From NCBI GenBank assembly GCA_963761125.1, contig CAVXFV010000002.1, forward strand, positions 207,963 to 271,962: a stretch of DNA of 64,000 bases, written 5' to 3'. Below, one piece after another: positions 1-64,000 of this stretch. The translations under genes were made by a program, and so were the position numbers. The stretch's first letter is position 1, and each line of letters opens with the position of its first letter. Source of the stretch: Candidatus Latescibacterota bacterium (GTDB lineage Bacteria > Krumholzibacteriota > Krumholzibacteriia > WVZY01 > JAKEHA01). The notes beneath the pieces are model-generated. The model saw nothing but the letters and a program-made list of their open reading frames with translations, was not told where the DNA came from and ran no database searches.

Positions 1-340
1 GAAACGGCCCCACTTCGTTGCCGCTGGGGCTCAACACGCCGATGAACGCGCCAATCGCGAGCGCCAGCGGATTGCGGCTGACGGCAAACACGATGCCGCC
101 GCCGATCATCAACAACGCGCCGGCCATGAGCACGCGACGGCGGCCGGCACGATCGGCGCGCGTGGTCAGAAGGAGCGAAATCACCGCGTCGCCGACGAGC
201 GCCACGGTGAGCAAGAGGCCGATGGCGCGATCACTGAACCCGATCGCATTCAGGTAGAGCACCAGGAACACCGACGTGAAGCCGAATGCGAACAATCGCG
301 TCGCGCGCGCCGCGAACAGACGAACGATGTCGGGAGTCAT
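1..340 (-). CDS. MFS transporter, N-terminal part (gene continues past window start)
   Basis: Reverse translation from the ATG at 340 gives MTPDIVRLFAARATRLFAFGFTSVFLVLYLNAIGFS...TTRADRAGRRRVLMAG. It has hydrophobic helices and the MFS motif A (D-R-x-G-R-R). It is not in the ORF track because no stop lies inside the window. Confidence 0.8.
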   Translation of the reverse strand, partial: MTPDIVRLFAARATRLFAFGFTSVFLVLYLNAIGFSDRAIGLLLTVALVGDAVISLLLTTRADRAGRRRVLMAGALLMIGGGIVFAVSRNPLALAIGAFIGVLSPSGNEVGPF

Positions 341-347
341 GCGCGGA

Positions 348-1139
348 TCACCGCTTCGCCACGATGAACGTCATGGTGGCAAAATCGCTCTCCCACGTGC
401 CATCCGGCTTTCGTCGCAGATCGGTCGCGCGGATGAGCCAGGGACCGTCGCCGTTGATCGGAATGCGGACATAGCCGGCCGGATTCGCGCGCTCGAGGAA
501 GGGCTTGCCGCCGCCGTGCGTCGCGCCGATCGCCACGCCGCCGATTCCGGCGCCGTCCTTCATCGCGCGCACGATGAGCGTGTCGCGCGGAGCGAGTCCC
601 GTGGGATCGCGGTCGGGAACGAGTTGAAACCCCGCGCCGGCGGGCGCCAGACACGACGCGTCGTCGCCGACGCCGCTCGCGCGGGCGAACATCGTGGCGT
701 TCTTCGTATAGGTTTCGTGCCACGTGCGACCGGGGCCGGCGGCGTCCCATGCGCGGCGAATGTCGTCGGGCGCGCCGATCTCGTCCAGATATTCGCCGAC
801 CTCCGCGTCGGGAAGATCGATCTCCTTCGGACCGAGCGTCAGCCACACGACGACCGTACCCTGTCCGGTCGGAACAACCGCGAGCGCGAGCGATGAGTCG
901 TCCTCCGCGCGACCGCCGATCGGACCGCGGCGGTTGCCGAGCCGCCAGCCGCCCGCGATTACGCGATCGGTCTTCGGGCCCGACTCGAGCCTGGGAAACG
1001 ACATCCCGCTGGTGAGATGGAGAATCGTCAGCTTGCCCGCGGCGACATCGCGAACCGGAGCGATCCACGTGTCGTGCGCCGCCGCCGGCATCGCGACCGT
1101 CAACGCGGCGCTCGCGAGGACGAGCACCGCCCGCGTCAC
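348..1139 (-). CDS. DUF4198-like periplasmic protein with signal peptide
   Basis: This is the C-terminal 264 codons of ORF 348..1724. It starts at GTG 1139 (VTRAVLVLASAALTVAMPAAAHDTWI). A signal peptide followed by AHDxW is typical of DUF4198. The upstream part of the ORF is R-rich shadow sequence overlapping gltX. The start forms a GTGA overlap with the gltX stop. Confidence 0.7.
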   Translation of the reverse strand: MTRAVLVLASAALTVAMPAAAHDTWIAPVRDVAAGKLTILHLTSGMSFPRLESGPKTDRVIAGGWRLGNRRGPIGGRAEDDSSLALAVVPTGQGTVVVWLTLGPKEIDLPDAEVGEYLDEIGAPDDIRRAWDAAGPGRTWHETYTKNATMFARASGVGDDASCLAPAGAGFQLVPDRDPTGLAPRDTLIVRAMKDGAGIGGVAIGATHGGGKPFLERANPAGYVRIPINGDGPWLIRATDLRRKPDGTWESDFATMTFIVAKR

Positions 1140-2575
1140 GTTCGCGCCTCGTCGAGGGCTTTGAGCACCGCGTCGCGCCCTTTCACGGCGGCGACGCGCG
1201 TGAGATCGGGGCCGTGCACCGATCCGGTCATCGCGCCCCGGATGGGGAAATAGAGATCCTTGCCCTTGAGGCCGAGTTCCTCGCCGGTAGCGAGGATCAT
1301 CGCCTTGAAGGTGTCGGACGTCAACGCGGCGTCGGCGTCGCGCAGCCGTTGCGTCATACTGGCGAGGACGCGTTGCGCCGACTCGGCGGCGAGCAGCGTG
1401 TTGGTTTCTTCGTCGCGCGTCACGTCGGGTTCGAAGATGCGCGCGCGCTGCGGGAAGTCGGCGAGGGTCTCCAGGCTGTCCTGCAGGATCGCAACGATCT
1501 CCCGGCGCGTGGTCTCGTCGTAGTTCGAGCGCAGCCAGTCGGGCATATGCGGCTCCACGAGCGTGATCAACGTGTCGAGCGGGAGTTTGCGAATGTACTG
1601 GCCGTTCATCCACATCAGCTTCTTGCGATCGAAGATCGCCGCCGCCTTTCCGATGCGGTCGATCGTGAACGCCTTGACGATCTCGTCGCGCGGCATGATT
1701 TCCTTGCTTCCCGGGTGCGACCATCCCAGCAACACGAGATAGTTGAACGCGGCCTCGGGCAGATACCCGCTCGTGCGCAGATCGCCGACCGAACTGGCGC
1801 CGTGGCGTTTGGAGAGCTTCGACCGATCTTCCGCCAGAATCAACGGAACGTGCGCGAACACCGGCGGTGTCGCTCCCAGAGCGTGGTAGATCATCGCCTG
1901 ACGGAGCGTATTCGACAGGTGCTCCTCGCCGCGGATCACGTGCGAGATCGCCATGCGCTGGTCGTCGACAGCCGCCGCGAAGTTGTACGTCGGCAGTCCG
2001 TTGGACCGCAGAATGACCCAGTCGCCCACCATGTCATGGGAGAGTTCCATCGGGCCGCGGATCTCGTCGTGGAAGCGCACGACGCCGTCGCCCACGCGAA
2101 AACGAACCGCCGCGGGAATTCCGGCCGCGCGTTTGGCCGCAACCTCTTCGGGTGTGAGCCGCGCGCAGGTTCCGTCGTACTGCGGCTGGTGGCCGGCGGC
2201 CACGGCGTTCTCGCGTTTGAGTTCCAGTTCGTTTTCCGTGCAGAAGCACGGGTACGCGATTCCCTTCTCGATCAGCGCATCGGTGACGTCGCGGTAGAGC
2301 GCGTGACGCTCCGACTGGCGGTACGGTCCGTACGGCCCGCCGACGTCGGGGCCTTCGTCCCAGTCCAGTCCCAGCCACTTCAAATCTTCGATCAACGACG
2401 CCTCGCTTTCGAGCGTGCTGCGTTCCGCGTCGGTGTCTTCGATGCGCAGGACGAACGTGCCGTCGTTGTGGCGCGCGAAGAGATAATTGAAAATGGCCGT
2501 GCGCGCACCGCCGACGTGCAGGTACCCCGTCGGACTCGGCGCAAAGCGCACCCGCACATTCTTGATCTTGGCCAT
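1136..2575 (-). CDS. gltX: glutamate--tRNA ligase
   Basis: ORF 1136..2683 trimmed to the ATG at 2575 (MAKIKNVRVRFAPSPTGYLHVGGARTAIFNY). It carries the class I HIGH-type motif and KLSKR (KMSKS-type). Confidence 0.95.
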   Translation of the reverse strand: MAKIKNVRVRFAPSPTGYLHVGGARTAIFNYLFARHNDGTFVLRIEDTDAERSTLESEASLIEDLKWLGLDWDEGPDVGGPYGPYRQSERHALYRDVTDALIEKGIAYPCFCTENELELKRENAVAAGHQPQYDGTCARLTPEEVAAKRAAGIPAAVRFRVGDGVVRFHDEIRGPMELSHDMVGDWVILRSNGLPTYNFAAAVDDQRMAISHVIRGEEHLSNTLRQAMIYHALGATPPVFAHVPLILAEDRSKLSKRHGASSVGDLRTSGYLPEAAFNYLVLLGWSHPGSKEIMPRDEIVKAFTIDRIGKAAAIFDRKKLMWMNGQYIRKLPLDTLITLVEPHMPDWLRSNYDETTRREIVAILQDSLETLADFPQRARIFEPDVTRDEETNTLLAAESAQRVLASMTQRLRDADAALTSDTFKAMILATGEELGLKGKDLYFPIRGAMTGSVHGPDLTRVAAVKGRDAVLKALDEART

Positions 2576-2610
2576 CGAATCCTTCCTTGTCCGACGCGTC
2601 GGGCGCCCGG

Positions 2611-3132
2611 CTACAGCGCCGACTCGCGCCAGCTCTCCATGCGTTCGCCGCTGTTGGTCTCGATCGAGGCGATGGCTTCGCACGCGATCGCTTCACCGCG
2701 GCCGATGGTGCCCTTCCCCTCGAAGGTCGTCGCCTTGACGTTGACGCGGTCAGGCGGAATATCGAGGTGCTGCGCGATCGCCGCCGTCATCTCGCGTTTG
2801 CGCTCGCCCAGCCGCACCACGTCAGCCAGAACGGTGCAATCCACGTTGACGATGTCGAACCCCGCGCCGCGGACCAGCTCGGCGACGCGCACCAAAAATT
2901 CCCGCCCCGCGGCGTTCTTCCACCGCGAGTCGGTGTCCGGGAAGTGCTCGCCGATGTCTCCGAGCCCCGCGGCTCCGAGCAGCGCGTCGCAGATCGCGTG
3001 GCTGACGACGTCGGCGTCGGAGTGTCCGTCGAGACCGACGGTCGCGTCCTCGAAATGAATGCAGCCCAGCATGAGGGGCCGACCGGCGGCCACCGCGTGG
3101 ACATCATAACCAATTCCCGATCGCGTCATCAT
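2611..3132 (-). CDS. ispF: 2-C-methyl-D-erythritol 2,4-cyclodiphosphate synthase
   Basis: This is the C-terminal part of ORF 2611..3714, starting MMTRSGIGYDVHAV...GHSDADVVSHAICDALLGAAGLGDIGEHFPD. The start forms an ATGA overlap with the ispD stop. Confidence 0.95.
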   Translation of the reverse strand: MMTRSGIGYDVHAVAAGRPLMLGCIHFEDATVGLDGHSDADVVSHAICDALLGAAGLGDIGEHFPDTDSRWKNAAGREFLVRVAELVRGAGFDIVNVDCTVLADVVRLGERKREMTAAIAQHLDIPPDRVNVKATTFEGKGTIGRGEAIACEAIASIETNSGERMESWRESAL

Positions 3133-3815
3133 ACAACTCCGTTCTTCAGTATCGCCTCGGCGACGGCGATATCGTCTCGAAACGTCACCTTCACGTTCGT
3201 GCGCTCGCCCGGCACCGTGAATACGGGTTCGCCCAGCGCGAGCACCAGCGAGCCGTCGTCGCTGGACTCCAGTCCGTTGTCGCGCGCCGTCCGGTGCGCG
3301 CGGAGAATCAGGTCGGCGCGGAATCCCTGCGGCGTCTGTACGCCCGCGACGTCGTCCCGGGCGACGACCGCCTCGACGCGATCGTCCCGCCGGCGCACCA
3401 GCGTGTCGGTCACCGGTACCGCCGGAATGACCGCGTCGTGGTCGCCAAGCGCGTCGAGCACGCGATCGCGAAGCGCATCGGTCACGCACGGTCGCGCGGC
3501 GTCGTGGATGAGCACATGCGTCGTTCCGTCGGGAAGCGACTGCAGTCCGTTGAACACCGACTGTTGCCGCGTGGCGCCGCCGGCCACGAAGCTCCGCGCT
3601 TTCCCCGAATCGACTCCGGAAATCGCGGCGCGCAGGTCGCGTTCGGCGTCCGCCGGTCCGACCAGGACGATCGCATGCACGCGCGTCGAGCGCGCGAACG
3701 CGACCACCGACCACGCCAGCATCGGGCGCCCGTCGAGCATCGCGAGTTGTTTCGGAGATTCCGGACCGAAGCGCTCGCCGGAACCCCCGGCCATGATCAA
3801 CGCAGCGACGTTCAT
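3129..3815 (-). CDS. ispD: 2-C-methyl-D-erythritol 4-phosphate cytidylyltransferase
   Basis: The N-terminus MNVAALIMAGGSGERFG is IspD-like, and the length is 228 aa. Confidence 0.95.
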   Translation of the reverse strand: MNVAALIMAGGSGERFGPESPKQLAMLDGRPMLAWSVVAFARSTRVHAIVLVGPADAERDLRAAISGVDSGKARSFVAGGATRQQSVFNGLQSLPDGTTHVLIHDAARPCVTDALRDRVLDALGDHDAVIPAVPVTDTLVRRRDDRVEAVVARDDVAGVQTPQGFRADLILRAHRTARDNGLESSDDGSLVLALGEPVFTVPGERTNVKVTFRDDIAVAEAILKNGVV

Positions 3816-3819
3816 CGAC

Positions 3820-4716
3820 TTAGAACAAGCTGAACTTCACGTAGCGGCCGGGATGATTCTGGATGTCCTTGAGCAGCGAGTCCAGCTCCGTGACCGTCGA
3901 TTCCATCTTGAGAATCAACTGGTCGTCGTTCAGCAGCCGGCCGGCGGTTCCGTCGCCGGCGCGAAGTTTCGCCGTGATCTCCTTGAGATCCCCCGACACC
4001 GCCGCCAGGTTCTCCGCCGTGACTTCGGCGTGCCCGCCCGCGCGCGTGATCGACGTCAGCGACGAATCGATCGCCGCAAAGTGCCCGCTCACCAGGCTGT
4101 CGATCAAGGACGACGACCGCTCGAAGTGCGCCAGCGTGCGGTCGAGGCGCTTGCGGTTGTTTTCGGTCATACCGCGGAGATGCCTGCTGGTCGCGGCGAA
4201 GTCGTCGACGCTCTGCTTGAATTTCCCATCGGCGGTCAGCGTCTCGGTGATCTCGCGCAGTTGCCGTGTCGTTTCCTGCACGTCGTCCAGGATGCCGCCC
4301 GCCGCGCCCATCACTTCGCTCAGTCCCATCAGAAACAATCCGTCGAGCGTGTCTCCCGGCGCGATCGCATGATCGGACACGCCCTGATGAATGGCGACGA
4401 AGCGCTCGCCCATGATCCCGATACTCTTGAGTTCGATCTTCGAGTCGTCCGGAATAGTCACGCCTTCGCGGACCGCCATGTCGACGACCACGGCATGCGG
4501 GGTCAGCTTCACCGAGTTGACGCGTCCGCGTTCGACGCCGTTGATGTTGATAGGATCGCCCGAGACCAGGCCGCCGACTTCCGGGAAGCGCACGTAGAAC
4601 GAATAGCGCTTTTCCGCGAGCTGGAACTTCTGGAACCACATCGTGCCGACGACGGCGATCACTACCGCTACGACGACCACCGCGCCCACCCGAATCTCGA
4701 GGCCGCGCCCGGTCAT
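3820..4716 (-). CDS. MlaD/MCE-domain protein of an ABC lipid-transport-like system
   Basis: It has an N-terminal TM helix (VGAVVVVAVVIAVVGTMWF) followed by an MCE domain (VRFPEVGGLVSGDPININGVERGRV). The start forms an ATGA overlap with the upstream ATPase gene. Confidence 0.85.
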   Translation of the reverse strand: MTGRGLEIRVGAVVVVAVVIAVVGTMWFQKFQLAEKRYSFYVRFPEVGGLVSGDPININGVERGRVNSVKLTPHAVVVDMAVREGVTIPDDSKIELKSIGIMGERFVAIHQGVSDHAIAPGDTLDGLFLMGLSEVMGAAGGILDDVQETTRQLREITETLTADGKFKQSVDDFAATSRHLRGMTENNRKRLDRTLAHFERSSSLIDSLVSGHFAAIDSSLTSITRAGGHAEVTAENLAAVSGDLKEITAKLRAGDGTAGRLLNDDQLILKMESTVTELDSLLKDIQNHPGRYVKFSLF

Positions 4717-5495
4717 TCGCTGCTCCCCACGACGATCGGTCCGACCGCGCGCCCCTCGATGAACTGCCGCACCGTGGCATTGTCCGTCTTGCGCACTTCG
4801 TCCGGCGTCCCTTCGAAGAGCACGATGCCGTCGTGCAGCATCGCGATCCGATCGGCCACCTTATATGCGCTCGCGAGGTCGTGTGTCACGACGACCGACG
4901 TGATCGATAATTCGTCCGCCAGTTTGATCACCAGGGTGTTGACCACATCGGCCATGATCGGATCCAGACCCGTCGTCGGTTCGTCGTACAGGACGCACTC
5001 GGGATTCATCGCGATGGCGCGCGCGAACCCGACGCGCTTCTTCATCCCGCCCGACAATTCGGCCGGGTACTTCTCGCTGACGCCTTCGAGACCCACCATG
5101 CGCAGTTTCTGGTCGACGATGGCCTTGATCTCCTCGTCGGTCTTTTCGGTATGCTCGCGCAGCGCAAGCCCGACGTTCTCTTCCACGGTCAGTGAGTCGA
5201 AGAGGGCGGCTCCCTGGAAGACCATACCAAAGCGCATCCGAAGCTCGAACAGCTTCTTTCGGTTGAGTTTGGGCACGTCGACACCGTCCACGAGGATGCT
5301 TCCCCGGTCCGGGATCAACAGCCCGACGAGGTGCTTGAGGAGGACGCTCTTGCCCGAACCGCTCTGACCCATGATGACGAGCGTTTCGCCCGGGCGGATG
5401 ACGAGGTTCACGCCCCGCAGCACACTCTTCCCGTAGAAACTCTTCCAGACGTTACGACATTCGATGGTGAGCATGGGAGTCGCCGGCGCCGGCAC
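4713..5495 (-). CDS. ABC transporter ATP-binding protein, MlaF-like
   Basis: It carries Walker A GQSGSGKS, signature LSGGMKKRV and Walker B VLYDEPTTGLD. Confidence 0.9.
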   Translation of the reverse strand: MPAPATPMLTIECRNVWKSFYGKSVLRGVNLVIRPGETLVIMGQSGSGKSVLLKHLVGLLIPDRGSILVDGVDVPKLNRKKLFELRMRFGMVFQGAALFDSLTVEENVGLALREHTEKTDEEIKAIVDQKLRMVGLEGVSEKYPAELSGGMKKRVGFARAIAMNPECVLYDEPTTGLDPIMADVVNTLVIKLADELSITSVVVTHDLASAYKVADRIAMLHDGIVLFEGTPDEVRKTDNATVRQFIEGRAVGPIVVGSSE

Positions 5496-5514
5496 ATTCT
5501 AACACTTCGCGCGC

Positions 5515-6351
5515 CTACTCTCCTTTGTAGAAAATCACCCGGAGCAGCACCGATGCCAGGAAGTAGTTCGACACCAGGATCGCGATGCAACTTGAGACCA
5601 CGGCGTGCATGGTGGCGCGGCCGACGCCCTGCGCGCCGCCGAAGGTGCGAAAGCCGTTGTAGCAGCCGAGCAGCCCGATGATGCCGCCGAAGGTCATGGC
5701 CTTGATGAGGCCGCTGATGACGTCGTCGACGTAGAAGAACATCCGCAGCCCTTCGACGAAAGTCGGAATGCTGACGCCGATCGAATAGTGCGATACGACG
5801 AGCCCGCCCAGGATGGCGAGAAAGTCCGACAGCGTCACCAGCACGGGCAGCATCACGACGCACGCGACGACGCGCGGCATGACCAGATAGCGGACCGGGT
5901 CGATGGCGAGCACTTCCATCGCATCGATCTGTTCGGTGACCTTCATCGTCCCGAGTTCCGCCGCGATCGACGCGCTCACGCGCCCGCCGACCACCAGCGC
6001 GGTGAGTACCGGGCCCAGTTCGAGGATGACCGACTTGCCCACGACCGTGCCCAGAAACACCATGGGCACGTAGTCCTGGAACTGATACGCCGCCTGCACG
6101 GCGGCGACGGCGCCGACGAACACCGACGTCACCAGCACCAGCGGGATGGAGCCAACGCCGACCTGCTCCATCTGGAGCAGCGTCTCGTGCGCGGTGCGCG
6201 GCAGTTCGCGCAGGCGCGCAAACACGCCCGCCAGCAGGATGAAACTCCCCCCGACGTCGCGCAGAAAATTGAGAACGCTGACACCGACCGCTCGAAGGGC
6301 GCGCTTGAACGCGCTCGCCGTCGCGGTCTCGGTCGACGTCAGCGCGCGCAG
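5515..6351 (-). CDS. ABC transporter permease, MlaE-like (start uncertain)
   Basis: This is the C-terminal ~275 codons of ORF 5515..6627 and is polytopic (LLQMEQVGVGSIPLVLVTSVFVGAV...). I found no ATG/GTG/TTG between the dnaB stop and the first TM segment. CTG at 6351 or 6342 are the only nearby candidates. Confidence 0.8.
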   Translation of the reverse strand: MRALTSTETATASAFKRALRAVGVSVLNFLRDVGGSFILLAGVFARLRELPRTAHETLLQMEQVGVGSIPLVLVTSVFVGAVAAVQAAYQFQDYVPMVFLGTVVGKSVILELGPVLTALVVGGRVSASIAAELGTMKVTEQIDAMEVLAIDPVRYLVMPRVVACVVMLPVLVTLSDFLAILGGLVVSHYSIGVSIPTFVEGLRMFFYVDDVISGLIKAMTFGGIIGLLGCYNGFRTFGGAQGVGRATMHAVVSSCIAILVSNYFLASVLLRVIFYKGE

Positions 6352-6355
6352 GGTG

Positions 6356-7738
6356 TTACTCCGAGAATGCCGCGGACTCGAACCGCGTGCACGAATCGAT
6401 GAAGGTGAGGTTGACGGTCCCGGTGGGCCCGTTTCGCTGCTTGCCGATGATGAGTTCGGCCTTGCCGCGGTTTTCGGAGTCGGGACCTTCGTAGACTTCG
6501 GGCCGGAAGAGGAAGAGCACGACATCCGCGTCCTGTTCGATCGAACCGCTTTCGCGAAGGTCCGACAGCATCGGACGCTTGTCACCGCCGCGCGATTCCA
6601 CCGCGCGCGAGAGCTGCGACAGCGCAACCACGGGAATGCCGAGTTCCTTGGCCAGCGCCTTCATCGACCGCGAGATCAGCGAGATCTGCTGCTGCCGGTT
6701 CTCCACGCGTTCGCGGACACTGACGAGCTGCAGGTAGTCGACGAGAATCATGCCGACGTTCGCCTCCGCCTTGAGGCGACGCGCCTTGGCGCGCAACTCC
6801 AGCGTCGACAGGCCGGGCGAGTCGTCGATGTAGATCGGCGCTTCCGCGAGGTAGCCGGCGACAATCGCGAGTTCCGCGTATTCGTTGGACTTGAGGTAGC
6901 CGCGGCGGAGCTTGTTGGAATCGATACGCGCTTCGCTGCACAACAGGCGCGTCACCAGCTGCTCCGACGACATTTCCAGACTGAAGATCCCGACCGGCGT
7001 CTTTTCCTTGATCGCGAGGTGTTCGCACAGATTGAGCGCGAACGACGTCTTCCCCATGCCCGGGCGACCGGCGACGATGATCAGATCCGACTTCTGAAAT
7101 CCCGACGTCAGCGAGTCGAGGTCTTCGAACGGCGACGGCACGCCGGAGACATGGCTCCCGCTCTGATAGAGCGCCTCGATGTTCTTGAAATGGTCGCGGA
7201 GAATTTTCCCGATCGACTCGAAGCCCTTGAACATCCCCTGCTGCGAAATCTCGAAGATGTGGCGTTCGGCCTCGTCCAGGACTTCCGCGGCGTCGCGGTC
7301 TCCCTGGAAGCACTGCGTGGTGACGTCGTTACAGATCGTGATCAGCCGGCGCAGGACGAATTTCTCGAGCACGATGTTGGCGTAGTACTCGACGTTCGCC
7401 GCCGTATGGACCGTGTCCATGATCTGTGTCAGATACGCGGGACCGCCCGATGATTGAAAGCTGCCCTGCTGCTTCATCTCCTCGGAGAGCGTGACCACGT
7501 CGATCGCCTCGCCACGCGAGGACAGCGACTCCATCGCCGCGAAGATGTCGTGATGCGCCTTCTTGTAGAACGCGCTCGCCGAAATCGACTCGGTCGCGAT
7601 CGAGAAGGCGTTGTTATCCAGCAGCACCGCGCCCAGCACCGCCATCTCGGCTTCGAGCGACTGCGGCGGCACGCGTCCGGGCGCGGTCGGGCTGGGCTGG
7701 GTGCGAATGGTGTCGGCCATGGTTTCTCCGACCGGCAT
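6356..7738 (-). CDS. dnaB: replicative DNA helicase
   Basis: It has the N-terminal PPQSLEAEMAVLGAVLLD and Walker A GRPGMGKTSFALN. The length is 460 aa. Confidence 0.95.
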   Translation of the reverse strand: MPVGETMADTIRTQPSPTAPGRVPPQSLEAEMAVLGAVLLDNNAFSIATESISASAFYKKAHHDIFAAMESLSSRGEAIDVVTLSEEMKQQGSFQSSGGPAYLTQIMDTVHTAANVEYYANIVLEKFVLRRLITICNDVTTQCFQGDRDAAEVLDEAERHIFEISQQGMFKGFESIGKILRDHFKNIEALYQSGSHVSGVPSPFEDLDSLTSGFQKSDLIIVAGRPGMGKTSFALNLCEHLAIKEKTPVGIFSLEMSSEQLVTRLLCSEARIDSNKLRRGYLKSNEYAELAIVAGYLAEAPIYIDDSPGLSTLELRAKARRLKAEANVGMILVDYLQLVSVRERVENRQQQISLISRSMKALAKELGIPVVALSQLSRAVESRGGDKRPMLSDLRESGSIEQDADVVLFLFRPEVYEGPDSENRGKAELIIGKQRNGPTGTVNLTFIDSCTRFESAAFSE

Positions 7739-7820
7739 TCTACCCTACGGGGCGGGGTTTCGTAAGGACTGAGAGTCAGAAAGCTGTGGACGGACTGGGG
7801 ATAAGCGCGTGGACCTTGCC

Positions 7821-8339
7821 CTACGCGCCCAGTTCCTTCGGGGACATGCTCCCGGCGGTCGTGGCATCCCCGGTCAAGACGCGGCGCAAGTACCCTGCTT
7901 GACCCAGGTGGAACGCCAGGTGCGCGGCGAGGTGGAGCAGGAAGGTCCGCGTCGAAAGTGTCACACCGGCGACCGGTTGCGGAAACGGATGATCGAGCGA
8001 ACCTGGAGGCAAATCGGAGAGCGTCAACTCCACGACATCGCGGGTGGTGTGAATCTCACGCACGAGGTCTGCGCGTGCGCCGGAACGAGCGCCAAACTCG
8101 TGCTCGCGATCGCGAACGTAGTCGGTGCCGCCGAGCACGCGCCCGACGAAGTGTTCGAGATTGCCGCACACGTGCAGTGCGAGGTTTCCTGCGGAGTTGG
8201 AAACGCCCGGCAACGTCTTCCAGACAAGCTCGTCGCCGGGGAACAATTCGATCTCGCGCGCGAACGCGCGCAGGTCCCTTGCCATGATGACCCGTATGTC
8301 GTTTGTGAAGACCATCGGTATCGTCACCCCCGGACTCAT
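7821..8339 (-). CDS. DinB-family (DinB_2-like) metal-dependent protein
   Basis: This is the C-terminal 172 aa of ORF 7821..8492. It has the spaced histidines typical of DinB helical bundles (LHVCGNLEHFVG..., LLHLAAHLAFHLGQAGY). The ATG at 8339 forms an ATGA overlap with the upstream gene's stop; an alternative ATG lies at 8315. Confidence 0.75.
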   Translation of the reverse strand: MSPGVTIPMVFTNDIRVIMARDLRAFAREIELFPGDELVWKTLPGVSNSAGNLALHVCGNLEHFVGRVLGGTDYVRDREHEFGARSGARADLVREIHTTRDVVELTLSDLPPGSLDHPFPQPVAGVTLSTRTFLLHLAAHLAFHLGQAGYLRRVLTGDATTAGSMSPKELGA

Positions 8340-11074
8340 TTGAATGCGCGCACCACGACCGTCTTCTTGTCCTTCGCTTCGCCCATTTTGATCGAGACCG
8401 TGTAGGTTCCCGCGGGCACGAACTGCTCCGGGCCCGGCTCTTCGTTGGGACTCTGCGCGTACCGCTGCTTGTCCTCCGCCTTGAGATCCCACGTGACCCG
8501 GTTGAAGCCCACGTGCGAGGGGCCATCGAGTTCGCGGATGACGACGTCGTGCGCGTCGGTGATCGTGACCTTGACCGGCTCGCCCCGGGTATCGCGCACC
8601 CAGTAGTTGATGGTCGCACCCACCGGCGGGTTCTTGGCGCGGAAGACGCCGTCGCCGATCCCGTAGTCTTCGCCAGCGCGCAGCCGCGGTCGCGCGGGCA
8701 TCACATCGAAGAGCGCGAGCGGTTTCGCGCGCGTGTCGGCGGAGAGTTGCGCGAACATGGAGACGTCGTCCAGGACCCAGATGCTGCGCCCGTGCGTTCC
8801 GACGACAAGGTCGCGCTCGCGCGGGTGGATGATCATGTCGTCTACCGGCGCCGGCGGCAGCGACTCGCCATTGAGCCGCAGCCAGTGTACGCCGCGATCG
8901 AACGACACGTGCGCTCCGAACTGCGTTCCGCAGTAGAGAACGTCCGCGTTCGCGGGGTCTTCGATGATCACGTTGACGGGTTCTTCCTTCGGCAGATCAC
9001 CCGTGATTTCGGTCCAGCCCTTCCCCAGATTGGTCGTCATCAGGACGAGCGGTCGGAAGACGTCGCTGCGGTGACCATCCACGGCGACGTACGCCGTTTG
9101 CGCGTCGTGCGCCGACGCCGTGATGTACGAGACGTAGAGCCCACCGACCGCTTTGGGCGTGACGTCCTTCCACGCGCCGCCGTCGTTTTCGGTGACGTGC
9201 ACGAGTCCGTCGTCCGTACCGGCCCAGAGCAGCCCCGCCTTGACCGGCGACTCCGCCAGGCTCACGACGGTGCCGTAGGTTTCGGCGTCGGATCCCGCGG
9301 TCATGATCTTGTCGGTCTGCCGGCGCGAGAGGTCCGGACTGATCGCGAACCACTGGTCGCCGCGGTCGGTGAGTTTGAACACCCTGTCGCCGCCGTGGTA
9401 GAGCACGGTGGGATCGTGTTTCGACACGAAGAACGGCGCGTCCCAGTTGAAACGAATGCGTTCCTGTCCCTCGCGCGCGGAGGGCCGCAGCATCCGGTGC
9501 ACGGCGTTCTTCAGGTCGATGCGCGCCAGGAATCCGCCCTGTCCGGTGGCGTAAACGATGTTGGAGTCAGTGGGATCGAACGCCACGCCGAAACCATCGC
9601 TGCTGTAGACCGAACGCCAGTCGCGATTCAGAATGCCGTCCTTGGCGTCGTCCTCGGTCTGGTGCATCGTCTCCGACGGGCCCACCCACGAGCCGTTGTC
9701 CTGCAGTCCGCCACCGATGCGGTACGGGTCGCTCATGTCCACGGCGATCCGGTAGAACTGTCCCACGGCGACATTGTTCACGAATCGCCAGCTCTTCGCG
9801 CCATCCTGCGTGATGTACAGTCCGCCGTCGTTGCCGACGAAGATGCGATCGGGATCCTGCGGGTCGACGGTAATCGCGTGAAAATCGACGTGCACGGAGG
9901 CACTCGACCGCCGGAAGTGCCGCGCACCGTCGTCGGAGACCGAGAAGTCCCAGCCGGCGATGTACACCCGCTGGTCGTTCTTCGGATCGATCGCGATGCG
10001 CGAGAAATAGAAGGGCCGCGGGTTGATGTCGGTCATCCGCGTCCAGGTGTCGCCGTGGTCGTCACTCCGAAAGACACCGCCGTTGGGCGAGCGATCGTCG
10101 AATTCGTCGCGCCCGGTTCCGCCGAGGTCGCTCTCCACGGTGGCGTACACGATGCGGCTGTCCTTCGGAAATATCGCAAGCCCAATGCGCCCGGTCCGCG
10201 ACGGCAGACCGGCGGTGAGCTTCTTCCAGGTGGCGCCACCGTCGTCGGAGCGGAAGATGCCGCCCTTCTCGCTGTTGCCGGTGAAGCTCCACGGGGTGCG
10301 CCGGCGCGCGTACATCGCCGCGTAAACGCGATCCGGATGCTGTGGGTCGACCACGACGTCGCACGCGCCGGTGTTTTCGTCGACTTTGAGCACGTGCTTC
10401 CACGTCTTCCCGCCGTCGCCGGTCTTGAAGACGCCGCGTTCCGGGTTCGCGCCCCAGAGATGCCCGAGCGCCGCCACGTACGCCACGTCCGGGTTGCGCG
10501 GGTCCACCGCCAGGCGCGGAATGTCGTGACTCTCCTTGAGTCCGACGAACGTGAACGTGCCGCCGCCGTCGGTCGAGCGATAGACGCCGCCGCCCCACGA
10601 CGAACTGTTGCGCCCGTTTCCTTCGCCGGTGCCGACCCACACGATCTTCGCCTTGCCCTTCTCAGCACGCGACGAGTCGGGCACGTCCTCCTGCTTCCAC
10701 CCCGGCCAATCCGCGGGTGCATCCGCGACGGCCACGGTCCCGATCGAATGCTGTCCCGTCTTGTCAAAGACGGGCGAGAAGGTGACGCCCATGTTCTCGG
10801 TCTTCCAGAGGCCGCCGGTGCCGTAGCCGACGTAGAACGTCTTGCTGTTTCCCGGCGCGAGCGCGATGGCGCCCACGCGACCGCCCATGTTGGCGGGTCC
10901 GATTTCACGCCACCCGAGCCCGTTGAAATCATCGGCCGTCACGACGCGGGCATCCTTGTTCGCGGATGCCGGCGAGTCTTTCTTTTTCGGCGCGGATGCC
11001 GCGGGAAACGAGACCGAGACCAGCAATGCGAGTGTGGCGAGCAGGGTGCTCGCCCGGCGTGCGGGGTGGAACAT
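8336..11074 (-). CDS. secreted BNR/Asp-box repeat protein, sortilin/VPS10-like beta-propeller
   Basis: It has a signal peptide (LLATLALLVSVSFPAASA) and many SxDxGxTW-type Asp-boxes (STDGGGTF, TGDGGKTW, SDDGGATW, SDDHGDTW, TQDGAKSW, TENDGGAW). Confidence 0.8.
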   Translation of the reverse strand: MFHPARRASTLLATLALLVSVSFPAASAPKKKDSPASANKDARVVTADDFNGLGWREIGPANMGGRVGAIALAPGNSKTFYVGYGTGGLWKTENMGVTFSPVFDKTGQHSIGTVAVADAPADWPGWKQEDVPDSSRAEKGKAKIVWVGTGEGNGRNSSSWGGGVYRSTDGGGTFTFVGLKESHDIPRLAVDPRNPDVAYVAALGHLWGANPERGVFKTGDGGKTWKHVLKVDENTGACDVVVDPQHPDRVYAAMYARRRTPWSFTGNSEKGGIFRSDDGGATWKKLTAGLPSRTGRIGLAIFPKDSRIVYATVESDLGGTGRDEFDDRSPNGGVFRSDDHGDTWTRMTDINPRPFYFSRIAIDPKNDQRVYIAGWDFSVSDDGARHFRRSSASVHVDFHAITVDPQDPDRIFVGNDGGLYITQDGAKSWRFVNNVAVGQFYRIAVDMSDPYRIGGGLQDNGSWVGPSETMHQTEDDAKDGILNRDWRSVYSSDGFGVAFDPTDSNIVYATGQGGFLARIDLKNAVHRMLRPSAREGQERIRFNWDAPFFVSKHDPTVLYHGGDRVFKLTDRGDQWFAISPDLSRRQTDKIMTAGSDAETYGTVVSLAESPVKAGLLWAGTDDGLVHVTENDGGAWKDVTPKAVGGLYVSYITASAHDAQTAYVAVDGHRSDVFRPLVLMTTNLGKGWTEITGDLPKEEPVNVIIEDPANADVLYCGTQFGAHVSFDRGVHWLRLNGESLPPAPVDDMIIHPRERDLVVGTHGRSIWVLDDVSMFAQLSADTRAKPLALFDVMPARPRLRAGEDYGIGDGVFRAKNPPVGATINYWVRDTRGEPVKVTITDAHDVVIRELDGPSHVGFNRVTWDLKAEDKQRYAQSPNEEPGPEQFVPAGTYTVSIKMGEAKDKKTVVVRAFK

Positions 11075-11095
11075 CGAGACTTTCCTCCTGAGTTG

Positions 11096-11536
11096 CTAAC
11101 CGGTCGACTGCGCGAGCGCCATACGGATGGTTTCGCCCATTTTCTGCGCCCGTTCGCCGGTGTGCCTGCGCGGCGGCCGCTTCGAGCGCTCCTGCGGGGA
11201 AAGATGTCGAGGCGGCGCAACGCCGTGGCGACACAGTAGAGCGACAGGTCTCCGGGCGCCGAGTTTGACCGGCGCGTTCTTTGGATCGATGACGTGCACG
11301 GCCGCCTTCGTCTTCACGTCGGCGACCTCGGGAACCGCGAACACCACGCCCGTCGCGTCCATCGCGGCGAGCCGGTGGCCCACCTTGGCGACGCCGTCGG
11401 CGCTCAAGAGAATCATCGCGTCGGGCCGGTCGACGGCAGTGTAGTCGATCTCGGTCGGACTCAACACGAGTTCGGCGATGCTGTGTCCGCTTTTCACCGT
11501 GATGGGATAATCGTCGCGCTGCGCCGCCCACAAACC
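11096..11536 (-). CDS. 2-oxoacid:ferredoxin oxidoreductase gamma-type domain (frame-shifted continuation of the beta subunit gene)
   Basis: ORF 11096..11590 reads LWAAQRDDYPITVKSGHSIAELVLSPTEIDYTAVDRPDAMILLSADG. This continues the gamma-domain start (PFHLVIAGSAGGKVRSSARLVGDAALLSG) that sits in the korB frame. The C-terminal ~50 codons look partly out of frame. Confidence 0.65.
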   Translation of the reverse strand, partial: GLWAAQRDDYPITVKSGHSIAELVLSPTEIDYTAVDRPDAMILLSADGVAKVGHRLAAMDATGVVFAVPEVADVKTKAAVHVIDPKNAPVKLGARRPVALLCRHGVAPPRHLSPQERSKRPPRRHTGERAQKMGETIRMALAQSTG

Positions 11537-12437
11537 CGGAGAGCAGCGCCGCGTCGCCGACCAGCCGCGCCGACGAGCGCACCTTTCCACCCGCGGACCC
11601 GGCGATCACCAGGTGAAACGGCCGCGCGAGTGACGATGCGAATTGCGGCGTAATCGGATTCGGCGCGAGAAGCGGCTTGCCCCTTGCGGATGCCGACGCC
11701 TCGCGGTACGCCGCGACGTATTCGGTGCGTTCCGCGCGGTGCAGCAACCCCGACTGCATCTCCAGATCAGTCATGAGGGTCGTCAGCGTTTTCTTCGACG
11801 CCTTGTTCTTCGGCATGTAGTACGCGGTGCACAACTCCCAGATATCGAGCAGCGCGAAACAATCCGCACGCACCGCCTCGGCGATTCGCTCCGGCAGGTC
11901 CTTGTCGAAGTTCGTCCCGCGCCACACGTAGCCGGCGCCGTTCGCGGCCACCGTCGCGCAGATGTCGAGCGGGCGTTCCATGCTTCCCGACGGTGTCGTG
12001 CTGGTGATCGACCCGGGCGGTGTCGTCGTCGAGTGCTGACCGCCCGTCATGCCGAAGTTGAAGTTGTTGAAGACGAGGACGGTCAGACCGATGTTGCGGC
12101 GCGCGGCGCTCAAGAGGTGCGCGCCACCGATGCCGGTGCCGCCGTCGCCCATGACCACGATCACCGTGAGGTCGGGACGCGCGAGCTTGATGCCGGTGGC
12201 GTAGGTGATGCTCCGCCCGTGCAGTCCATGAAACGCGCTCGTGTCGAAATACTGGTCGGAGAGTCCCGAGCACCCGATGTCGCTCACGATCACGATCTTC
12301 GTCGGATCGATGGCGAGCGATTCCAGCGCCGCACTCAAATGATCGAGAATGGCGTGATGGCCGCAGCCCGGGCAAAACGGGTACGCCTTGTCGTTCCGGT
12401 ACCGCGCCAGCGTGGTGATGGTGGTCGGATCGCTCAT
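11535..12437 (-). CDS. korB: 2-oxoacid:ferredoxin oxidoreductase beta subunit (TPP-binding), fused to a gamma domain; frame breaks near 11535
   Basis: From the ATG at 12437 the frame of ORF 10929..13376 reads MSDPTTITTLARYRNDKAYPFCPGCGHHAI...VVMGDGGTGIGGAHL (TPP motif). The start forms an ATGA overlap with the korA stop. As assembled this frame reads through to 10929 with implausible R-rich sequence. Confidence 0.8.
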
Positions 12438-13558
12438 GGCGCCGTCTCCATCGAGCGATGCGCGGCCACGAACTGATCCGGGGCGATCAGTTCTCCGTCC
12501 ACGCGATGAATCCCGGTCACGTCCACGCCGTTCGCGACACGCTCGACCTCGCGACGGTATTGCCCCTGATTGAGTTCCGCCACGATCACGTGATGGACGC
12601 CGTCGAATGCGGCCCGAATGGCGCGCTCGGGAACCGGCCACAGGCTGTGCACGGTCAGCGCGGAGACCGCGCCTCCCGTCGCGCGAATACGGCGCACGGC
12701 CTCGCGCATTGCACCCGCGGTGATGCCGTAGCTCACCAACAACGTCCTCGCCCCCGTCTGCAGGTCCGTCGTGACCATTTCGATCTCGGCGGCGTGGTCC
12801 TCGATCTTGGCGCGCAGGTGTTCGTTCAGCGCCGCCACGGTGCCGGGGGCTTTGGTAATGAACGCGTATTCGTCGTGCGTCGAGCCCGTGAAGCGAACCG
12901 CGAAGTCGCCGCCGTACTCGGCGAGCGGCGGCACGTCGTCCGCGGGAAGGTAGCGATACGGCGCCGTCCCCGCGAGCGCGACACCGCGCGCGCGCACCGG
13001 CGGCGTGTCGTAGCGGCTCACGTCCACGGTGTTCGTCGTCATGTTGAGTTCCTTGTCGGCGAGCACGAGGACGGGGCAGCGAAAGCGCTCCGCGAAATCG
13101 AACGCGCGCCGCGTCAGCGAATAGCATTCCACCACCGACGACGGCGCCAGCACGATCACGGGATAGCCGCCTGCGGTTCCCCAGCGCGCGAATTGCACAT
13201 CGCCCTGACCGACCGTGGTGGCACCCCCGGTGCCGGGGCCGAGGCGCTGCACGTCGACCACGACGAGCGGCACCTCGCCGATGATCGCGAGTCCGATGTT
13301 TTCGCTGTAGAGCGACAGACCGGGACCGCTGCTCGCGGTCATTGCGCGCGCGCCGGCGAGTGTGGCGCCGATGCACATCCCGATGGACGCGATCTCGTCC
13401 TCGGCCTGAATGGCGGTGCCGCCCACCTTGGGCAACTCACTCAACATCTGCATTAGAATGGGAGAGGCCGGCGTGATGGGATAGCCGGCGAAGAAGGTGC
13501 ACCCGGCGTCGAGCGCGCCACGAACGATGGCCGTGGAACCGTCGGTGATTTCTCGCAT
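12434..13558 (-). CDS. korA: 2-oxoacid:ferredoxin oxidoreductase alpha subunit
   Basis: The N-terminus MREITDGSTAIVRGALDAGCTFFAGYPITPAS is characteristic. The length is 374 aa. Confidence 0.9.
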   Translation of the reverse strand: MREITDGSTAIVRGALDAGCTFFAGYPITPASPILMQMLSELPKVGGTAIQAEDEIASIGMCIGATLAGARAMTASSGPGLSLYSENIGLAIIGEVPLVVVDVQRLGPGTGGATTVGQGDVQFARWGTAGGYPVIVLAPSSVVECYSLTRRAFDFAERFRCPVLVLADKELNMTTNTVDVSRYDTPPVRARGVALAGTAPYRYLPADDVPPLAEYGGDFAVRFTGSTHDEYAFITKAPGTVAALNEHLRAKIEDHAAEIEMVTTDLQTGARTLLVSYGITAGAMREAVRRIRATGGAVSALTVHSLWPVPERAIRAAFDGVHHVIVAELNQGQYRREVERVANGVDVTGIHRVDGELIAPDQFVAAHRSMETAP

Positions 13559-13604
13559 GGTGCGTCTCCGAAGGGTGCGGCCGTCGGACGGGTTGCGTCC
13601 GGAG

Positions 13605-14348
13605 TTACGACTCCTTCAACAGGGCCATCAGTTTCTTCATGTCTTCCCAGCACGGCGCCTTGAACGCCGGGTTTCGAAGCAGCGCCGCCGGGTGATAGGT
13701 CACGATGACGGGAATGCCCTCGTAGACGTGCTCTCCGGTGCGAAGCGCGCCGAGCGGCGCTTCGGTCTTGAGCAGCCAGTGCGCCGCAATGCGGCCCAGC
13801 GCGCAGATGTATTTCGGTTTGATGAGCGCGATCTGGGCGCGCAGGTACGCCTCGCAGCACTCGACTTCCGACGGCTGCGGGTCGCGGTTTCGCGGCGGGC
13901 GGCACTTGAGGATGTTGCCGATGTAGACGTCTTCGCGTTTCATCCCCATCGCCGCGATGATCTTGTTCAGCAGCTGCCCCGCACGACCGACGAACGGTTC
14001 GCCTTTCGCGTCTTCGTCCGCGCCGGGCGCTTCGCCGATGAACATGAGTTGGGCGTTGGGATTTCCCACGCCGAACACGGTCTGCGTGCGCGATTCGTGG
14101 AGCGCGCAGCGCGTGCACACCGAGACCGTCTTCGCGAGCGCGGCGAGCGAGGCGACGGTGTCGCCCGTCGGCGCCGACGCTCCCGCTGTCGCAGGTGGGG
14201 CGACCCGGGCGGCCGCCTTCGCGACGGGTTTTTCCGCCCGCGGCTCACTCACCCCGGCGCCGTCCAGGTAAACGGATCGCACGCCCTTCTTCTGCAGGCG
14301 CTTGAGCGCGGAGACCGTGGCGTCGCGGGTTTCGGAACGGTCGCTCAT
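13605..14348 (-). CDS. uracil-DNA glycosylase, family 4
   Basis: It carries motif [24 protein letters not shown] and motif [10 protein letters not shown], plus a CxxC (CTRCALH) for the Fe-S cluster. Confidence 0.9.
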
Positions 14349-14417
14349 GCGAGCAGAGTACCGTCTCCGGAGCCGGCGGGCAAGCGGGTCGTGAGGATTG
14401 TCCGGATGGCGCGCGCG

Positions 14418-15635
14418 TCAGGAGGCGCGGCGCTTTGCGAAACGCGCATTCGCGGCGACGAGGCCCATCAGCCGGCGCGCGATGTCGCGCTTGCTTTCGG
14501 CCCCGGGGCTCCGGTAGATGGACCCGGACGCGTCGTAGATCGTGACGACATTGGTGTCGAGTTCGAACGCCGTCGCCGGTTCATTCAGGACGACGAGGTC
14601 GCAGTGTTTCCGCTCGAGCTTGGACATCGCGTTCTTCTCTTCGTCCGCGGTCTCCAGCGCGAACCCGACCACGAGGCGCGCGCCCTTGCCGGCGCCCAGC
14701 GCCTCCAGGATGTCGGGCGTCGGCGTGAGTTCCAGCGTCCATTTGTCGCCGGACTTCTTCTTGTCCGGCATGGCGCGCGCAGGCCGATAGTCGGTCACGG
14801 CCGCGGCCATGACGAGCACGTCGGTTTTCTCGAAGGCCTCGGTGAGCGCGCGTCCCATCTCGTCGCTGGTACGTACGCGCACGATGCGAACCCCCGGCGG
14901 CGGCGCCACCGACGTCCGCGCCGCGACGACGGTGACCTCGGCGCCCATGTCGCGCGCGGCTTCCGCGATCGCGAATCCCATCTTGCCGCTCGACCGGTTG
15001 GTGATCACGCGCACGGCGTCGATGTCCTCTTCGGTCCCGCCGACGCTCACCAGCACCTTCGCGCCGCGCAGCGGCGACTCGAACAGCGTCTTGACCGCGG
15101 CGAAGATCGTCTCGGGCTCGGCCATGCGCCCGGTGGCTTCGTAGCCGCAGGCAAGGTCGCCCTTCTCCGGCGGCGCGACGCGATAGCCGCGGTCGTAGAG
15201 CGCGCGCAGGTTCGCCTGCGTGCCCGCGTTTTCCCACATGACGTCGTTCATCGCCGGCGCCAGCATCACCGGCCCGGCATACGCGCTCACGATGGTGGCA
15301 AGGAGATCGTCCGCGCGCCCTTGCGCGAGGCCGGCGATCGTATTGGCGGTGCACGGCGCGATCACGATCACGTCCGGCCACTTGGCGAGGTCGATGTGTT
15401 CGATAGGAGACACCGCGCCCGACGACTTGCCGTCGCCTTCGAACATGCGTCGATGGACGGGGTGCTCGGAGAGGGACTCGAAGGTGAGGGGTGTGACGAA
15501 TTCGGTGGCGGCCTCCGTCATGACGACCTTGACGTCGGCGCCCGCCTTCTTGAACAGGCGCAAGAGAAAGACGGCCTTGTAGGCGGCAATCCCGCCCGTC
15601 ACGCCGAGGAGAATCTTCTTACCGGAGAGTCTCAC
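14418..15635 (-). CDS. coaBC: bifunctional phosphopantothenoylcysteine decarboxylase / phosphopantothenate-cysteine ligase
   Basis: The N-terminus is flavoprotein-like (ILLGVTGGIAAYKA) and the C-terminus is CoaB-like (ITNRSSGKMGFAIA). Confidence 0.95.
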   Translation of the reverse strand: MRLSGKKILLGVTGGIAAYKAVFLLRLFKKAGADVKVVMTEAATEFVTPLTFESLSEHPVHRRMFEGDGKSSGAVSPIEHIDLAKWPDVIVIAPCTANTIAGLAQGRADDLLATIVSAYAGPVMLAPAMNDVMWENAGTQANLRALYDRGYRVAPPEKGDLACGYEATGRMAEPETIFAAVKTLFESPLRGAKVLVSVGGTEEDIDAVRVITNRSSGKMGFAIAEAARDMGAEVTVVAARTSVAPPPGVRIVRVRTSDEMGRALTEAFEKTDVLVMAAAVTDYRPARAMPDKKKSGDKWTLELTPTPDILEALGAGKGARLVVGFALETADEEKNAMSKLERKHCDLVVLNEPATAFELDTNVVTIYDASGSIYRSPGAESKRDIARRLMGLVAANARFAKRRAS

Positions 15636-15656
15636 GGGGCAGCGCCGGCGACAGGC

Positions 15657-15902
15657 TTACTCCGAGAAGAAATCTCCGCTGCCGGTCTCTTCTTCCGCGT
15701 AGGTGTAGTGAATCTTGCCGTTGATGAGACGCTTGACCGCCGTCGACGTGGGCTTGAAGTCCGGTTCGGGCTCCGCGCCCCGAATGACCAGCGAGTTGAG
15801 CCGGCGCGCCTCACGCGCCATGACGCGGACCGCTTCGTAGGGGTTGCGAATCCTCTGGGTGATCTTCTCGATCAGGACGAGTTTTTCGATTGGAATCGAC
15901 AT
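15657..15902 (-). CDS. rpoZ: DNA-directed RNA polymerase subunit omega
   Basis: It is 81 aa and contains NPYEAVRVMAREARRLN. It sits in the conserved gmk-rpoZ-coaBC context. Confidence 0.85.
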   Translation of the reverse strand: MSIPIEKLVLIEKITQRIRNPYEAVRVMAREARRLNSLVIRGAEPEPDFKPTSTAVKRLINGKIHYTYAEEETGSGDFFSE

Positions 15903-15935
15903 GTGGGTTTCACTCTCCGGACTGGGTATGGACGC

Positions 15936-16547
15936 TCAACGGTCGTTCAGGTTCAGGAAACCGGGGGCTTTCCGGTCGCGGCGTGTGCGCTCCGCGGTCA
16001 CGATTGCGATCAACTCCGACGAAGCGCGATCGAGGTCGTCATTGACGATCAGATACTCGTAACGGGGTGCGGCCTCGAGTTCCATGCGGGCATTCTTCAG
16101 CCGGACCGCGAGGTCGCCCGACGACACGTCCCCCCGCCCCCGAAGCCGCGCATCCAGCGCCGCGAGCGATGGGGGTAATATGAAGACCATGACGGCGTCG
16201 GGAAAGGACCCTTTTACCCGATCTCCCCCCTGAATGTCAATATTAAGGACCAGATCGTACCCGGCGGCGTTCTGCTGCCGGATGTAACCGCTTGGCGTGC
16301 CGTAGGTTTCCCCGTGAACCTCCGCCCACTCCACCAGGTCCGACGCCTTCATGGATTCGAAGCGCTCCCGGGTCACGAAGAAGTAGTCCTTGCCCTCGAT
16401 TTCGCCGGCGCGCGGCGCACGGGTCGTCGCCGAGATCGACCGGCGGACCCGCGGATCGGCGGCCAGCAGCCGCTCGACCAGGGTGGTCTTGCCGACGCCG
16501 GACGGCCCGGACACCACGATGAGAAATGGAACCGATGTGCGGGACAC
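15936..16547 (-). CDS. gmk: guanylate kinase
   Basis: It has the P-loop SGPSGVGKTTL. The length is 203 aa. Confidence 0.95.
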   Translation of the reverse strand: MSRTSVPFLIVVSGPSGVGKTTLVERLLAADPRVRRSISATTRAPRAGEIEGKDYFFVTRERFESMKASDLVEWAEVHGETYGTPSGYIRQQNAAGYDLVLNIDIQGGDRVKGSFPDAVMVFILPPSLAALDARLRGRGDVSSGDLAVRLKNARMELEAAPRYEYLIVNDDLDRASSELIAIVTAERTRRDRKAPGFLNLNDR

Positions 16548-16548
16548 G

Positions 16549-17424
16549 CTACTCCAGGTTCTGGACCTGCTCGCGCAGCTTCTCGGTTTCTTCCTTGAGC
16601 ACGACGACGTGCTGGATCACTTCCGAATCCGACGCCTTGGACCCGATCGTCGTCGCCTCGCGATGCATTTCCTGCAGGATGTACGTGAGCTTCTTCGACA
16701 CTTCGCCGCCGCCGGACAGCGCCTTGTTGAACTGATCGATATGGCTTCGCAGCCGCGTCAGTTCCTCGGTGATGTCGGTGCGGTCTCCCAGCAGAACGAT
16801 TTCGGCGGCGATGCGCTCTTCGCTGACCTTGATGTCGCCGGCGAGCTGCGCGACGCGCTTGCGCAGCGACTCCACGTTCTTCTTCGCGACGGCCGGGGCC
16901 AGCGCCTCGATGGAGGTGACCGTCCGATCGATGAGTTTCATTCGCTCGACGAGATCCTTTTCGAGCGCGCGCCCTTCCTCGATGCGCATGGTCGTGCATG
17001 CGTCGAGCGCGTTCGACAGCGCCTTCTCGACGAGCGGCCATAATTGATCGTCGTCGGGATCGGTCTCGCGCGTGACGACCGCGTCCGGAAGCTGGAGGAG
17101 CGCTTCCAGGCTGACGTGGTCGTTGAGTCCGTGCTTCTTGGCGAACGCCCGGAGCTGTGTCAGGTACTGTTCGAGCGCGGCGTCGTTGATGGTTACCGAT
17201 CTTCCGGCCGCCGCGGACTCGACCGACATCGTGATCGACACCCGTCCGCGGGCCACCTTGCGGCGGACCACGTCCTTGATGTCGTTCTCGCGGTTCTGGA
17301 GTGCGCGGGGAAGCTTGAACGCAAGATCGAGAAAGCGGTGGTTCACCGACCGGACCTCGACGGTGACAGTCGACGTCGAATCCGTCGCCTCACCCTGACC
17401 GAATCCCGTCATGCTGATCAACAT
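16549..17424 (-). CDS. YicC-family stress-induced protein (YicC_N + DUF1732)
   Basis: ORF 16549..17892 trimmed to the ATG at 17424 (MLISMTGFGQGEA...VRSVNHRFLDL). The C-terminus reads EVSKKLTYILQEMHREATTIGSK. Confidence 0.9.
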   Translation of the reverse strand: MLISMTGFGQGEATDSTSTVTVEVRSVNHRFLDLAFKLPRALQNRENDIKDVVRRKVARGRVSITMSVESAAAGRSVTINDAALEQYLTQLRAFAKKHGLNDHVSLEALLQLPDAVVTRETDPDDDQLWPLVEKALSNALDACTTMRIEEGRALEKDLVERMKLIDRTVTSIEALAPAVAKKNVESLRKRVAQLAGDIKVSEERIAAEIVLLGDRTDITEELTRLRSHIDQFNKALSGGGEVSKKLTYILQEMHREATTIGSKASDSEVIQHVVVLKEETEKLREQVQNLE

Positions 17425-17521
17425 CGTCGTACCTCGCAGGCAGTGATAAGATGAAACGCACCCTATACTATCGCCCGTGCGGTCACCTGTCAATTGACAA
17501 CGGGCGTTTCGATAAGGACTT

Positions 17522-18988
17522 ATGAACGCGTTGCTGCTTGCGATGTTCTCCGCCGAAGCGCGCGCCGAGATGATCGGCAGCACGCTGGCGACGCCGATAT
17601 GGTATCCGCCGGTTCTTTCGGTGTCGTTCGGGCGGCGCGCGAATCTCGTCGCGGTACTCGAGTCGCCGGGGCCGTTCTGTTTTCTCTCGCACGACACCCC
17701 GTTCGAGGGCGCCCGCGCCCCGCTCCGCTTCTCGCGACTGTCGGGCGCCGAGGTGACCGACGTGGCGATGGCCGACAACGACCGCGTGCTCGACATCCAC
17801 GTGGTGACGCGGAACGATCGCGCGCGCCTGACGCTTTCGATCGCGCTGTTCGGATCGGCGGGAAGCGCGTGGCTGCGGCGCGATGACACCATCCTGGAGT
17901 TCGTGGGATCCGACGCGACGCCGCGACCGAACCCGAAGCAACCCGGTAACGCGCCGACCGCCGCGATCGCGCCGCCGTTCTATCTCATCGCGACCGCCCG
18001 CCCCGGCGATGCCCCGCCGTCGCCGACCAGCAACGCGCCCGGGGGCGCCGCGGTTCTCGGACCGTTCGAGTCCGCGCTCGACGCGTGCGGCGTCCTGGGT
18101 GTTCGCGTGCTCGACGGTGCGCACGAGACGATCATTCGCCGTATTGCCCGCCCGGCGCGCCGGAAGGCCGACTCGCTCCGCCGGCTCGCGTCCAATCTGG
18201 AGGCCGACATCGCCAATGCCGCGCTGCACGAGCGCGAACGCCGCGAGGCGGAGACGCTGGCGGCGTATCAGACACGCGTGCCTCCGGGGGCGTCGGAGGT
18301 GGAACTGCCCGACCCGTACGATCCCGAGCGGGTCATGCGGATCGAGCTGGAGCCGTCCAAACCCTTGCGCGCGCAGATCGAGAAGCGATTCAAGCGCGCC
18401 ACCAAGATGGAAAAGCGCGTCGGTCACGCGACGCGACGCCTCGACCTCGCACGTCGCGAGGCCGACGACCTCGACGCGTCGCTGCGGCTTCTGGAGGCGA
18501 CCCAGTCCTTCACCGACGCACTACGCCTGGTGGAAGCGATGCGCGCGAAGTTCTCGATCGAACTCGAGGACCGCGCCCCGCCGATCGGTGGGCCTCGCAA
18601 ACGAGTTCAGGAAAAGACCTATCGCGAAATCGATCTGGATGCGCACTGGTTCGTCATTGTGGGTCGAAGCAACCACGAAAACGACGAGATCACGTTCAAG
18701 GTCGCGGCGCCAACGGACCTCTGGTTCCACGCGCATGGCGTTCCGGGATCGCACGTCGTCCTCAAGGCACGGGGCGGCGGCGACGGACCGTCGGCGCGCA
18801 TCGTCGAGCGAGCCGCTTCGGTGGCAGCGCACTACTCCAAGGCCCGCCACAGCGGGCTGGTCCCGGTCATCTACACCCAGCGCAAGTACGTGCGGAAGTT
18901 TCGCGGGGCGGCACCCGGCGAAGTGACGTGCGAGCGCGAGAAGATGGTGATGGTCGCGCCGATCCTGCCCGAGCCCGTCATCGAGTAG
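17522..18988 (+). CDS. NFACT-family protein, RqcH (ribosome quality control) -like
   Basis: The N-terminal NFACT-N-like region contains NDRVLDIHV (DR motif). The C-terminus is NFACT-R/DUF814-like (WFVIVGRSNHENDEITF...WFHAHGVPGSHVVLK). Confidence 0.7.
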   Translation: MNALLLAMFSAEARAEMIGSTLATPIWYPPVLSVSFGRRANLVAVLESPGPFCFLSHDTPFEGARAPLRFSRLSGAEVTDVAMADNDRVLDIHVVTRNDRARLTLSIALFGSAGSAWLRRDDTILEFVGSDATPRPNPKQPGNAPTAAIAPPFYLIATARPGDAPPSPTSNAPGGAAVLGPFESALDACGVLGVRVLDGAHETIIRRIARPARRKADSLRRLASNLEADIANAALHERERREAETLAAYQTRVPPGASEVELPDPYDPERVMRIELEPSKPLRAQIEKRFKRATKMEKRVGHATRRLDLARREADDLDASLRLLEATQSFTDALRLVEAMRAKFSIELEDRAPPIGGPRKRVQEKTYREIDLDAHWFVIVGRSNHENDEITFKVAAPTDLWFHAHGVPGSHVVLKARGGGDGPSARIVERAASVAAHYSKARHSGLVPVIYTQRKYVRKFRGAAPGEVTCEREKMVMVAPILPEPVIE

Positions 18989-18999
18989 TCCCCGTAGAC

Positions 19000-19266
19000 A
19001 AAAAGAAAAGAGGGAAGCACCGAAGTACTTCCCTCTTTCCGTGTCCAGAGAGCGCTGCCGCTCGGAATCACGCTAAGGGCAAGGGCTATGATTCACTTGG
19101 CTTGGCGAGCCACTCAGGGGAAGGCACCCAATTCCACCGATCCAGGGACCGGCGGAGGAGTACGCAGCCTCCATGACATCGCTCTCCGGCTCTGCGACAC
19201 CGCCTCTTCCTGTATCCCGGCACCCCGTTGCTGGAGCACCCTTCGTTAGCACAGCGTCGCAGTGAC
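19000..19266 (-). ncRNA. candidate sigma-54-dependent transcript of unknown function (sRNA or small-peptide mRNA)
   Basis: It is bounded by the sigma-54 promoter (19277-19292) and the terminator (19009-19036). The ORFs in it have poor third-position G+C compared with neighbouring genes. The ATG at 19270 lies at or upstream of the predicted TSS. Confidence 0.35.
19009..19036. terminator. bidirectional intrinsic terminator hairpin
   Basis: The stem is AGAGGGAAG / CTTCCCTCT with a 10-nt loop. On the minus strand it is followed by TTTTCTTTTTGT, which is strong. On the plus strand it follows the RqcH-like stop, with only a weak U tract. Confidence 0.7.
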
Positions 19267-19276
19267 TCATGCAATG

Positions 19277-19292
19277 TGCAATTGATATGCCA
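19277..19292 (-). promoter_or_regulatory. sigma-54 (-24/-12) promoter
   Basis: The minus strand reads TGGCATATCAATTGCA. This matches TGGCAC-N5-TTGCA with exact GG-to-GC spacing. Confidence 0.55.
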
Positions 19293-19331
19293 AGATGCGT
19301 GGTCGGAGTCGATTGTCCGTCGCGTTATGTC

Positions 19332-19356
19332 TTGTGGTCACAACGTGATACACGTT
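19332..19356. promoter_or_regulatory. palindromic element upstream of the sigma-54 promoter (candidate enhancer-binding-protein site)
   Basis: AACGTGATACACGTT is a perfect 6-3-6 inverted repeat (19342-19356). It is adjacent to TTGTG-gt-CACAA (19332-19343). It is centred about 60 bp upstream of the -24 element. Confidence 0.3.
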
Positions 19357-19441
19357 CACGTCCACCTGTTTCCCGGAAGCGCGAAACGGGTGGCGTAAAA
19401 AAATCTTACGAATGGAAAAGAAAACTTACGAAACGAGGAAT

Positions 19442-19831
19442 CTAACGATCGACGAAGCCACCCTCAGTATTGAGGGTGCCGACCCACGGTTCGACATCCG
19501 GAATCCCGCCCTGATAGACGTCGGTCCCGAAGTTAACCCAGTAGATCGTAAGCGTTTCGATCGCGGCGGTCCCGGGTCCCTTGGGAAGCGGCGTTCCGGG
19601 ATAGAGCGAGACGGTCACGCGGATCTTGTTCGACAACTCCGGGTCGCACTTGACGAGCAACGCGACTGAGGTGGTGAATCGGAGTGTTTGCCCCCCGTAC
19701 GTGATCGTCGACGTGCCCGCCGGAACCTTCTTCTCGAGCGGTGCCAGCAGTTCATCGCCGAAGCTGAGCGCCGGCAGGACCGGGATCAGCACCAGAAATA
19801 CGGCGAGGACAATTCGTCGGAGGAGCTTCAT
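19442..19831 (-). CDS. small secreted hypothetical protein
   Basis: ORF 19442..19834 has a signal peptide (MKLLRRIVLAVFLVLIPVLPALSFG). I recognise no family. G+C is lower than in surrounding genes. Confidence 0.5.
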   Translation of the reverse strand: MKLLRRIVLAVFLVLIPVLPALSFGDELLAPLEKKVPAGTSTITYGGQTLRFTTSVALLVKCDPELSNKIRVTVSLYPGTPLPKGPGTAAIETLTIYWVNFGTDVYQGGIPDVEPWVGTLNTEGGFVDR

Positions 19832-19879
19832 CACGCCAACTATAGCAGGCTTTTCCCGTTTCGGGTAGGCCCAAGTTGA

Positions 19880-21804
19880 TTACCCGACCGGGGAATTCCC
19901 GGCAAGGCCACTGCCCGGAATCCGCATATCGCCGCGCCGAACCGTGACCCGGCGGGCGTCGAGGTACTCCAGGAGCGGAACCGCGTGCTTGCGCGACACC
20001 CCCAATGCATCCCGGATATCGCCGACGGTGATTTCCGGGCGCGTCGCAAACAGCGCACGCACAGCGTCCAGGCATCGGCTCATTGCCGTGACGTGCATGA
20101 GACCGTCCCCCACCTCGACCGCGCGATTCGCCTCCCGCAGGTAGCGGGCGGCCTCCGCGAACGGCTCCGGCGCCGACCACGCACGTTCCGCCTCGGCGCG
20201 CGACAGAAAGGCGACACCGGCCGCTTCCAGCGCGCGGTCGAGCGCGGCGAGAGCATCGCGCAGCCCGGGCGTGAGGTGGATGTCCGAATCCCCCGCCCGA
20301 ACGCGGTCTTCGCGGACGAACAGCGGGTGCGTCGCGGAGACGACGTCGATGACGCGGTTGAACAATGCGGCCGGGTGCGGGAAATCGACGCGGCGACGGA
20401 GTTCCTCCTTGTCGATACCCCATTGCAATGGATGTCGGGACGTGTGCTGCGTCGCCAGCGCGATCGCGCGCTCGGCCAGCGCGTCGAGCGCATCCCGCGC
20501 GAAAACGCGGCCCGCGATTGCCGTCGCGTCGCCGCGCGCGAGGATCGGCGCCGCAGTTTCCGCGTCGATGTCCGCCTCGACCAGGCCGTTCATTCCGGCG
20601 CGTTCGATCATCCGCGCGAGGATCGTTTCCGGATCGCCTTGCTCGCGCGTCGTCAGTCGCTCGATCACCGATGCGTCGTGGCGCCGGTGCACGTCGGCGC
20701 GCGCGTCGATCACCCGTCCGCCCGCGATGACGCGCGGCGGCGAATAGCGCCTGAACACCAGCCGGTCGCCCGCGTCCGTCACCATCGGAGACTCCAGGCG
20801 GAGCTGCGCCAGCGCGGTGCCGTCCGCTCCCAGGTCGTCGGTGTTCAGCAGCACGACGCGGCCCAGCAGTTCGCGGGCGCCGTGGTGCACGCGCACGCGC
20901 TCGCGATTCTTCAACACGATGTCGTCGAGCGCGGTGAGCGTGATGCGCACGTCGACCGTGCGGCTCGCGACGAACCGCCCCGGCGTGGCCAGCGTGTCAC
21001 CGCGCGCAATCTGATCGAGTTTGACGCCGTGGAGCGCCAGCGCGAGTCGCTCGCCGGCGGTTCCCTGCGCGCGCTTTGCACCAAAACTCTGCACCTCGCG
21101 TACCCGCACGCGCAATCCCGACGGCAGGAGGTCGAGTTCGTCGCCGACGGCGACGCGGCCCGAGTAGCCGCTGCCGGTGACGACGACGCCGATCCCCTTT
21201 TGATGAAACACGCGGTCGATCGCCAGACGAAACGGGCCCGACGCATCCCGGCTTTCGATGCCGCGCGCGATCGCGAGCAGGCTCGCGCGCAGCGCGTCGA
21301 GGCCCGCGCCCGTTCGCGCCGACGCCTCGATGACGGGGGCGCCTTCGAGAAACGTACCGCGAACGAGTTCGGCGATCTCTTCCTTGAGCAACGGAAGCGT
21401 GTCGTCGGTCGCGAGGTCCGACTTGGAGATGACGACCACGCCGTGGCGTACGTCGAGCGCACGCAACACGTCGAGGTGCTCGCGCGTTTGTGGCATCACG
21501 CCTTCGTCCGCGGCGACCAGCAACAGGGCCAGGTCGATCCCGCCGGCGCCGGCCACCATCTGCCGCACGAAGCGCTCGTGACCGGGGACGTCGATGATAC
21601 CGACGAACACGTCATCCGCGAGCGCAAGCGGCGCAAAGCCGAGCTCGATCGAGATCCCGCGTTCCTTTTCTTCCTTCAGACGATCGGTATCGACGCCGGT
21701 GAGCGCCCGGACGAGTTCGGTCTTGCCGTGGTCAACGTGTCCGGCGGTGCCGAGAATGAAATGTCGCGCCGCCGCGGCGCCCGCGATGCCGTCCGGGGGT
21801 TCAC
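19880..21804 (-). CDS. selB: selenocysteine-specific translation elongation factor (start region disrupted or non-canonical)
   Basis: The in-frame G domain reads [16 protein letters not shown]...DVPGHERF...SKSD. The C-terminus is winged-helix ([29 protein letters not shown]). No canonical start lies in frame upstream of the P-loop. The GTG at 21804 is one base out of frame across a C5 run. Confidence 0.85.
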
Positions 21805-21805
21805 A

Positions 21806-23059
<1,254 letters not shown>

Positions 23060-23087
23060 GTGTGCTCTTTCGTGTGCGCGGTCCGGT

Positions 23088-23966
23088 TCAATCCGCGCGA
23101 TGGCCGATGACGACCCGATCGCGGCCCGATAGATCCGTAAAGACGTCGACGCCCTCGAATGCGGCGGCGTCCAGCATGGACGATACCGCCGCGCCCTGCG
23201 TGTCGCCGATCTCGAACATCACGAAACCGCCGGGCAGCAGGCATCGTGCCAGCATCGGCACGGCGGCGCGATAGAAATCGAGGCCGTCGGGCCCGCCGTC
23301 GAGGGCGCGGACGGGCTCGTGGTCGCGGACTTCCCGCGGCAATGCGGCGAGTTCCCCCGACGGAATGTAGGGCGGATTGCACAGGATCGCGGCGAAGCGG
23401 TCGCGCGTCGTCGCCAGGTAGTCGAGCGCGTTGTCCCGCACGAGGCGCACGCGATCCGCGACCTCGTTGAGAAGCGCGTTGTCCGCGGTCAACTCGACGG
23501 CCACGTCCGATATGTCCACGACGGTGACGCCGGCGTTGGGGACAAGCGCCGCGATCGACACGCCGATGATACCACTGCCGCAGCACAGATCGAGCACGGT
23601 GGCGGGGCGGTGAAGCGGCCGCGCGCTCAGGATCGCCTCGGCGCGTTCGACGAGGACCTCGGTGTCGGGGCGAGGAACGAACACGCCGCGCCGCATCTCG
23701 AACGGGAGGGACATGAACTCCGTCGACCCCAGGATATACTGCAACGGCTCGCGCGCCGCACGTCGTTCGACGATCCCCCAGTATTCATCCACGCGGTCTT
23801 CCGACAGTTCGAGGCTCGCCTGAACATAGAGGTCGAGCATCCCCACGCCGAGCGACGCGCACAGCATCCACTCCGCGTTTCGACGCGCGTTGGGAACGCC
23901 GTTGTTGGTCAGATGGACTTCGGCGCGATTGAGGATCTCGCGAATGGTTTCCGTGCGCGGACGCAT
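23088..23966 (-). CDS. prmC: peptide chain release factor N5-glutamine methyltransferase
   Basis: It has the SAM-binding DLCCGSG and the catalytic NPPY (CNPPYIP). It sits next to prfA. Confidence 0.9.
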   Translation of the reverse strand: MRPRTETIREILNRAEVHLTNNGVPNARRNAEWMLCASLGVGMLDLYVQASLELSEDRVDEYWGIVERRAAREPLQYILGSTEFMSLPFEMRRGVFVPRPDTEVLVERAEAILSARPLHRPATVLDLCCGSGIIGVSIAALVPNAGVTVVDISDVAVELTADNALLNEVADRVRLVRDNALDYLATTRDRFAAILCNPPYIPSGELAALPREVRDHEPVRALDGGPDGLDFYRAAVPMLARCLLPGGFVMFEIGDTQGAAVSSMLDAAAFEGVDVFTDLSGRDRVVIGHRAD

Positions 23967-23972
23967 GCGGGA

Positions 23973-25049
23973 CTACTTGGTCGACGCGCGCTGAGCGGCG
24001 CGTTCCATCACGTCGGCTCTCCGCAATGCCTCGATCAGCTCGTCGAGATCGCCGTCCATGATGCTGTTGAGCGTATGCGTGGTGAAATTGATGCGGTGAT
24101 CGGTTACGCGCTGCTGGGGAAAATTGTAGGTGCGAATCTTGGCGCTGCGATCCCCGGAACCGATCTGGCTCTTGCGTTCCGCGGACAGCTTCTGTTCCTG
24201 CTCGCTGCGCGCGCGATCGAGCAGACGCGCCTGCAGCACCTTCATCGCCTTCGCGCGGTTCTTGATCTGCGACCGCTCTTCCTGGCAGGTGACCACCAGA
24301 CCGGTCGGAATGTGCGTGATGCGCACCGCGCTGTCGGTGGTATTGACGCTCTGGCCGCCCGGACCGCTGGAGCGATAGACGTCGATGCGCAGATCGTTGG
24401 GATCGACCGTGGCATCGACCTCCTGCGCCTCCGGCAGTACCGCGACCGACGCCGCCGACGTATGAATACGCCCGCTCGCCTCCGTCTCCGGAACCCGCTG
24501 GACGCGGTGCACGCCGCTTTCGTACTTCAGCGCGCCGAACGCGCCCGGCCCGGCGACGAGCAGCACCACTTCCTTGAATCCGCCCATGCCGGTCTCGTTG
24601 CTGCTCAACACCTCCGCCTTCCAGCCTTTGCGCTCGATGTAGCGTGTGTACATGCGCAGCAAATCTCCCGCGAACAGCGCCGACTCTTCGCCGCCGGTGC
24701 CCGCGCGGATTTCGAGGATCGTGTTCTTGTCGTCGTTCGGATCCTTCGGCACGATCAAGAGCTGGAACTTCTCCTCCAGCTCGTCGAGTTCGGCGTCGAG
24801 ACCGTCCATCTCCGCGCGGGCGATCTCGACGAGTTCAGGATCGTCGTTGGCGGCGATGATCTTCTTGCTGTCCTCGATCGTCTCGACGAGCTTCTTCAGC
24901 CGCCTGGTCACTTCGACCAGCTCTTCCATGTCCGAGCGTTCCTTGGCGAGCTTGCGCCAGCGCGCGTTGTCGCGAATGACCTTCTCGTCGGAAATGAGAC
25001 CGGTCAACTCGTTGAATCGGGCAAGAATCTGATCGTATCGTGTCGTCAT
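23973..25049 (-). CDS. prfA: peptide chain release factor 1
   Basis: It has the GGQ motif ([11 protein letters not shown]) and the RF1-type PxT tripeptide (RVPETE). Confidence 0.95.
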
Positions 25050-25142
25050 AACCGGCTTCTTGCGGGCAACGGATGCGCGCGGTGTCTGAATCTAAGGACC
25101 GTGGTAGTTCGAACACGACGGGTCGTCGCGCGTTCTAAACCG

Positions 25143-26051
25143 CTAGTTGGAGGGAATCTCCAGTTTCGCGCCCTGATAGTCGAGGCACGCCACCAGCGCC
25201 GCGATCGCGACTTCCAGCATATCATCGCTCGGTTCGCGTGTCGTGACCTTTTGGAGCGTCAGGCCGGGCCAGATGGCGGGCTGCATGAAGCGGGCAAAGC
25301 TCTCCTTCGCGGAAAGCCGGATGAACTCGTAGGAGATACCGCCGATGACCGGAATCATGGCGAAACGAAGCAAACGGTCGCCCCAGGTTTCCGGGCGGCC
25401 GAGCATCGAAAACACGACGATGCTCATCAGCATCACGACCAGCAGGAAGCTCGTACCGCAACGCGGGTGGAGCGTCGTGTAGGGCCGCGCGTTGTCGACG
25501 GTCAGGTCCTGCCCGTTTTCGAACACGTAGATCGTCTTGTGCTCGGCGCCGTGGTACTGAAAGATGCGCTTCATTTCCTTCCACTGCGCGATCGCCATCA
25601 GGTAGCCCAGGAAGAACACCAGGCGGATGGCGCCGTCAATCAGGTTGAAGCCGATACCGTTCTTGACGCCGGTCAACCCGGTCAGCCACAGGGGCAGAAA
25701 GAAGAAAATCAGAAAGCCCGCGCCGAGCGCGAACGCCATCGACCCGAGAATCGAGAGGTTCGTCGCCGCGGTCTTCTTGGGGTTGGGGTCGCTCGAGTCG
25801 TCCGCCGCCTGCGACGCCGAATACGACAGCGACTGGATCCCGATCCACATCATCTCGACGAGGCCGATCGCCCCGCGGACGATCGGCAGGTTGAGGAACC
25901 GGAAGCGGTGCGTCAGCGCGACGAACCGGTTCTTCTGGATAACAATGGTCCCCTGCGGCGTGCGCACGGCCGTCGCGTAGACGGTCGGCGACCGCATCAT
26001 GACGCCCTCGATGACCGCCTGGCCACCGACGCTGATGCGCTTCTTCGGCAT
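25143..26051 (-). CDS. DUF1385-domain membrane protein
   Basis: The N-terminus reads ISVGGQAVIEGVMMRSP, and it contains YHGAEHK. It shows the usual linkage to prfA/prmC. Confidence 0.85.
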   Translation of the reverse strand: MPKKRISVGGQAVIEGVMMRSPTVYATAVRTPQGTIVIQKNRFVALTHRFRFLNLPIVRGAIGLVEMMWIGIQSLSYSASQAADDSSDPNPKKTAATNLSILGSMAFALGAGFLIFFFLPLWLTGLTGVKNGIGFNLIDGAIRLVFFLGYLMAIAQWKEMKRIFQYHGAEHKTIYVFENGQDLTVDNARPYTTLHPRCGTSFLLVVMLMSIVVFSMLGRPETWGDRLLRFAMIPVIGGISYEFIRLSAKESFARFMQPAIWPGLTLQKVTTREPSDDMLEVAIAALVACLDYQGAKLEIPSN

Positions 26052-26075
26052 GTTCGCCTGGATGGGAGAGCCGCG

Positions 26076-26339
26076 CTACTCGGAGGTGCCGCCGACGTCT
26101 TTGTACTTGTACTTCTCGCGGAAGCGTTCCACACGACCCGCCGTGTCGACGAGCTTGCGCTTGCCGGTGAAGAACGGGTGAGACGCCGACGAGATTTCCA
26201 TGCGGACGACGTAGTGTTTGACGCCGTCGATGTCACGGGTCTCGCTGCTCGTCATCGTCGAGCGAGTGATGAACTCGGCGCCGACGCTCGGGTCGACGAA
26301 CACCACGGGGTGGTACTGCGGATGGGTTTCCTTCTTCAT
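26076..26339 (-). CDS. rpmE: 50S ribosomal protein L31, type B (no CxxC)
   Basis: The sequence reads MKKETHPQYHPVVF...SASHPFFTGK. Confidence 0.9.
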   Translation of the reverse strand: MKKETHPQYHPVVFVDPSVGAEFITRSTMTSSETRDIDGVKHYVVRMEISSASHPFFTGKRKLVDTAGRVERFREKYKYKDVGGTSE

Positions 26340-26444
26340 TTCGTTTGACTCCCGGCACTTATGGGCCTGAAACCGGCATTATAGCGGGTCGGCGGTCCGG
26401 GCGCAAGGGCCGTGCCCGGGGGCGGACCGGCGGCGTTCCGGCGG

Positions 26445-26951
26445 CTAGAATCCGCTCGCGGCCACGAAGCGGGCCACCGCCTCGTGGTGCTCCGCCCATG
26501 ATTCCCACACCGCCCGGGCCCAGGTTTCGGCCCGCTGCAGGTGGTCGGCGGCGTTTTCCGCGACCGCCACATCGAGGATCGTCAGGGGCGACGGAAACTC
26601 GGGAGGATCGAAGTGGGGCCACTCGCGGACGGCATCCGCGAGCCGCCGCAGCATGTCGGGAACCCGGCCGGGCTCCATGCAGATCGAAAAGGCGGCGTGG
26701 AGTCCCACGAGATGGACGTCGACCGACTTGTCCGGGTGCTTGCCGCCGGCGTGTTGCACCGCGTACGCGTCCACGATCATCTGGTGGACGGGTCCGTGGG
26801 TTTGCGGATTGCTGAACGACACCGCGAGGACTTCCTCGAAGATCACCCAGCACTCCGGCGAACTATTGAAATAGCCGTCGTATCCGGCCTTCGGACTCGG
26901 CGGCATCTGAAGTCCGCACCCCGGGCACTCGCGTCGCACTTTGCTAGACAT
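26445..26951 (-). CDS. DUF5946-like hypothetical protein
   Basis: It has an N-terminal CPGCG and VHQMIVDAYAVQHAGG, a pattern I associate with DUF5946. This is from memory only. Confidence 0.55.
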   Translation of the reverse strand: MSSKVRRECPGCGLQMPPSPKAGYDGYFNSSPECWVIFEEVLAVSFSNPQTHGPVHQMIVDAYAVQHAGGKHPDKSVDVHLVGLHAAFSICMEPGRVPDMLRRLADAVREWPHFDPPEFPSPLTILDVAVAENAADHLQRAETWARAVWESWAEHHEAVARFVAASGF

Positions 26952-27121
26952 GCCATCTCCTCGGTTCGGGATCGCGCGTCTCCACGTCCTCGCGCCGACC
27001 GGCGTGCGTCGCCGGCCGCGGTCGATGCTAACGAACGCGACCGCAACCCGGAAAGCAGTTTTCGCGCCGGCGAAAGCGACCGTTCAGCAAGCACTTGATG
27101 CCGCCCGCCACGGCGCCGCTT

Positions 27122-27157
27122 ACGAAAAAGCGCCCCCCTCGTTTCGAGAGGGGCGCT
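27122..27157 (-). terminator. intrinsic terminator downstream of rho
   Basis: The minus strand reads AGCGCCCCTCTC-gaaac-GAGGGGGGCGCT followed by TTTTTCG. Confidence 0.7.
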
Positions 27158-27191
27158 CGTTGCGCAGACCCAAGTTGCGAAAAACCCTGCA

Positions 27192-28439
27192 CTAGGCATT
27201 CATCGACTTCAGGAACTGCGCATTTGTTTTGGTCTTGCCGAGCTTGTCGAGGAGGAACTCCATCGCCTCGATCAGCGGCTTGTCCGCGAGGAACTTCCGC
27301 AGGATCCAGATCTTGTCCAGGTCCTTCTTGTCGATCAGGAGTTCTTCCTTACGGGTGCCGGACTTGAAGAGGTCCACCGCGGGGAACGTTCGCTTGTCGC
27401 TGAGGCGGCGGTCAAGAACAAGTTCCATGTTACCGGTGCCCTTGAACTCCTCGAAGATGACCTCGTCCATGCGGCTGCCCGTTTCGATCAGCGCGGTCGC
27501 GATGATCGTGAGGCTCCCGTTGCCCTCGATATTGCGCGCGGCGCCGAAGAACCGCTTCGGGCGCTGCAGCGCGTTCGAGTCGACGCCGCCGGAGAGGATC
27601 TTCCCCGAGTGAGGCACGACCGCGTTGTGCGCGCGGGCGAGTCGCGTGATCGAGTCCAACAGGATCACGACGTCTTTGCCGTGCTCCACCAGGCGCTTGG
27701 CCTTCTCGATCACCATGTCCGCCACCTGCACGTGGCGTTCGGCGGGCTCGTCGAAGGTCGAACTGATGACCTCGCCCCTCACCGAACGCTCCATATCGGT
27801 GACTTCCTCGGGGCGCTCGTCGATCAACAGAACGATCAGGTACACCTCGGGATGGTTGGCCGTGATGGCGTTGGCGATCTTCTGGAGGAGGATCGTCTTA
27901 CCGGTTCGCGGCTGCGCGACGATCAGGCTTCGCTGTCCCTTGCCGATGGGACAGATCAGGTTGATCAGGCGTGTCGACAGATCCTCGGGGTCGTGCTCGA
28001 GGTTGAACGCCTCCTGCGGATACAGCGGCGTCAGGTTGTCGAAGAACGGCTTGGTCTTGGCGACATCCGGATGTTCGTGATTCACCGCTTCGACGCGAAG
28101 CAGCGCAAAGTATCGTTCCGAATCCTTCGGGCTGCGAATCTGCCCCGACACCGTGTCGCCGGTACGCAGATCGAACTTCTTGATCTGAGACGGCGAGACG
28201 TAGATGTCGTCGGGACCGGGGAGGTAATTGTAGTCCGGCGAGCGGAGAAAGCCGTACCCCTCCGGCAGAACCTGCAGGACGCCTTCGGCGAAGATCAGGC
28301 CGTTCTGCTGGGTTTGAGCCTCGAGGATTTTGAAGATCAGCTCCTGCTTGCGCATGCTGCTGGACCCCTCGATTTCGAGGGTGTTGGCAACATCCAGCAA
28401 CTCGGAGATGGTCTTCCCCTTAAGTTCCGCGATGTCCAT
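27192..28439 (-). CDS. rho: transcription termination factor Rho
   Basis: I chose the start [15 protein letters not shown] at 28439 because an AGGAG lies ~8 nt upstream. It has the CSD-like [22 protein letters not shown] and the P-loop PRTGKT. Confidence 0.95.
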
Positions 28440-28723
28440 TCGTTTTGCTCCTAGTGAAGACACGTGGCAGGTCGGGCATTAGCCAGCCCGGTGGGAAAGA
28501 GTCAAAGTGTCAACGGAGGGTGCACTCCGTCAGGAATTGATACCGTCGTTGCCGCATCGGCAGGAAACAGTTCATCTGGGAAATTTGCGTTAACCGATTT
28601 GTGAGCAAAGTGTCTGGAGTGATCTGCCCGGGTTGTCGGCGGGGCGGTAGGTGCCGCCGGGTCGTGTGAAATGCAAATCCCGTTCCACACGATCCGGCGG
28701 TGCCGCCGTCTGGCCGTCCTTCG

Positions 28724-29812
28724 TCAGGGCTGGGAGCCGGAGGAGCGCTCTTTCACGACCTTCTCGTAGCGCGTCGCGGCCTCCTTCGCCTTGTCCTTGT
28801 CCCCGGTTTCCGTGTAAATGCGCGCCAGCAACTGCCAGCCGCGGGGATCGTCCGGGGATATCGCTACAAACTTCTCGCCCCACAGGGCAGCGTTCGACCA
28901 GTCCGCAATGGCGACGTAGGCAACTTCGATATTGAAGACCGTCGTCGGCTCGTCGGGCTTGAGATCGAGCGCCTTCTGATAGTACGTGATCGCTTCCGCC
29001 ACTGCGGTCGAGTCCTGCTCGCGCGTGTTATACAGCGCGACGCCGATGTTGTAATAGAGGTTGAAGTCTTCGGCCCCGACCTTGGCGCGGGCTTCCGCGG
29101 CCATCTTGAGGAACACGGCTGCGCCTTTCCACTGCCTCGTGTTCAACAGGTCCGTTCCGATTCTCTCGATGATGTCGTAACTCGCCGGATCCTCGTCGAT
29201 CAGACGCTGGAACCGATTGACCGCTTCGTCGGCCCGATCCATGGCGACCAGTTCCTGTCCGGCGAGTTGAAGCGCCTTGGGGAAGTTCGCGTCGCTCGGA
29301 TTGGAAAGCTCGAGCACCTTGTCGGCGGCCTGAAGCGCCTTCTCGTGGTACGTCGAATCGTCCTCGGCAAGCCGTGTGTACGCGACGCCGAGGTTGTAGT
29401 ACGCGTTGGCCTGCGTCGGGTTGGCGAGGGTGGCCAGGTCGAACTCATCGGCCGCGGCCTTGTAGTCCTGCCGGTTGAACGCACTCTGTCCCAGCTTGTA
29501 GTGCTTGGCGAAGTTGCTCTGAATGTTGTCGTCTGCGTCGGCCTTCTTCTTGGGATCGAGTTCCCCGGCCTTCATGAAGTGTTCGTACGCCAGCTGGACG
29601 CTGTCGAGCTTGCTGTACGCGTAGCCCATCTGGAAGTGAGCCTCGGCGTCGTCCGGGTTGGTGGCGAGCGCCTCCCGGCAGAGCTGCAGCGCCACGTCGT
29701 AGTTGCCTTCCTGATTGCGCAGCTTCGCGCTCGTGGTCGCGACCGACTGACAGCCGATAGCGGCAATCAGGGCGAGTAGACAGAGTGTGGAAAAAATTCG
29801 AACTCGCATCAT
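28724..29812 (-). CDS. TPR-repeat lipoprotein
   Basis: It has a lipobox (LIAAIGC) and repeated TPR-like A..Y..LG.AY segments throughout. Confidence 0.8.
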   Translation of the reverse strand: MMRVRIFSTLCLLALIAAIGCQSVATTSAKLRNQEGNYDVALQLCREALATNPDDAEAHFQMGYAYSKLDSVQLAYEHFMKAGELDPKKKADADDNIQSNFAKHYKLGQSAFNRQDYKAAADEFDLATLANPTQANAYYNLGVAYTRLAEDDSTYHEKALQAADKVLELSNPSDANFPKALQLAGQELVAMDRADEAVNRFQRLIDEDPASYDIIERIGTDLLNTRQWKGAAVFLKMAAEARAKVGAEDFNLYYNIGVALYNTREQDSTAVAEAITYYQKALDLKPDEPTTVFNIEVAYVAIADWSNAALWGEKFVAISPDDPRGWQLLARIYTETGDKDKAKEAATRYEKVVKERSSGSQP

Positions 29813-30037
29813 GGTGCGTAGTCCTCCCTCACAAGTACAGGCTGGTCGACGTCTGGGGTTCCAGACCGACCATTACTTCAACGGTTCTTTATCGGGCAAC
29901 CCAATTCTCACGGGGCTGATGGGACGATCTCTATCGTTAGTGCGTGATTGATTCCAAGGCGGCGGATATTCCTTCAGGGGCCGCCGAGGTGGGTCGTTGG
30001 GGATCCATGCACGGGGATGGACCTGCCGTACGCCTCC

Positions 30038-30066
30038 ATTAAACGGGACGCCTCGAAAAGTGTCAA
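30038..30066 (-). promoter_or_regulatory. sigma-70-like promoter for the TPR lipoprotein gene
   Basis: The minus strand reads TTGACA-N17-TTTAAT. This predicts a ~215-nt 5' leader. Confidence 0.4.
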
Positions 30067-30126
30067 GCAGGAATTTGCGGCCCGTCCGGTCCCAACCGGC
30101 CATGCCTCATGGTCTTAGCGCGTTCT

Positions 30127-32385
30127 TTAGAAGAACGATTCCGGGTCCACGTCCCAGCGCAGGTCCACCCCGCGCGCTCCCCGGCGCGATTCGGTCAGGC
30201 GGCGGAACGCGTCCAGTACCGCGTCCTTGTCGGCCTGCGAGATCGCGCCTTTGAGAAGGATCTGTTCGCGGAAGCGGTTCTTGACGCGCGGGATCAAGGG
30301 TGGCGCCGGCCCGAGAACCGCGATTCCCCGGTCGGCGAGCACCCGGCGGGACGCGTCGGCCCATTCGTGCATGAGCGCGGTCAACGTGCCCGCGTCGGCG
30401 CTGGAGCAGGACGCCAGCACGAGACGCGCGTACGGCGGGTACCGCAGTTGCTTGCGGATATCGAGTTCGTCGGCCATGAACCCGTCGTAATCGTTCGCGA
30501 CCAGGTGGCGAAACACGGAGTGATCCGGCGAGTAGGTCTGGATCACGACCACGCCCCCGCGACCGACCCGCCCCGACCGACCCGACACCTGCGTGAGTTG
30601 CTGGAACGTCCGCTCGGCCGAACGGAAGTCGGGGAAGTTCAGCCCCTCTTCCGCGCTGACCACGCCGACCAGCGCGACGCCGGGAAAGTGATGTCCCTTG
30701 GTCACCATCTGTGTCCCCAGGAGGATCGGGTACTGACCGGTGCTGAACTCCTCGAGGATCTTGCGGTGTCCTTCCTTGCCGGACGTGGTGTCGGCATCCA
30801 TCCGCAGCACGCCGACGCCGGGAAACAGTCCTTTGAGATCGAGTTCGAGGCGCTGGGTTCCCACGCCGCTGTAATTGAGCAGCCGGCTGCCGCACGAGTC
30901 GCACTTTTCCGGACACCGGCGTTCGAACCCGCACAGGTGGCACTTCAGCCGCTCGTCGACGCGATGAAACGTGAGCGAGACGTCGCAGTTGCGGCACCGG
31001 GCCAGCCATCCGCACGCCGAACACTGCACGTAGCGCGCGTGACCGCGCTTGTTCAGGAACACGATCGCCTGCCGGCCTGCGTGGATCGTGCGTTCCAGGT
31101 GATCCATCAACTGCGGCGAAAACACTTTGCCGCGGGCGTCCGGCTCGCGCATATCGACGATCTCGATTGCGGGCAGTTCGCCGCCGCCGACGCGATCGGG
31201 CAGCCGCACGAGTTCGTACTTCTTCTCCTGCGCGAGTCGCAGGGATTCCGCCGACGGCGTCGCCGACCCGAGGATCACGGGGATTCCAAGCGTCCTTCCC
31301 CGCATCAGCGCGACCGCGCGCGCGTGGTAGCGCGGCTTGTCGTCCTGCTTGTACGACTCGTCCTGCTCTTCGTCGACCACGATCATGCCGAGATCGCGAA
31401 CGGGACTGAACACGGCCGATCGCGGACCCACCACGACGCGGTGTTCTCCGCGCATGATGCGGTCCCAGATTTCAAAGCGCTCCGGTCCGGTGAGCCGGCT
31501 ATGAATGATGGCGACGAGATCGCCGAACGCGCGCCGGTAACGCGCGGTGGCCTGCGGGAGGAGTCCGATCTCCGGTACCAGCACGATGCACCCGCCGCCG
31601 CGTTCCAGCACGTCGCGCGCCGCGCGCAGATACACCTCGGTTTTGCCGCTGCCAGTGACGCCATAGAGGAGCAGGGGGCGAAACTGGCGCGAATCGAGTG
31701 CCGCGACCACGCTCGACAGCGCGCGTTCCTGCGCGGCGGTGAGATCGCCGACGATCGCTTCGAGCGCATCGAGCGGCGACACCGTCTGCACCGCTTCGAT
31801 ACGAACCAGCCCGCGCCGCACCAGCCCGTCCAGAATTTCGCGCGCATAGCCCCATTCTCCCAGGATTACCGGCACCATCGCTTCGCCGCCCGCGCTCAAC
31901 AGCTCGGTCAGCAACGCGAGTTGCTTCTTCGCCCGCGACAGCGTCTTCTGCGCCACGCCGTACGCATCGCCGCCTTCGCCCTCGCACCGCAGCGCGTCGT
32001 CGGCAACGCGGGCAAGACCGGTCGGACGGGGCGTTACCTTCGCGCGACGCAGGCTGGGCGGGATGACCGACTGCATCGCCTCGCCGTGCGAGCATCCATA
32101 ATAGGAGGCGATCCAGCGCGCGAGCTCCAGGAGTTCCGGCGGCGCGAATGTCCCCTGCAGTTCGGCGATTGGCCGCGTACGCGGAACGTCCGACGTCGCG
32201 GCCAGGTCCACGACGACGCCGTTCAACGTGCGTTTGCCGAAGGGCACTTCGACGCGGCAGCCCACCTGGACGCGGCCGCGCAGCGTCTCGGGAATCTCGT
32301 AAGTAAAGGACTGATCGACGGGAATCGGCAGGACCACCCGCGCGAAGCGCGGTGCGGGAGTGACGGGTGTCGTTTCGGTCGGCAT
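30127..32385 (-). CDS. priA: primosomal protein N' (replication restart helicase)
   Basis: ORF 30127..32454 trimmed to the ATG at 32385. It has Walker A GVTGSGKTEVY, the DEEQD box and a Cys-rich zinc region (CSACGWLARCRNC...CHLCG...CDSCGS). Confidence 0.95.
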   Translation of the reverse strand: MPTETTPVTPAPRFARVVLPIPVDQSFTYEIPETLRGRVQVGCRVEVPFGKRTLNGVVVDLAATSDVPRTRPIAELQGTFAPPELLELARWIASYYGCSHGEAMQSVIPPSLRRAKVTPRPTGLARVADDALRCEGEGGDAYGVAQKTLSRAKKQLALLTELLSAGGEAMVPVILGEWGYAREILDGLVRRGLVRIEAVQTVSPLDALEAIVGDLTAAQERALSSVVAALDSRQFRPLLLYGVTGSGKTEVYLRAARDVLERGGGCIVLVPEIGLLPQATARYRRAFGDLVAIIHSRLTGPERFEIWDRIMRGEHRVVVGPRSAVFSPVRDLGMIVVDEEQDESYKQDDKPRYHARAVALMRGRTLGIPVILGSATPSAESLRLAQEKKYELVRLPDRVGGGELPAIEIVDMREPDARGKVFSPQLMDHLERTIHAGRQAIVFLNKRGHARYVQCSACGWLARCRNCDVSLTFHRVDERLKCHLCGFERRCPEKCDSCGSRLLNYSGVGTQRLELDLKGLFPGVGVLRMDADTTSGKEGHRKILEEFSTGQYPILLGTQMVTKGHHFPGVALVGVVSAEEGLNFPDFRSAERTFQQLTQVSGRSGRVGRGGVVVIQTYSPDHSVFRHLVANDYDGFMADELDIRKQLRYPPYARLVLASCSSADAGTLTALMHEWADASRRVLADRGIAVLGPAPPLIPRVKNRFREQILLKGAISQADKDAVLDAFRRLTESRRGARGVDLRWDVDPESFF

Positions 32386-32512
32386 GCGCGTGAGTATACG
32401 CGATGTCGCGAGGATTGTCGCACGGCACGCGGGGTCCGCCTGAAAAACGTACACGCACGCCGGTGAACCGGCGCGCGTGCGCGTGCAGAACGAACTTCGG
32501 GGCCGCGAGGAG

Positions 32513-32890
32513 CTACTTGCGGCAGCCCAGAATTTCCTGAATGCGGTCGATCAGCCGGCTGGGACTGAACGGCTTCACGATATAGTCCACCGCCCCGACT
32601 TCATAACCGAGCCGCTTGTCCAGGTCGCGTCCCTTCGCGGTCAACAGCACGACCGGGATGTTCTTCGTCTCCGGATCGCGCTTCAGACGCCGGCAGGTCT
32701 CGTAACCGTCGAGCACCGGCATCATGACGTCGAGAACGATGAGATTCGGCTTTTCCTGCTTGGCCTTCTCGATCGCCAGCTCGCCGTTGTTCGCGGTAAT
32801 GACCTCGAATCCTTCGGCTCCCAGGCTGAAGTCGAGAATGTGCAGAATATAGACCTCATCGTCGACGATGAGAATTTTGCCGAGCGCCAT
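32513..32890 (-). CDS. single-domain response regulator (CheY-like)
   Basis: It is REC only at 125 aa and contains ILIVDDE...LIVLDVMMPVLDG...TAKG...DYIVKPF. Confidence 0.9.
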   Translation of the reverse strand: MALGKILIVDDEVYILHILDFSLGAEGFEVITANNGELAIEKAKQEKPNLIVLDVMMPVLDGYETCRRLKRDPETKNIPVVLLTAKGRDLDKRLGYEVGAVDYIVKPFSPSRLIDRIQEILGCRK

Positions 32891-32913
32891 TGTGTCCTCC
32901 TTACAAAAGCTGT

Positions 32914-35900
32914 CTAGTGCGCATTTCGCTCGCTACCGGCGTGCGCCGCCGTTTCGCAGTCTTCATGTTGAAAGCTGGCTTCGTTCCGAATCACAGAACT
33001 CACGAACACGTCGACCACCTTCGGATCGAACAGCGTCCCCGAGCGATGCTTCAATACTTCGAGCGCCTCTTTCAGGCTGTACCGTTTCTGATAGGGCCGG
33101 TGCGATACCAGCGCGCGGAACGTGTCCGCCACACGAATGATCCGCGCCTCCAATGGAATCTCGTCGCCCGACAATTTGCCGGGATAGCCGGTGCCGTCGT
33201 AGTTCTCGTGGTGGTAGAGCACGGCGTCTCGCACCCGCGGAATGAACTCGATCGGCTTGAGCATGTCCGTCCCCACGATCGTATGCATCTCCAGGTGGTC
33301 GCGGTCCTCGAGCGACAACTCGCGTGGTTGCTTGATGATGTTGTGCCCGATCTTCGCCAGGCCCAGGTCGTACACGTTGAAGACGTAGCGCAACGTGGCG
33401 TTTTCGTCCGCGCTCATGCCCAGACGTTCGGCGACGTCCCGGAGCACGGTTGACAGGGCCTCGCCGGTGTCGCGGTCGATATACCGCTTCGCGTCGAGGA
33501 TCGACTTGAAGGTGGAACGCACGTCCTCGAATTCTCGCGAGCGCTCCTTGAAATTCGACAGCGCGTCCAGCGCGAGTACCACGCGCTCCGCGAATAGATC
33601 CAGAAGCGCGCGGTCCGCGTCGTCGAGCGCGTCGCGTCCCACCGGATCGGTGACGTTGATCACGCCGATGACCCGGCCGTCGCGCCGCAACGGCACCGAC
33701 AGGAACGACTTGGATTCGTAGCGGCGGCCGTTCGACGAGATGCCCAGGCGGTCGTCACTCTCGATGTTGCGCACCAGAAACGCATCGTTGCCCTTGACCA
33801 CGCGTCCGGAGATTGCGTCGCCGACCCGCACACGCGCGTGTTCGACGACATCTTCGTCGAGCCCGATCGCGCTCTCGATGCGGAGTTCGTCGCCGTTCTC
33901 GTCGACCAGCATCAGCGACGCACGTTTGACGTGCAGCAGTTCGGCGACGAGTTCGACCACGAGTTCCATGTAGCGCTCGACTTCGAAGCGCCGCGTCGAC
34001 ACGTAACCGCTCAGGAGCTCGCTGCGGACGATGGCCTGCTTCTTCGGGATCACGACCACGAATCGCGCGCCCCGTCCCGGCACGTTCTCCACCCAGATGC
34101 GACCGTCGTGCCACTCGACGATGTTCTTGCAGATCGCGAGCCCGATGCCGGTGCCGCCGTGACGGCGCGTGTTGGTGGCGTCGACCTGATGGAAATGATC
34201 GAAGATCTTTTCGATCTGATCGTCGGGAATGCCGATGCCGTTGTCTTCGACGATGATGCGAGCGCTCACGACTTCGTCTTCCAGGCGCACCCAGACGTGC
34301 CCGCCCTCGGGCGTGAACTTGGACGCGTTGTGCAGCAGGTTCAGCACCAGCTGTTTCATCAGGTCGCGCTCGGCGCGCACCTTGACCTCGCCCGGCGGAA
34401 GCTGGGCGTTCAGCGTGATACGCTTGCCTTCGAAATTCTTCTCGAGTTCGCCGGCCGCGACTTCGACGATTTCATTGAGATTGCACGACGTCCGCTCGAA
34501 CCGGACCGCGCCGGATTCCATCTGCGAGAAATCGAGGATATCCTCGATCAGCGTCATCAGCCGCGAGCTCTCCTCCTGGATGACGATCAGGAACTCCTTG
34601 AGGATCTCCCGGTCGATGGACGCCGCGTTCTTGAGCAGCGTTTCGCAGTAGGCCTGGATCGACGTGAGCGGCGTGCGGAACTCGTGCGAAATGGTCGCGA
34701 CGAAGTTCGACTTCATCTTGTTGAGGCTCGACAGCTTGTCGGCGTACTGCTTGAGCTTCTCGTTCTTCTCGCCGACCTCGCGATACCGGTTGAGATTGCG
34801 GATGGCGATGGTCGCGAGCGTCGCGATGGTCTCCAGTGTTTCGATCACGTCGACGACCGACCGATTCGGGTCCTCCGGCTCTTCGACGGACAGGTATCCG
34901 ATGGTCCGTTCGCCCGCGTCGTCGTCGACCAGCGGCACGATCAGGCGCTCGACTTCGTCCCACTGTCCAGCCACGAGCACCGCGTCTCCGTCGCCGTTCG
35001 GCGAACGGGCGGGCTCGGACACCGGTGTGAGGTTCTTGAGAAAGTAGCTCCGGCCGACGCGGAAGCGCGGCTCGATCATCATTTGATACTCGGGAACCGT
35101 GATGCGGTGGTTCATCACCGCTTCCTGCGCGTCGGGGTTGAGTCCGACATAGGCCTTCGGTTCGAAACTCTGCGTGCGGTCGTTGAGCAGCCGGATGATC
35201 ACGGTCTCGAAGCCGAGGCTCTCGCGCACGAGTTCCGCCACCATCTGCAGGAGCTCCTTGACGTTCTTGTGCTGCTGGATCCGAATGCCGATCTCCAGCA
35301 TCCGTTCCTTGTCGTCCGCGCGGCGGACGAGCGCACGCGAGTGGTCGCGCTGGCGCCGGATCATGGAACTCGAGTCTTCGTACATGTCCGAGGCGACGCG
35401 ACTGAGAAGGCTCAACTCGCTGTGCGCCTTCTCGGCTTCGAACGATTTCTCCTCCGCCTGGCGGCGCATGCGCGTCCCCACCACGATGTAGACGGTCTGC
35501 AACGCGAGCAGTCCGGTCACGAGGGCGAGGATGTCGGCGACCTGCGCGGACCGCAGCAGAATCGAGGACAGCGGGCCGGTCGCCGCGCCGACGCCGACGA
35601 CGCACAGCCACGAAGCGATCAGCGACGCCGCGAAGATGAACAGGGTCGGACGAACTTCCGGAATTGCCGTGCGCGCCGCCGATACCAGCGCGCCGCTGAT
35701 GCGGATGGTGGCGCCCAGGAGGATCGCGCTCAGGAGTCCGACGAACGTGACGCCGGGCGTTTCCGGCACGATCGCGTACAGAAGTCCCGCGCTCAATCCG
35801 AACACGGCGGTCTGATACTTGACCGCGCGCCACTCGGCGTCGGTGAACGTTCCGTAGTGCCGGGCCGTTGCATCGAGTGCGGGGTCGGGGGACTCCAGAA

Positions 35901-36225
35901 CCGGCGGAATCTGCACGTCGTTGACGCCGACGGGAATGCAACGCGCCGCAAGATACAGGAAACCGAAGTTCAGCAGCAGAAACAAAAACGGCGGAGCGGT
36001 CGTCGTCGCCAGCATGGTGGCGCTGAACACGACCACGGTAACGCGACTGGCCCCGAACGCGAGCGCCGCGAACGTGCGGCAGAAGAACAACGACGAGTTG
36101 GTCGTCACTGTCTCGCGCCACATCGCCAGGAACAACAGCATCACCAGTACCCCGCACATGGCGAGGTACGTCGTCGGAGCCGACGGCCCGGTGATCTGCG
36201 CGACGATAATGTTCGAAATCGGCAT
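32914..36225 (-). CDS. multi-TM sensor histidine kinase with GAF-HisKA-HATPase-GAF-HD-GYP architecture (HD motif is YD)
   Basis: It is 1103 aa with an N-terminal polytopic region. It has the H-box SHEFRTPLTSI, the G-boxes DNGIGIP and GGTGIGLAI, and a second GAF. The C-terminal domain has HHENYDGTGYP, but NVYDLG where HDxGK is expected. Confidence 0.9.
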   Translation of the reverse strand: MPISNIIVAQITGPSAPTTYLAMCGVLVMLLFLAMWRETVTTNSSLFFCRTFAALAFGASRVTVVVFSATMLATTTAPPFLFLLLNFGFLYLAARCIPVGVNDVQIPPVLESPDPALDATARHYGTFTDAEWRAVKYQTAVFGLSAGLLYAIVPETPGVTFVGLLSAILLGATIRISGALVSAARTAIPEVRPTLFIFAASLIASWLCVVGVGAATGPLSSILLRSAQVADILALVTGLLALQTVYIVVGTRMRRQAEEKSFEAEKAHSELSLLSRVASDMYEDSSSMIRRQRDHSRALVRRADDKERMLEIGIRIQQHKNVKELLQMVAELVRESLGFETVIIRLLNDRTQSFEPKAYVGLNPDAQEAVMNHRITVPEYQMMIEPRFRVGRSYFLKNLTPVSEPARSPNGDGDAVLVAGQWDEVERLIVPLVDDDAGERTIGYLSVEEPEDPNRSVVDVIETLETIATLATIAIRNLNRYREVGEKNEKLKQYADKLSSLNKMKSNFVATISHEFRTPLTSIQAYCETLLKNAASIDREILKEFLIVIQEESSRLMTLIEDILDFSQMESGAVRFERTSCNLNEIVEVAAGELEKNFEGKRITLNAQLPPGEVKVRAERDLMKQLVLNLLHNASKFTPEGGHVWVRLEDEVVSARIIVEDNGIGIPDDQIEKIFDHFHQVDATNTRRHGGTGIGLAICKNIVEWHDGRIWVENVPGRGARFVVVIPKKQAIVRSELLSGYVSTRRFEVERYMELVVELVAELLHVKRASLMLVDENGDELRIESAIGLDEDVVEHARVRVGDAISGRVVKGNDAFLVRNIESDDRLGISSNGRRYESKSFLSVPLRRDGRVIGVINVTDPVGRDALDDADRALLDLFAERVVLALDALSNFKERSREFEDVRSTFKSILDAKRYIDRDTGEALSTVLRDVAERLGMSADENATLRYVFNVYDLGLAKIGHNIIKQPRELSLEDRDHLEMHTIVGTDMLKPIEFIPRVRDAVLYHHENYDGTGYPGKLSGDEIPLEARIIRVADTFRALVSHRPYQKRYSLKEALEVLKHRSGTLFDPKVVDVFVSSVIRNEASFQHEDCETAAHAGSERNAH

Positions 36226-36240
36226 CGTGGTCGCCCCGTG

Positions 36241-37488
36241 TTACCCCTTCGACGCACCAACCGGCGGCTCGGCGAGCTGGCGCTTGTAGCCCCGCTCGTC
36301 GTGCGTCGACAGTTTACCGTCTTCCTTGAGAACGCTGATGAACGCCTCGACGACGTCGCGGTCAAACTGACCGCCCGAGTGATCGACCAGGTCGCGGACG
36401 GCCTCCTCGACCGTACGGCGCGTGCGATACGGACGGCCGATGGTCATCGACTGAAAGGCATCGATCGCCGCGAGGATGCGCGCACCGATCGGGATCTCGT
36501 CGCCCTTGAGGCCCATCGGGTATCCCTTCCCGTCCCAGCGCTCATGGTGATACAGAATGATGTTGCTCACCGCTTCGACGAACTCCAGCGGCCGGATCAG
36601 CTCGGCGCCGCGCTCCGGATGGCGCTGGATCCTCATCATTTCTTCCGAAGACAAATTGAGCGTCTTGTTGAGAATTTCGTCGCTGATCTCCGTCATTCCG
36701 ATGTCGTGCACGCTTGCCACGTACTGAATGACGCTGACTTCCTTTTCGGGAAGCCGCAGCTTGCGCGCGACCTTGACCGCGTGATCGACCGCCTGCTCGA
36801 TGACCTTGGTTTTCGTCTGCATCTCCAGCATGCGCCGGAACGCGTCGACCGTGTCCTGCAGGAACGTATGCGAGTCCTCGACCATGCGCACCCGCTCCAG
36901 AGCACGCGAGATGCGTTCGCTGAACGAGATCAGCAGATTGAGGTCGTCGTGATCGAACGGATTGCCGTTGATCTTGTTGTTCACGTTGATCACGCCGACG
37001 ATCACGTCGTTGACCCGGAGCGGCACGCTCAGGAGCGATACGGTTTCGTACTGCGGTCCGTTCGGCGCGGTGAAGAACTCGTTCTCTTCGATATTGCTGA
37101 TCAGCAACGGCTCGCCGCGCTCCACCACCATGCCGGCGATTCCCTGACCCACCTTGACGCGCGTGTTCTCCACCACCCATTCCTCGATCCCGTACGACAT
37201 CTTGATGAATAGCTCCGCGCGGGCTTTGTCGAGCAGCATGAGCGAGACGCGCTTGGCGTTCAGCAGCTCGGCGATCATTTTGACGATCAGTTCGAGCATC
37301 TCGTGGAGCTGCTCGCGCGCGTCCACGAGTTCGCCGATGTAACCGATCAGATCGTTGAAGCAGTGCTCGCGCGGCAGCGTGAAGTAGAACGTGCTGCCGA
37401 CGTTTTCGGTGCTGTCGACGCGCACCGCGCCACCGTGCTGCTCGACGATGTTCTTGACGATCGCGAGCCCCAGTCCGAGGCCTTCCAT
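36241..37488 (-). CDS. C-terminal fragment of paralogous kinase: end of HATPase, GAF, HD-GYP
   Basis: ORF 36241..37488 begins MEGLGLGLAIVKNIVEQHGG (G2 box), followed by a GAF. The HD-GYP domain has VHDIG and HHERWDGKGYP. Confidence 0.85.
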   Translation of the reverse strand: MEGLGLGLAIVKNIVEQHGGAVRVDSTENVGSTFYFTLPREHCFNDLIGYIGELVDAREQLHEMLELIVKMIAELLNAKRVSLMLLDKARAELFIKMSYGIEEWVVENTRVKVGQGIAGMVVERGEPLLISNIEENEFFTAPNGPQYETVSLLSVPLRVNDVIVGVINVNNKINGNPFDHDDLNLLISFSERISRALERVRMVEDSHTFLQDTVDAFRRMLEMQTKTKVIEQAVDHAVKVARKLRLPEKEVSVIQYVASVHDIGMTEISDEILNKTLNLSSEEMMRIQRHPERGAELIRPLEFVEAVSNIILYHHERWDGKGYPMGLKGDEIPIGARILAAIDAFQSMTIGRPYRTRRTVEEAVRDLVDHSGGQFDRDVVEAFISVLKEDGKLSTHDERGYKRQLAEPPVGASKG

Positions 37489-37503
37489 CTTGGACGCCTT
37501 GTG

Positions 37504-39274
37504 GCGCGCGCGTCCGAAAATATTTGTCGAAGACGCTTCCGATCTCGTCGCGTGGAATACCGACGCCCTGATCGGTGACGGACACCAGAATGTTGACGGC
37601 CTCTTCGCGGGCGGCCACCGAGACCGTCGTTCCGCGCGGCGAATACTTTAGCGCGTTGGAGATCAGATTGATGAACACCTGCTTGATCAGGTCGGCGTCG
37701 CCGTCGATTCGCGGCAGGTCGGCCGGCACGTCGACCTCGACCGACACGTCGCGCTCCTGGAGCGATGGGCTCAGCATCGAGACCACCTCTTCGACGACTG
37801 CGGCGAGGTCGATGGGTGCGCGGGCCACGGGACGCTGGCCGAATTCGATCTTCGACACGTCGAGGACGTCGCCCACGATCCGGATCAGGCGGTTCGATTC
37901 CTTGTTGATGATGTCGAGGAACTCGCGCTTCTGAGCGAACATCGGATCGTCGATGTTGCCAAGCAAGGTCTCGACGTACGCCTTGATCGAAGTCAGCGGC
38001 GTCCGCAGTTCGTGCGACACGTGCGACACGAAGTCGGATTTCAGGATGTTGGCCTTGTGCAGCGTGTCCATCTGGCGTTCGAGTTCGCGGATTTTCCGCT
38101 CGAGCGAGTCGTACAGGCGGCTCTTCTCGATCGCGTTCGACAATTGCTGGCTCAGCGTCGTGATCAGGCGCATATGCGGCTCGGTGACCGACTTGGGCAT
38201 GAAGTCGCCCGTATAGATGACGCCCGTCACCTGCTTTCCCGCGGACAGGGGAAATCCCACCAGCGAGCGGATCCCGAAACGATTCAGGAATTCGCTGCAG
38301 TTCGCGCGCTTGTCGCGGGTCGTGTCCTCGACGACGATCGGCGTATTATGCGTCCAGATCCACTCGCTCAGCCCACCGCGACGCATCTTCCGTTCGAGCT
38401 TGGCCTCGCGGTTCTGATTCACCCCGACGAAGACCGAGTGCGTGATCTCCTGCTTCTGATTGAACAGCACGATGCTTGCCCACGGACGGTCGAGCAGGAG
38501 CGTCGCTTCCTTGGCGACGATCTTGAGCAGTGTCTCCAGCGACATCGCCGCGTTGATGCCGGTGCTGATGTCGTAGAGCCGGGTGAGTTCGTCGATCCGC
38601 GATTCGCTTTCCTGTTTCTTGCGGCGCATCCGTTCCAGAGAGCTGTTGAGCCGGTCCTGGAACGCGTTGGACAGGAAGATGACCAGGCTGATGAACGCGG
38701 CCATCACCAGCAGTGAACCGGCGACGTAGTGACCGTTTTCGAACACGCCGGGCGCGCTGCGATAGACGGTCTCGTGCGGGATGGAGCCGTGCATCTCCAG
38801 GTAGCCGAGGACGGCGATCGCGGAAATCGACGCCGACACGAAATACGCCGCCGTGACCTTCCACGGGAACGTGTTGCACACGAAGAACAGCGGAATCGTG
38901 AGCAGGAACAGGAAGGGGCTCTCGATGGTTCCGGTGAGCCAGATCAGCGCGATGACGGCGGCGAGATCGACGTAGCTCGAATACCACAACAGCGCCGAGT
39001 TCTTGCGCTTCTTATCCCAATCGAATCCGTCGCCGACCGCGTCCCACAGCCATTCACCCACGTATTGCAGCAACGCCGCGACCAGGAACAACCCGACCAT
39101 GGCGTTGGTGCGATACGTGAAGTCGCCCAGGAAACGCGCGGCGAACACGATTGCGAAGAACGCAACGAGTTCGACGAATCTCAGGTACAAGATGCTCAAC
39201 GGACTGGACTCCAGCGCCCGTGGACTCGCGTCCCAGGCGGATGATCGATTCACGGCAACACCACCCCCGCCCAT
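37504..39274 (-). CDS. N-terminal fragment of paralogous sensor histidine kinase: TM region, GAF, HisKA, most of HATPase
   Basis: The meaningful part of ORF 36542..39274 runs up to ...GIPRDEIGSVFDKYFR and includes the H-box SHELRTPLTSI. After ~37504 this frame turns R-rich. The alternative start GTG 39253 gives a GTGA overlap with the upstream kinase's stop. Confidence 0.85.
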
Positions 39275-40083
39275 CGGTCGCTGCTCGACAGGGGGAGCGT
39301 GACGTGCACCGTGGTGCCCTTACCGGGTTCGCTGCGAATTGAGATTTCTCCCCCACACATGTCGACCAGACTGCGGACGAGGGTCAGTCCCAGGCCCGTG
39401 CCGTCCATCCGGGTGTCGTCCAGCCGTACGAACGGCCGGAAGATGCGCTTGATATCGTCCTGCCCGACGCCTTCGCCCTCGTCGGTCACCCGGATGCGCA
39501 GAAGCTCTCCGTCCGCGGCGCCGCGCTTCTCGCGCGCCGTTTCTACCTCGAGTCGCACGGGTTTGTCCTGCGGCGAATAAGCCAGCGCGTTTTCCAGAAG
39601 ATTGATCACGATCAGCTTGAGCGCGTTTCGATTCAGCATCGCCGCGGGAATGTTTCCGTCGTTCGATGTCTTCAGCCGCCTGCGCGCGCCGAGATCCTCG
39701 GGAAGTTGTCCGGCAGCTTCTTCGATGACACGGGACACGTCCACCGGCCCCACCTTCGGTTCGCCCGTTCCGCCGTCCACCTTGAGCAGGTCCAGGTAGA
39801 ACGCGTTGAGTTCGACCAGCAGATCCGCCTCGGCGCGCGCCTTGTCGATGTACGCGACGAGTTCCTTCGCGCCCGCCTTCTCCGCGTCCTCGCGGGCCAA
39901 CTCGAGGTATCCGCAGATGGCGGTCGTCGGGCGTTTCAGCTCGTGTCCCATCACCAGGCGCGTCGACGCGATGATGCGGCGATAGCGTTCCAGCCGGATG
40001 CGCAACTCGTTGGCCTCGATACGGGCCTCGTTGAGCAATGCTTCGACGGTCGCGGTCTTGTCATCTGCCGTGCGAATGTCCAT
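39250..40083 (-). CDS. soluble histidine kinase (coiled-coil, HisKA, HATPase)
   Basis: It has the H-box MGHELKRPTTAI, the N-box INLLENALAY and G-boxes DEGEGVG and GTGLGLTLV. No TM segment is evident. Confidence 0.85.
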   Translation of the reverse strand: MDIRTADDKTATVEALLNEARIEANELRIRLERYRRIIASTRLVMGHELKRPTTAICGYLELAREDAEKAGAKELVAYIDKARAEADLLVELNAFYLDLLKVDGGTGEPKVGPVDVSRVIEEAAGQLPEDLGARRRLKTSNDGNIPAAMLNRNALKLIVINLLENALAYSPQDKPVRLEVETAREKRGAADGELLRIRVTDEGEGVGQDDIKRIFRPFVRLDDTRMDGTGLGLTLVRSLVDMCGGEISIRSEPGKGTTVHVTLPLSSSDRWAGVVLP

Positions 40084-40093
40084 TGGTGTTCCC

Positions 40094-41068
40094 CTATTTC
40101 TGCCGGGTCATGTGGCCCGGAATGTCCTGACGCCGTTCTTTGACGACCACACTTCCCTCGATCCGCTTCCCATAATCCTTGAGGCTCGTGGCGATATCGT
40201 TCACTTCGGCGAAGTGCTCGATCTGATTGTCCGTGCTCTTGACCAGCGCGATGGTCACCGACATCACCGGGATGCGCTTGAGTTCGCCCTGGCGATCCCG
40301 GATCTCCAGATACCCGCGCTTGACGTCTTCCGGGTTGAGCAGGAGAAGCGCGCCCTTGTCGAACTCGTCGATCACGTACTGCGCCATGATCTCCGCGCGC
40401 GACGGCGACACCACCATCACGAAGTCGTCGCCGCCGATGTGCCCTACGAAATCGTCGGGGCCGCCGAGTTTCTGAACCGTGCGACGCAGAATGTCGGCCA
40501 TGAACTCGATGATCTCGTCGCCCTTCTGGTAGCCGTAGTAGTCGTTGAAGCCCTTGAAATTGTCGATGTCGAGGTACAGAAACGCGTACGGCGTCTTCTG
40601 CGCGACGCGCGCGATCATTTCGCGTTCGATCGCGGTGTTGCCCGGGAACCCGGTGAGCGGGTTGGCTTCCTTCTGGCGGATGTTCCACTCGAGCACGTTG
40701 CGCACACGCAGGAGCAACTCTTCGTTGGAGTACGGTTTTACCAGGTAGTCGTTGGCGCCGCCTTCGAGGCCGGCCACGCGATCGCGCTGCTCGCCGCGGG
40801 CGGAGAGCATGATCACCGGGATCTGGTTCAACGTGAAATCCTGTCGCATTTTGCGACAAACCTCATAGCCGTCTATCTTCGGCATCATCACGTCGAGCAG
40901 CACGAGACTCGGCTTGATTTCCGCCGCGCGCATCAGCGCTTCCTCGCCGTCCGAAGCCGTGAACACCGAATACCCCGCTCGCTCCAGAGTGAAGCGCAGG
41001 ATCTGCCGGATGTGTGGCTCGTCGTCGGCGACGAGGATGCGGTAGGTCGAGTTGTCTGGTGCTTGCAT
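40094..41068 (-). CDS. response regulator with GGDEF-type output domain (motif GGDDF)
   Basis: I chose the start ATG 41068 because a GAGG lies 5 nt upstream. The REC domain reads ILVADDE...LVLLDVMMPKIDG...DYLVKPY. The GGDEF-like domain reads LTGFPGNTAI...YLDIDNFKGFNDYYGYQKGDEII...HIGGDDFVMVV. Confidence 0.9.
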   Translation of the reverse strand: MQAPDNSTYRILVADDEPHIRQILRFTLERAGYSVFTASDGEEALMRAAEIKPSLVLLDVMMPKIDGYEVCRKMRQDFTLNQIPVIMLSARGEQRDRVAGLEGGANDYLVKPYSNEELLLRVRNVLEWNIRQKEANPLTGFPGNTAIEREMIARVAQKTPYAFLYLDIDNFKGFNDYYGYQKGDEIIEFMADILRRTVQKLGGPDDFVGHIGGDDFVMVVSPSRAEIMAQYVIDEFDKGALLLLNPEDVKRGYLEIRDRQGELKRIPVMSVTIALVKSTDNQIEHFAEVNDIATSLKDYGKRIEGSVVVKERRQDIPGHMTRQK

Positions 41069-41292
41069 ATCGCCTCGAACGTGAACTCCGAACGACACTT
41101 AACGCGATCCCAACGGGCAAGGAGCATGCCAAGGGTCACGCCGCGACGCGGAGCGCGCGGGCGGTTGAATCCACACTGCGTTTGCACGAACCGCGCCGGG
41201 GAATTGCGTGTGCAACGACGCGCAGCGACGCGCCTCGACGAGGCATCACCAGGAACGATGAGGAACGGAAACGCCGCGCGCGGAGACGCGCG

Positions 41293-41697
41293 TCAGCTCT
41301 GCAACTGGCGGCGACGTCCCAGGAACGCGAAAGCGAGCAGCGCGATCGTCGCCGCCGCGAAGGACAAGGGTGCGCCATTTTCGACGCCCCGCGGGGTCGC
41401 CCCCATGAAGTCGAATCCGGGCGCGTGCTGGATCAGCGCGTACCACATCAACGTGTAGAGCGCCTCGAAGAACTTGCTCGACCCCGTCCAGATGCCGAGT
41501 GCCAGCGACAACGCAGGCACGAACGCCGCGCCGACCACCCACCCGAGCAACGCGCCGGTTTCACCGGCCATCATGAGGCGAAGCGCGATGGGGCCCGCGG
41601 CGATCACACTCACGCCGACTCCCGCAAGCCAGGTCGCGGGGAGCTGGCGGGTGAGCGCTCGCGGCGCCGAAAAGAACAGCGGCGCGGTTCCATGACG
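41293..41697 (-). CDS. C-terminal fragment of ABC-2-like permease
   Basis: From ...RHGTAPLFFSAPRALTRQLPATWLAGVGVSVIAAGPIALRLMMAG... ORF 41293..41751 is hydrophobic and continues the upstream permease after a 1-nt frame change. Confidence 0.7.
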   Translation of the reverse strand, partial: RHGTAPLFFSAPRALTRQLPATWLAGVGVSVIAAGPIALRLMMAGETGALLGWVVGAAFVPALSLALGIWTGSSKFFEALYTLMWYALIQHAPGFDFMGATPRGVENGAPLSFAAATIALLAFAFLGRRRQLQS

Positions 41698-41698
41698 G

Positions 41699-42919
41699 AA
41701 TCTCGCGCGTGCCCAGACGCGACCACAGCAGGACGGGCCACAACCACGCAAACGGCAGCACGGGAAACCGAAGGGTGGCCACGGGCATGAAGATCGACAT
41801 GATGGCGATGGCCAGCGGGCCGAGATACCACGCGCGCAGGCCGCGGGTCAGCAGCTTCCACTCGGCAACGATCATCGCGCCCGGTCGCGCGCGGCGTGCC
41901 GCTGCGTCGAGGGGGGTCAGATGGACGTCAGGGGCGACGCGCGCGGTTTCGATCGCCGGCGGACCCTCGCTTGCGGGCGCCCCGCGACGGAACCGGCGGC
42001 GCCGACGCCGGCGGCTCACGCGCCCGAAGGTCGCGGCCGAGTCGAAGCGATCGAATGGAATCGCCGCGACGGCGGCGATTCCGAGGCCCACCGCCATCCA
42101 CATCGACCGCCACTCCACCATCTTCATCGTCCACGGAATGCCGTCCCACCGGAACGTCGACAGGGTCCACGTCCCGGCTTCGCGGATGTTGATCCCCATC
42201 GACATCGACGGATGCGCGGGGTCGAAGGTCGGATACGCATGAAAACACGCCGCGATGATGCTCGGCCACGCGACGCCAATGCCGATGACGTCGTTTTGCG
42301 GGCCGTTATATCCGCCGAAGTTGAATCCATTTCCGAGGAGCCCGCCCCAAGCGACCACGTAGAGCACGTTGCCGAGTCCGCCCCGCAGGCCGGGGATGGT
42401 CTCGAACACCACGGCCAGGCCGGCCGTCACCATCATCGCCGGAAGCGTCAGCAGAACGAACGGCGAGAGCAGCGCCCATGGATGAATCGCCGAGTCCTCG
42501 GCGCGCATGAGTTGCATGCCGAACGCGGCGACGGCGACGACGCACGTCATCGCGGCAAGCACCGAGAAATTGCTCAACGCTTTGCCGACGGTGTACTGCA
42601 CTTTCGACACCGGCGTGGCCGCCAGAATCTGGCCGACACCGCTCCGGCGATCGCGGTCGATGGTGTTCTTGACCAGATAGAAACCGATCAACGACAGAAA
42701 CGCGGCGGTGAGCAACGCCAGCGTGGTTCCGATCCACGCGGAATTGTAGACGCCGCGGTAATCTTCGACGCGGAGCGTCACGTACCGGCTCGTCTGTGGC
42801 GGAACGAACGCATAGCCGGCGCACACGCACGCGACGAGCGTGATCAGGAATCCGTAGCGCCGAACGCGCTCCAGGAAATCCGCGCGCGCCAGATGATACA
42901 GCCGGCGCGCGACGATCAT
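41699..42919 (-). CDS. large ABC-2-like transporter permease, N-terminal fragment
   Basis: ORF 41561..43120 trimmed to the ATG at 42919 (MIVARRLYHLARADFLERVRRYGFLITLV...), which forms an ATGA overlap with the ATPase stop. It is polytopic. The frame loses its hydrophobic character after ~41699. Confidence 0.75.
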
Positions 42920-43800
42920 GCGGGGACGGCCTCGCGGGCGGGCGCGATGTGGAGCAGATACGCGTCTTCGAGCGTGGGGCCGACGGTCTGCGCGGCGGGC
43001 GCGGGGCGCTCGTCGGCGACGGCGCGAACGCGGACACCGTCGCTTCGGCGCAACGTTCCGCTGACGCGATAGCGCTTCTTGACGTCGGCGAGTTCCGCGC
43101 TGGTCACGATCCACTCCCACACTTTCCCCTCGACCGATCGCAACAACTCCTCGGGCGCGGCGCTGGCGACCAGCCGCCCGCGATTGATCAGCGCGATGCG
43201 CGTGGCCGTGGCTTCGACGTCGGAAACGATGTGGGTGGAGAGAATCACGATGCGCTCGCCGGACAGTTCCGAGAGCAGATTACGAAAGCGCACGCGTTCC
43301 TCGGGGTCGAGGCCCGCGGTCGGTTCGTCGACGATCAAGAGTTCGGGGTCGTTGAGAAGCGCCTGCGCGATCCCGACGCGCTGGCGCATTCCACCCGAGA
43401 AGCCGCCGAGCGGGCGCCTGCGCACATCGCTCAGATTGACGACCAGGAGCAACTCGTCGATCCGCTTGCGCGCCGCGCGCGCGTCGACGCCCTTCGCCGC
43501 CGCGACGTATTCTAGAAACTCCTGCGCCGAGAGATTCGGATAGATGCCGAAGTCCTGCGGCAAATATCCGAGGACGTTCCGGACCGCGTCGGGCGACCGC
43601 CGCACGTCGGTGCCGTTCCACAACACGCGACCGCTCGTCGGACGCGTGATCGTGGCGAGGATGCGCATCAGCGTGGACTTGCCAGCGCCGTTGGGGCCGA
43701 GCAAACCCAGGACGCCGGGAGCGAGGTCGAGCGAAAAGTCGTCGAGGCCGCGCACACCGCCCCGGTACGTCTTGCCCACGCGTTCGATGGAAAGCTTCAT
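42916..43800 (-). CDS. ABC transporter ATP-binding protein
   Basis: ORF 42916..43977 trimmed to the ATG at 43800 (MKLSIERVGKTY). It has Walker A GPNGAGKST, signature FSGGMRQRV and Walker B LLIVDEPTAGLD. Confidence 0.9.
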   Translation of the reverse strand: MKLSIERVGKTYRGGVRGLDDFSLDLAPGVLGLLGPNGAGKSTLMRILATITRPTSGRVLWNGTDVRRSPDAVRNVLGYLPQDFGIYPNLSAQEFLEYVAAAKGVDARAARKRIDELLLVVNLSDVRRRPLGGFSGGMRQRVGIAQALLNDPELLIVDEPTAGLDPEERVRFRNLLSELSGERIVILSTHIVSDVEATATRIALINRGRLVASAAPEELLRSVEGKVWEWIVTSAELADVKKRYRVSGTLRRSDGVRVRAVADERPAPAAQTVGPTLEDAYLLHIAPAREAVPA

Positions 43801-43814
43801 GGGGCGACGGCCGC

Positions 43815-44822
43815 CTATCCCCAGGACGCGATCGCGCCGCGGGTGAAGACGTCGAGCGACGATCCGTCGTCGCGACCGGCGGCGATGAGCAACTCGGCGG
43901 TACGCGCCACCATCGCGCCGTTGTCGGTGCAGTACTCGAGCGGCGGCGCGTGATAGGCGCTGCCGGCGGATTCGCACGCGGCGCGCATCGTCGCGCGCAA
44001 GGGCCCGTTGGCGGCAACACCGCCGGCGAGGTACACGTCGCGCACCGAGTACGCGCTCGCGCAGGCGACGGTGCGATCGACGAGCACGTCGACGATGGCG
44101 GCCTGCGCCGACGCCGCGACGTCGGCGACGTCACGCTCCGTGAGTTCGCCCCGCGTGTCCACGTACTGTCGTACCGCGGTCTTCAATCCGGAGAAGGAAA
44201 AATCGAAACCGCCCTTGCCGAGCATCGCGCGCGGAAACGCGATGGCATTCGCATCGCCGGCCTCCGCCGCGCGCTGCACCGGCGGTCCGCCCGGGAAACC
44301 GAGCCCGAGCAACTTGGCGATCTTGTCGAACGCTTCGCCCGCGGCGTCGTCGCGCGTGCTGCCCACGAGTTCGTACACGCCGGGGCGCTCGACGTGATAG
44401 AGCGACGTGTGGCCGCCCGACACCACCAGCACGATGCCGGGATACCGCATCGGTTCGCCGGAGAGTTCGTTGGACAACACGTGCGCTTCGATATGGTGCA
44501 CGCCGACTACCGGAATGCCGAGACCCATCGCGAGCGACTTGGCGAACCCGACGCCCACCAGCAGCGATCCCACCAGCCCCGGTCCGTTGCTCACGCCGAT
44601 GCCGCCGAGGTCGGGTCCGGCGACGCCGGCGCGCTCGAGCAACGCGTCGTAGACCGGAAGCAGCGCGCGCATGTGCTGGCGCGACGCGATCTCCGGCACG
44701 ATGCCGCCGTATTCTTCGTGAATCAACTGACCCGCGGTCAGGTTGGCGATGACACCGCGATCACGCGAATAGAGCGCGAGCGACGTATCGTCGCACGACG
44801 TTTCGATTCCGAGAACGATCAT
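43815..44822 (-). CDS. tsaD: tRNA N6-adenosine threonylcarbamoyltransferase
   Basis: It reads MIVLGIETSCDDTS, with the metal-binding VHHIEAH. Confidence 0.95.
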   Translation of the reverse strand: MIVLGIETSCDDTSLALYSRDRGVIANLTAGQLIHEEYGGIVPEIASRQHMRALLPVYDALLERAGVAGPDLGGIGVSNGPGLVGSLLVGVGFAKSLAMGLGIPVVGVHHIEAHVLSNELSGEPMRYPGIVLVVSGGHTSLYHVERPGVYELVGSTRDDAAGEAFDKIAKLLGLGFPGGPPVQRAAEAGDANAIAFPRAMLGKGGFDFSFSGLKTAVRQYVDTRGELTERDVADVAASAQAAIVDVLVDRTVACASAYSVRDVYLAGGVAANGPLRATMRAACESAGSAYHAPPLEYCTDNGAMVARTAELLIAAGRDDGSSLDVFTRGAIASWG

Positions 44823-44836
44823 GGGAACAAGCGAGG

Positions 44837-45238
<402 letters not shown>

Positions 45239-45300
45239 TTAGTGTGGTGCAAGAGCTTACGCAAGTGGTATGTTGGCGTCGAGTCGTCCCTCCCACCACC

Positions 45301-48300
45301 ATGTCCGAGCACGTTCACCAGAAGCTTCGCGCCCTCGTGGAGGATATCCACGAGGCCATGATGCGCGCGCTCGTCGACGCGCCCGCGACCGACGCGGCGC
45401 CGGTTCCGGAGTCGCTGGAGAAGCGACTCGCCGGGTACGGGTTCGACGGGAGCCCGGAAACGGCGGCCAGCGTCCACGGTGTCTGCGTACGCATGCTCGC
45501 CGCCGACCTCGCCGACACCGACGCCGTCACTATCCTCGAAGCGTGCCTGCGCAGCCCCTCTCCCGACGCGGCCGTTCGCAATCTCGAGCGCTACCTCGAA
45601 AGCGCCGGCAGCGCGTCGGTCTTCCTGCGAACGATGATCTCCGCGCCACCCGTGCTGCACCTGGTCACCACCGTGTTCGGCGCGAGCCAGCACATGGCGG
45701 ACATCCTCGTGCGCCAGCCGGGCTTCGTGTACTGGCTGATGGAACAGCAGACGTGGGACTCGCCCGACGACGTCGATAGCTATTCGGCATGGCTCGACCG
45801 CGAAGTCGCGTCGTTCCGTACGATCGAAGGCAAGCTCAACGCCGTGCGCCGCACGCAGCGGCAGGCGCTGCTCAAGATCGGCGTCCTCGACATGGTCAGC
45901 GGTGCACCGATCGAAGAGGTGACGCGCCGATTGAGCGACCTCGCCGACGCGTGCGCGGAAACGGTTCTGGATCTCGTGTTCGAAGAGATCGACGTCGACG
46001 ACACGATTCCGCGCGTCCTCGCCGTCATCGCGATGGGAAAGCTGGGCGGCCGCGAACTCAACTACAGCAGCGATATCGATCTCATCTTCGTCTCCGGCGA
46101 GTGCGACGACGAGACCATGCGCAGCTACACCCGAGTCGCGCGCCGGTTCACCGACGCGATGTCGGCGCTGACCGAAGACGGCTACCTCTATCGCGTCGAC
46201 CTGCGCCTGCGGCCCGACGGCAAGGCGGGGCCGCTGGTGAATTCCGAGACGTCGCTGCATCTCTACTACGAACACCGCGGGCGCCCGTGGGAATTCCAGG
46301 CGCTGCTCAAGGCGCGGACGATCGCGGGCGATCTCGACCTGGGTGCGCGCGTGCTCGACGCGATCGGCAAGCTCATCTACAACCCCGCGCTCCCGTACTC
46401 GCCGCTGGAGGCCGTGTCGGCGATGCGCATGCAGATCAAGGACCACATCCGCGCCGACCAGAAAGGCCACAACATCAAGCTCATGGCCGGGGGGATCCGC
46501 GACATCGAGTTCGTCGCGCAGGCGCTGCAGATCATGCACGCGCCGCATCATCCCGAACTGCGCACACCGAATACGGTAGCGGCGCTGTCGCGATTGCGTC
46601 AGATCGAGTTGCTCAAGGAGTGGGACGCGGACAACCTCGCCGCGGCGTACCGGTTCTTCCGTCTCGTCGAACACCGCCTGCAGATGATGCATCAGTTGCA
46701 GACGCACACGCTGCCCGCGTCCGACGAGGAGATCGAACTGCTCGCGCGACGCGTATCGAACGGCCCGCTGGGCGCATTCACCAGTTCGTCGTTCGTGGAG
46801 ACGCTGTCGAAGCACCTCAACAACGTGCGCACCTTCGCCGACAGCTTCTTCGCCGGCGAGACGGTCCACCCCCATTCGGTGCTGCTGATGCTCCCGGAAG
46901 ACAGCGAGCGCGCCGTCGGCGTGCTCTGGCAATATGGCATCCGCGACGTTCCGCGGGCGATGCGGACCCTGCACGCGATGGCGTACGGGTCGTTTCCGCG
47001 GTTGCTCGATCGCCGTGCGCGCGCGGCGTTCGAGACGCTGCTGCCCCTCCTTCTGGAGGACATCGCCGTCACCGCCGAACCCGACACCACGCTGGTGCGC
47101 GTCGCCCAGATCGCCGCGGCGGAGAAGAGCGAATCGGCGTTCTATGATGTGCTCGCGCAGTCCGCGGCGGTCCGGCGGCTCGTCGTCACCGGGATCGCCG
47201 GCATGTCGTCCTTGCTGACCCGCGAGCTGTGTTCGCAGATCGGCGTACTCGACGCGTTGATCGAAGGCGAAAACGCGGGCGCCGATATGACGGGCGAGAT
47301 ACTCGCCACGATCGCGGAGTGGGATCGCTTCTCCGCGCGCGACGCCGCCACGCGCGGACCGCGCGCCGAGGAACGTCGCGAGCGCCAGCGGCGCTGGTTC
47401 GAGCGCCTGCGCATCCACACCTTCGCGGAGTGCTTTCACGACCACTTTTCGTCCGGTCCTCTGGGGGCGACCGGGGAGGCCGTCCGCGCGGCCGCCGCAA
47501 AACAACAACTGGCGATCGCCTTCGACGAGATGGTGCCCGAACGAGACCACGTCGCCGTCTTCGCGCTGGGATCGTACGGCGTCGGCGAACCGCGCATCGG
47601 AAGCGACCTCGACCTCATCGTCGTCTCGGACGGCGTCGATCTTTCGGACCTGACGCAGCGCGTACAGGCCATCAATCAATGGTTCAGCGACGGGCGCATT
47701 CTCAAACTCGACTTTCGCCTGCGCGCCGAAGGAGCCAGTTCGCCGTTGGTGCAGGACCTGGCGTTCTACGAGACATATTTTCAAACGCGCGCGTCCCTCT
47801 GGGAGCGCGTCGCCTTCGCCAAGTGTTCCGCCTGGTGGGGCGGCGAGCCGGCACGACGGGCGTTTCTACGCAAGCTACGTACATTCGCGGTGCGCCCGTT
47901 CGCCGCCGAGGAGGTCGCCGACCTCGCCGCCATGCGCGCGCGCGTCGAAAGGCTGGCGCCGAGACGATTCGTCGAGTGGGACGTCAAGCGCTCCGCCGGC
48001 GGGCGCTACGACATCGAATACATCACCGCGGTGGGGCTTGCCGCCACGGCCGCCGATCGCGTCGACTACTTCACCATGGGAACGCACGACCGTGTGAATG
48101 CGCTCGTGGGCACCGGATTTCTCACCGGCGACGAGGGGACGGCGCTTCGTGATGCGCTCGATCTCTTCAACTTGATCGGACACGTGATGGAGTTGCAGGA
48201 AATGGCGCATCCGGGGACCGAGGGAAAGGCGACGCTGCTTGCCCGAACCGCCGACCGCATACTGGAGATGACGACCGGATCGCCGCAATCGAGCCGCGAC

Positions 48301-48366
48301 ATGCTCGCCGCGTCGAAGGCGGCCGTGCGCGCCTGCTACCGGCGCACGGTCACGGCGACGTCCTGA
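45301..48366 (+). CDS. glnE: bifunctional glutamine synthetase adenylyltransferase / adenylyl-removing enzyme
   Basis: It starts at ATG 45301 (MSEHVHQKL). It has two nucleotidyltransferase cores (GKLGGRELNYSSDIDLIFV and GSYGVGEPRIGSDLDLIVV). Confidence 0.9.
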   Translation: MSEHVHQKLRALVEDIHEAMMRALVDAPATDAAPVPESLEKRLAGYGFDGSPETAASVHGVCVRMLAADLADTDAVTILEACLRSPSPDAAVRNLERYLESAGSASVFLRTMISAPPVLHLVTTVFGASQHMADILVRQPGFVYWLMEQQTWDSPDDVDSYSAWLDREVASFRTIEGKLNAVRRTQRQALLKIGVLDMVSGAPIEEVTRRLSDLADACAETVLDLVFEEIDVDDTIPRVLAVIAMGKLGGRELNYSSDIDLIFVSGECDDETMRSYTRVARRFTDAMSALTEDGYLYRVDLRLRPDGKAGPLVNSETSLHLYYEHRGRPWEFQALLKARTIAGDLDLGARVLDAIGKLIYNPALPYSPLEAVSAMRMQIKDHIRADQKGHNIKLMAGGIRDIEFVAQALQIMHAPHHPELRTPNTVAALSRLRQIELLKEWDADNLAAAYRFFRLVEHRLQMMHQLQTHTLPASDEEIELLARRVSNGPLGAFTSSSFVETLSKHLNNVRTFADSFFAGETVHPHSVLLMLPEDSERAVGVLWQYGIRDVPRAMRTLHAMAYGSFPRLLDRRARAAFETLLPLLLEDIAVTAEPDTTLVRVAQIAAAEKSESAFYDVLAQSAAVRRLVVTGIAGMSSLLTRELCSQIGVLDALIEGENAGADMTGEILATIAEWDRFSARDAATRGPRAEERRERQRRWFERLRIHTFAECFHDHFSSGPLGATGEAVRAAAAKQQLAIAFDEMVPERDHVAVFALGSYGVGEPRIGSDLDLIVVSDGVDLSDLTQRVQAINQWFSDGRILKLDFRLRAEGASSPLVQDLAFYETYFQTRASLWERVAFAKCSAWWGGEPARRAFLRKLRTFAVRPFAAEEVADLAAMRARVERLAPRRFVEWDVKRSAGGRYDIEYITAVGLAATAADRVDYFTMGTHDRVNALVGTGFLTGDEGTALRDALDLFNLIGHVMELQEMAHPGTEGKATLLARTADRILEMTTGSPQSSRDMLAASKAAVRACYRRTVTATS

Positions 48367-48375
48367 CCGCGGCGT

Positions 48376-51075
48376 CTAGGCGTCCATCGCCCGTCCCAGG
48401 CGATCGCGAATCTCCGCCAGCCGCGCCGCGGTCGACACCTTCGCCCCCGAACCGTCCCGCACATAGAACGAATCGATCGCCCGCGTGGCTTCGGTGGAAA
48501 TGCGCGCACGCGCGATCGACAGGTCGTCGGCCGAGAGCGCGCGCGTGATCGTGTAGAGCAACCCCGGGCGGTCCGCCGCGAACACGTCGATAATGGTGTA
48601 GTCATCGGAGATGTCGTTTTCGAACGTCACCTGCGTCTTGATGGGGATGCCGCCGGTTGCGATGCGTCGCCAGCGCCGCGCGTGTTCGCGCGTCGCCTTC
48701 TCGAGGTCCAGGTGTCCGGCGAATACCTTCTTCAGGTCCGCGCGAATGCGATCGAAACGCGACAGCATTTCTTCCTGCGGCAGTACGCCGTCGCGGTCGA
48801 TCGGCTCGACCACGAACACGTCGATCACCTTGCCGTCGCGGCGCGTGAACGCAAATGCGTTCAGAATGGTGAAGTCGTTGACGGTCAGCACGCCGCACAG
48901 TTCCGACAGACGGTACGGCTTGTCGTTCGTGCAGAAGGTGATCTCGTGCGCGGCGCCGGCGAGGCGGTGGCTCACGAGAAACGGTTCGCCGTTCAGCCGC
49001 TCGATCATGTTCATGTGTTCGCGCACCATCTCGTCGGTCATCGTCAGCAGATAGCCGCCGGGCAGGAGATCGAGGTGCGCGAGCGCGCGCTGGCGATCTG
49101 GGCCGTCTTCGAAAGTCGCCAGCAACCGTTCCTTGTGCCGGCGATAGACCTCTTCCGGCGCTTTCTCGCGTCGCGCCATGAAGTCGTACGCGCGCGCGTA
49201 GAGTTCCCAGAGCAGCGTCCGCTTCCATTCGTTCCACACCAGCGGTGACGTCGCGCGGTAGTCGGCGTAGGTCAAAAGACACAGGTACTTGAGCCGTGTC
49301 CGGTTGCCCACACGATCGCAAAATGCGGTGATGGTGCCGAGGTCGGTGGGATCGCGGCGCTGGCTGTAATGCGACATCACCAGGTGCTCTTCCACCAGAA
49401 AACACACGAGATCGATCTCGTCCGCCGGGAGCCCCATTTTTTTCAGAAGCGGACGCGACAGCGAGGCGCCCTTCGTTGCATGATCGCGCCCCCGGATCTT
49501 GCCGATGTCGTGCAACAACGCGGCGAGAAAGAGAATTCGCTTCTGCGGCAACTCCGAGTAGAGGCGAACCAGGAAGTCGCCGGACGCCGGGTCGCCGCGC
49601 CCGAGCGCCACCAGGTTCTCCAGCACCTTGAAGCTGTGTTCGTCCACCGTATAGTGGTGATAGAGATCGTAGCGCTTGAGACACGTGAGCTGGTCGTACT
49701 CGGGAATGATCGTCATCAGGAAGTGCGTCTCGTGCAGCGAGCGCACGACGAGGGCCACGTTGCGGTCGTCGTCGAGGAGCGACGGAAATGCGCGCTGCAT
49801 GCGCCCCACGATCGACGGCGTGCGGAGCTCTTCGTCGAGCACGTGTTCCAGGCGGCGACGGAGCGCGCGCTCCAGCTTCTGCCCGCTCGCTTTCTGCTTT
49901 TCGAACACGAGCAGCGGCCGTTTGCGTAGCGTCGGAAGTCGCAACGCCACGTTGAGCTTGGACCCGTCGCGCGTGAGGCGGTTGCGACCCAGGATCACGC
50001 CGACGTTCTTGCCGTGCCCGAGCGCCTCCAGACAATCGGCGGTAATACGATAGATGGCGCGTGTGTGCCGGTAATACTCGCGCATAAACGACTCGACGGC
50101 GAGGTGCCCGCCGTGTGCGCGGTATCCCAGATTCTCCGCGAGGTCCTGCTGCGCGCCGACGGTCAGCGAATCCTGCCTGGATTGCGTGGTGAGATGGAGT
50201 TCCACGCGAACGCGCAGGAGGAAATCGTAGGCCGCTTCAAGTTCGCGCCCCTCGCCGCGGAGCAAAAGCCCCTTCTGTCGCAGCGCCTTCAACCCGCCGG
50301 AGATGCGACCGACCGACCCCAGCCACACCAGCGTCTGGTAATCGCGCAGCCCGCCCGGGCTCGTCTTGATGTTGGGTTCGATCAACTGGAAGCTGTTGCC
50401 GAATTTCTCGTGGCGCTCGATTACATCGGCGATCTTGCGCTTGAGGAACTCCTCGCGATCGCTGCGGCGCACGATGCCGACTTTCTTCTCCAGCGCGACG
50501 GCCACGCGACGCGACCCGCACACCCATCGGCTTTCGAGGAGTGCCGTTTTGGTATCCATGTCGCGCGTCAGCGCGGTGCCGGCTTCGACCACCGACTCGA
50601 CCGCGTGACCCAGCTCGAAGCCGCAATCCCACATCAGCCGGATGAACGACCCGGCGACGGCTTCGACGACCGGCGTCTTCTTGCCGCACGTAATCAGAAT
50701 ATCGACGTCGGAGAACGGCGCCAGCTCGGCGCGTCCGTAGCCGCCGAGCGCGATGACGGCGATGTCGGTCTCGTCGACGGTGAGGTTGTTCTCTTCGGCG
50801 GCATGCTGGAACAACAGTCCGACGATCGTGTCGACCATGCGCGTGTAGCCGTGGACGAATTCTTCGCCTCCGGTCTCCGGCGTTCGCTGTTCCACGATGG
50901 GACGTGTCAGCAGGCCGAAGTACGCCCGGGTCTCCGCGAGGAACTGCTCGCGCGATTCCGCGGACCGCGCCGACGGCGGCGACGGCAACGCGCTTGCGGC
51001 GCCGGCGCGCCGAGTCGCGCGTTTTGTTCTGGGGCGGCGGGGTGTCACGCGGAGCATCTTACGCGAAGTGTCCAC
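48376..51075 (-). CDS. glnD: [protein-PII] uridylyltransferase / uridylyl-removing enzyme
   Basis: It has an NTase core (GGYGRAELAPFSDVDILI), an HD domain (LLHDIGK) and two C-terminal ACT-like regions. The start could instead be the internal ATG 6 codons downstream. Confidence 0.9.
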   Translation of the reverse strand: MDTSRKMLRVTPRRPRTKRATRRAGAASALPSPPSARSAESREQFLAETRAYFGLLTRPIVEQRTPETGGEEFVHGYTRMVDTIVGLLFQHAAEENNLTVDETDIAVIALGGYGRAELAPFSDVDILITCGKKTPVVEAVAGSFIRLMWDCGFELGHAVESVVEAGTALTRDMDTKTALLESRWVCGSRRVAVALEKKVGIVRRSDREEFLKRKIADVIERHEKFGNSFQLIEPNIKTSPGGLRDYQTLVWLGSVGRISGGLKALRQKGLLLRGEGRELEAAYDFLLRVRVELHLTTQSRQDSLTVGAQQDLAENLGYRAHGGHLAVESFMREYYRHTRAIYRITADCLEALGHGKNVGVILGRNRLTRDGSKLNVALRLPTLRKRPLLVFEKQKASGQKLERALRRRLEHVLDEELRTPSIVGRMQRAFPSLLDDDRNVALVVRSLHETHFLMTIIPEYDQLTCLKRYDLYHHYTVDEHSFKVLENLVALGRGDPASGDFLVRLYSELPQKRILFLAALLHDIGKIRGRDHATKGASLSRPLLKKMGLPADEIDLVCFLVEEHLVMSHYSQRRDPTDLGTITAFCDRVGNRTRLKYLCLLTYADYRATSPLVWNEWKRTLLWELYARAYDFMARREKAPEEVYRRHKERLLATFEDGPDRQRALAHLDLLPGGYLLTMTDEMVREHMNMIERLNGEPFLVSHRLAGAAHEITFCTNDKPYRLSELCGVLTVNDFTILNAFAFTRRDGKVIDVFVVEPIDRDGVLPQEEMLSRFDRIRADLKKVFAGHLDLEKATREHARRWRRIATGGIPIKTQVTFENDISDDYTIIDVFAADRPGLLYTITRALSADDLSIARARISTEATRAIDSFYVRDGSGAKVSTAARLAEIRDRLGRAMDA

Positions 51076-51111
51076 CGAAGGAAAGCGGGGCCGCGCATGC
51101 GTTCTTTCCGG

Positions 51112-51139
51112 TTGATCTCGCCGCCAACGTCTCTATAAT
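51112..51139 (+). promoter_or_regulatory. sigma-70-like promoter for the HNH gene
   Basis: It reads TTGATC-N16-TATAAT. A strong RBS GAGGAGG follows, 7 nt before the ATG at 51192. Confidence 0.5.
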
Positions 51140-51191
51140 GGAGACATCGACCTCCTCCCTTGACCCCGCTTTCGAGTGAGGAGGATGTCCG

Positions 51192-52361
51192 ATGCTTCTG
51201 CGATCTCTCCCCGATCTCGCGCTCCTCAACCGCATCAAACGACTGGCCCGCTGCGAACGCGCGTCGACGCTGCGCGTGCTGGAGTGTCTCATCGAAATCG
51301 AGCGTCGCAAGCTTCACTTCGCGCTGGGATACAGCTCGATGTTCAATTTCTGCACGTCGGGTCTGGCCTACTCGGGATCGGCGGCGGGCCGGCGCGTCCA
51401 GACGGCGCGCACCGTGGCGCGTTACCCCGAGGTCCGTGACCTGTTGCGGGTCAATGATGTCAACGTGTGCACGGTGTCGCGGGTGTCACGGGTACTGACT
51501 CCGCACAACAAGGACGAAATCTTCTCGCGCATCCGGCGCAAGTCCCTGGACGAGGTGATCGCGATTGCGGCGGAGTATCGGCAGCCCGAAGCGGTGATCG
51601 TCGACCGGGTCCGCGATGTCGTTGTCGCGCCGCCGCACCGGCCGTTGCTGGACACGATGCCCTGGCGAAAGTCGGCCACGGGTGCGCCGGCGAATGGCGA
51701 CGCGCCCGGCAACGAGTCGGGCAACGGCGTGCACGTCCCCGCGATATCGGGTGAGTTCAATCCGCCGCCCGATCGGGAGTCGATTGCAGATCGGGACACG
51801 ACGGGCGCGAGTGCGCCCGGGACTCCCGGCGGCGATCTTCAGCACCGCATCATCCTTCGTTTCGGTGTCAGCGCGGCATTCATGGCCAAGCTGGATCGCA
51901 TTCGCGCGCTCGCGTGGCATCGACTGCCCGCGAACGCAACTCTGGAACACGTATTCGAACTCGTGCTCGACGACACGCTCAAGCGCAGCGACCCCGTCCA
52001 GCGGCGGGAACTTCGTTCCCGCCGGGAGCAGACCCGGAATGAAACGGGACAATCTTCACCGTCGAGCGCCCCGGCAGGCGACACACCCCCGCACCCGCGT
52101 CAGATTCCGCTGCGCGTGCGCGACGACGTGTTCGCGCGCGACGGCGGCCGGTGCACCTACGTCGGTCCCGACGGACGACGATGCGACGCCACGCACGGGC
52201 TGCAGATCGACCACATCGTTCCGGTCGCGCAGGGTGGAAGCGGCGAGGTCCTCAATCTCCGGCTCTTGTGCGCGCACCACAACCGCCTGCTCGCCGAGCG
52301 TCTTCTGGGTGCGAAAGCGAATCACTCCCAGCGGGGAAGAGACTGTGAAGACGCGCCCTGA
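51192..52361 (+). CDS. HNH endonuclease domain protein (DUF222-like N-terminal region)
   Basis: The C-terminal HNH core reads CTYVGPDGRRCDATHGLQIDHIVPVAQGGSGEVLNLRLLCAHHN. Confidence 0.8.
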   Translation: MLLRSLPDLALLNRIKRLARCERASTLRVLECLIEIERRKLHFALGYSSMFNFCTSGLAYSGSAAGRRVQTARTVARYPEVRDLLRVNDVNVCTVSRVSRVLTPHNKDEIFSRIRRKSLDEVIAIAAEYRQPEAVIVDRVRDVVVAPPHRPLLDTMPWRKSATGAPANGDAPGNESGNGVHVPAISGEFNPPPDRESIADRDTTGASAPGTPGGDLQHRIILRFGVSAAFMAKLDRIRALAWHRLPANATLEHVFELVLDDTLKRSDPVQRRELRSRREQTRNETGQSSPSSAPAGDTPPHPRQIPLRVRDDVFARDGGRCTYVGPDGRRCDATHGLQIDHIVPVAQGGSGEVLNLRLLCAHHNRLLAERLLGAKANHSQRGRDCEDAP

Positions 52362-52418
52362 CCCACACCGCGCTTCTGGCACGCTTCCTGCGGAAATCGC
52401 CTTTTCGGGTGGTCGCAC

Positions 52419-53471
52419 ATGCTTAGGAACCTTCAAATCGCCATTTGCGCGAGCGTTTTGCTCGTCCTCGGATGCGGGGGGGCGGGCGACACGACGGCGC
52501 CTCCGGTCACGACGACGGACGACTTAATCGTCTCGGACGCGCACGCAATTCGCGACGCGCTGGAAACGTTCGCCACCACCACCGGGCACTTCCCCACCGA
52601 CGCGGAAGTCGATCCCTTCGTGGCGACGGTCCTGCGCGCCAACCGGTACACCGGCCTGCCCACGGTGCCCGCGCTCGGCGAAGCGCACTGGCCGGGAGAG
52701 ATCGGACTGGTTCTCTACTACGAATTCAAGCCGACGCCCACGGTCCGCGGCTACAAAGTGGAAGCGCGCGGAAAGAACGGCGTGCTGATCACGCTGAAGA
52801 ATACGTCGGCGGTCTCGCCGGGCGCGCTCGGGTTCCAGATCGACATGGAGAATCAGGCCGACATCGTGGAAGCCGCACTCGCGGCGTTCAAGGCCGAGGC
52901 CGGCTACTATCCGACGACGCCGAGCACGGACCAGACGCCCCAGGGAAACACGCTAATCGATTTCCTTCCCGGCGGGGTGCGCCTGATCAATCCGTACACC
53001 GGAACTCGCACCAACCCGGTGGACAACGCCGCGGGCGGTCTGGGAGACGTCGGTTACACGCCGGTCCCGGAATCCTGCGGAGCGGGCCTTGTGTTTGCGT
53101 ATGTCGTCGACGGCGACGGTCCGCCCGACGGCCGGTCGATTCTCTCGAGGACGTCGGCGTCACCGGAGGAATACGAAACAACGGTTTGCGTTCACCGCGT
53201 TCGATGCGCGGTTGAACTCTTCATGTCGCAGACCGGACGGTATCCCGACGACGTCGATACCGACACGACACCGTCCAACCAGACGGTTCTGGACCTCTTG
53301 TCGCAGACCTATCACAACGCGTACACGGGTGCGGTCATTCCCCGTAACGGACTCGCCGGCGCTCGCGGTGATGTGGGGTATTCGCCCACCATGAGCGGCG
53401 GCAACGTCGTGGGCTGCGTCATCAACGGCCGCGGACTCTCCCGCGAGATCGCGCGCTTGCAGCTTCCGTAG
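52419..53471 (+). CDS. lipoprotein with three tandem pseudopilin-like repeats
   Basis: It has a lipobox (LLVLGC). Three ~100-aa repeats each carry helix + G-x-(F/Y)-P (TTGHFPTD, EAGYYPTT, QTGRYPDD), then (N)xYTG, then G(D/E)(V/I)G(Y/L). Confidence 0.7.
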   Translation: MLRNLQIAICASVLLVLGCGGAGDTTAPPVTTTDDLIVSDAHAIRDALETFATTTGHFPTDAEVDPFVATVLRANRYTGLPTVPALGEAHWPGEIGLVLYYEFKPTPTVRGYKVEARGKNGVLITLKNTSAVSPGALGFQIDMENQADIVEAALAAFKAEAGYYPTTPSTDQTPQGNTLIDFLPGGVRLINPYTGTRTNPVDNAAGGLGDVGYTPVPESCGAGLVFAYVVDGDGPPDGRSILSRTSASPEEYETTVCVHRVRCAVELFMSQTGRYPDDVDTDTTPSNQTVLDLLSQTYHNAYTGAVIPRNGLAGARGDVGYSPTMSGGNVVGCVINGRGLSREIARLQLP

Positions 53472-53512
53472 ACACACGTCGCGCCCTTCCACTCGCACCC
53501 GGAAAAACGAAA

Positions 53513-53538
53513 GCCCGGTGCGCTTTCGCGAACCGGGC
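53513..53538 (-). terminator. intrinsic terminator downstream of glnA
   Basis: The minus strand has stem GCCCGGT / ACCGGGC followed by TTTCGTTTTTCC. Confidence 0.6.
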
Positions 53539-53566
53539 CCTCGTTCGGCAGACCAGAGGAGTCAGT

Positions 53567-54991
53567 CTACGCGTCGTAATACAGGAAGAACTCGTAGGGG
53601 TGCGGGCGCAGCGCCATCGGCCCCACTTCGCGTTCCCGTTTGTAATCGATCCACGTGCGCACGACGTCCTCGGTGAACACGTCTCCCTTGAGCAGGAAGT
53701 CGTGATCCGATTCGAGCGCGTCGAGCGCTTCCGGCAACGAGCCCGGCGACTTCGGCACGCGGGCCAGCTCTTCGGGCGGCAGATCGTAGATGTTCTTGTC
53801 CAGCGGCTCACCCGGATCGATCCGGTTCTGGATCCCGTCGAGACCCGCCATCACCATCGCCGCGAATCCAAGATACGGATTGCACGTCGGATCCGGGCAG
53901 CGGAACTCCACGCGTTTCGCCTTGGGCGACTGCGAGTACATCGGAATGCGAACCGAGGCGCTCCGGTTGCGCTGCGAGTACGCCAGGTTCACCGGCGCCT
54001 CGTAGCCCGGGACGAGTCGTTTGTAGCTGTTGGTCGTCGGGTTGGTGAACGCGCACAGCGCGCGCGCGTGTTTCAACAGGCCGCCGATATAATGAAGCGC
54101 CATGTCGCTCAGGCCCGCGTACTTGTTTCCGGCGAACAGCGGCGTGTTCCCTTTCCACAGACTCTGGTGGCAGTGCATCCCCGACCCGTTGTCGCCGTAG
54201 ATCGGCTTGGGCATGAAGGTCACGGTCTTGCCGTGGCGGCGCGCGACGTTACGGATCACGTACTTGTACGTGAGCAGGCAGTCGGCCATGCGCACCAGCG
54301 TGTCGAACTTGAGATCGATCTCCGACTGGCCGGCGGTCGCCACTTCATGGTGCTGCGCTTCGACCTCGATGCCGAGATTCATGATCTCCATCATCATCTC
54401 GGAACGCAGGTCGTGCAGCGAGTCCGCCGGCGGGACCGGGAAGTAGCCTTCCTTGAACCGCGGCTTGTAGCCCAGGTTCGGGTGCTCGCGCCGGCCCGAG
54501 TTCCACGAACCCTCCGACGAGTCGATGTAGAAGAACGCCCGCTGCGGCGACGATTCGAAGCGCACGTCGTCGAAGATGAAAAATTCCGCTTCCGGCCCGA
54601 AGAAGATGTCGGTCGCCAGGCCGGTGCTCTTGACGTAGGCCTCCGCTTTCATGGCGATCGCGCGCGGGTCGCGCGAATACCGTTCCTTGGTAATGGGATC
54701 GAAGATGTTGCAGACCAGGGACAGCGTGGGTTCCTTCATGAAGGGGTCGATGAAGGCCGTGTCCGAATCGGGAATCACGATCATGTCGCTCTCATTGATG
54801 CTCTTCCAACCGCGGATGCTGGACCCGTCGAAACCGAAACCTTCTTCGAACGAATCCTCCTTGAGCGCGGCGATGGGCAGGCTGAAATGCTGCCATGTGC
54901 CGGGGAAATCGATGAACTTGAGGTCGAGAACACGCGCACCTTTTTCGCGCGCGAACTTCAGGACCTCCTGGGGAGTTCGCTTCTCCATCAC
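53567..54991 (-). CDS. glnA: glutamine synthetase, type I
   Basis: It is a 474-aa GSI with [11 protein letters not shown] and NPYLGFAAM. It has an adenylylation-site-like NIYDLPPEE, consistent with glnE nearby. Confidence 0.97.
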
Positions 54992-55234
54992 ACCACCCTC
55001 CTTTTGCCGGGGAAATAGCGGGAACGGACCGAACGCCGGCTGGCGCCGACCGTCTGAAAGAGGAACTTTTAAGGCCAGCGTGCGGGGGTGTCAACGGCGA
55101 ACATGGCGCGCCGCAAAAGAGTATCGAAACGGCGCCTGAGAACGGGACGGAACGTGTTTCGGGCGGCGGCGTTGCGCACGAATCCGGGTGGTTCCGGGCG
55201 CCCCGTCAGGCGCCCGGTCGGCCCAGGTTTCGGA

Positions 55235-55819
55235 TCAGGTGGCGGCGTGTTGCGGGGCGCCTCCGAGGTTGGTCCCGTGCGACTTCAATTTGAACGCCAG
55301 CGCGAGCAGCAGAATCCCGAACAGGATCGCGTACGCCCCAATCAGCCACACGATCGCCAGCACACCGGCTCCGGGGCGGACAAACAACACCACACCGAAC
55401 AGCACCGAGAGAGCCCCGGAGAGCGCCAGCCAGAATTCATTTTTGATTTCCCGGCGGAAACGAATGGCGGCGGCGATCTGAAAGATGCCGATAATCGTCG
55501 CCCACGCGGCGATGAACATCAGAAGTGCGAGCGCGGTCATCCCGGGAAACACGATCGCCCCGATTCCCGCCAGGATGCCGGCAATGCCGATGAACAGAAG
55601 CACCCACATCGGCCGGCCGGCGCCGTGGATCTTAAACGCAACCACGAGGGCGATGATCCCGTCGACGAACGCGTAGGCTCCGAAGAGTAACGTCAGCACG
55701 AGCAAGGTTGCGCCCGGCCAGATCAGCGCGAGCACGCCAAACAACACGGCGCAGACGCCACGCAACGCCATCCACTTCCAGCTTCTGACGATATGATGAA
55801 CAAGAGTTTCCGATGCCAT
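55235..55819 (-). CDS. HdeD/DUF308-family membrane protein
   Basis: ORF trimmed to the ATG at 55819 (MASETLVHHIV). It has six hydrophobic helices with repeated G..A...GI patterns. Confidence 0.8.
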   Translation of the reverse strand: MASETLVHHIVRSWKWMALRGVCAVLFGVLALIWPGATLLVLTLLFGAYAFVDGIIALVVAFKIHGAGRPMWVLLFIGIAGILAGIGAIVFPGMTALALLMFIAAWATIIGIFQIAAAIRFRREIKNEFWLALSGALSVLFGVVLFVRPGAGVLAIVWLIGAYAILFGILLLALAFKLKSHGTNLGGAPQHAAT

Positions 55820-55998
55820 CGTCGTTCTCCTTCCGGCACCGAACGCGCACGCGACGTCGTCGGATATGTCCCGGATTGGGGGCTCGGATGAAGTGAGAGG
55901 TGACGACCCGGGCGCGTTCACCGTGATCATGACACCGCCGCGTCGCGATTGCCACACCGGCGTAGAACAGGGCGACGCGACGCAGAGAACCCCCGAGG

Positions 55999-57627
55999 TT
56001 AGCCGTGATTTTCGAGCGCGACCAGGACGGGGCCGAGCGCGTCGAGGAGGTCGCCCGCCATGACGCCACGAACGCCGCGCCCGCGCGCGGCGAGTTCACC
56101 GGCTTCGCCGTGGAGGAAGCACGCGACGCAGGTGGCGTCGGTGACCTGGGTTCCGGTGATCGCACCCGGGGACGGCTGCCGGCGCCGCGGCGCCACGGCC
56201 TGGGCGAGCACGCCGCCGATCAATCCGGTGAGCACGTCGCCGGTGCCGCCGGTCGCGAGCGCGCTGCTGCCCGACGCGTTCACCCACACCGCGCCGTCGG
56301 CGCCGGCGATCAGTGCCGGCGCGCCTTTGAGTAGCAGCGTGACGCCAAGCCGTTGCGCCGTGGCGCGCGCGAATTCGATGCGCGCGAGCGCGGCGGTCGG
56401 CGCGCTCTCGCCGGTGAGCCGTTTGATTTCGCCGTCGTGCGGCGTCACCACGACCGGCGCGCCCGCGGTGGCCAGCTCGAGCGCGTGCGAAGCAAACGCG
56501 GTCAATCCATCGGCGTCGACGACCATCGGCTTCTTGCACGCGTGCACGAACTCGCGCACGAACGCGTCGGTCTCGTCGTGTCGACCGAGACCGGGACCGA
56601 TCGCGACGACGTCCGCACGTTCGATGTACGGCGCGAGCGTTTGCATCGCCGCGCGCGACACGGTCCCCGCGCCGGTTTGCGGTAACGGAATCGTGATCGC
56701 TTCGCGGAGTGCCACCATTTCGCGGCGGATGCCTTCGGGTACGGCGAGGTAGACCATGCCGCACCCGCCACGAAGCGCCGCTTCGGCGGTAAGCAGCGCG
56801 GCGCCGCGATAGGCGTCGCTGCCGGCGATAACGAGCAATGTGCCCGCGTCGTACTTGTGGATGTCGGGTGCGCGCGGCGGAAGGCGGTCGGCGGCGGTCG
56901 ATTCGTCGAGAAGCCACAGCGGTCCCGCGTGTTTCTCGACGATCTCCGCCGGAAACCCGATGTCGATCACGGCGAGCGCGCCGACGTGCGCCTTACCCGG
57001 AAAGAACAACAGACCCGTCTTGGGCGCGCCGATGGTGAGCGTCTCGCTGGCGCGCACGGCATCACCCGGCACGTCGCCCGTCGACGCGTCGACGCCGGAC
57101 GGAATGTCGACGGCGACCACCGGCATTCCGGTCGCGCGCATCGCGTTGATCAGCCCGACCATGTCCGCCGCGCGTCCGCGCGGGGCGCCGCTTGCGCCGG
57201 TTCCGAGGATCGCGTCCACCAGGAGGCTCGCATCGGCGACGTCTTCGCGCGCGCGCTCCGGCCAGTCCGGCCGCGAGGCGTCGAGTTCGCGCAGCGCGCG
57301 GGACTTCATCGCGACGAGGCGCTGATGATTCTTCGACGCGTCCGGCGTGAAATCGGCGGTCGGCTTGAGCAGATGAATCGAACACGACCATCCGGCTTCG
57401 AGCAGATAGCGCGCGATCACGAGCCCGTCGCCGCCGTTGTTTCCCGGTCCGACGAAGATCACCGCTTTAGGCGCGCCCGTGTCCGCCGGCGATGCGTCGG
57501 CGTACTGCGCGAGAATCGTCCGGGCAACGCCGCGCCCGGCGCGCTCCATCAACTCGATACCGGGACACACGTGCGCGATCGTCTCGGCGTCCACTTCCTG
57601 CATCTCTCGGGCGGTTAGGATTCGCAT
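55999..57627 (-). CDS. nnr: bifunctional NAD(P)H-hydrate epimerase / ADP-dependent dehydratase
   Basis: It combines a YjeF N-terminal domain (FVGPGNNGGDGLV) and a C-terminal carbohydrate-kinase-like domain (GGTGDVLTGLIG). Confidence 0.9.
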   Translation of the reverse strand: MRILTAREMQEVDAETIAHVCPGIELMERAGRGVARTILAQYADASPADTGAPKAVIFVGPGNNGGDGLVIARYLLEAGWSCSIHLLKPTADFTPDASKNHQRLVAMKSRALRELDASRPDWPERAREDVADASLLVDAILGTGASGAPRGRAADMVGLINAMRATGMPVVAVDIPSGVDASTGDVPGDAVRASETLTIGAPKTGLLFFPGKAHVGALAVIDIGFPAEIVEKHAGPLWLLDESTAADRLPPRAPDIHKYDAGTLLVIAGSDAYRGAALLTAEAALRGGCGMVYLAVPEGIRREMVALREAITIPLPQTGAGTVSRAAMQTLAPYIERADVVAIGPGLGRHDETDAFVREFVHACKKPMVVDADGLTAFASHALELATAGAPVVVTPHDGEIKRLTGESAPTAALARIEFARATAQRLGVTLLLKGAPALIAGADGAVWVNASGSSALATGGTGDVLTGLIGGVLAQAVAPRRRQPSPGAITGTQVTDATCVACFLHGEAGELAARGRGVRGVMAGDLLDALGPVLVALENHG

Positions 57628-57654
57628 AGAAACACGCTGCCTTAGCTCTCAGAT

Positions 57655-58677
57655 TCAAAAATCAATACGATACACGCCGTCTCGCTGTCCATCAGCGACG
57701 GCACCATCCACGGCTGCGTAGTAAAGTCGCTTCGAGTCTTCACTCCACATCAAATTTCCGGTGACGCGATAGGTGCCGGGCACGTGTCTTTCGCGACCTG
57801 TCATGAGATCGAGAACGTGCACCTCATCTCCCAGCGGGGGCAATGGAATCGCAGCGTTCACATCTATCGCTAGCACAAAGGCCAGAAAATGTTCATCGGG
57901 CGATACACGCAGTTTCGTGGCGGTCACAATCCGAAATGCGCGCCGATCATCGAAAATGCGTTCGTGTGTTCCATCAGGGTTTAGGCGCTCGATTGCACCA
58001 ATCTCGCAGCCCTCTTTCAATGATCTGGCGTAAACAACGTCCGAGAGCTTTCCATCGCGGTAGGCCACCGTCGCATCGTCGTACCATCTAAGATCGCGAG
58101 TTGCCAGCATCTTTTCCAATTCGTGCGGCGGCGCGCACGCACAGCAGGAAAGGTCCGTCCGAGGCTCGGCCGACTGACCTTCGGGTAGTTCGGGAGCAAA
58201 CGCAATCCATGGGGACGTTGGTGATCTCTTCACAAGCTTGACCACGATACGCTGCCCGACCCAGGTTCTCTCTCGAAACCAATCGAGTACATCGCGCCAC
58301 GGATCGAATCCGCTCGTGAAAAATTCTGGAGGAATGTTCTGAAGACGATGATGGGTCTTCGTCCCGGTGGCGAGGTTCATGGTCACCAGATGAAACTTCT
58401 CTCGTGTGGGCCGAAGGCCCTCGTAGTTCCAGTCGGTAGAGTCAACTTCGAAGAACGCAAGCCACCTCTCGTCCGGGGAAATTGTGAACCATGCGGGCTC
58501 ATCGGCCGGCTCGATGTGCTCGGTGCCCGGGACGAGGCGCGGTCGCAAATCGTGCCCGCGACACGAAGTGACCGAAATGATTGTCACCAGGATGCAGGCA
58601 ACCAGGAATCGACAACGCGTCAATGTCAAATCATTCCCCCCAAACGGAACGGGATGGGAACAATTGTGCGATCGCAA
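57655..58677 (-). CDS. hypothetical lipoprotein with PD40/TolB-like beta-propeller repeats, low G+C
   Basis: It has a lipobox-like ISVTSC and repeats ISPDERWLAF, VSPDEHFLAF and WSEDSKRLYY. Its A/T content is visibly higher than in its neighbours. Confidence 0.55.
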   Translation of the reverse strand: MRSHNCSHPVPFGGNDLTLTRCRFLVACILVTIISVTSCRGHDLRPRLVPGTEHIEPADEPAWFTISPDERWLAFFEVDSTDWNYEGLRPTREKFHLVTMNLATGTKTHHRLQNIPPEFFTSGFDPWRDVLDWFRERTWVGQRIVVKLVKRSPTSPWIAFAPELPEGQSAEPRTDLSCCACAPPHELEKMLATRDLRWYDDATVAYRDGKLSDVVYARSLKEGCEIGAIERLNPDGTHERIFDDRRAFRIVTATKLRVSPDEHFLAFVLAIDVNAAIPLPPLGDEVHVLDLMTGRERHVPGTYRVTGNLMWSEDSKRLYYAAVDGAVADGQRDGVYRIDF

Positions 58678-58884
58678 ATAGCGGCGGATCCAGACACAAC
58701 AGAATCGGCGGGCATTCAGGCCTCCCCGCGCGGAATTCGACCTGGCGGACGTTCCGAGTATCTCGATCGCAAAGCGTCCATGTCAACAATGTCGTGCTGG
58801 CTCGAAGCTCCTCATTCGACTTTCGGCGTAAAACTTCGCTGCTCGCCAAGTTGTAGCGCGCCTGTGGGCACGTTTGACCGGGCG

Positions 58885-59019
58885 CGGGGGGCTTTGCTAC
58901 GCTCTGCCGCGCCAGGAGTCATCAACGCCCCGACGCTCGTCGACCCGGACGGCTACCGACTGGACTTCGAGAGTCCGACGGACGTTGCAGAGGACACGGT
59001 CTACGCCGACCCTGTGTGA
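58885..59019 (+). pseudogene. possible 3' remnant of a VOC/glyoxalase-family gene
   Basis: The tail of ORF 58348..59019 reads ...GVINAPTLVDPDGYRLDFESP, resembling the DPDG-x-x-(I/L)-(E/D)-(F/L) C-terminus of VOC proteins. G+C returns to the host level here. No matching N-terminal half exists. Confidence 0.3.
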
Positions 59020-59027
59020 GGAGACAA

Positions 59028-59672
59028 ATGTCAAAAGTTCGCGTTATGAGCTTTGGTGTATCCACCGACGGCTACTCCGCCGGTCCCAACCAGGACCTCG
59101 AGAATCCGCTCGGCGTCGGTGGGCCGGAAGTGATGGGGTGGTTCTTTCCCACGCGGGTGTTTCAGAAGATGTACGGTGACGGAAACGGGGAGACCGGCAT
59201 CGACAACCGGATGGCCGAGCGCGGTTTCGATGGAATCGGCGCGTGGATTCTCGGGCGCAACATGTTCGGGCCCGTTCGCGGACCCTGGCCCGACGAGAAC
59301 TGGAAAGGCTGGTGGGGCGAGGACCCGCCGTACCACGTGCCGACGTTTGTGCTGACGCACCACGCGCGCGCACCGATCACGATGAAGGGTGGCACCGTGT
59401 TTCATTTCGTGACCGACGGCATCGAGTCGGCGCTCAAGCAGGCGAAAGCCGCGGCGGGCGATCGCGACGTTCGCATCGGCGGCGGCGTGGCGACGATCCG
59501 GCAGTATCTCCAGGCTGGCCTGATCGACGAACTGCACCTCGCGATCCGTCCCGCGTTGATGGGTTCAGGCGAAAACCTGTGGGCGGGAATCAACGCGCCC
59601 GCGTTGGGGTATGAACTCGCGGAGTTCACCATGGGCGAACGCGCGATGCACGTGATCCTGCGCAAGCGCTAG
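59028..59672 (+). CDS. dihydrofolate reductase-family protein (RibD C-terminal domain)
   Basis: It starts at ATG 59028 (MSKVRVMSFGVSTDGY) with a GGAGA RBS. The C-terminus has the Rossmann-like IGGGVATIRQYLQAGLIDELHL. Confidence 0.85.
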   Translation: MSKVRVMSFGVSTDGYSAGPNQDLENPLGVGGPEVMGWFFPTRVFQKMYGDGNGETGIDNRMAERGFDGIGAWILGRNMFGPVRGPWPDENWKGWWGEDPPYHVPTFVLTHHARAPITMKGGTVFHFVTDGIESALKQAKAAAGDRDVRIGGGVATIRQYLQAGLIDELHLAIRPALMGSGENLWAGINAPALGYELAEFTMGERAMHVILRKR

Positions 59673-59737
59673 TGCGACGGCGCATGCGCGCATTCCACTC
59701 CCAGCGCTGGGAGTGAATACCGTCGCGTTCCCGGGTT

Positions 59738-60433
59738 CTATCTCGCCTGCGGCCCCGCGTTCAGCGTGTCGACGATGTCGACCAGTTCGTAGATGTCGTC
59801 GATGTCGTGGTCGGCGCCGCTCTCCTTGGAGCCCTTGGTGTCGCCGTAGCGCGCGAAGACGGTGATCATTCCCAGCTTTCCGGCGCCGGTGATGTCGCGC
59901 TCCGGCCAGTCGCCGATCATGATGGCCTCGCCCGGGTCGAGCTGGAAGTAATCGAGCGCGCGCTGGAACGGCTTGGGGCTGGGCTTGCGCACGCCGGTGT
60001 CTTCGAAGGTCGTGACGAAGTCGAACATGTGGTGGAGCTGGAGATAGCACAGGCGCAGCCAGGCTTCCTTGCGCGGCGCGTCGGAGACGACCCCCAGCTT
60101 GATCCCGCGCTTCATCAGCTCGATCAGCGTGATCTTGACGTGGGGATACAGTACCAGCGACGCCTCCTTGGCGCGCCGGTAGCCGACGATTCCCGCGGCG
60201 TGGATCTTGTAGTCCACGGCACCGATCAGTTCCTCGAGCGCGTGGTCGAAGACGTTCTGGAACTCGATCCCCTCGCGTTCGTAAATCGAATAGATCTTCT
60301 GCTTGATCTCCGGGGGTGAGAAGCGCAGCCCGGCGTCGATCATGGCGTCCACGGCCGCGTCGACGGCGTTCTCCTTCATGCGCATGAAATCCGTCAGGGT
60401 GTTGTCGAGATCGAAGATGACAGCTTTGATCAT
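59738..60433 (-). CDS. HAD-superfamily hydrolase
   Basis: Motif I is VIFDLDNTL. It also has VSDAP and a late GDWPERD motif. Confidence 0.85.
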   Translation of the reverse strand: MIKAVIFDLDNTLTDFMRMKENAVDAAVDAMIDAGLRFSPPEIKQKIYSIYEREGIEFQNVFDHALEELIGAVDYKIHAAGIVGYRRAKEASLVLYPHVKITLIELMKRGIKLGVVSDAPRKEAWLRLCYLQLHHMFDFVTTFEDTGVRKPSPKPFQRALDYFQLDPGEAIMIGDWPERDITGAGKLGMITVFARYGDTKGSKESGADHDIDDIYELVDIVDTLNAGPQAR

Positions 60434-60555
60434 GATGGTTACTCTTAGTGTGCGCGTGCGACGGCGGTCCGTCCACGCAAGTCGATGGTGGAAAGAGGCT
60501 TATTCTAGTGGAAGATAGTACCTCGCGCAACACCCCGCACGACGTCTTTACGGCG

Positions 60556-61344
60556 ATGAACAACTATTTCCTGTTGTTCTTCTGCGCGAGCTGCGTGCTG
60601 TCGAGCATGTACATCCAGGAGCTGTTCATGGCGGCGGAGCACTACCGGCTGGGGATCGGGGCGTCGTCGCTGCTGGGGATCATCCTGCCGGTGTACCTGC
60701 TGACCTACCGCTTCCCGTCGGGCGTGAAGCAGCAGCTCCGCCTGCGCAAGCCCCGCTGGCCGCGCTTGATCCTGGTGGCGTTCGCGGCGCTTTCCGCCGT
60801 CATCGTGGTGGACCAGATCTATGTCCTCACCCAGCACTTCAGCCCGGTCCCGGAGGACTACGCCGACGCGATCCGCTCGCTCAAGCCCACCAACACGATC
60901 CAGTTCATCGTGACGTTGCTCGGGCTGTGCGTGTTCGTGCCGGTGGCGGAGGAGGCCGTGTTCCGCGGATTGATTCAGCAGGTGTTCACGCGCAACATGG
61001 GACCGATTCTCGCGATCGCGCTATCGGGCGCGATCTTCGGCGCGGTGCACCTGAACGCGCATCTGTTGATCAGCATCACGGTGTTCGGCTGGTTCCTGGC
61101 GTGGATCTATCACGCGACGGGCAACCTGACCTATACGATGGTGGCGCACTCGATCTTCAACGCGGTGGCGTTCGCGCAACTGGTGTGGATTCCGGAGACG
61201 TCCGCCGGCGACCTGCCCATCTACCTGCAGGACATCCGAATCGTCGTGGGCGCGACCGTGATCTTCATCTTCCTGCTCTTCAAAATGAAAGAGGGAGGCT
61301 CCGAAACGGAACCTCCCTATCTGGACGAGTCGCCCGCCGAATAG
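60556..61344 (+). CDS. CPBP-family intramembrane glutamic endopeptidase (start uncertain)
   Basis: It has the motifs EEAVFRGLIQ and FGAVH...H. The start could be ATG 60556 or GTG 60508. Confidence 0.8.
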   Translation: MNNYFLLFFCASCVLSSMYIQELFMAAEHYRLGIGASSLLGIILPVYLLTYRFPSGVKQQLRLRKPRWPRLILVAFAALSAVIVVDQIYVLTQHFSPVPEDYADAIRSLKPTNTIQFIVTLLGLCVFVPVAEEAVFRGLIQQVFTRNMGPILAIALSGAIFGAVHLNAHLLISITVFGWFLAWIYHATGNLTYTMVAHSIFNAVAFAQLVWIPETSAGDLPIYLQDIRIVVGATVIFIFLLFKMKEGGSETEPPYLDESPAE

Positions 61345-61357
61345 GATCGGCGGTGGA

Positions 61358-61549
61358 TTACTTGACGGACGTGCTGATGTCGCGTCCGACGCTGATCTCC
61401 CCGTTATCGATACGGATATTGAACCCGCAGTCGGGGTTGTTGCACACCCAGGCTTTGTACATGATGGGTGCGCCGTCGCGTCCATAGTCCGACAAGGGCA
61501 GCAGAATGCCCTTGTTACATTTCTGGCATCCGGGAAAAGGCTTCTCCAT
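61358..61549 (-). CDS. small zinc-ribbon protein (YgiT/MqsA-type finger-like)
   Basis: It is 63 aa counting from the internal ATG: MEKPFPGCQKCNKGILLPLSDYG...AWVCNNPDCGF (CxxC...CxxxxC). The start is uncertain; the full ORF extends to 61660. Confidence 0.5.
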   Translation of the reverse strand: MEKPFPGCQKCNKGILLPLSDYGRDGAPIMYKAWVCNNPDCGFNIRIDNGEISVGRDISTSVK

Positions 61550-61706
61550 AAGACCGCACCGCGCGCCGAATGCCCTGGCGCGCAGCCTCGTCACCTCCCT
61601 TTCATCACCGGCTCCGGCGGCCACCCGAACCTTAACTCCCAACGAATCAAGGTGTTGCAACCACGCCGAACGCCGGGCGAATTATCCTCGCCGCAATGAG
61701 AGGGTG

Positions 61707-62723
61707 TCAAGGGCTATGTCGGCGGGAGGTTCCGGGGGCGCGGGGCGGAATCAGGCCGGTCGCCACCAGATGATCGCGAATGATCGAGGCCGTGATGCGG
61801 TGCCCCAGCACGTTCAGGTGCCACGGATCGAAGTAGTCGTCGCGGTTGATCTTGAGGTCGGCGGGCGCGAACGCGCGGAAGGCGGGCAGGAGGTCGATCG
61901 GCACCATGCCGGCGTCGCGGGCGTCGCGGTCCAGGTGCGCGTGGACGTCGGTGAGCGAGTAGGTAGCGAAACTCGGCGCGTCTTCGAAGATCGGATGGAC
62001 GACGAAGGCGACCGGCGCGCCCAGTTTGCGCGCGTCCGATGCGATGCGCGCGATGTTCGCCCGCACCTCCTGCCGGAAGGCGCAGTGCAGGAACGCGTGG
62101 AATTCCGTCGGGCAGTTCTCGCCGCGGAACTTCTGCTTGATGCGGAACGCCGCCTGGAAGACCAGCGCGGCGACGTAGCTGCGCGGGCGGTAGTAGTAGC
62201 GCCCGAGATTGCCGTTGGCGTTGTGGTACACCGGGTGCGCGGGGTCGTTGAGGCAATAGCTCCACAGAATCAGGTCGGGGTGGTAGCGCGGCGCCTCGTC
62301 TTCGAGGAGCACGAGTTCCTGCGACGTCGAGTAGCCCGCGCGCGCGAGGAGAATGACTTCGTAGCGCAGGCTGTCGCCGCGCGCGTTGAGCATGCGTTCG
62401 AGATCGCGGCCGAAGGTGGAATCGGCGGGGACGTCGCGACCTTCCGCTACCGAGTCGCCGATCAGCACGATGCGAAAGACGCCGGCCGGTTTGTCCGCGG
62501 TGTGTTCGACGTCGCGAAACCCGCGCGAGTTCGCGCCGCACTCTCCCGGGACGTACGTGTAGATCAGCCGCCGGTCGCGCGCTTGCTTCGTGCACAGCAC
62601 GTGTTCGCCGAGGCCGGCTCGCATGCGCTCGCGCTCGCGTGCCGCCTGGAGGCGAAGAACGACCTCTGTCGGAATCAGAACAACGAGAAGCGCGACGACA
62701 ATGAGCAGGAGATTCCGGCGCAT
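61707..62723 (-). CDS. SGNH/GDSL-family hydrolase with N-terminal membrane anchor
   Basis: It has a TM anchor (LLLIVVALLVVLI), block I (VLIGDSVAEG) and a late D..H-like DPWHLN. Confidence 0.75.
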   Translation of the reverse strand: MRRNLLLIVVALLVVLIPTEVVLRLQAARERERMRAGLGEHVLCTKQARDRRLIYTYVPGECGANSRGFRDVEHTADKPAGVFRIVLIGDSVAEGRDVPADSTFGRDLERMLNARGDSLRYEVILLARAGYSTSQELVLLEDEAPRYHPDLILWSYCLNDPAHPVYHNANGNLGRYYYRPRSYVAALVFQAAFRIKQKFRGENCPTEFHAFLHCAFRQEVRANIARIASDARKLGAPVAFVVHPIFEDAPSFATYSLTDVHAHLDRDARDAGMVPIDLLPAFRAFAPADLKINRDDYFDPWHLNVLGHRITASIIRDHLVATGLIPPRAPGTSRRHSP

Positions 62724-62733
62724 GGGGTGCCGA

Positions 62734-63219
62734 TCACAGCAGACGCATCACAACGAACACGCCCACCATGGTGAACATGATCGCCAGTTTTCCCAGCGTG
62801 CCGACGACGAAGCCGATCCACGCCGCCACGCCGGCCCGGCCCGCCTGCGCGACATTGCGCCGCGCCATCAGTTCGCCCACCACCGCGCCGACGAACGGCC
62901 CCAGCAATATCCCGGGCACGCCGAAGAACACGCCGACGGTGGTGCCGATCGCTGCGCCCCACATCGCGCGCTTGCTGGCGCCGACGCGTTTCGCGCCCAA
63001 CGCGCTCGCGACGAGGTCCACCACGTAGGTCAATCCCAGCAACACGGCGCAGATCGACAGCGTCGGCCAGCCGACGTACCGGAAGTGTTCGGCCCAGGCG
63101 GCAACCACCAGTCCGAGAAAGACGAGCGGCGCGCCGGGAAGCACGGGGGCGATCACACCCACGAAGCCGACGACGACGAGAACGCCGGCGAGCACCCAGA
63201 GCAGAATGGTGACGGTCAT
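62734..63219 (-). CDS. DUF456-family membrane protein
   Basis: This is the C-terminal 161 aa of ORF 62734..63843 (MTVTILLWVLAGVLVVVGFVGVIAPVLPGAPLVFLG...). The upstream part of the ORF is R-rich shadow sequence. Confidence 0.8.
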   Translation of the reverse strand: MTVTILLWVLAGVLVVVGFVGVIAPVLPGAPLVFLGLVVAAWAEHFRYVGWPTLSICAVLLGLTYVVDLVASALGAKRVGASKRAMWGAAIGTTVGVFFGVPGILLGPFVGAVVGELMARRNVAQAGRAGVAAWIGFVVGTLGKLAIMFTMVGVFVVMRLL

Positions 63220-63257
63220 CGAGGCAAGCCTAGCGCATCCGTCGCGGTCGCGCGCAC

Positions 63258-64000
63258 CTAAGTTTTGAGCTTCTTCTTTTTCGCGGCCGGGAACAGGACA
63301 TTGTTCAGGATCAGCCGGTAGCCGGGAGAATTGACGTGGAGCGACAGGTCCGTCGGCGGATCGCCGACCGCGTGCTGGTAGTCTTCGGGATCGTGTCCGC
63401 CGAGAAACGTGAACGTCCCGCGACCGATGTTGCCGTGCAGATACTTGACCTCGCCGTGCACCGCGTCCTCGCCCAGGATCACGACGCTCTTCTTGACGAG
63501 CGCCTTCTTGAAGCCGGTGGTCTGGCCGAGGAATCCCTTCACGTAGCTCACGTGGTCCTGGGTCAGCATCGCGGGCACCGGGTCGAACTTGGCGGAGAAC
63601 TCGAACAGCGTGAAGTAGTCCGCGTCGCTGCCGCGCGCGGCTGCGTAGTCGCTGGTGTCGATGTCCGAGAACTCGTAGACGAACGGACTGGTGATCAGCG
63701 TGAAATTCGTAAATGCGAAGCAGCGGCTGTAGTCGAGCTTTTTCTGGTAGCCGGGCGTGAGTCCGTCGCCGTCGAATTCCTGCGCGACGATGTCGACGCC
63801 GTTGGCCGCCAGCGCGATGTCGTACGTGTCGCAGGCGGAACACATCGCAAACATGAATCCGCCGTTTTCGACCCAGTCGCGAATGGCGTTGGCGACCGCC
63901 TTCTTCTCTTCGGACACTTTGGTGAAACCGAGCTTGCGCGCGCGTTCCTCGGAGTCGCGCTGGTCCGCCTGGTACCAGTCGGTGTAGCGATAGGCCCCGT
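63258..64000 (-). CDS. conserved hypothetical protein, 5' end beyond window
   Basis: ORF 63258..63917 continues in frame upstream to the window edge (...YRYTDWYQADQRDSEERARKLGFTKVSEEKKAVANAIRDWVENGGFMFAMCSACDTYD). I cannot assign a family with confidence. Confidence 0.55.
   Translation of the reverse strand, partial: GAYRYTDWYQADQRDSEERARKLGFTKVSEEKKAVANAIRDWVENGGFMFAMCSACDTYDIALAANGVDIVAQEFDGDGLTPGYQKKLDYSRCFAFTNFTLITSPFVYEFSDIDTSDYAAARGSDADYFTLFEFSAKFDPVPAMLTQDHVSYVKGFLGQTTGFKKALVKKSVVILGEDAVHGEVKYLHGNIGRGTFTFLGGHDPEDYQHAVGDPPTDLSLHVNSPGYRLILNNVLFPAAKKKKLKT

Follow-up and report, generated by a model that had tools for sequence, protein, structure and literature searches.

The 64-kb stretch of DNA analysed here, called the window below, carries on its minus strand a structured non-coding RNA of ~268 nt, which is an independent gene and the founding member of a previously undescribed family. 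That a real and conserved non-coding RNA gene lies at 19267-19000 (minus strand) is close to certain in our judgement. Our main reading, with a probability of about 0.75, is that this structured RNA acts in trans and is placed under the control of sigma-54 and of an upstream enhancer; the figure leaves out the additional claim that its partner is a protein. The RNA is probably a signal-induced regulator. Specific to one order, it is a new family of a kind already known, that of small RNAs controlled by sigma-54 and a bEBP activator. The features of the gene and of its upstream DNA are the following.

19414..19430, minus strand: dyad A, CGTAAGTTTTCTTTTCC, distal and partly degenerate, beginning 11 nt past the stop codon of the small secreted-protein gene.
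19394..19410, minus strand: dyad B, CGTAAGATTTTTTTACG, a perfect CGTAA-N7-TTACG, at about -127 to -143 from the predicted transcription start site (TSS).
19362..19393, minus strand: hairpin CCACCCGTTTC...GAAACAGGTGG between the dyads and the promoter; the window copy has no U-tract.
19277..19292, minus strand: sigma-54 promoter TGGCATATCAATTGCA, with -24 TGGCAT, -12 TTGCA and an exact GG-N10-GC; single copy in the window, conserved.
19000..19267, minus strand: predicted transcript of ~268 nt, from the likely start at ~19267 to the end of the U-tract.
19040-19005, with U-tract 19004-19000, minus strand: intrinsic terminator with a 16-bp stem and a UUCG loop, conserved in position.

A single base separates the promoter from the sigma-54 consensus TGGCAC-N5-TTGCW, and its -24/-12 spacing is exact. 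The pattern TGGCAYN5TTGCW is matched once in the window, against 0.02 matches expected from shuffles, and six times in the whole 3.33-Mb genome. Among the 28 relatives with upstream sequence, 25 carry TGGCA[CT]-N5-TTGC[AG], separated from the RNA core downstream by 156-175 nt, or by 134 nt in a single case, and the remaining three are one base off the stricter pattern while retaining GG-N10-GC. The five bases of the spacer vary freely among these relatives. With metagenome contigs added, the motif is found in nearly all of 67 unique full-length homologues, and a search of 18500-20000 for a sigma-70-like promoter found none. The sequence-only reading that preceded this analysis had placed a near-consensus sigma-54 promoter, with GG and GC correctly spaced, at 19292-19277 on the minus strand; the sequence is indeed there and is conserved in relatives.

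That reading made its proposal depend on the presence of rpoN and bEBP genes in the genome and on the conservation of promoter and terminator in related organisms. With a profile search of the genome, we recovered rpoN (Sigma54_DBD, 218.6 bits in a 538-aa frame) and 14 strong bEBP genes (Sigma54_activat), none of them linked to the RNA locus, the nearest on the contig being ~170 kb off. Promoter and terminator are both kept at fixed positions in the relatives, the former with a variable spacer and the latter with compensatory changes in its stem (GAGGGAAGCAC/GUGCUUCCCUC, GAAGGAGGCAC/GUGCCUCCUUC and AGAGGCACG/CGUGCCUCU). The terminator hairpin is the only terminator-like site in 18500-20000, and its end lies 12 nt from the stop of a convergent NFACT gene. 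It is the same feature, U-tract included, that had first been noticed at 19036-19000, ~265 nt downstream of the promoter, and gives a predicted length of ~268 nt. Both ends of the transcript are predictions, the start at ~19267 being deduced from the spacing to the -12 element. In same-genus relatives, DNA homology starts at the promoter motif and stops at the terminator.

Upstream of the promoter, two dyads in tandem follow immediately on the stop codon of the preceding gene, an arrangement shared by regions from the whole order. The pattern GT[ACT]A-N6-9-T[TAG]AC is matched in 70 of the 72 unique upstream regions, where shuffled regions give 0.10 matches each, and 43 of the 72 contain at least two such dyads. 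Their positions concentrate at 110-150 bp before the -24 element, within the range expected of a UAS (~80-200 bp from the promoter), and the dyads stand 19-20 bp apart. The perfect dyad with an A/T-rich spacer occurs a single time in the 3.3-Mb genome, at the RNA locus. From these sequence patterns, the tandem dyads are likely binding sites for a bEBP activator, with dyad B as the main UAS, and their position, form and genome-wide uniqueness suggest that the activator is a dedicated one. Another palindrome, AACGTGtatCACGTT (19356-19342), was considered as an enhancer and rejected, as it is not conserved in relatives.

In many relatives, an intrinsic terminator of the upstream gene lies between the dyads and the promoter, which makes the RNA its own transcription unit; in four of them (L021, L023, L025 and L027), a hairpin followed by a T-run occupies the position of the window hairpin at 19362..19393. 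The gene order around the locus is fixed in every locus long enough to show it: MurA, SelB, a 130-aa secreted protein with no Pfam family, the RNA, an NFACT/RqcH-like protein, a YicC-like endoribonuclease and Gmk. The NFACT gene is convergent to the RNA gene in all loci examined. Whereas the flanking proteins have drifted to 30-50% identity, the RNA core has not changed, and it is more conserved than any neighbouring protein. Since the whole block from MurA to Gmk is frozen, the adjacency of the RNA to any of these genes says little about its function.

The RNA of the window folds at -125 kcal/mol (z = -3.6), and RNAalifold, run per cluster, returned the same architecture in each of five subgroups. 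A 5' domain closed by P1 and containing P2 is followed by a 3' domain closed by P3 and containing P4, P5, P7 and P8, and then by the terminator. The elements of this fold are as follows.

19192..19262, minus strand: 5' domain, in which P1 (19262-19251/19203-19192) encloses P2 (19240-19233/19226-19219).
19204..19218, minus strand: purine-rich GGGAUACAGGAAGAG, between P2 and the 3' strand of P1, predicted single-stranded.
19045..19189, minus strand: 3' domain, closed by the long-range helix P3 (19189-19175 paired with 19059-19045).
19172-19157, 19156-19133, 19112-19098 and 19094-19065, minus strand: respectively P4, the variable hairpin P5, P7 and P8, all inside the 3' domain.
19063..19129, minus strand: near-invariant core of ~65 nt, 90-98% identical across two families.
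19125-19113, minus strand: C/U-rich GCCUUCCCCUGAG, within the near-invariant core.
19112-19098, minus strand: P7 hairpin, UGGC-UCGCCAA-GCCA, within the near-invariant core.
19072..19094, minus strand: 23-mer GAAUCAUAGCCCUUGCCCUUAGC, making up most of hairpin P8, invariant in 28 of 28 A1 homologues.
19084-19074, minus strand: P8 loop CCUUGCCCUUA, 11 nt, inside the 23-mer.

Covariation supports the helices P3, P1 and P2, a check on relatives that the sequence-only reading had itself proposed. Over 66 sequences, paired cells make up 93% of the total, a figure that drops to 36-44% once the partners are slid by 1-3 columns. Both-sided changes occur at 17 pairs, of which P3 contributes 13 (out of its 14 pairs), and the covariation values were not matched by any of 500 shuffles. 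For P1, 72% of cells are paired (29-45% in the slid controls), with both-sided changes at 10 of 12 pairs, and for P2 the figure is 90% (35-57% in the controls). The locus displays what is expected of a structured RNA, namely helices held by compensatory changes together with the lack of a conserved ORF.

The core behaves differently from the helices that surround it. Both strands of the P8 stem are invariant, with zero covariation, and most of P7 is likewise fixed, although P7 covaries in the most divergent members (UGGC/GCCA to UGGU/ACCA). That the P8 strands are fixed while P3 covaries in the same sequences points to sequence-specific recognition of a folded surface. In the 5' domain, CAGGAAG within the purine-rich segment (columns C56 and G58-G62) is invariant in the 28 genome-derived homologues that form set A1, and one of 48 sequences of the metagenome-expanded set A3 reads CAGGGAG in its place. 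For the additional loci, from genomes and metagenomes alike, the inner 21-mer of the 23-mer served as the query, so that their identity over this 21-mer follows from the search.

The distribution of the RNA coincides with one order. When 61 related genomes were searched at the DNA level, all 36 that belong to the same order had the locus, and the 25 from other families of the class gave no match. R1, a covariance model built on the 3' domain, detected one full-length copy in each of the 36 order genomes, some of them MAGs that are merely 65-80% complete, with E-values of 1e-15 to 1e-33 for intact copies; in two fragmented assemblies the copy is broken up or truncated by contig ends. The same model detected none in 172 other genomes of the class. 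An exact scan for the invariant 21-mer, with one genome per species, returned 33 species, almost all of them MAGs named Candidatus Krumholzibacteriia or Latescibacterota, and 55 metagenome contigs. Two short contigs carry truncated copies of the RNA fused to unrelated coding sequence and are probably chimeras. A divergent homologue in the sister order was sought and rejected: NFACT is not syntenic there, the neighbourhood is absent, and the model with filters off gave at most 10.8 bits.

On these grounds we propose the following course of events. A dedicated bEBP, one of the ~14 encoded in the genome, would bind the tandem pair of CGTAA-N7-TTACG dyads located ~110-150 bp before the -24 element and, on a signal, would switch on sigma-54 RNA polymerase at TGGCAT-N5-TTGCA, and transcription would end at the strong intrinsic terminator. 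The RNA would fold so that its 5' domain displays the invariant purine-rich segment and its 3' multi-helix domain is closed by the covarying long-range helix. Within the 3' domain, P7, P8 and the C/U-rich strands make up an invariant module, which would be the functional surface acting in trans, and the RNA might exert its physiological output as an inducible decoy or adaptor, in the manner of GlmY and CrcZ.

On the nature of the partner, our preference is tentative and stands somewhat below even odds: a conserved protein may recognise the invariant module sequence-specifically, with the RNA as its decoy or adaptor. Fixed P8 strands beside a covarying P3 favour a protein-binding decoy or adaptor, base pairing being ranked second. 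In the same direction, no extended antisense target to the invariant core was found in the source genome (3.33 Mb, ~81% complete, so that a target or a partner could fall in the missing part), and small RRM-type proteins (RRM_1) are present in 35 of the 36 order genomes. Of the known classes of sRNA-binding protein, the order has only the RRM type, a lead at the level of the class. The characterised sigma-54-dependent small RNAs GlmY and CrcZ do work by protein sequestration (PMC4152352, PMC5113210). Against a protein partner, the RNA is devoid of the repeated binding motifs typical of sponge RNAs, and its exposed C/U-rich loops would equally suit pairing with purine-rich ribosome-binding sites.

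Hfq, ProQ and CsrA were each found in none of the 36 genomes, and a tblastn search for chaperones was also negative. An Hfq- or ProQ-dependent small RNA is rejected on this account, and so is a CsrA sponge of the CsrB/RsmZ type, the RNA having moreover a single invariant unpaired GGA.

The RNA could also be a base-pairing riboregulator under the same sigma-54 control, with the CCUUGCCCUUA loop and the GCCUUCCCCUGAG strand annealing to the purine-rich ribosome-binding regions of a number of mRNAs and blocking their translation without Hfq, a possibility that we regard as unlikely though still serious. Its two C/U-rich segments are invariant or nearly so and predicted to be unpaired or looped, start regions in these genomes bear Shine-Dalgarno sequences of the GGAGG or GAAGG type, and a strong terminator with a U-tail is typical of trans-acting small RNAs. 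The Qrr small RNAs, also dependent on sigma-54, base-pair through a long invariant stretch (PMC3730234). However, the target searches do not bear this reading out. The two best antisense matches are 16 nt long in the gene of a PorX-like response regulator (C13) and 15 nt long in DXS (C6), and each of them encodes G-K-G-Y; the wobble positions are unconserved in 30 orthologues of the regulator, where the complementarity is lost, and we judge both matches to be chance hits on this coding word. Pairing with the initiation region of the adjacent small gene is not conserved (mean z = 0.08, 38 genomes), and motifs complementary to the loops show no enrichment before start codons (11-17%, against 12-18% for reversed or permuted controls). 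The conservation further spans ~65 nt and both strands of a stem, far past a seed, and the absence of Hfq and ProQ weighs on the same side. A perfect CAGGGGAAGG adjoining a bEBP gene was also examined and discarded, being internal to a lipoprotein ORF and not a ribosome-binding site.

Rather than the surface of a riboregulator, the ~65-nt module may be the core of a new ribonucleoprotein or of an RNA competent for ligand binding or catalysis, which we hold to be improbable. If true, the locus would encode a sigma-54-inducible 'orphan' large structured RNA, in the sense of OLE, raiA and ROOL; it would be confined to one order of Krumholzibacteriia and act together with a lineage-specific protein in bacteria without Hfq, CsrA and ProQ.

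A cis-acting leader or riboswitch, whose domain would sense a ligand or a protein and control read-through of the terminator, is very improbable. The conserved multi-helix domain does stand directly before the terminator, the 5' arm of the terminator, rich in purines, shows partial complementarity to the invariant CCUUCCCC, so that an antiterminator is possible in principle, and yicC and gmk are co-oriented beyond NFACT in all genomes. Read-through would, however, enter DNA antisense to NFACT before reaching yicC-gmk on the same strand: the next downstream gene is convergent everywhere, and the nearest co-oriented one lies ~1.6 kb off, across that antisense gene. The terminator is moreover very strong (16 bp and a U-tract), the putative antiterminator pairing amounts to merely 5-7 nt without covariation, no Rfam riboswitch was matched, and sigma-54 promoters alone already give tight on/off control.

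A highly divergent housekeeping RNA (6S, RNase P, SRP or tmRNA) missed by the Rfam models would fit the single copy per order genome and the extremely conserved core, but we find it barely credible. Rfam 15, whose families include 6S, Qrr, GlmY/GlmZ, CrcZ, CsrB/RsmZ and riboswitches, gave no match on the window at gathering thresholds; at E up to 10 on the locus there was terminator-hairpin noise only, and ten diverse homologues, scanned at E up to 1, had no family in common beyond the same noise. The sequence-only reading, which had recognised neither 6S RNA nor a riboswitch in the locus, is borne out by these searches, and a canonical 6S RNA sits elsewhere in the same genome (64.8 bits for a cut-off of 46.4). 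The RNA is missing from the 172 other genomes of the class, unlike a housekeeping RNA, an enhancer-dependent sigma-54 promoter would be unexpected for a constitutive RNA, and the two-domain fold is not rod-like.

The explanation to which we give the least credence, next to none, is that the region encodes a small peptide (the 33-aa frame or the 62- or 65-aa ORF) and that its conservation reflects coding: the window genome does have a GGAGAG-N7-ATG at 19174 opening a 33-codon frame (MEAAYSS...HSPCP), exactly as the sequence-only reading quoted it, but this ATG reads AGG, AAG, CTG or TCG in close relatives, the ORFs sharing the same TAG span 7-64 codons across 67 homologues and begin mostly with GTG at unrelated positions, indels in P5 displace the reading frame (20/15/12 for the distance to the core modulo 3), TAG stops occur in two of the three frames inside the invariant core, and the supposed Shine-Dalgarno GGAGAG is one strand of the covarying P3 helix. 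The 65-aa (19073-19270) and 62-aa (19086-19274) ORFs exist, and what had been said of them holds, both beginning upstream of the predicted TSS with a GC3 of 0.59 and 0.63, respectively, against 0.78-0.85 in neighbouring genes. With start, frame and length all unconserved across homologues, a small-protein gene is rejected, and no conserved coding signal spans the region. Of the two options first put forward, an enhancer-dependent small RNA or a tiny peptide gene, the former is upheld by promoter, covariation and distribution, whereas the latter falls for want of a conserved ORF.

To our knowledge, small RNAs under sigma-54 and enhancer control are known only from a small number of systems in proteobacteria, among them Qrr, GlmY/Z and CrcZ. 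Each of these sits centrally in a major decision circuit. We know of nothing on post-transcriptional regulation in Krumholzibacteriota, into which this RNA family offers a good entry point. This new family has clear boundaries and comes from an uncultured phylum within the FCB group, in a lineage without the classical sRNA chaperones, and its regulatory anatomy, from two predicted enhancer dyads to the -24/-12 promoter and the terminator, is complete and conserved. The covariance model is ready for the annotation of Krumholzibacteriia MAGs. The DNA of the dyads provides a defined site for finding the cognate activator among ~14 candidates, and the invariant module a defined RNA surface for partner fishing.

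Comparison with known systems helps to place the RNA. In Firmicutes, RsaE and RoxS expose C/U-rich loops able to pair with Shine-Dalgarno sequences without Hfq, and such loops are predicted to be exposed here as well. RsaE differs in its length of ~100 nt, in not being controlled by sigma-54 and in its lack of homology, and the RNA described here shows no enrichment of targets at start codons.

The Qrr1-5 RNAs of Vibrio depend on sigma-54 and the bEBP LuxO and contain an absolutely conserved stretch of ~32 nt (PMC3730234). They have in common with the present RNA the dependence on sigma-54 and an enhancer, here predicted, and a long invariant stretch, ~32 nt in Qrr and 23 nt here. On other aspects they differ, Qrr RNAs being ~100 nt long, Hfq-dependent and multi-copy with defined mRNA targets, whereas the present one is ~268 nt, single-copy, found in an Hfq-less lineage and without a conserved target in our searches.

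CrcZ and CrcY of Pseudomonas are controlled by sigma-54 and the bEBP CbrB and sequester Hfq/Crc (PMC5113210, PMC6296734). Shared features are a long RNA dependent on sigma-54 and a bEBP (~400 nt for CrcZ), a role as protein antagonist in trans, here proposed, and a dedicated activator at upstream dyads, here predicted. They have no homology to the present RNA, and CrcZ contains repeated A-rich Hfq-binding motifs, in contrast to the RNA of this order, which has no such repeats and occurs in 36 of 36 genomes without Hfq. The dyads of CbrB are, we assume, built from GTAAC-like half-sites resembling the dyads found here, which we take as a lead only.

GlmY and GlmZ of Enterobacteriaceae are governed by sigma-54 and the bEBP GlrR/QseF, GlmY serving as a decoy for RapZ (PMC3045617, PMC4152352). 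Compared with them, the present RNA belongs to another phylum, has no sequence or Rfam similarity, a different UAS sequence and no two-component genes at its locus, and is larger, with two multi-helix domains. Both are nonetheless stand-alone small RNA genes with a sigma-54 promoter, upstream activator sites (predicted here) and an intrinsic terminator, and both give structured RNAs of 150-200 nt or more whose stem-loops are recognised by protein, as proposed here, rather than through Hfq-type seed pairing alone.

Directly upstream of the RNA, almost every genome of the order carries the gene of a small secreted protein, which has a signal peptide, belongs to no Pfam family and retains 31-67% identity across the order.

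19442-19834, minus strand: gene of the 130-aa secreted protein

Within the genus, a conserved CTGnTATAGT precedes the start codon of this gene by 12-13 nt. The motif looks like a -10 box, and at that distance the mRNA of the secreted protein would be leaderless or have a very short leader. The intergenic region separating the gene from the RNA (19268-19441) has a G+C content of 47%, against 65% in the window. Some 55-65 bp before the -24 box of the sigma-54 promoter it carries a semi-conserved element, TAAC-N3-4-TTG, which could be a DNA-bending site of the IHF/HU type. A palindrome also lies in this region.

19342-19356, minus strand: perfect palindrome AACGTGtatCACGTT, spanning roughly positions -75 to -89 relative to the predicted RNA start

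This palindrome was rejected as an enhancer because it is not conserved in relatives; near its position, part of the genus has AACGGCCGTTGC instead.

On the 3' side, the RNA faces a convergent gene.

17522-18988, plus strand: NFACT/RqcH-like gene, 488 aa, with NFACT_N and NFACT-R domains
16549-17430, minus strand: YicC-like endoribonuclease gene

Only 12 nt lie between the NFACT stop codon and the terminator hairpin of the RNA, which may serve both convergent units. In genera g2-g6 of the same family (loci L017 and L020-L023), the U-tract is missing after the first 3' hairpin and comes instead after a second, G+C-rich hairpin further on. With the U-tract found only there, the RNA of these genera may extend to about 320 nt and include an additional 3' stem-loop. 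Two short metagenome contigs (L097 and L115) hold truncated copies in which the 3' part alone is joined, with nothing in between, to the coding sequence of an unrelated protein. Both contigs are probably assembly chimeras; less plausibly, the copies could be real, partial and rearranged.

Three further loci stand out elsewhere in the window's own genome.

Contig C13, 108623-110164, minus strand: PorX-like response regulator, 514 aa, with receiver and PglZ/alkaline-phosphatase-type domains
Contig C6, 277679-277859, minus strand: canonical 6S RNA gene (64.8 bits against Rfam RF00013)
Contig C7, 164717-165766 (1418-2467 of extracted locus L185), plus strand: sigma-54 activator (bEBP), 349 aa, with AAA+ and HTH domains only

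The PorX-like regulator is conserved in 34 of the 36 genomes. Codons 23-28 of its gene show a chance complementarity, 16 nt long, to the invariant core of the RNA, a match present in this genome alone. The bEBP gene directly follows that of a 202-aa lipoprotein, and its product, devoid of an N-terminal sensory domain, shares the architecture of PspF. CsrA, Hfq and ProQ were looked for in the 36 genomes of the order and are absent from every one. Small single-domain RRM proteins occur in 35 of them, with one to six copies per genome; the window's genome has four, one of them at 13538-13750 of contig C2. The RNA-binding-protein repertoire of the order resembles that of Bacteroidota and cyanobacteria.

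Follow-up and report, generated by a model that had tools for sequence, protein, structure and literature searches.

RESULTS

Organization of the locus

The window analysed here, a contiguous stretch of 64 000 nucleotides, carries five signalling genes between positions 32513 and 41068, all on the minus strand. From the upstream end, these encode a REC-GGDEF response regulator of 324 aa (40094..41068; REC-GGDDF below), a small soluble histidine kinase of 277 aa (39250..40083), a large histidine kinase, HK-B, whose gene (36241-39274) is split by a frameshift, a second large kinase of 1103 aa, HK-A (32914..36225), and a stand-alone CheY/DivK-like receiver of 125 aa (32513..32890). All five were assigned with Pfam, and the two large kinases additionally by alignment to the HD-GYP protein PmGH. 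From REC-GGDDF onward, the gene junctions consist of a 10-nt gap, a 25-nt overlap and gaps of 15 and 23 nt. The open reading frame coordinates confirm the first-pass annotation of five minus-strand genes that lie 10–25 nt apart or overlap, and the operon structure and domain order given there are correct, every operon domain lying far above its Pfam gathering score.

Between the CheY stop codon and priA lies a terminator-like hairpin on the minus strand (32441..32480; 13 bp, 10 of them G-C, with a T-run after it), which is a pattern match only, in a region where the total of such sites is not above shuffled expectation. The upstream intergenic region of ~225 nt (41069..41292, minus strand) presumably holds the promoter and leader; no Rfam family or sigma-70-like match was found in it.

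The H-box histidine and the N, G1, F and G2 boxes are readable in the translations of all three kinases, and the H-box histidine is invariant among 79 HK-A and four HK-B sequences. In both receivers the DD/D/T(S)/K residues are intact, in the translations as well as in orthologue alignments, and the motifs 'DDE', 'LDVMMP', 'LTAKG / LSARG' and 'VKP' are conserved. No Response_reg match was obtained on HK-A, HK-B or the small kinase (Pfam, E ≤ 0.01), and none is present in the precomputed Pfam sets of ~200 orthologues. The three operon kinases are not hybrid histidine kinases, there being no receiver domain on the kinase polypeptide, and the earlier remark that no REC domain separates kinase from HD-GYP holds for both large kinases.

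The small kinase consists of an N-terminal coiled coil, a HisKA-like H-box ('GHELKRPT') and HATPase_c (7e-27; the HisKA match is weak, 1.6e-4), and has neither a transmembrane segment nor a sensor domain. Loci from Krumholzibacteriota, Latescibacterota and Chitinivibrionia carry an orthologue of 275–277 aa at the corresponding place. The CheY-like receiver (Response_reg 5e-29; DD, D, T and K residues intact) is the best-conserved protein of the cluster, with 96–97 % identity in close relatives and 54–72 % in the most distant operons, a conservation that exceeds that of PriA.

The two large histidine kinases

HK-A comprises ~6–7 transmembrane segments (crude hydropathy scan), a GAF domain, HisKA (aa 504–572), HATPase_c (aa 620–729), a second GAF domain (aa 752–887) and an HD-GYP-like domain (aa 922–1070; nt about 33016–33462). 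The corresponding Pfam matches are HisKA (1e-19), HATPase_c (3e-31), GAF (two stretches) and HD_5 (2.3e-34, 119 bits against a cutoff of 27.2). HK-B, read across its frameshift, has ~6 transmembrane segments by the same crude scan, GAF (aa 246–382), HisKA (aa 412–478; 2.8e-18), HATPase_c, a second GAF domain and HD_5 (nt about 36352–36789; 3.5e-37, 128 bits against the same cutoff). The HMM check supports the HD-GYP assignment at both kinase C-termini, and the motifs quoted in the first pass are present: SHEFRTPL and HHENYDGTGYP in HK-A, SHELRTPL and HHERWDGKGYP in HK-B. Helix 1 of the DHp domain is almost identical in the two kinases ('SHE[FL]RTPLTSI[QK]AY[CV]ETLL') and alpha-1 is similar between the two receivers ('DDE..I..IL.F[TS]L'), a pattern that, at the level of sequence, fits convergent partner specificity.

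The earlier description of two large paralogous kinases stands for the shared architecture, but it missed a frameshift near 37504, and HK-B is two ORFs in this assembly. The 5' part (37505..39274, minus strand, 590 codons) encodes the transmembrane segments, the first GAF domain, HisKA and the first two-thirds of HATPase_c; the 3' part (36241..37503, minus strand) encodes the end of HATPase_c, the second GAF domain and the HD-GYP-like domain. In the ORF at 36542-39274 the genuine protein ends at '...FDKYFRTRA' (HATPase profile positions 1–64), and the ORF at 36241-37488, in the other frame, covers HATPase positions 71–110, GAF and HD_5. The shift corresponds to a single surplus base within the run CGCGCGCGCC (37503..37512, minus strand), interrupts the ATP lid, and is repaired by deleting base 37504, which restores the frame to '...FRTRAHKASKMEGLGLG...'.

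Residues of the HD-GYP-like tails

With PmGH numbering, D183, H189, K225 and D308 are replaced in the tails of both kinases, as they are in 54 YD-type and 81 kinase-fused HD-type sequences. K225 becomes M or L, D308 becomes Q, E, V or R, D183 is variable, and the H189 position, a first-helix metal ligand, is never His in either paralogue. HK-A also lacks H221: a YD pair replaces HD, its Tyr being invariant in 79/79 close orthologues and in the 54 YD-type sequences across loci. The HD dyad (H221, D222) is kept in HK-B and invariant in the 81 HD-type sequences, and in Eisenbacteria both paralogues retain it. The claim of HD-GYP domains is thus borne out by the HD_5 match and needs amendment in that HK-A carries YD and both tails lack the first metal-binding His. 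E185 is likewise absent from both tails. D222, H250, H276, H277, Y285 and D305 are invariant in the same 54 and 81 sequences, the HHExxDGxGYP loop is invariant in all 135 kinase-fused sequences together with H250, H276, H277 and D305, and R314 is mostly kept. As a column control, this alignment also held canonical REC-GAF-HD-GYP proteins, which show every canonical residue, including His at 189. In the tails the H-site of the metal centre is dismantled; the ligands of the G/M-site remain, as do the GYP loop and the RPY contacts to the nucleotide. The domain diverges most in the helix bearing the H189 position, and a compensating ligand elsewhere is possible.

An AlphaFold model of the HK-B tail (pLDDT 78) has PmGH (PDB 4mcw) as its top Foldseek match (E 3.7e-16), with 9rbz at rank 3, and phmmer aligns the tails to PmGH at 1e-22 to 1e-29. 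Among PDB sequences, both tails match the cGAMP-specific V-cGAP3 best, with scores nearly equal to those of PmGH.

The REC-GGDDF protein

REC-GGDDF combines a REC domain (~aa 11–122; Response_reg 4e-31) with a GGDEF-like domain (~aa 138–324; nt about 40097–40657; GGDEF 3e-15). The first-pass view of a receiver-controlled GGDEF protein at the head of the operon is upheld by these two matches; the signature itself is GGDDF, and the GGDEF match (56.7 bits, cutoff 23.8) covers only profile positions 6–94 of 161. The C-terminal third of the domain is divergent, and PDB alignments end shortly past the signature motif. PleD, WspR and DgcR, all REC-GGDEF cyclases, head its PDB matches in both sequence and fold, the fold matches coming from a low-confidence model (pLDDT 62).

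The signature reads GHIGGDDF in the window protein and GH[IV]GGDDF in 65/65 orthologues. It departs from the canonical [G/A/S]G[D/E]E[F/Y] active-site motif, and G-H-[IV] precedes GGDDF where R-x is usual, an R-to-H change two residues before GGDDF. The segment 'DIDNFKGFNDYYGYQKGD' is conserved; in it lie the Asp of DxD-FK that binds metal and the Asn and Asp that bind guanine (PleD N335 and D344, positions assigned by our own alignment to published motifs). The RxxD inhibitory site is typical of PleD and WspR and is not defining; it is absent from the REC-GGDDF orthologues, which have GPDD, GKDD or other variable residues there. The protein belongs to an HxGGDDF subfamily of at least 738 clusters, members of which occur fused to EAL and HD_5 domains. 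Of the NCBIfam models, that of the PleD family fits it best, but with 160 bits where 474 are required the protein is not a member.

Since one GGDDF enzyme, GSU1937, has been proven active (PMC8835794), cyclase activity of REC-GGDDF is plausible by analogy; that precedent and the retained guanine-binding Asn and Asp make the GGDDF motif compatible with catalysis. GSU1937, a Geobacter Hypr cyclase with demonstrated cyclic-dinucleotide synthase activity (PMC8835794), shares the GGDDF signature; however, its specificity position holds the Hypr Ser and its input is transmembrane, whereas REC-GGDDF has Asp and a REC input.

Conservation of the gene order

The order REC-GGDDF/(small kinase)/HK/HK/CheY/priA recurs in about 75 of the 79 species-level loci taken from GTDB, which answers positively the conservation check proposed with the first-pass annotation. 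Genomes bearing it are labelled Krumholzibacteriota, Latescibacterota, Chitinivibrionia, "Fibrobacteraceae" and Eisenbacteria. The complete string, small kinase and priA included, is present in 31 loci, the rest being mostly contig-truncated versions; loci L001, L002 and L004 keep the order. Because the arrangement is so strongly conserved, it is very likely that the genes form a dedicated circuit.

DISCUSSION

Our results are best accommodated by a vertically inherited core two-component module in which the kinase tails serve as non-hydrolytic receptors or docking sites rather than as an opposing phosphodiesterase, a reading to which we assign a probability of roughly 0.55. The lineages holding this core module are labelled Fibrobacterota, Eisenbacteria, Latescibacterota and Krumholzibacteriota. 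The polytopic HK-B and HK-A, joined in this sub-lineage by the small soluble kinase, would set the phosphorylation state of two receivers, namely REC-GGDDF, a predicted nucleotide cyclase of PleD/WspR type, and the DivK-like single-domain receiver; what suggests these phosphotransfer partners is gene adjacency and helix similarity. REC-GGDDF would produce c-di-GMP, and the GAF/HD-GYP-like tails would act as non-hydrolytic or very slow cyclic-dinucleotide receptors and/or as docking sites for the GGDDF partner, presumably reporting the messenger level back to the kinase/phosphatase balance. We do not read the tails as an opposing phosphodiesterase because the H-site of the metal centre is dismantled while the nucleotide contacts are kept.

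This departs from the push-pull circuit first proposed for the locus, in which the tails would work as phosphodiesterases under the control of the second GAF domain and break down c-di-GMP synthesized by REC-GGDDF, itself phosphorylated by the same kinases. The conserved arrangement favours a dedicated circuit as such; the degradative side of the push-pull model is weakened by the absence of H189, K225, D183 and D308 from every kinase-fused member, and of H221 from all YD-type HK-A paralogues. In PmGH, each of the alanine substitutions H189A, H221A, D183A, K225A and D308A essentially abolished hydrolysis, and H189 is one of seven ligands common to both HD-GYP subfamilies, between which only E185 varies (PMC4159591). 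Loss of activity in the tails is an extrapolation from the alanine mutants of this one enzyme, and the conservation across phyla of H250, HH, E and D305, and of HD in HK-B, could equally reflect a mono- or binuclear site that might still hydrolyse something. The HD_5 E-values of 1e-34 to 1e-37, the invariance of HD in HK-B, H250, HHE, DGxGYP and D305 with R314 mostly kept, the HD in both Eisenbacteria paralogues and the GAF-HD-GYP order of the active PmGH, the top fold match, are what an active phosphodiesterase would retain. Weighed against the missing residues, we consider push-pull operation unlikely.

PmGH from Persephonella marina (PDB 4MCW) has the same GAF-HD-GYP module order and shares D222, H250, H276, H277, Y285, D305 and R314; it is a free-standing soluble enzyme whose metals are held by eight ligands, whereas the tails follow a complete histidine kinase on one polypeptide and lack E185, H189, K225, D183 and D308, and in HK-A also H221. 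Xanthomonas RpfC/RpfG likewise couples an HD-GYP domain to a two-component system, but there the domain resides on a REC-driven response regulator, whereas here it is on the kinase, with no REC and an incomplete catalytic set. As stated in PMC4159591, the GYP motif of RpfG is required for complexes with GGDEF proteins. DvhD, a PAS-HD-GYP protein of Desulfovibrio vulgaris (PDB 9RBZ/9RC0) that binds c-di-GMP and does not hydrolyse it (PMC13090378), and PA2572, a YN-GYP protein with undetectable phosphodiesterase activity (PMC3411652), have lost metal ligands and are receptors or regulators rather than enzymes; PA2572 shows the same H-to-Y change at the HD motif as HK-A. Neither is fused to a kinase, however, and DvhD has lost both HD and HH (SQ and MN), whereas the operon tails keep HH, H250 and D305, and HK-B also HD.

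The split of HK-B most probably stems from an indel in the assembly rather than from biology, because all relatives are intact, including a contig with 92 % identity (L084), and because a second homopolymer frameshift occurs in the same window. More than 120 HK-B orthologues are intact single proteins, and the DNA alignment with L084 shows one extra column in the window, L084 being intact at the site. The second frameshift, at a GGGTTTG run, affects a housekeeping gene (2-oxoacid:ferredoxin oxidoreductase) within the same 64 kb, which suggests a general indel error rate, and both halves of HK-B keep full coding signal and conserved residues. That HK-B is instead a true pseudogene, or phase-variable at the (CG)n run, with the operon running on HK-A and the small kinase only, appears quite unlikely in spite of the position of the shift within a short dinucleotide repeat, its presence in the deposited 734-kb contig and the calling of a 415-aa HK-B fragment there as a gene of its own.

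It is very unlikely that the HxGGDDF protein makes a cyclic (oligo)nucleotide other than c-di-GMP that the altered tails are tuned to bind or cleave: the coordinated catalytic-loop changes (R to H, E to D) conserved in the subfamily, the production of cGAMP as well as c-di-GMP by the only GGDDF enzyme tested (PMC8835794) and the V-cGAP3 match would fit, but the specificity position holds Asp, like PleD D344, where Hypr cGAMP synthases have Ser, the Asn that contacts guanine is retained, EAL fusions occur among subfamily members, and the V-cGAP3 and PmGH scores barely differ.

The receptor or docking module that we favour has an organizational counterpart in DivJ/PleC-DivK-PleD of Caulobacter, where several kinases serve one single-domain receiver and one REC-GGDEF cyclase, the two being encoded together. 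The homology is at the domain level: PleD carries a pair of REC domains, its signature is GGEEF and it possesses an RxxD I-site, and DivJ and PleC have no HD-GYP tail. Conceptually, the module resembles the c-di-GMP-responsive kinases CckA and SgmT, in which the messenger binds the kinase itself and resets its kinase/phosphatase balance or localization. In CckA it is the CA domain that takes up c-di-GMP, in SgmT a degenerate GGDEF I-site, whereas the candidate site here is a GAF-pseudo-HD-GYP module, for which no description as a receptor on a kinase was found in the searchable literature.

We tentatively suggest that, in this priA-adjacent module of several candidate phyla, the kinase-borne GAF-pseudo-HD-GYP domain may bind the cyclic dinucleotide made by the kinase's own substrate, which belongs to the large HxGGDDF clade of GGDEF domains, and thereby reset phosphotransfer. 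If true, this would represent a new class of second-messenger-gated histidine kinase, and might also expose a GGDEF clade whose chemistry or product is altered.

Organization of the operon and its surroundings

From 41068 to 32513, the minus strand carries five signalling genes, separated by spacers of 10, 15 and 23 nt and, after the first spacer, a 25-nt overlap. The operon opens with a REC and GGDEF protein (REC-GGDDF; 40094–41068, 324 aa from the ATG at 41068), followed by a small soluble kinase (39250–40083) with a weak HisKA match and HATPase_c, the large paralogous kinases HK-B (36241–39274), whose reading frame is split in the window, and HK-A (32914–36225, 1103 aa), and a stand-alone CheY-like receiver of 125 aa (32513–32890). 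Pfam assigns HisKA (1e-19), HATPase_c (3e-31) and two GAF stretches to HK-A, and a hydropathy scan places ∼6–7 transmembrane segments in HK-A and ∼6 in HK-B. The coordinates, domain order and motifs of the first-pass annotation agree with the gene calls and Pfam domains. Its observation that both large kinases end in HD-GYP with no receiver in between is borne out, with HD_5 at both C-termini (2.3e-34 in HK-A, 3.5e-37 in HK-B) and no Pfam match to Response_reg in either protein. The H, N, G1, F and G2 boxes are intact in all three kinases, as are the phospho-acceptor pockets of both receivers. An NCBIfam search returned generic matches only, all below cutoff.

After the receiver stop codon, a pattern match alone marks a G+C-rich, 13-bp hairpin followed by a T-run (32480–32441, minus strand). 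No sigma-70-type promoter was found upstream of the operon, where counts equalled the shuffled expectation and the pattern is uninformative for this lineage, and no Rfam family, riboswitch or other, reached gathering scores anywhere in the window.

The other genes of the window are housekeeping (gltX, ispDF, mla, dnaB, coaBC, gmk, selB, prfA, prmC and rho). An ABC transporter pair (41293–43800, minus strand; ATPase at 42916–43800, ABC-2-type permease within 41293–43120) is inserted between tsaD and the operon in this genome; at the related loci L001 and L002 the REC-GGDDF gene directly follows tsaD. A DUF5946 gene (26445–26906, minus strand) between rho and the L31 gene is also present in the related contig L084 and absent from L001, L002 and L004.

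Conservation of the kinase-HD-GYP fusion

Full-length homologues of HK-A number ∼85 (45–79% identity). Almost all of them share its Pfam set, and those with names are labelled Krumholzibacteria; the next matches drop abruptly to generic kinases. One gene order, glnE, P-II, tsaD, REC-GGDEF, small kinase, HK-B, HK-A, CheY, priA, TPR, rho, L31, DUF1385 and RF1, recurs on three contigs whose HK-A homologues are 71, 57 and 45% identical. Searching one genome per GTDB species with an HK-B alignment yielded 320 relatives, from which the best 79 distinct loci were kept, and loci were annotated by BLAST with domain-sized queries. The full string of REC-GGDDF, small kinase, two kinase-HD-GYP genes, receiver and priA is present in 31 of the 84 fetched loci (L001–L084), most of the remainder being contig-truncated versions of it. 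Titles of these records include Krumholzibacteriota, Latescibacterota, Chitinivibrionia, 'Fibrobacteraceae' and Eisenbacteria.

The string has variants. Eisenbacteria-type loci have no small kinase; at least four loci (L052, L053, L057 and L060), titled 'Fibrobacteraceae' or untitled, have an extra single-domain receiver between the two kinase genes, as the fragmented locus L074 also appears to; and three loci (L062, L064 and L067) have a single-kinase version. The most distant matches, with Planctomycetia and Omnitrophota titles, are ordinary REC-GAF-HD-GYP proteins with no kinase fusion. A MAG titled Nitrospirota contains a kinase-GAF-HD-GYP gene of the YD variant (L075, 6164–8486) with the operon genes absent from the fetched stretch, which could reflect mis-binning or transfer. 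Transfer of HK-B in L006 was considered and rejected, as direct codon comparison gave 80% identity, with neighbours at 62–86%.

No protein of the cluster is as conserved as the stand-alone receiver (96–97% identical in close relatives). In the most distant operons it is 54–72% identical, compared with 31–50% for PriA, which implies unusually strong constraint on this CheY-like protein. Across phyla (L005–L078) the respective ranges are 54–97% for the 125-aa receiver and 31–77% for the adjacent replication protein PriA.

The fusion is old and widespread among a group of uncultured lineages, and uncharacterised. In the literature searched we found neither a description of a receiver-less HisKA-HATPase-GAF-HD-GYP protein nor anything specific on c-di-GMP signalling in the phyla concerned. 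Here the joining of a complete histidine kinase to GAF-HD-GYP with no receiver is recurrent rather than a one-off.

The HD-GYP tails lack one metal sub-site

The eight metal ligands were placed by residue-level alignment to PmGH, the GAF-HD-GYP phosphodiesterase of Persephonella marina (PDB 4mcw, whose numbering is used below), and the family picture comes from aligning every HD-GYP region of the loci with MAFFT. All 135 kinase-fused sequences have D222, H250, H276, H277, E278, the GYP loop and D305, and R314 is mostly retained. The position of H189 is never His; that of K225 is Met in B-type and Leu or Met in A-type tails; that of D308 is Gln, Glu, Val or Arg; and that of D183 is variable. 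HK-A-type tails additionally have Tyr for the His of HD (H221) in all 54 sequences outside Eisenbacteria and in 79/79 close orthologues. The columns of the alignment can be trusted, since the canonical REC-GAF-HD-GYP proteins of loci L079–L082, included as controls, show every canonical residue (D183, H189, HD, K225, H250, HH, Y, D305, D308 and R314). The His of 'VDHAVKV' in HK-B was rejected as a substitute for H189, because it is offset from that position by 7 residues and the family consensus has Leu in its place.

The lost set is coherent, comprising the 'H-site' ligand H189 and its stabilisers K225 and D308, plus H221 in HK-A; the other His/Asp ligands, the Tyr forming a hydrogen bond with the substrate phosphate, and the RPY contact are all still present. 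In PmGH, H189A, H221A, D222A, H250A, H276A and H277A essentially abolish hydrolysis, D183A, K225A and D308A are similar in effect, and E185 alone distinguishes the two HD-GYP subfamilies in the phylogeny presented with these mutants (PMC4159591). Judged against these mutants, neither tail should be active, and HK-A has a twofold reason not to be. The C-terminal part of HK-B (415 aa, in frame) was modelled with AlphaFold (pLDDT 78); its best structural match is PmGH (E = 3.7e-16), followed by DvhD. The module order of the tails is like that of PmGH, but they fail four residue-level criteria of the active family. DvhD is an HD-GYP protein that binds c-di-GMP and cannot hydrolyse it (PMC13090378), and PA2572 of P. 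aeruginosa is a YN-GYP protein with no detectable phosphodiesterase activity (PMC3411652). We read the tails as working more like DvhD or PA2572.

The HxGGDDF domain

The first-pass annotation described a receiver-controlled GGDEF protein; Pfam supports both domains, but the motif is GGDDF. The signature GH[IV]GGDDF occurs in 65/65 orthologues across all operon lineages, with His in place of the usual Arg two residues upstream of the motif. These orthologues have no RxxD I-site; they keep the DxD-FK metal/transition-state segment and both guanine-contacting residues, Asn and Asp. Only the first two-thirds of the domain is covered by Pfam and PDB alignments, and the full-length AlphaFold model is of low confidence (pLDDT 62), so that its best matches, WspR, DgcR and PleD, are weak evidence.

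A homologue search with REC-GGDDF gave close orthologues only. The wider subfamily became visible in an exhaustive search of 1.84 billion cluster representatives (50% identity clusters) with window positions 40097–40681, which yielded 738 clusters at E ≤ 1e-30. G-H-x-GGDDF is found in 139 of the top 150 (P0361–P0510), and in a sample of ten members the inputs are of REC, HAMP or kinase-REC type or there is a fusion to EAL, one member (P0372) being REC-GGDDF-REC-HD_5. On these sequence grounds, HxGGDDF is a large, distinct GGDEF clade within cyclic-di-GMP-type architectures. The GGDDF enzyme GSU1937 is active (PMC8835794), and so the motif alone does not signify a dead enzyme; GSU1937 is the only GGDDF enzyme with experimental work in the literature searched.

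A split reading frame in HK-B

ORF 36542–39274 encodes genuine protein only up to '...VFDKYFRTRA' (HATPase_c profile 1–64) and then high-GC nonsense. The rest of HK-B continues in another frame (ORF 36241–37488), beginning '(K)MEGLGLGLAIVKN...' and containing HATPase 71–110, GAF and the HD_5 match. Deleting one base at 37504 restores a protein of 1010 aa with a junction length matching that of intact orthologues, and each of >120 database homologues is a single protein of ∼1000 aa. HK-B is also intact in a JGI contig 92% identical to the window over 11.9 kb, which reads CGGACGCGGGCA-CACAAGG at the shift site where the window reads CGGACGCGCGCGCCACAAGG. The shift belongs to the record itself, since the deposited 734-kb contig has the 415-aa fragment as a gene call of its own.

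Scanning the window for frame contrasts brought up a single further break of this type, in a GGGTTTG run near 11545 of the 2-oxoacid:ferredoxin oxidoreductase beta/gamma gene (11096–12400, minus strand), where '...ARLVGDAALLSG' resumes as 'LWAAQRDDYPITVKSG...' in ORF 11096–11590. This suggests homopolymer indel errors in the assembly. As the 64 kb contain two indels, each in a repeat or homopolymer run, an assembly artefact is the likelier explanation of the HK-B split; a real and very recent pseudogene is improbable, and bears on a question separate from the function of the operon. Programmed frameshifting was rejected, because no relative is shifted and the DNA sequence of the site is not conserved. 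In the selB-like gene (19880–21700, minus strand) the G1 motif immediately follows an in-frame stop with no ATG, GTG or TTG between, pointing to either an ATT/ATC start or another sequence error. The assembly appears to carry indel errors that break genes apart.

Proposed mechanism and implications

DHp helix-1 is nearly identical in HK-A and HK-B and the alpha-1 helices of the two receivers are alike, as expected if both large kinases address the same receivers. We propose, with a probability of roughly 55%, that the kinases control how far a PleD/WspR-like cyclase and a DivK-like single-domain receiver are phosphorylated, that the cyclase would make c-di-GMP, and that the GAF-pseudo-HD-GYP tails, predicted to be non-hydrolytic, may bind that nucleotide, use the GYP loop to dock the GGDDF partner, or both, feeding back on the kinase/phosphatase balance. 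In RpfG, complex formation with GGDEF proteins is stated to require the GYP motif, whereas catalysis does not (PMC4159591).

The first-pass annotation proposed instead a push-pull circuit, in which the cyclase is opposed by active phosphodiesterase tails. Its operon and receiver-less fusion stand, and one or two metals could still be bound by the His/Asp residues that remain, with HD kept in both Eisenbacteria paralogues; however, four residues needed for hydrolysis in PmGH (D183, H189, K225 and D308) are missing from both tails, and H221 also from HK-A, which leaves this alternative unlikely. Signalling by the operon with a different nucleotide is less probable still; these two readings and the feedback model are alternatives to one another.

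The overall logic of the feedback model resembles that of DivJ/PleC-DivK-PleD. CckA and SgmT are messenger-responsive kinases with a conceptual likeness to the operon kinases, and the component domains are all textbook. Kinase-EAL fusions are also known (PMC9756655). The operon is an uncharacterised combination of known kinds of parts with a clear biochemical prediction: with one metal sub-site lost and the rest strictly retained, the tails would bind without hydrolysing. Automated labels such as "HD-GYP phosphodiesterase" and "diguanylate cyclase" are unsafe for these proteins, and our results highlight the very large HxGGDDF subfamily, in which activity has scarcely been studied. The kinase-GAF-HD-GYP fusion itself belongs to the syntenic core of several uncultured lineages, which carry the labels Fibrobacterota, Eisenbacteria, Latescibacterota and Krumholzibacteriota.
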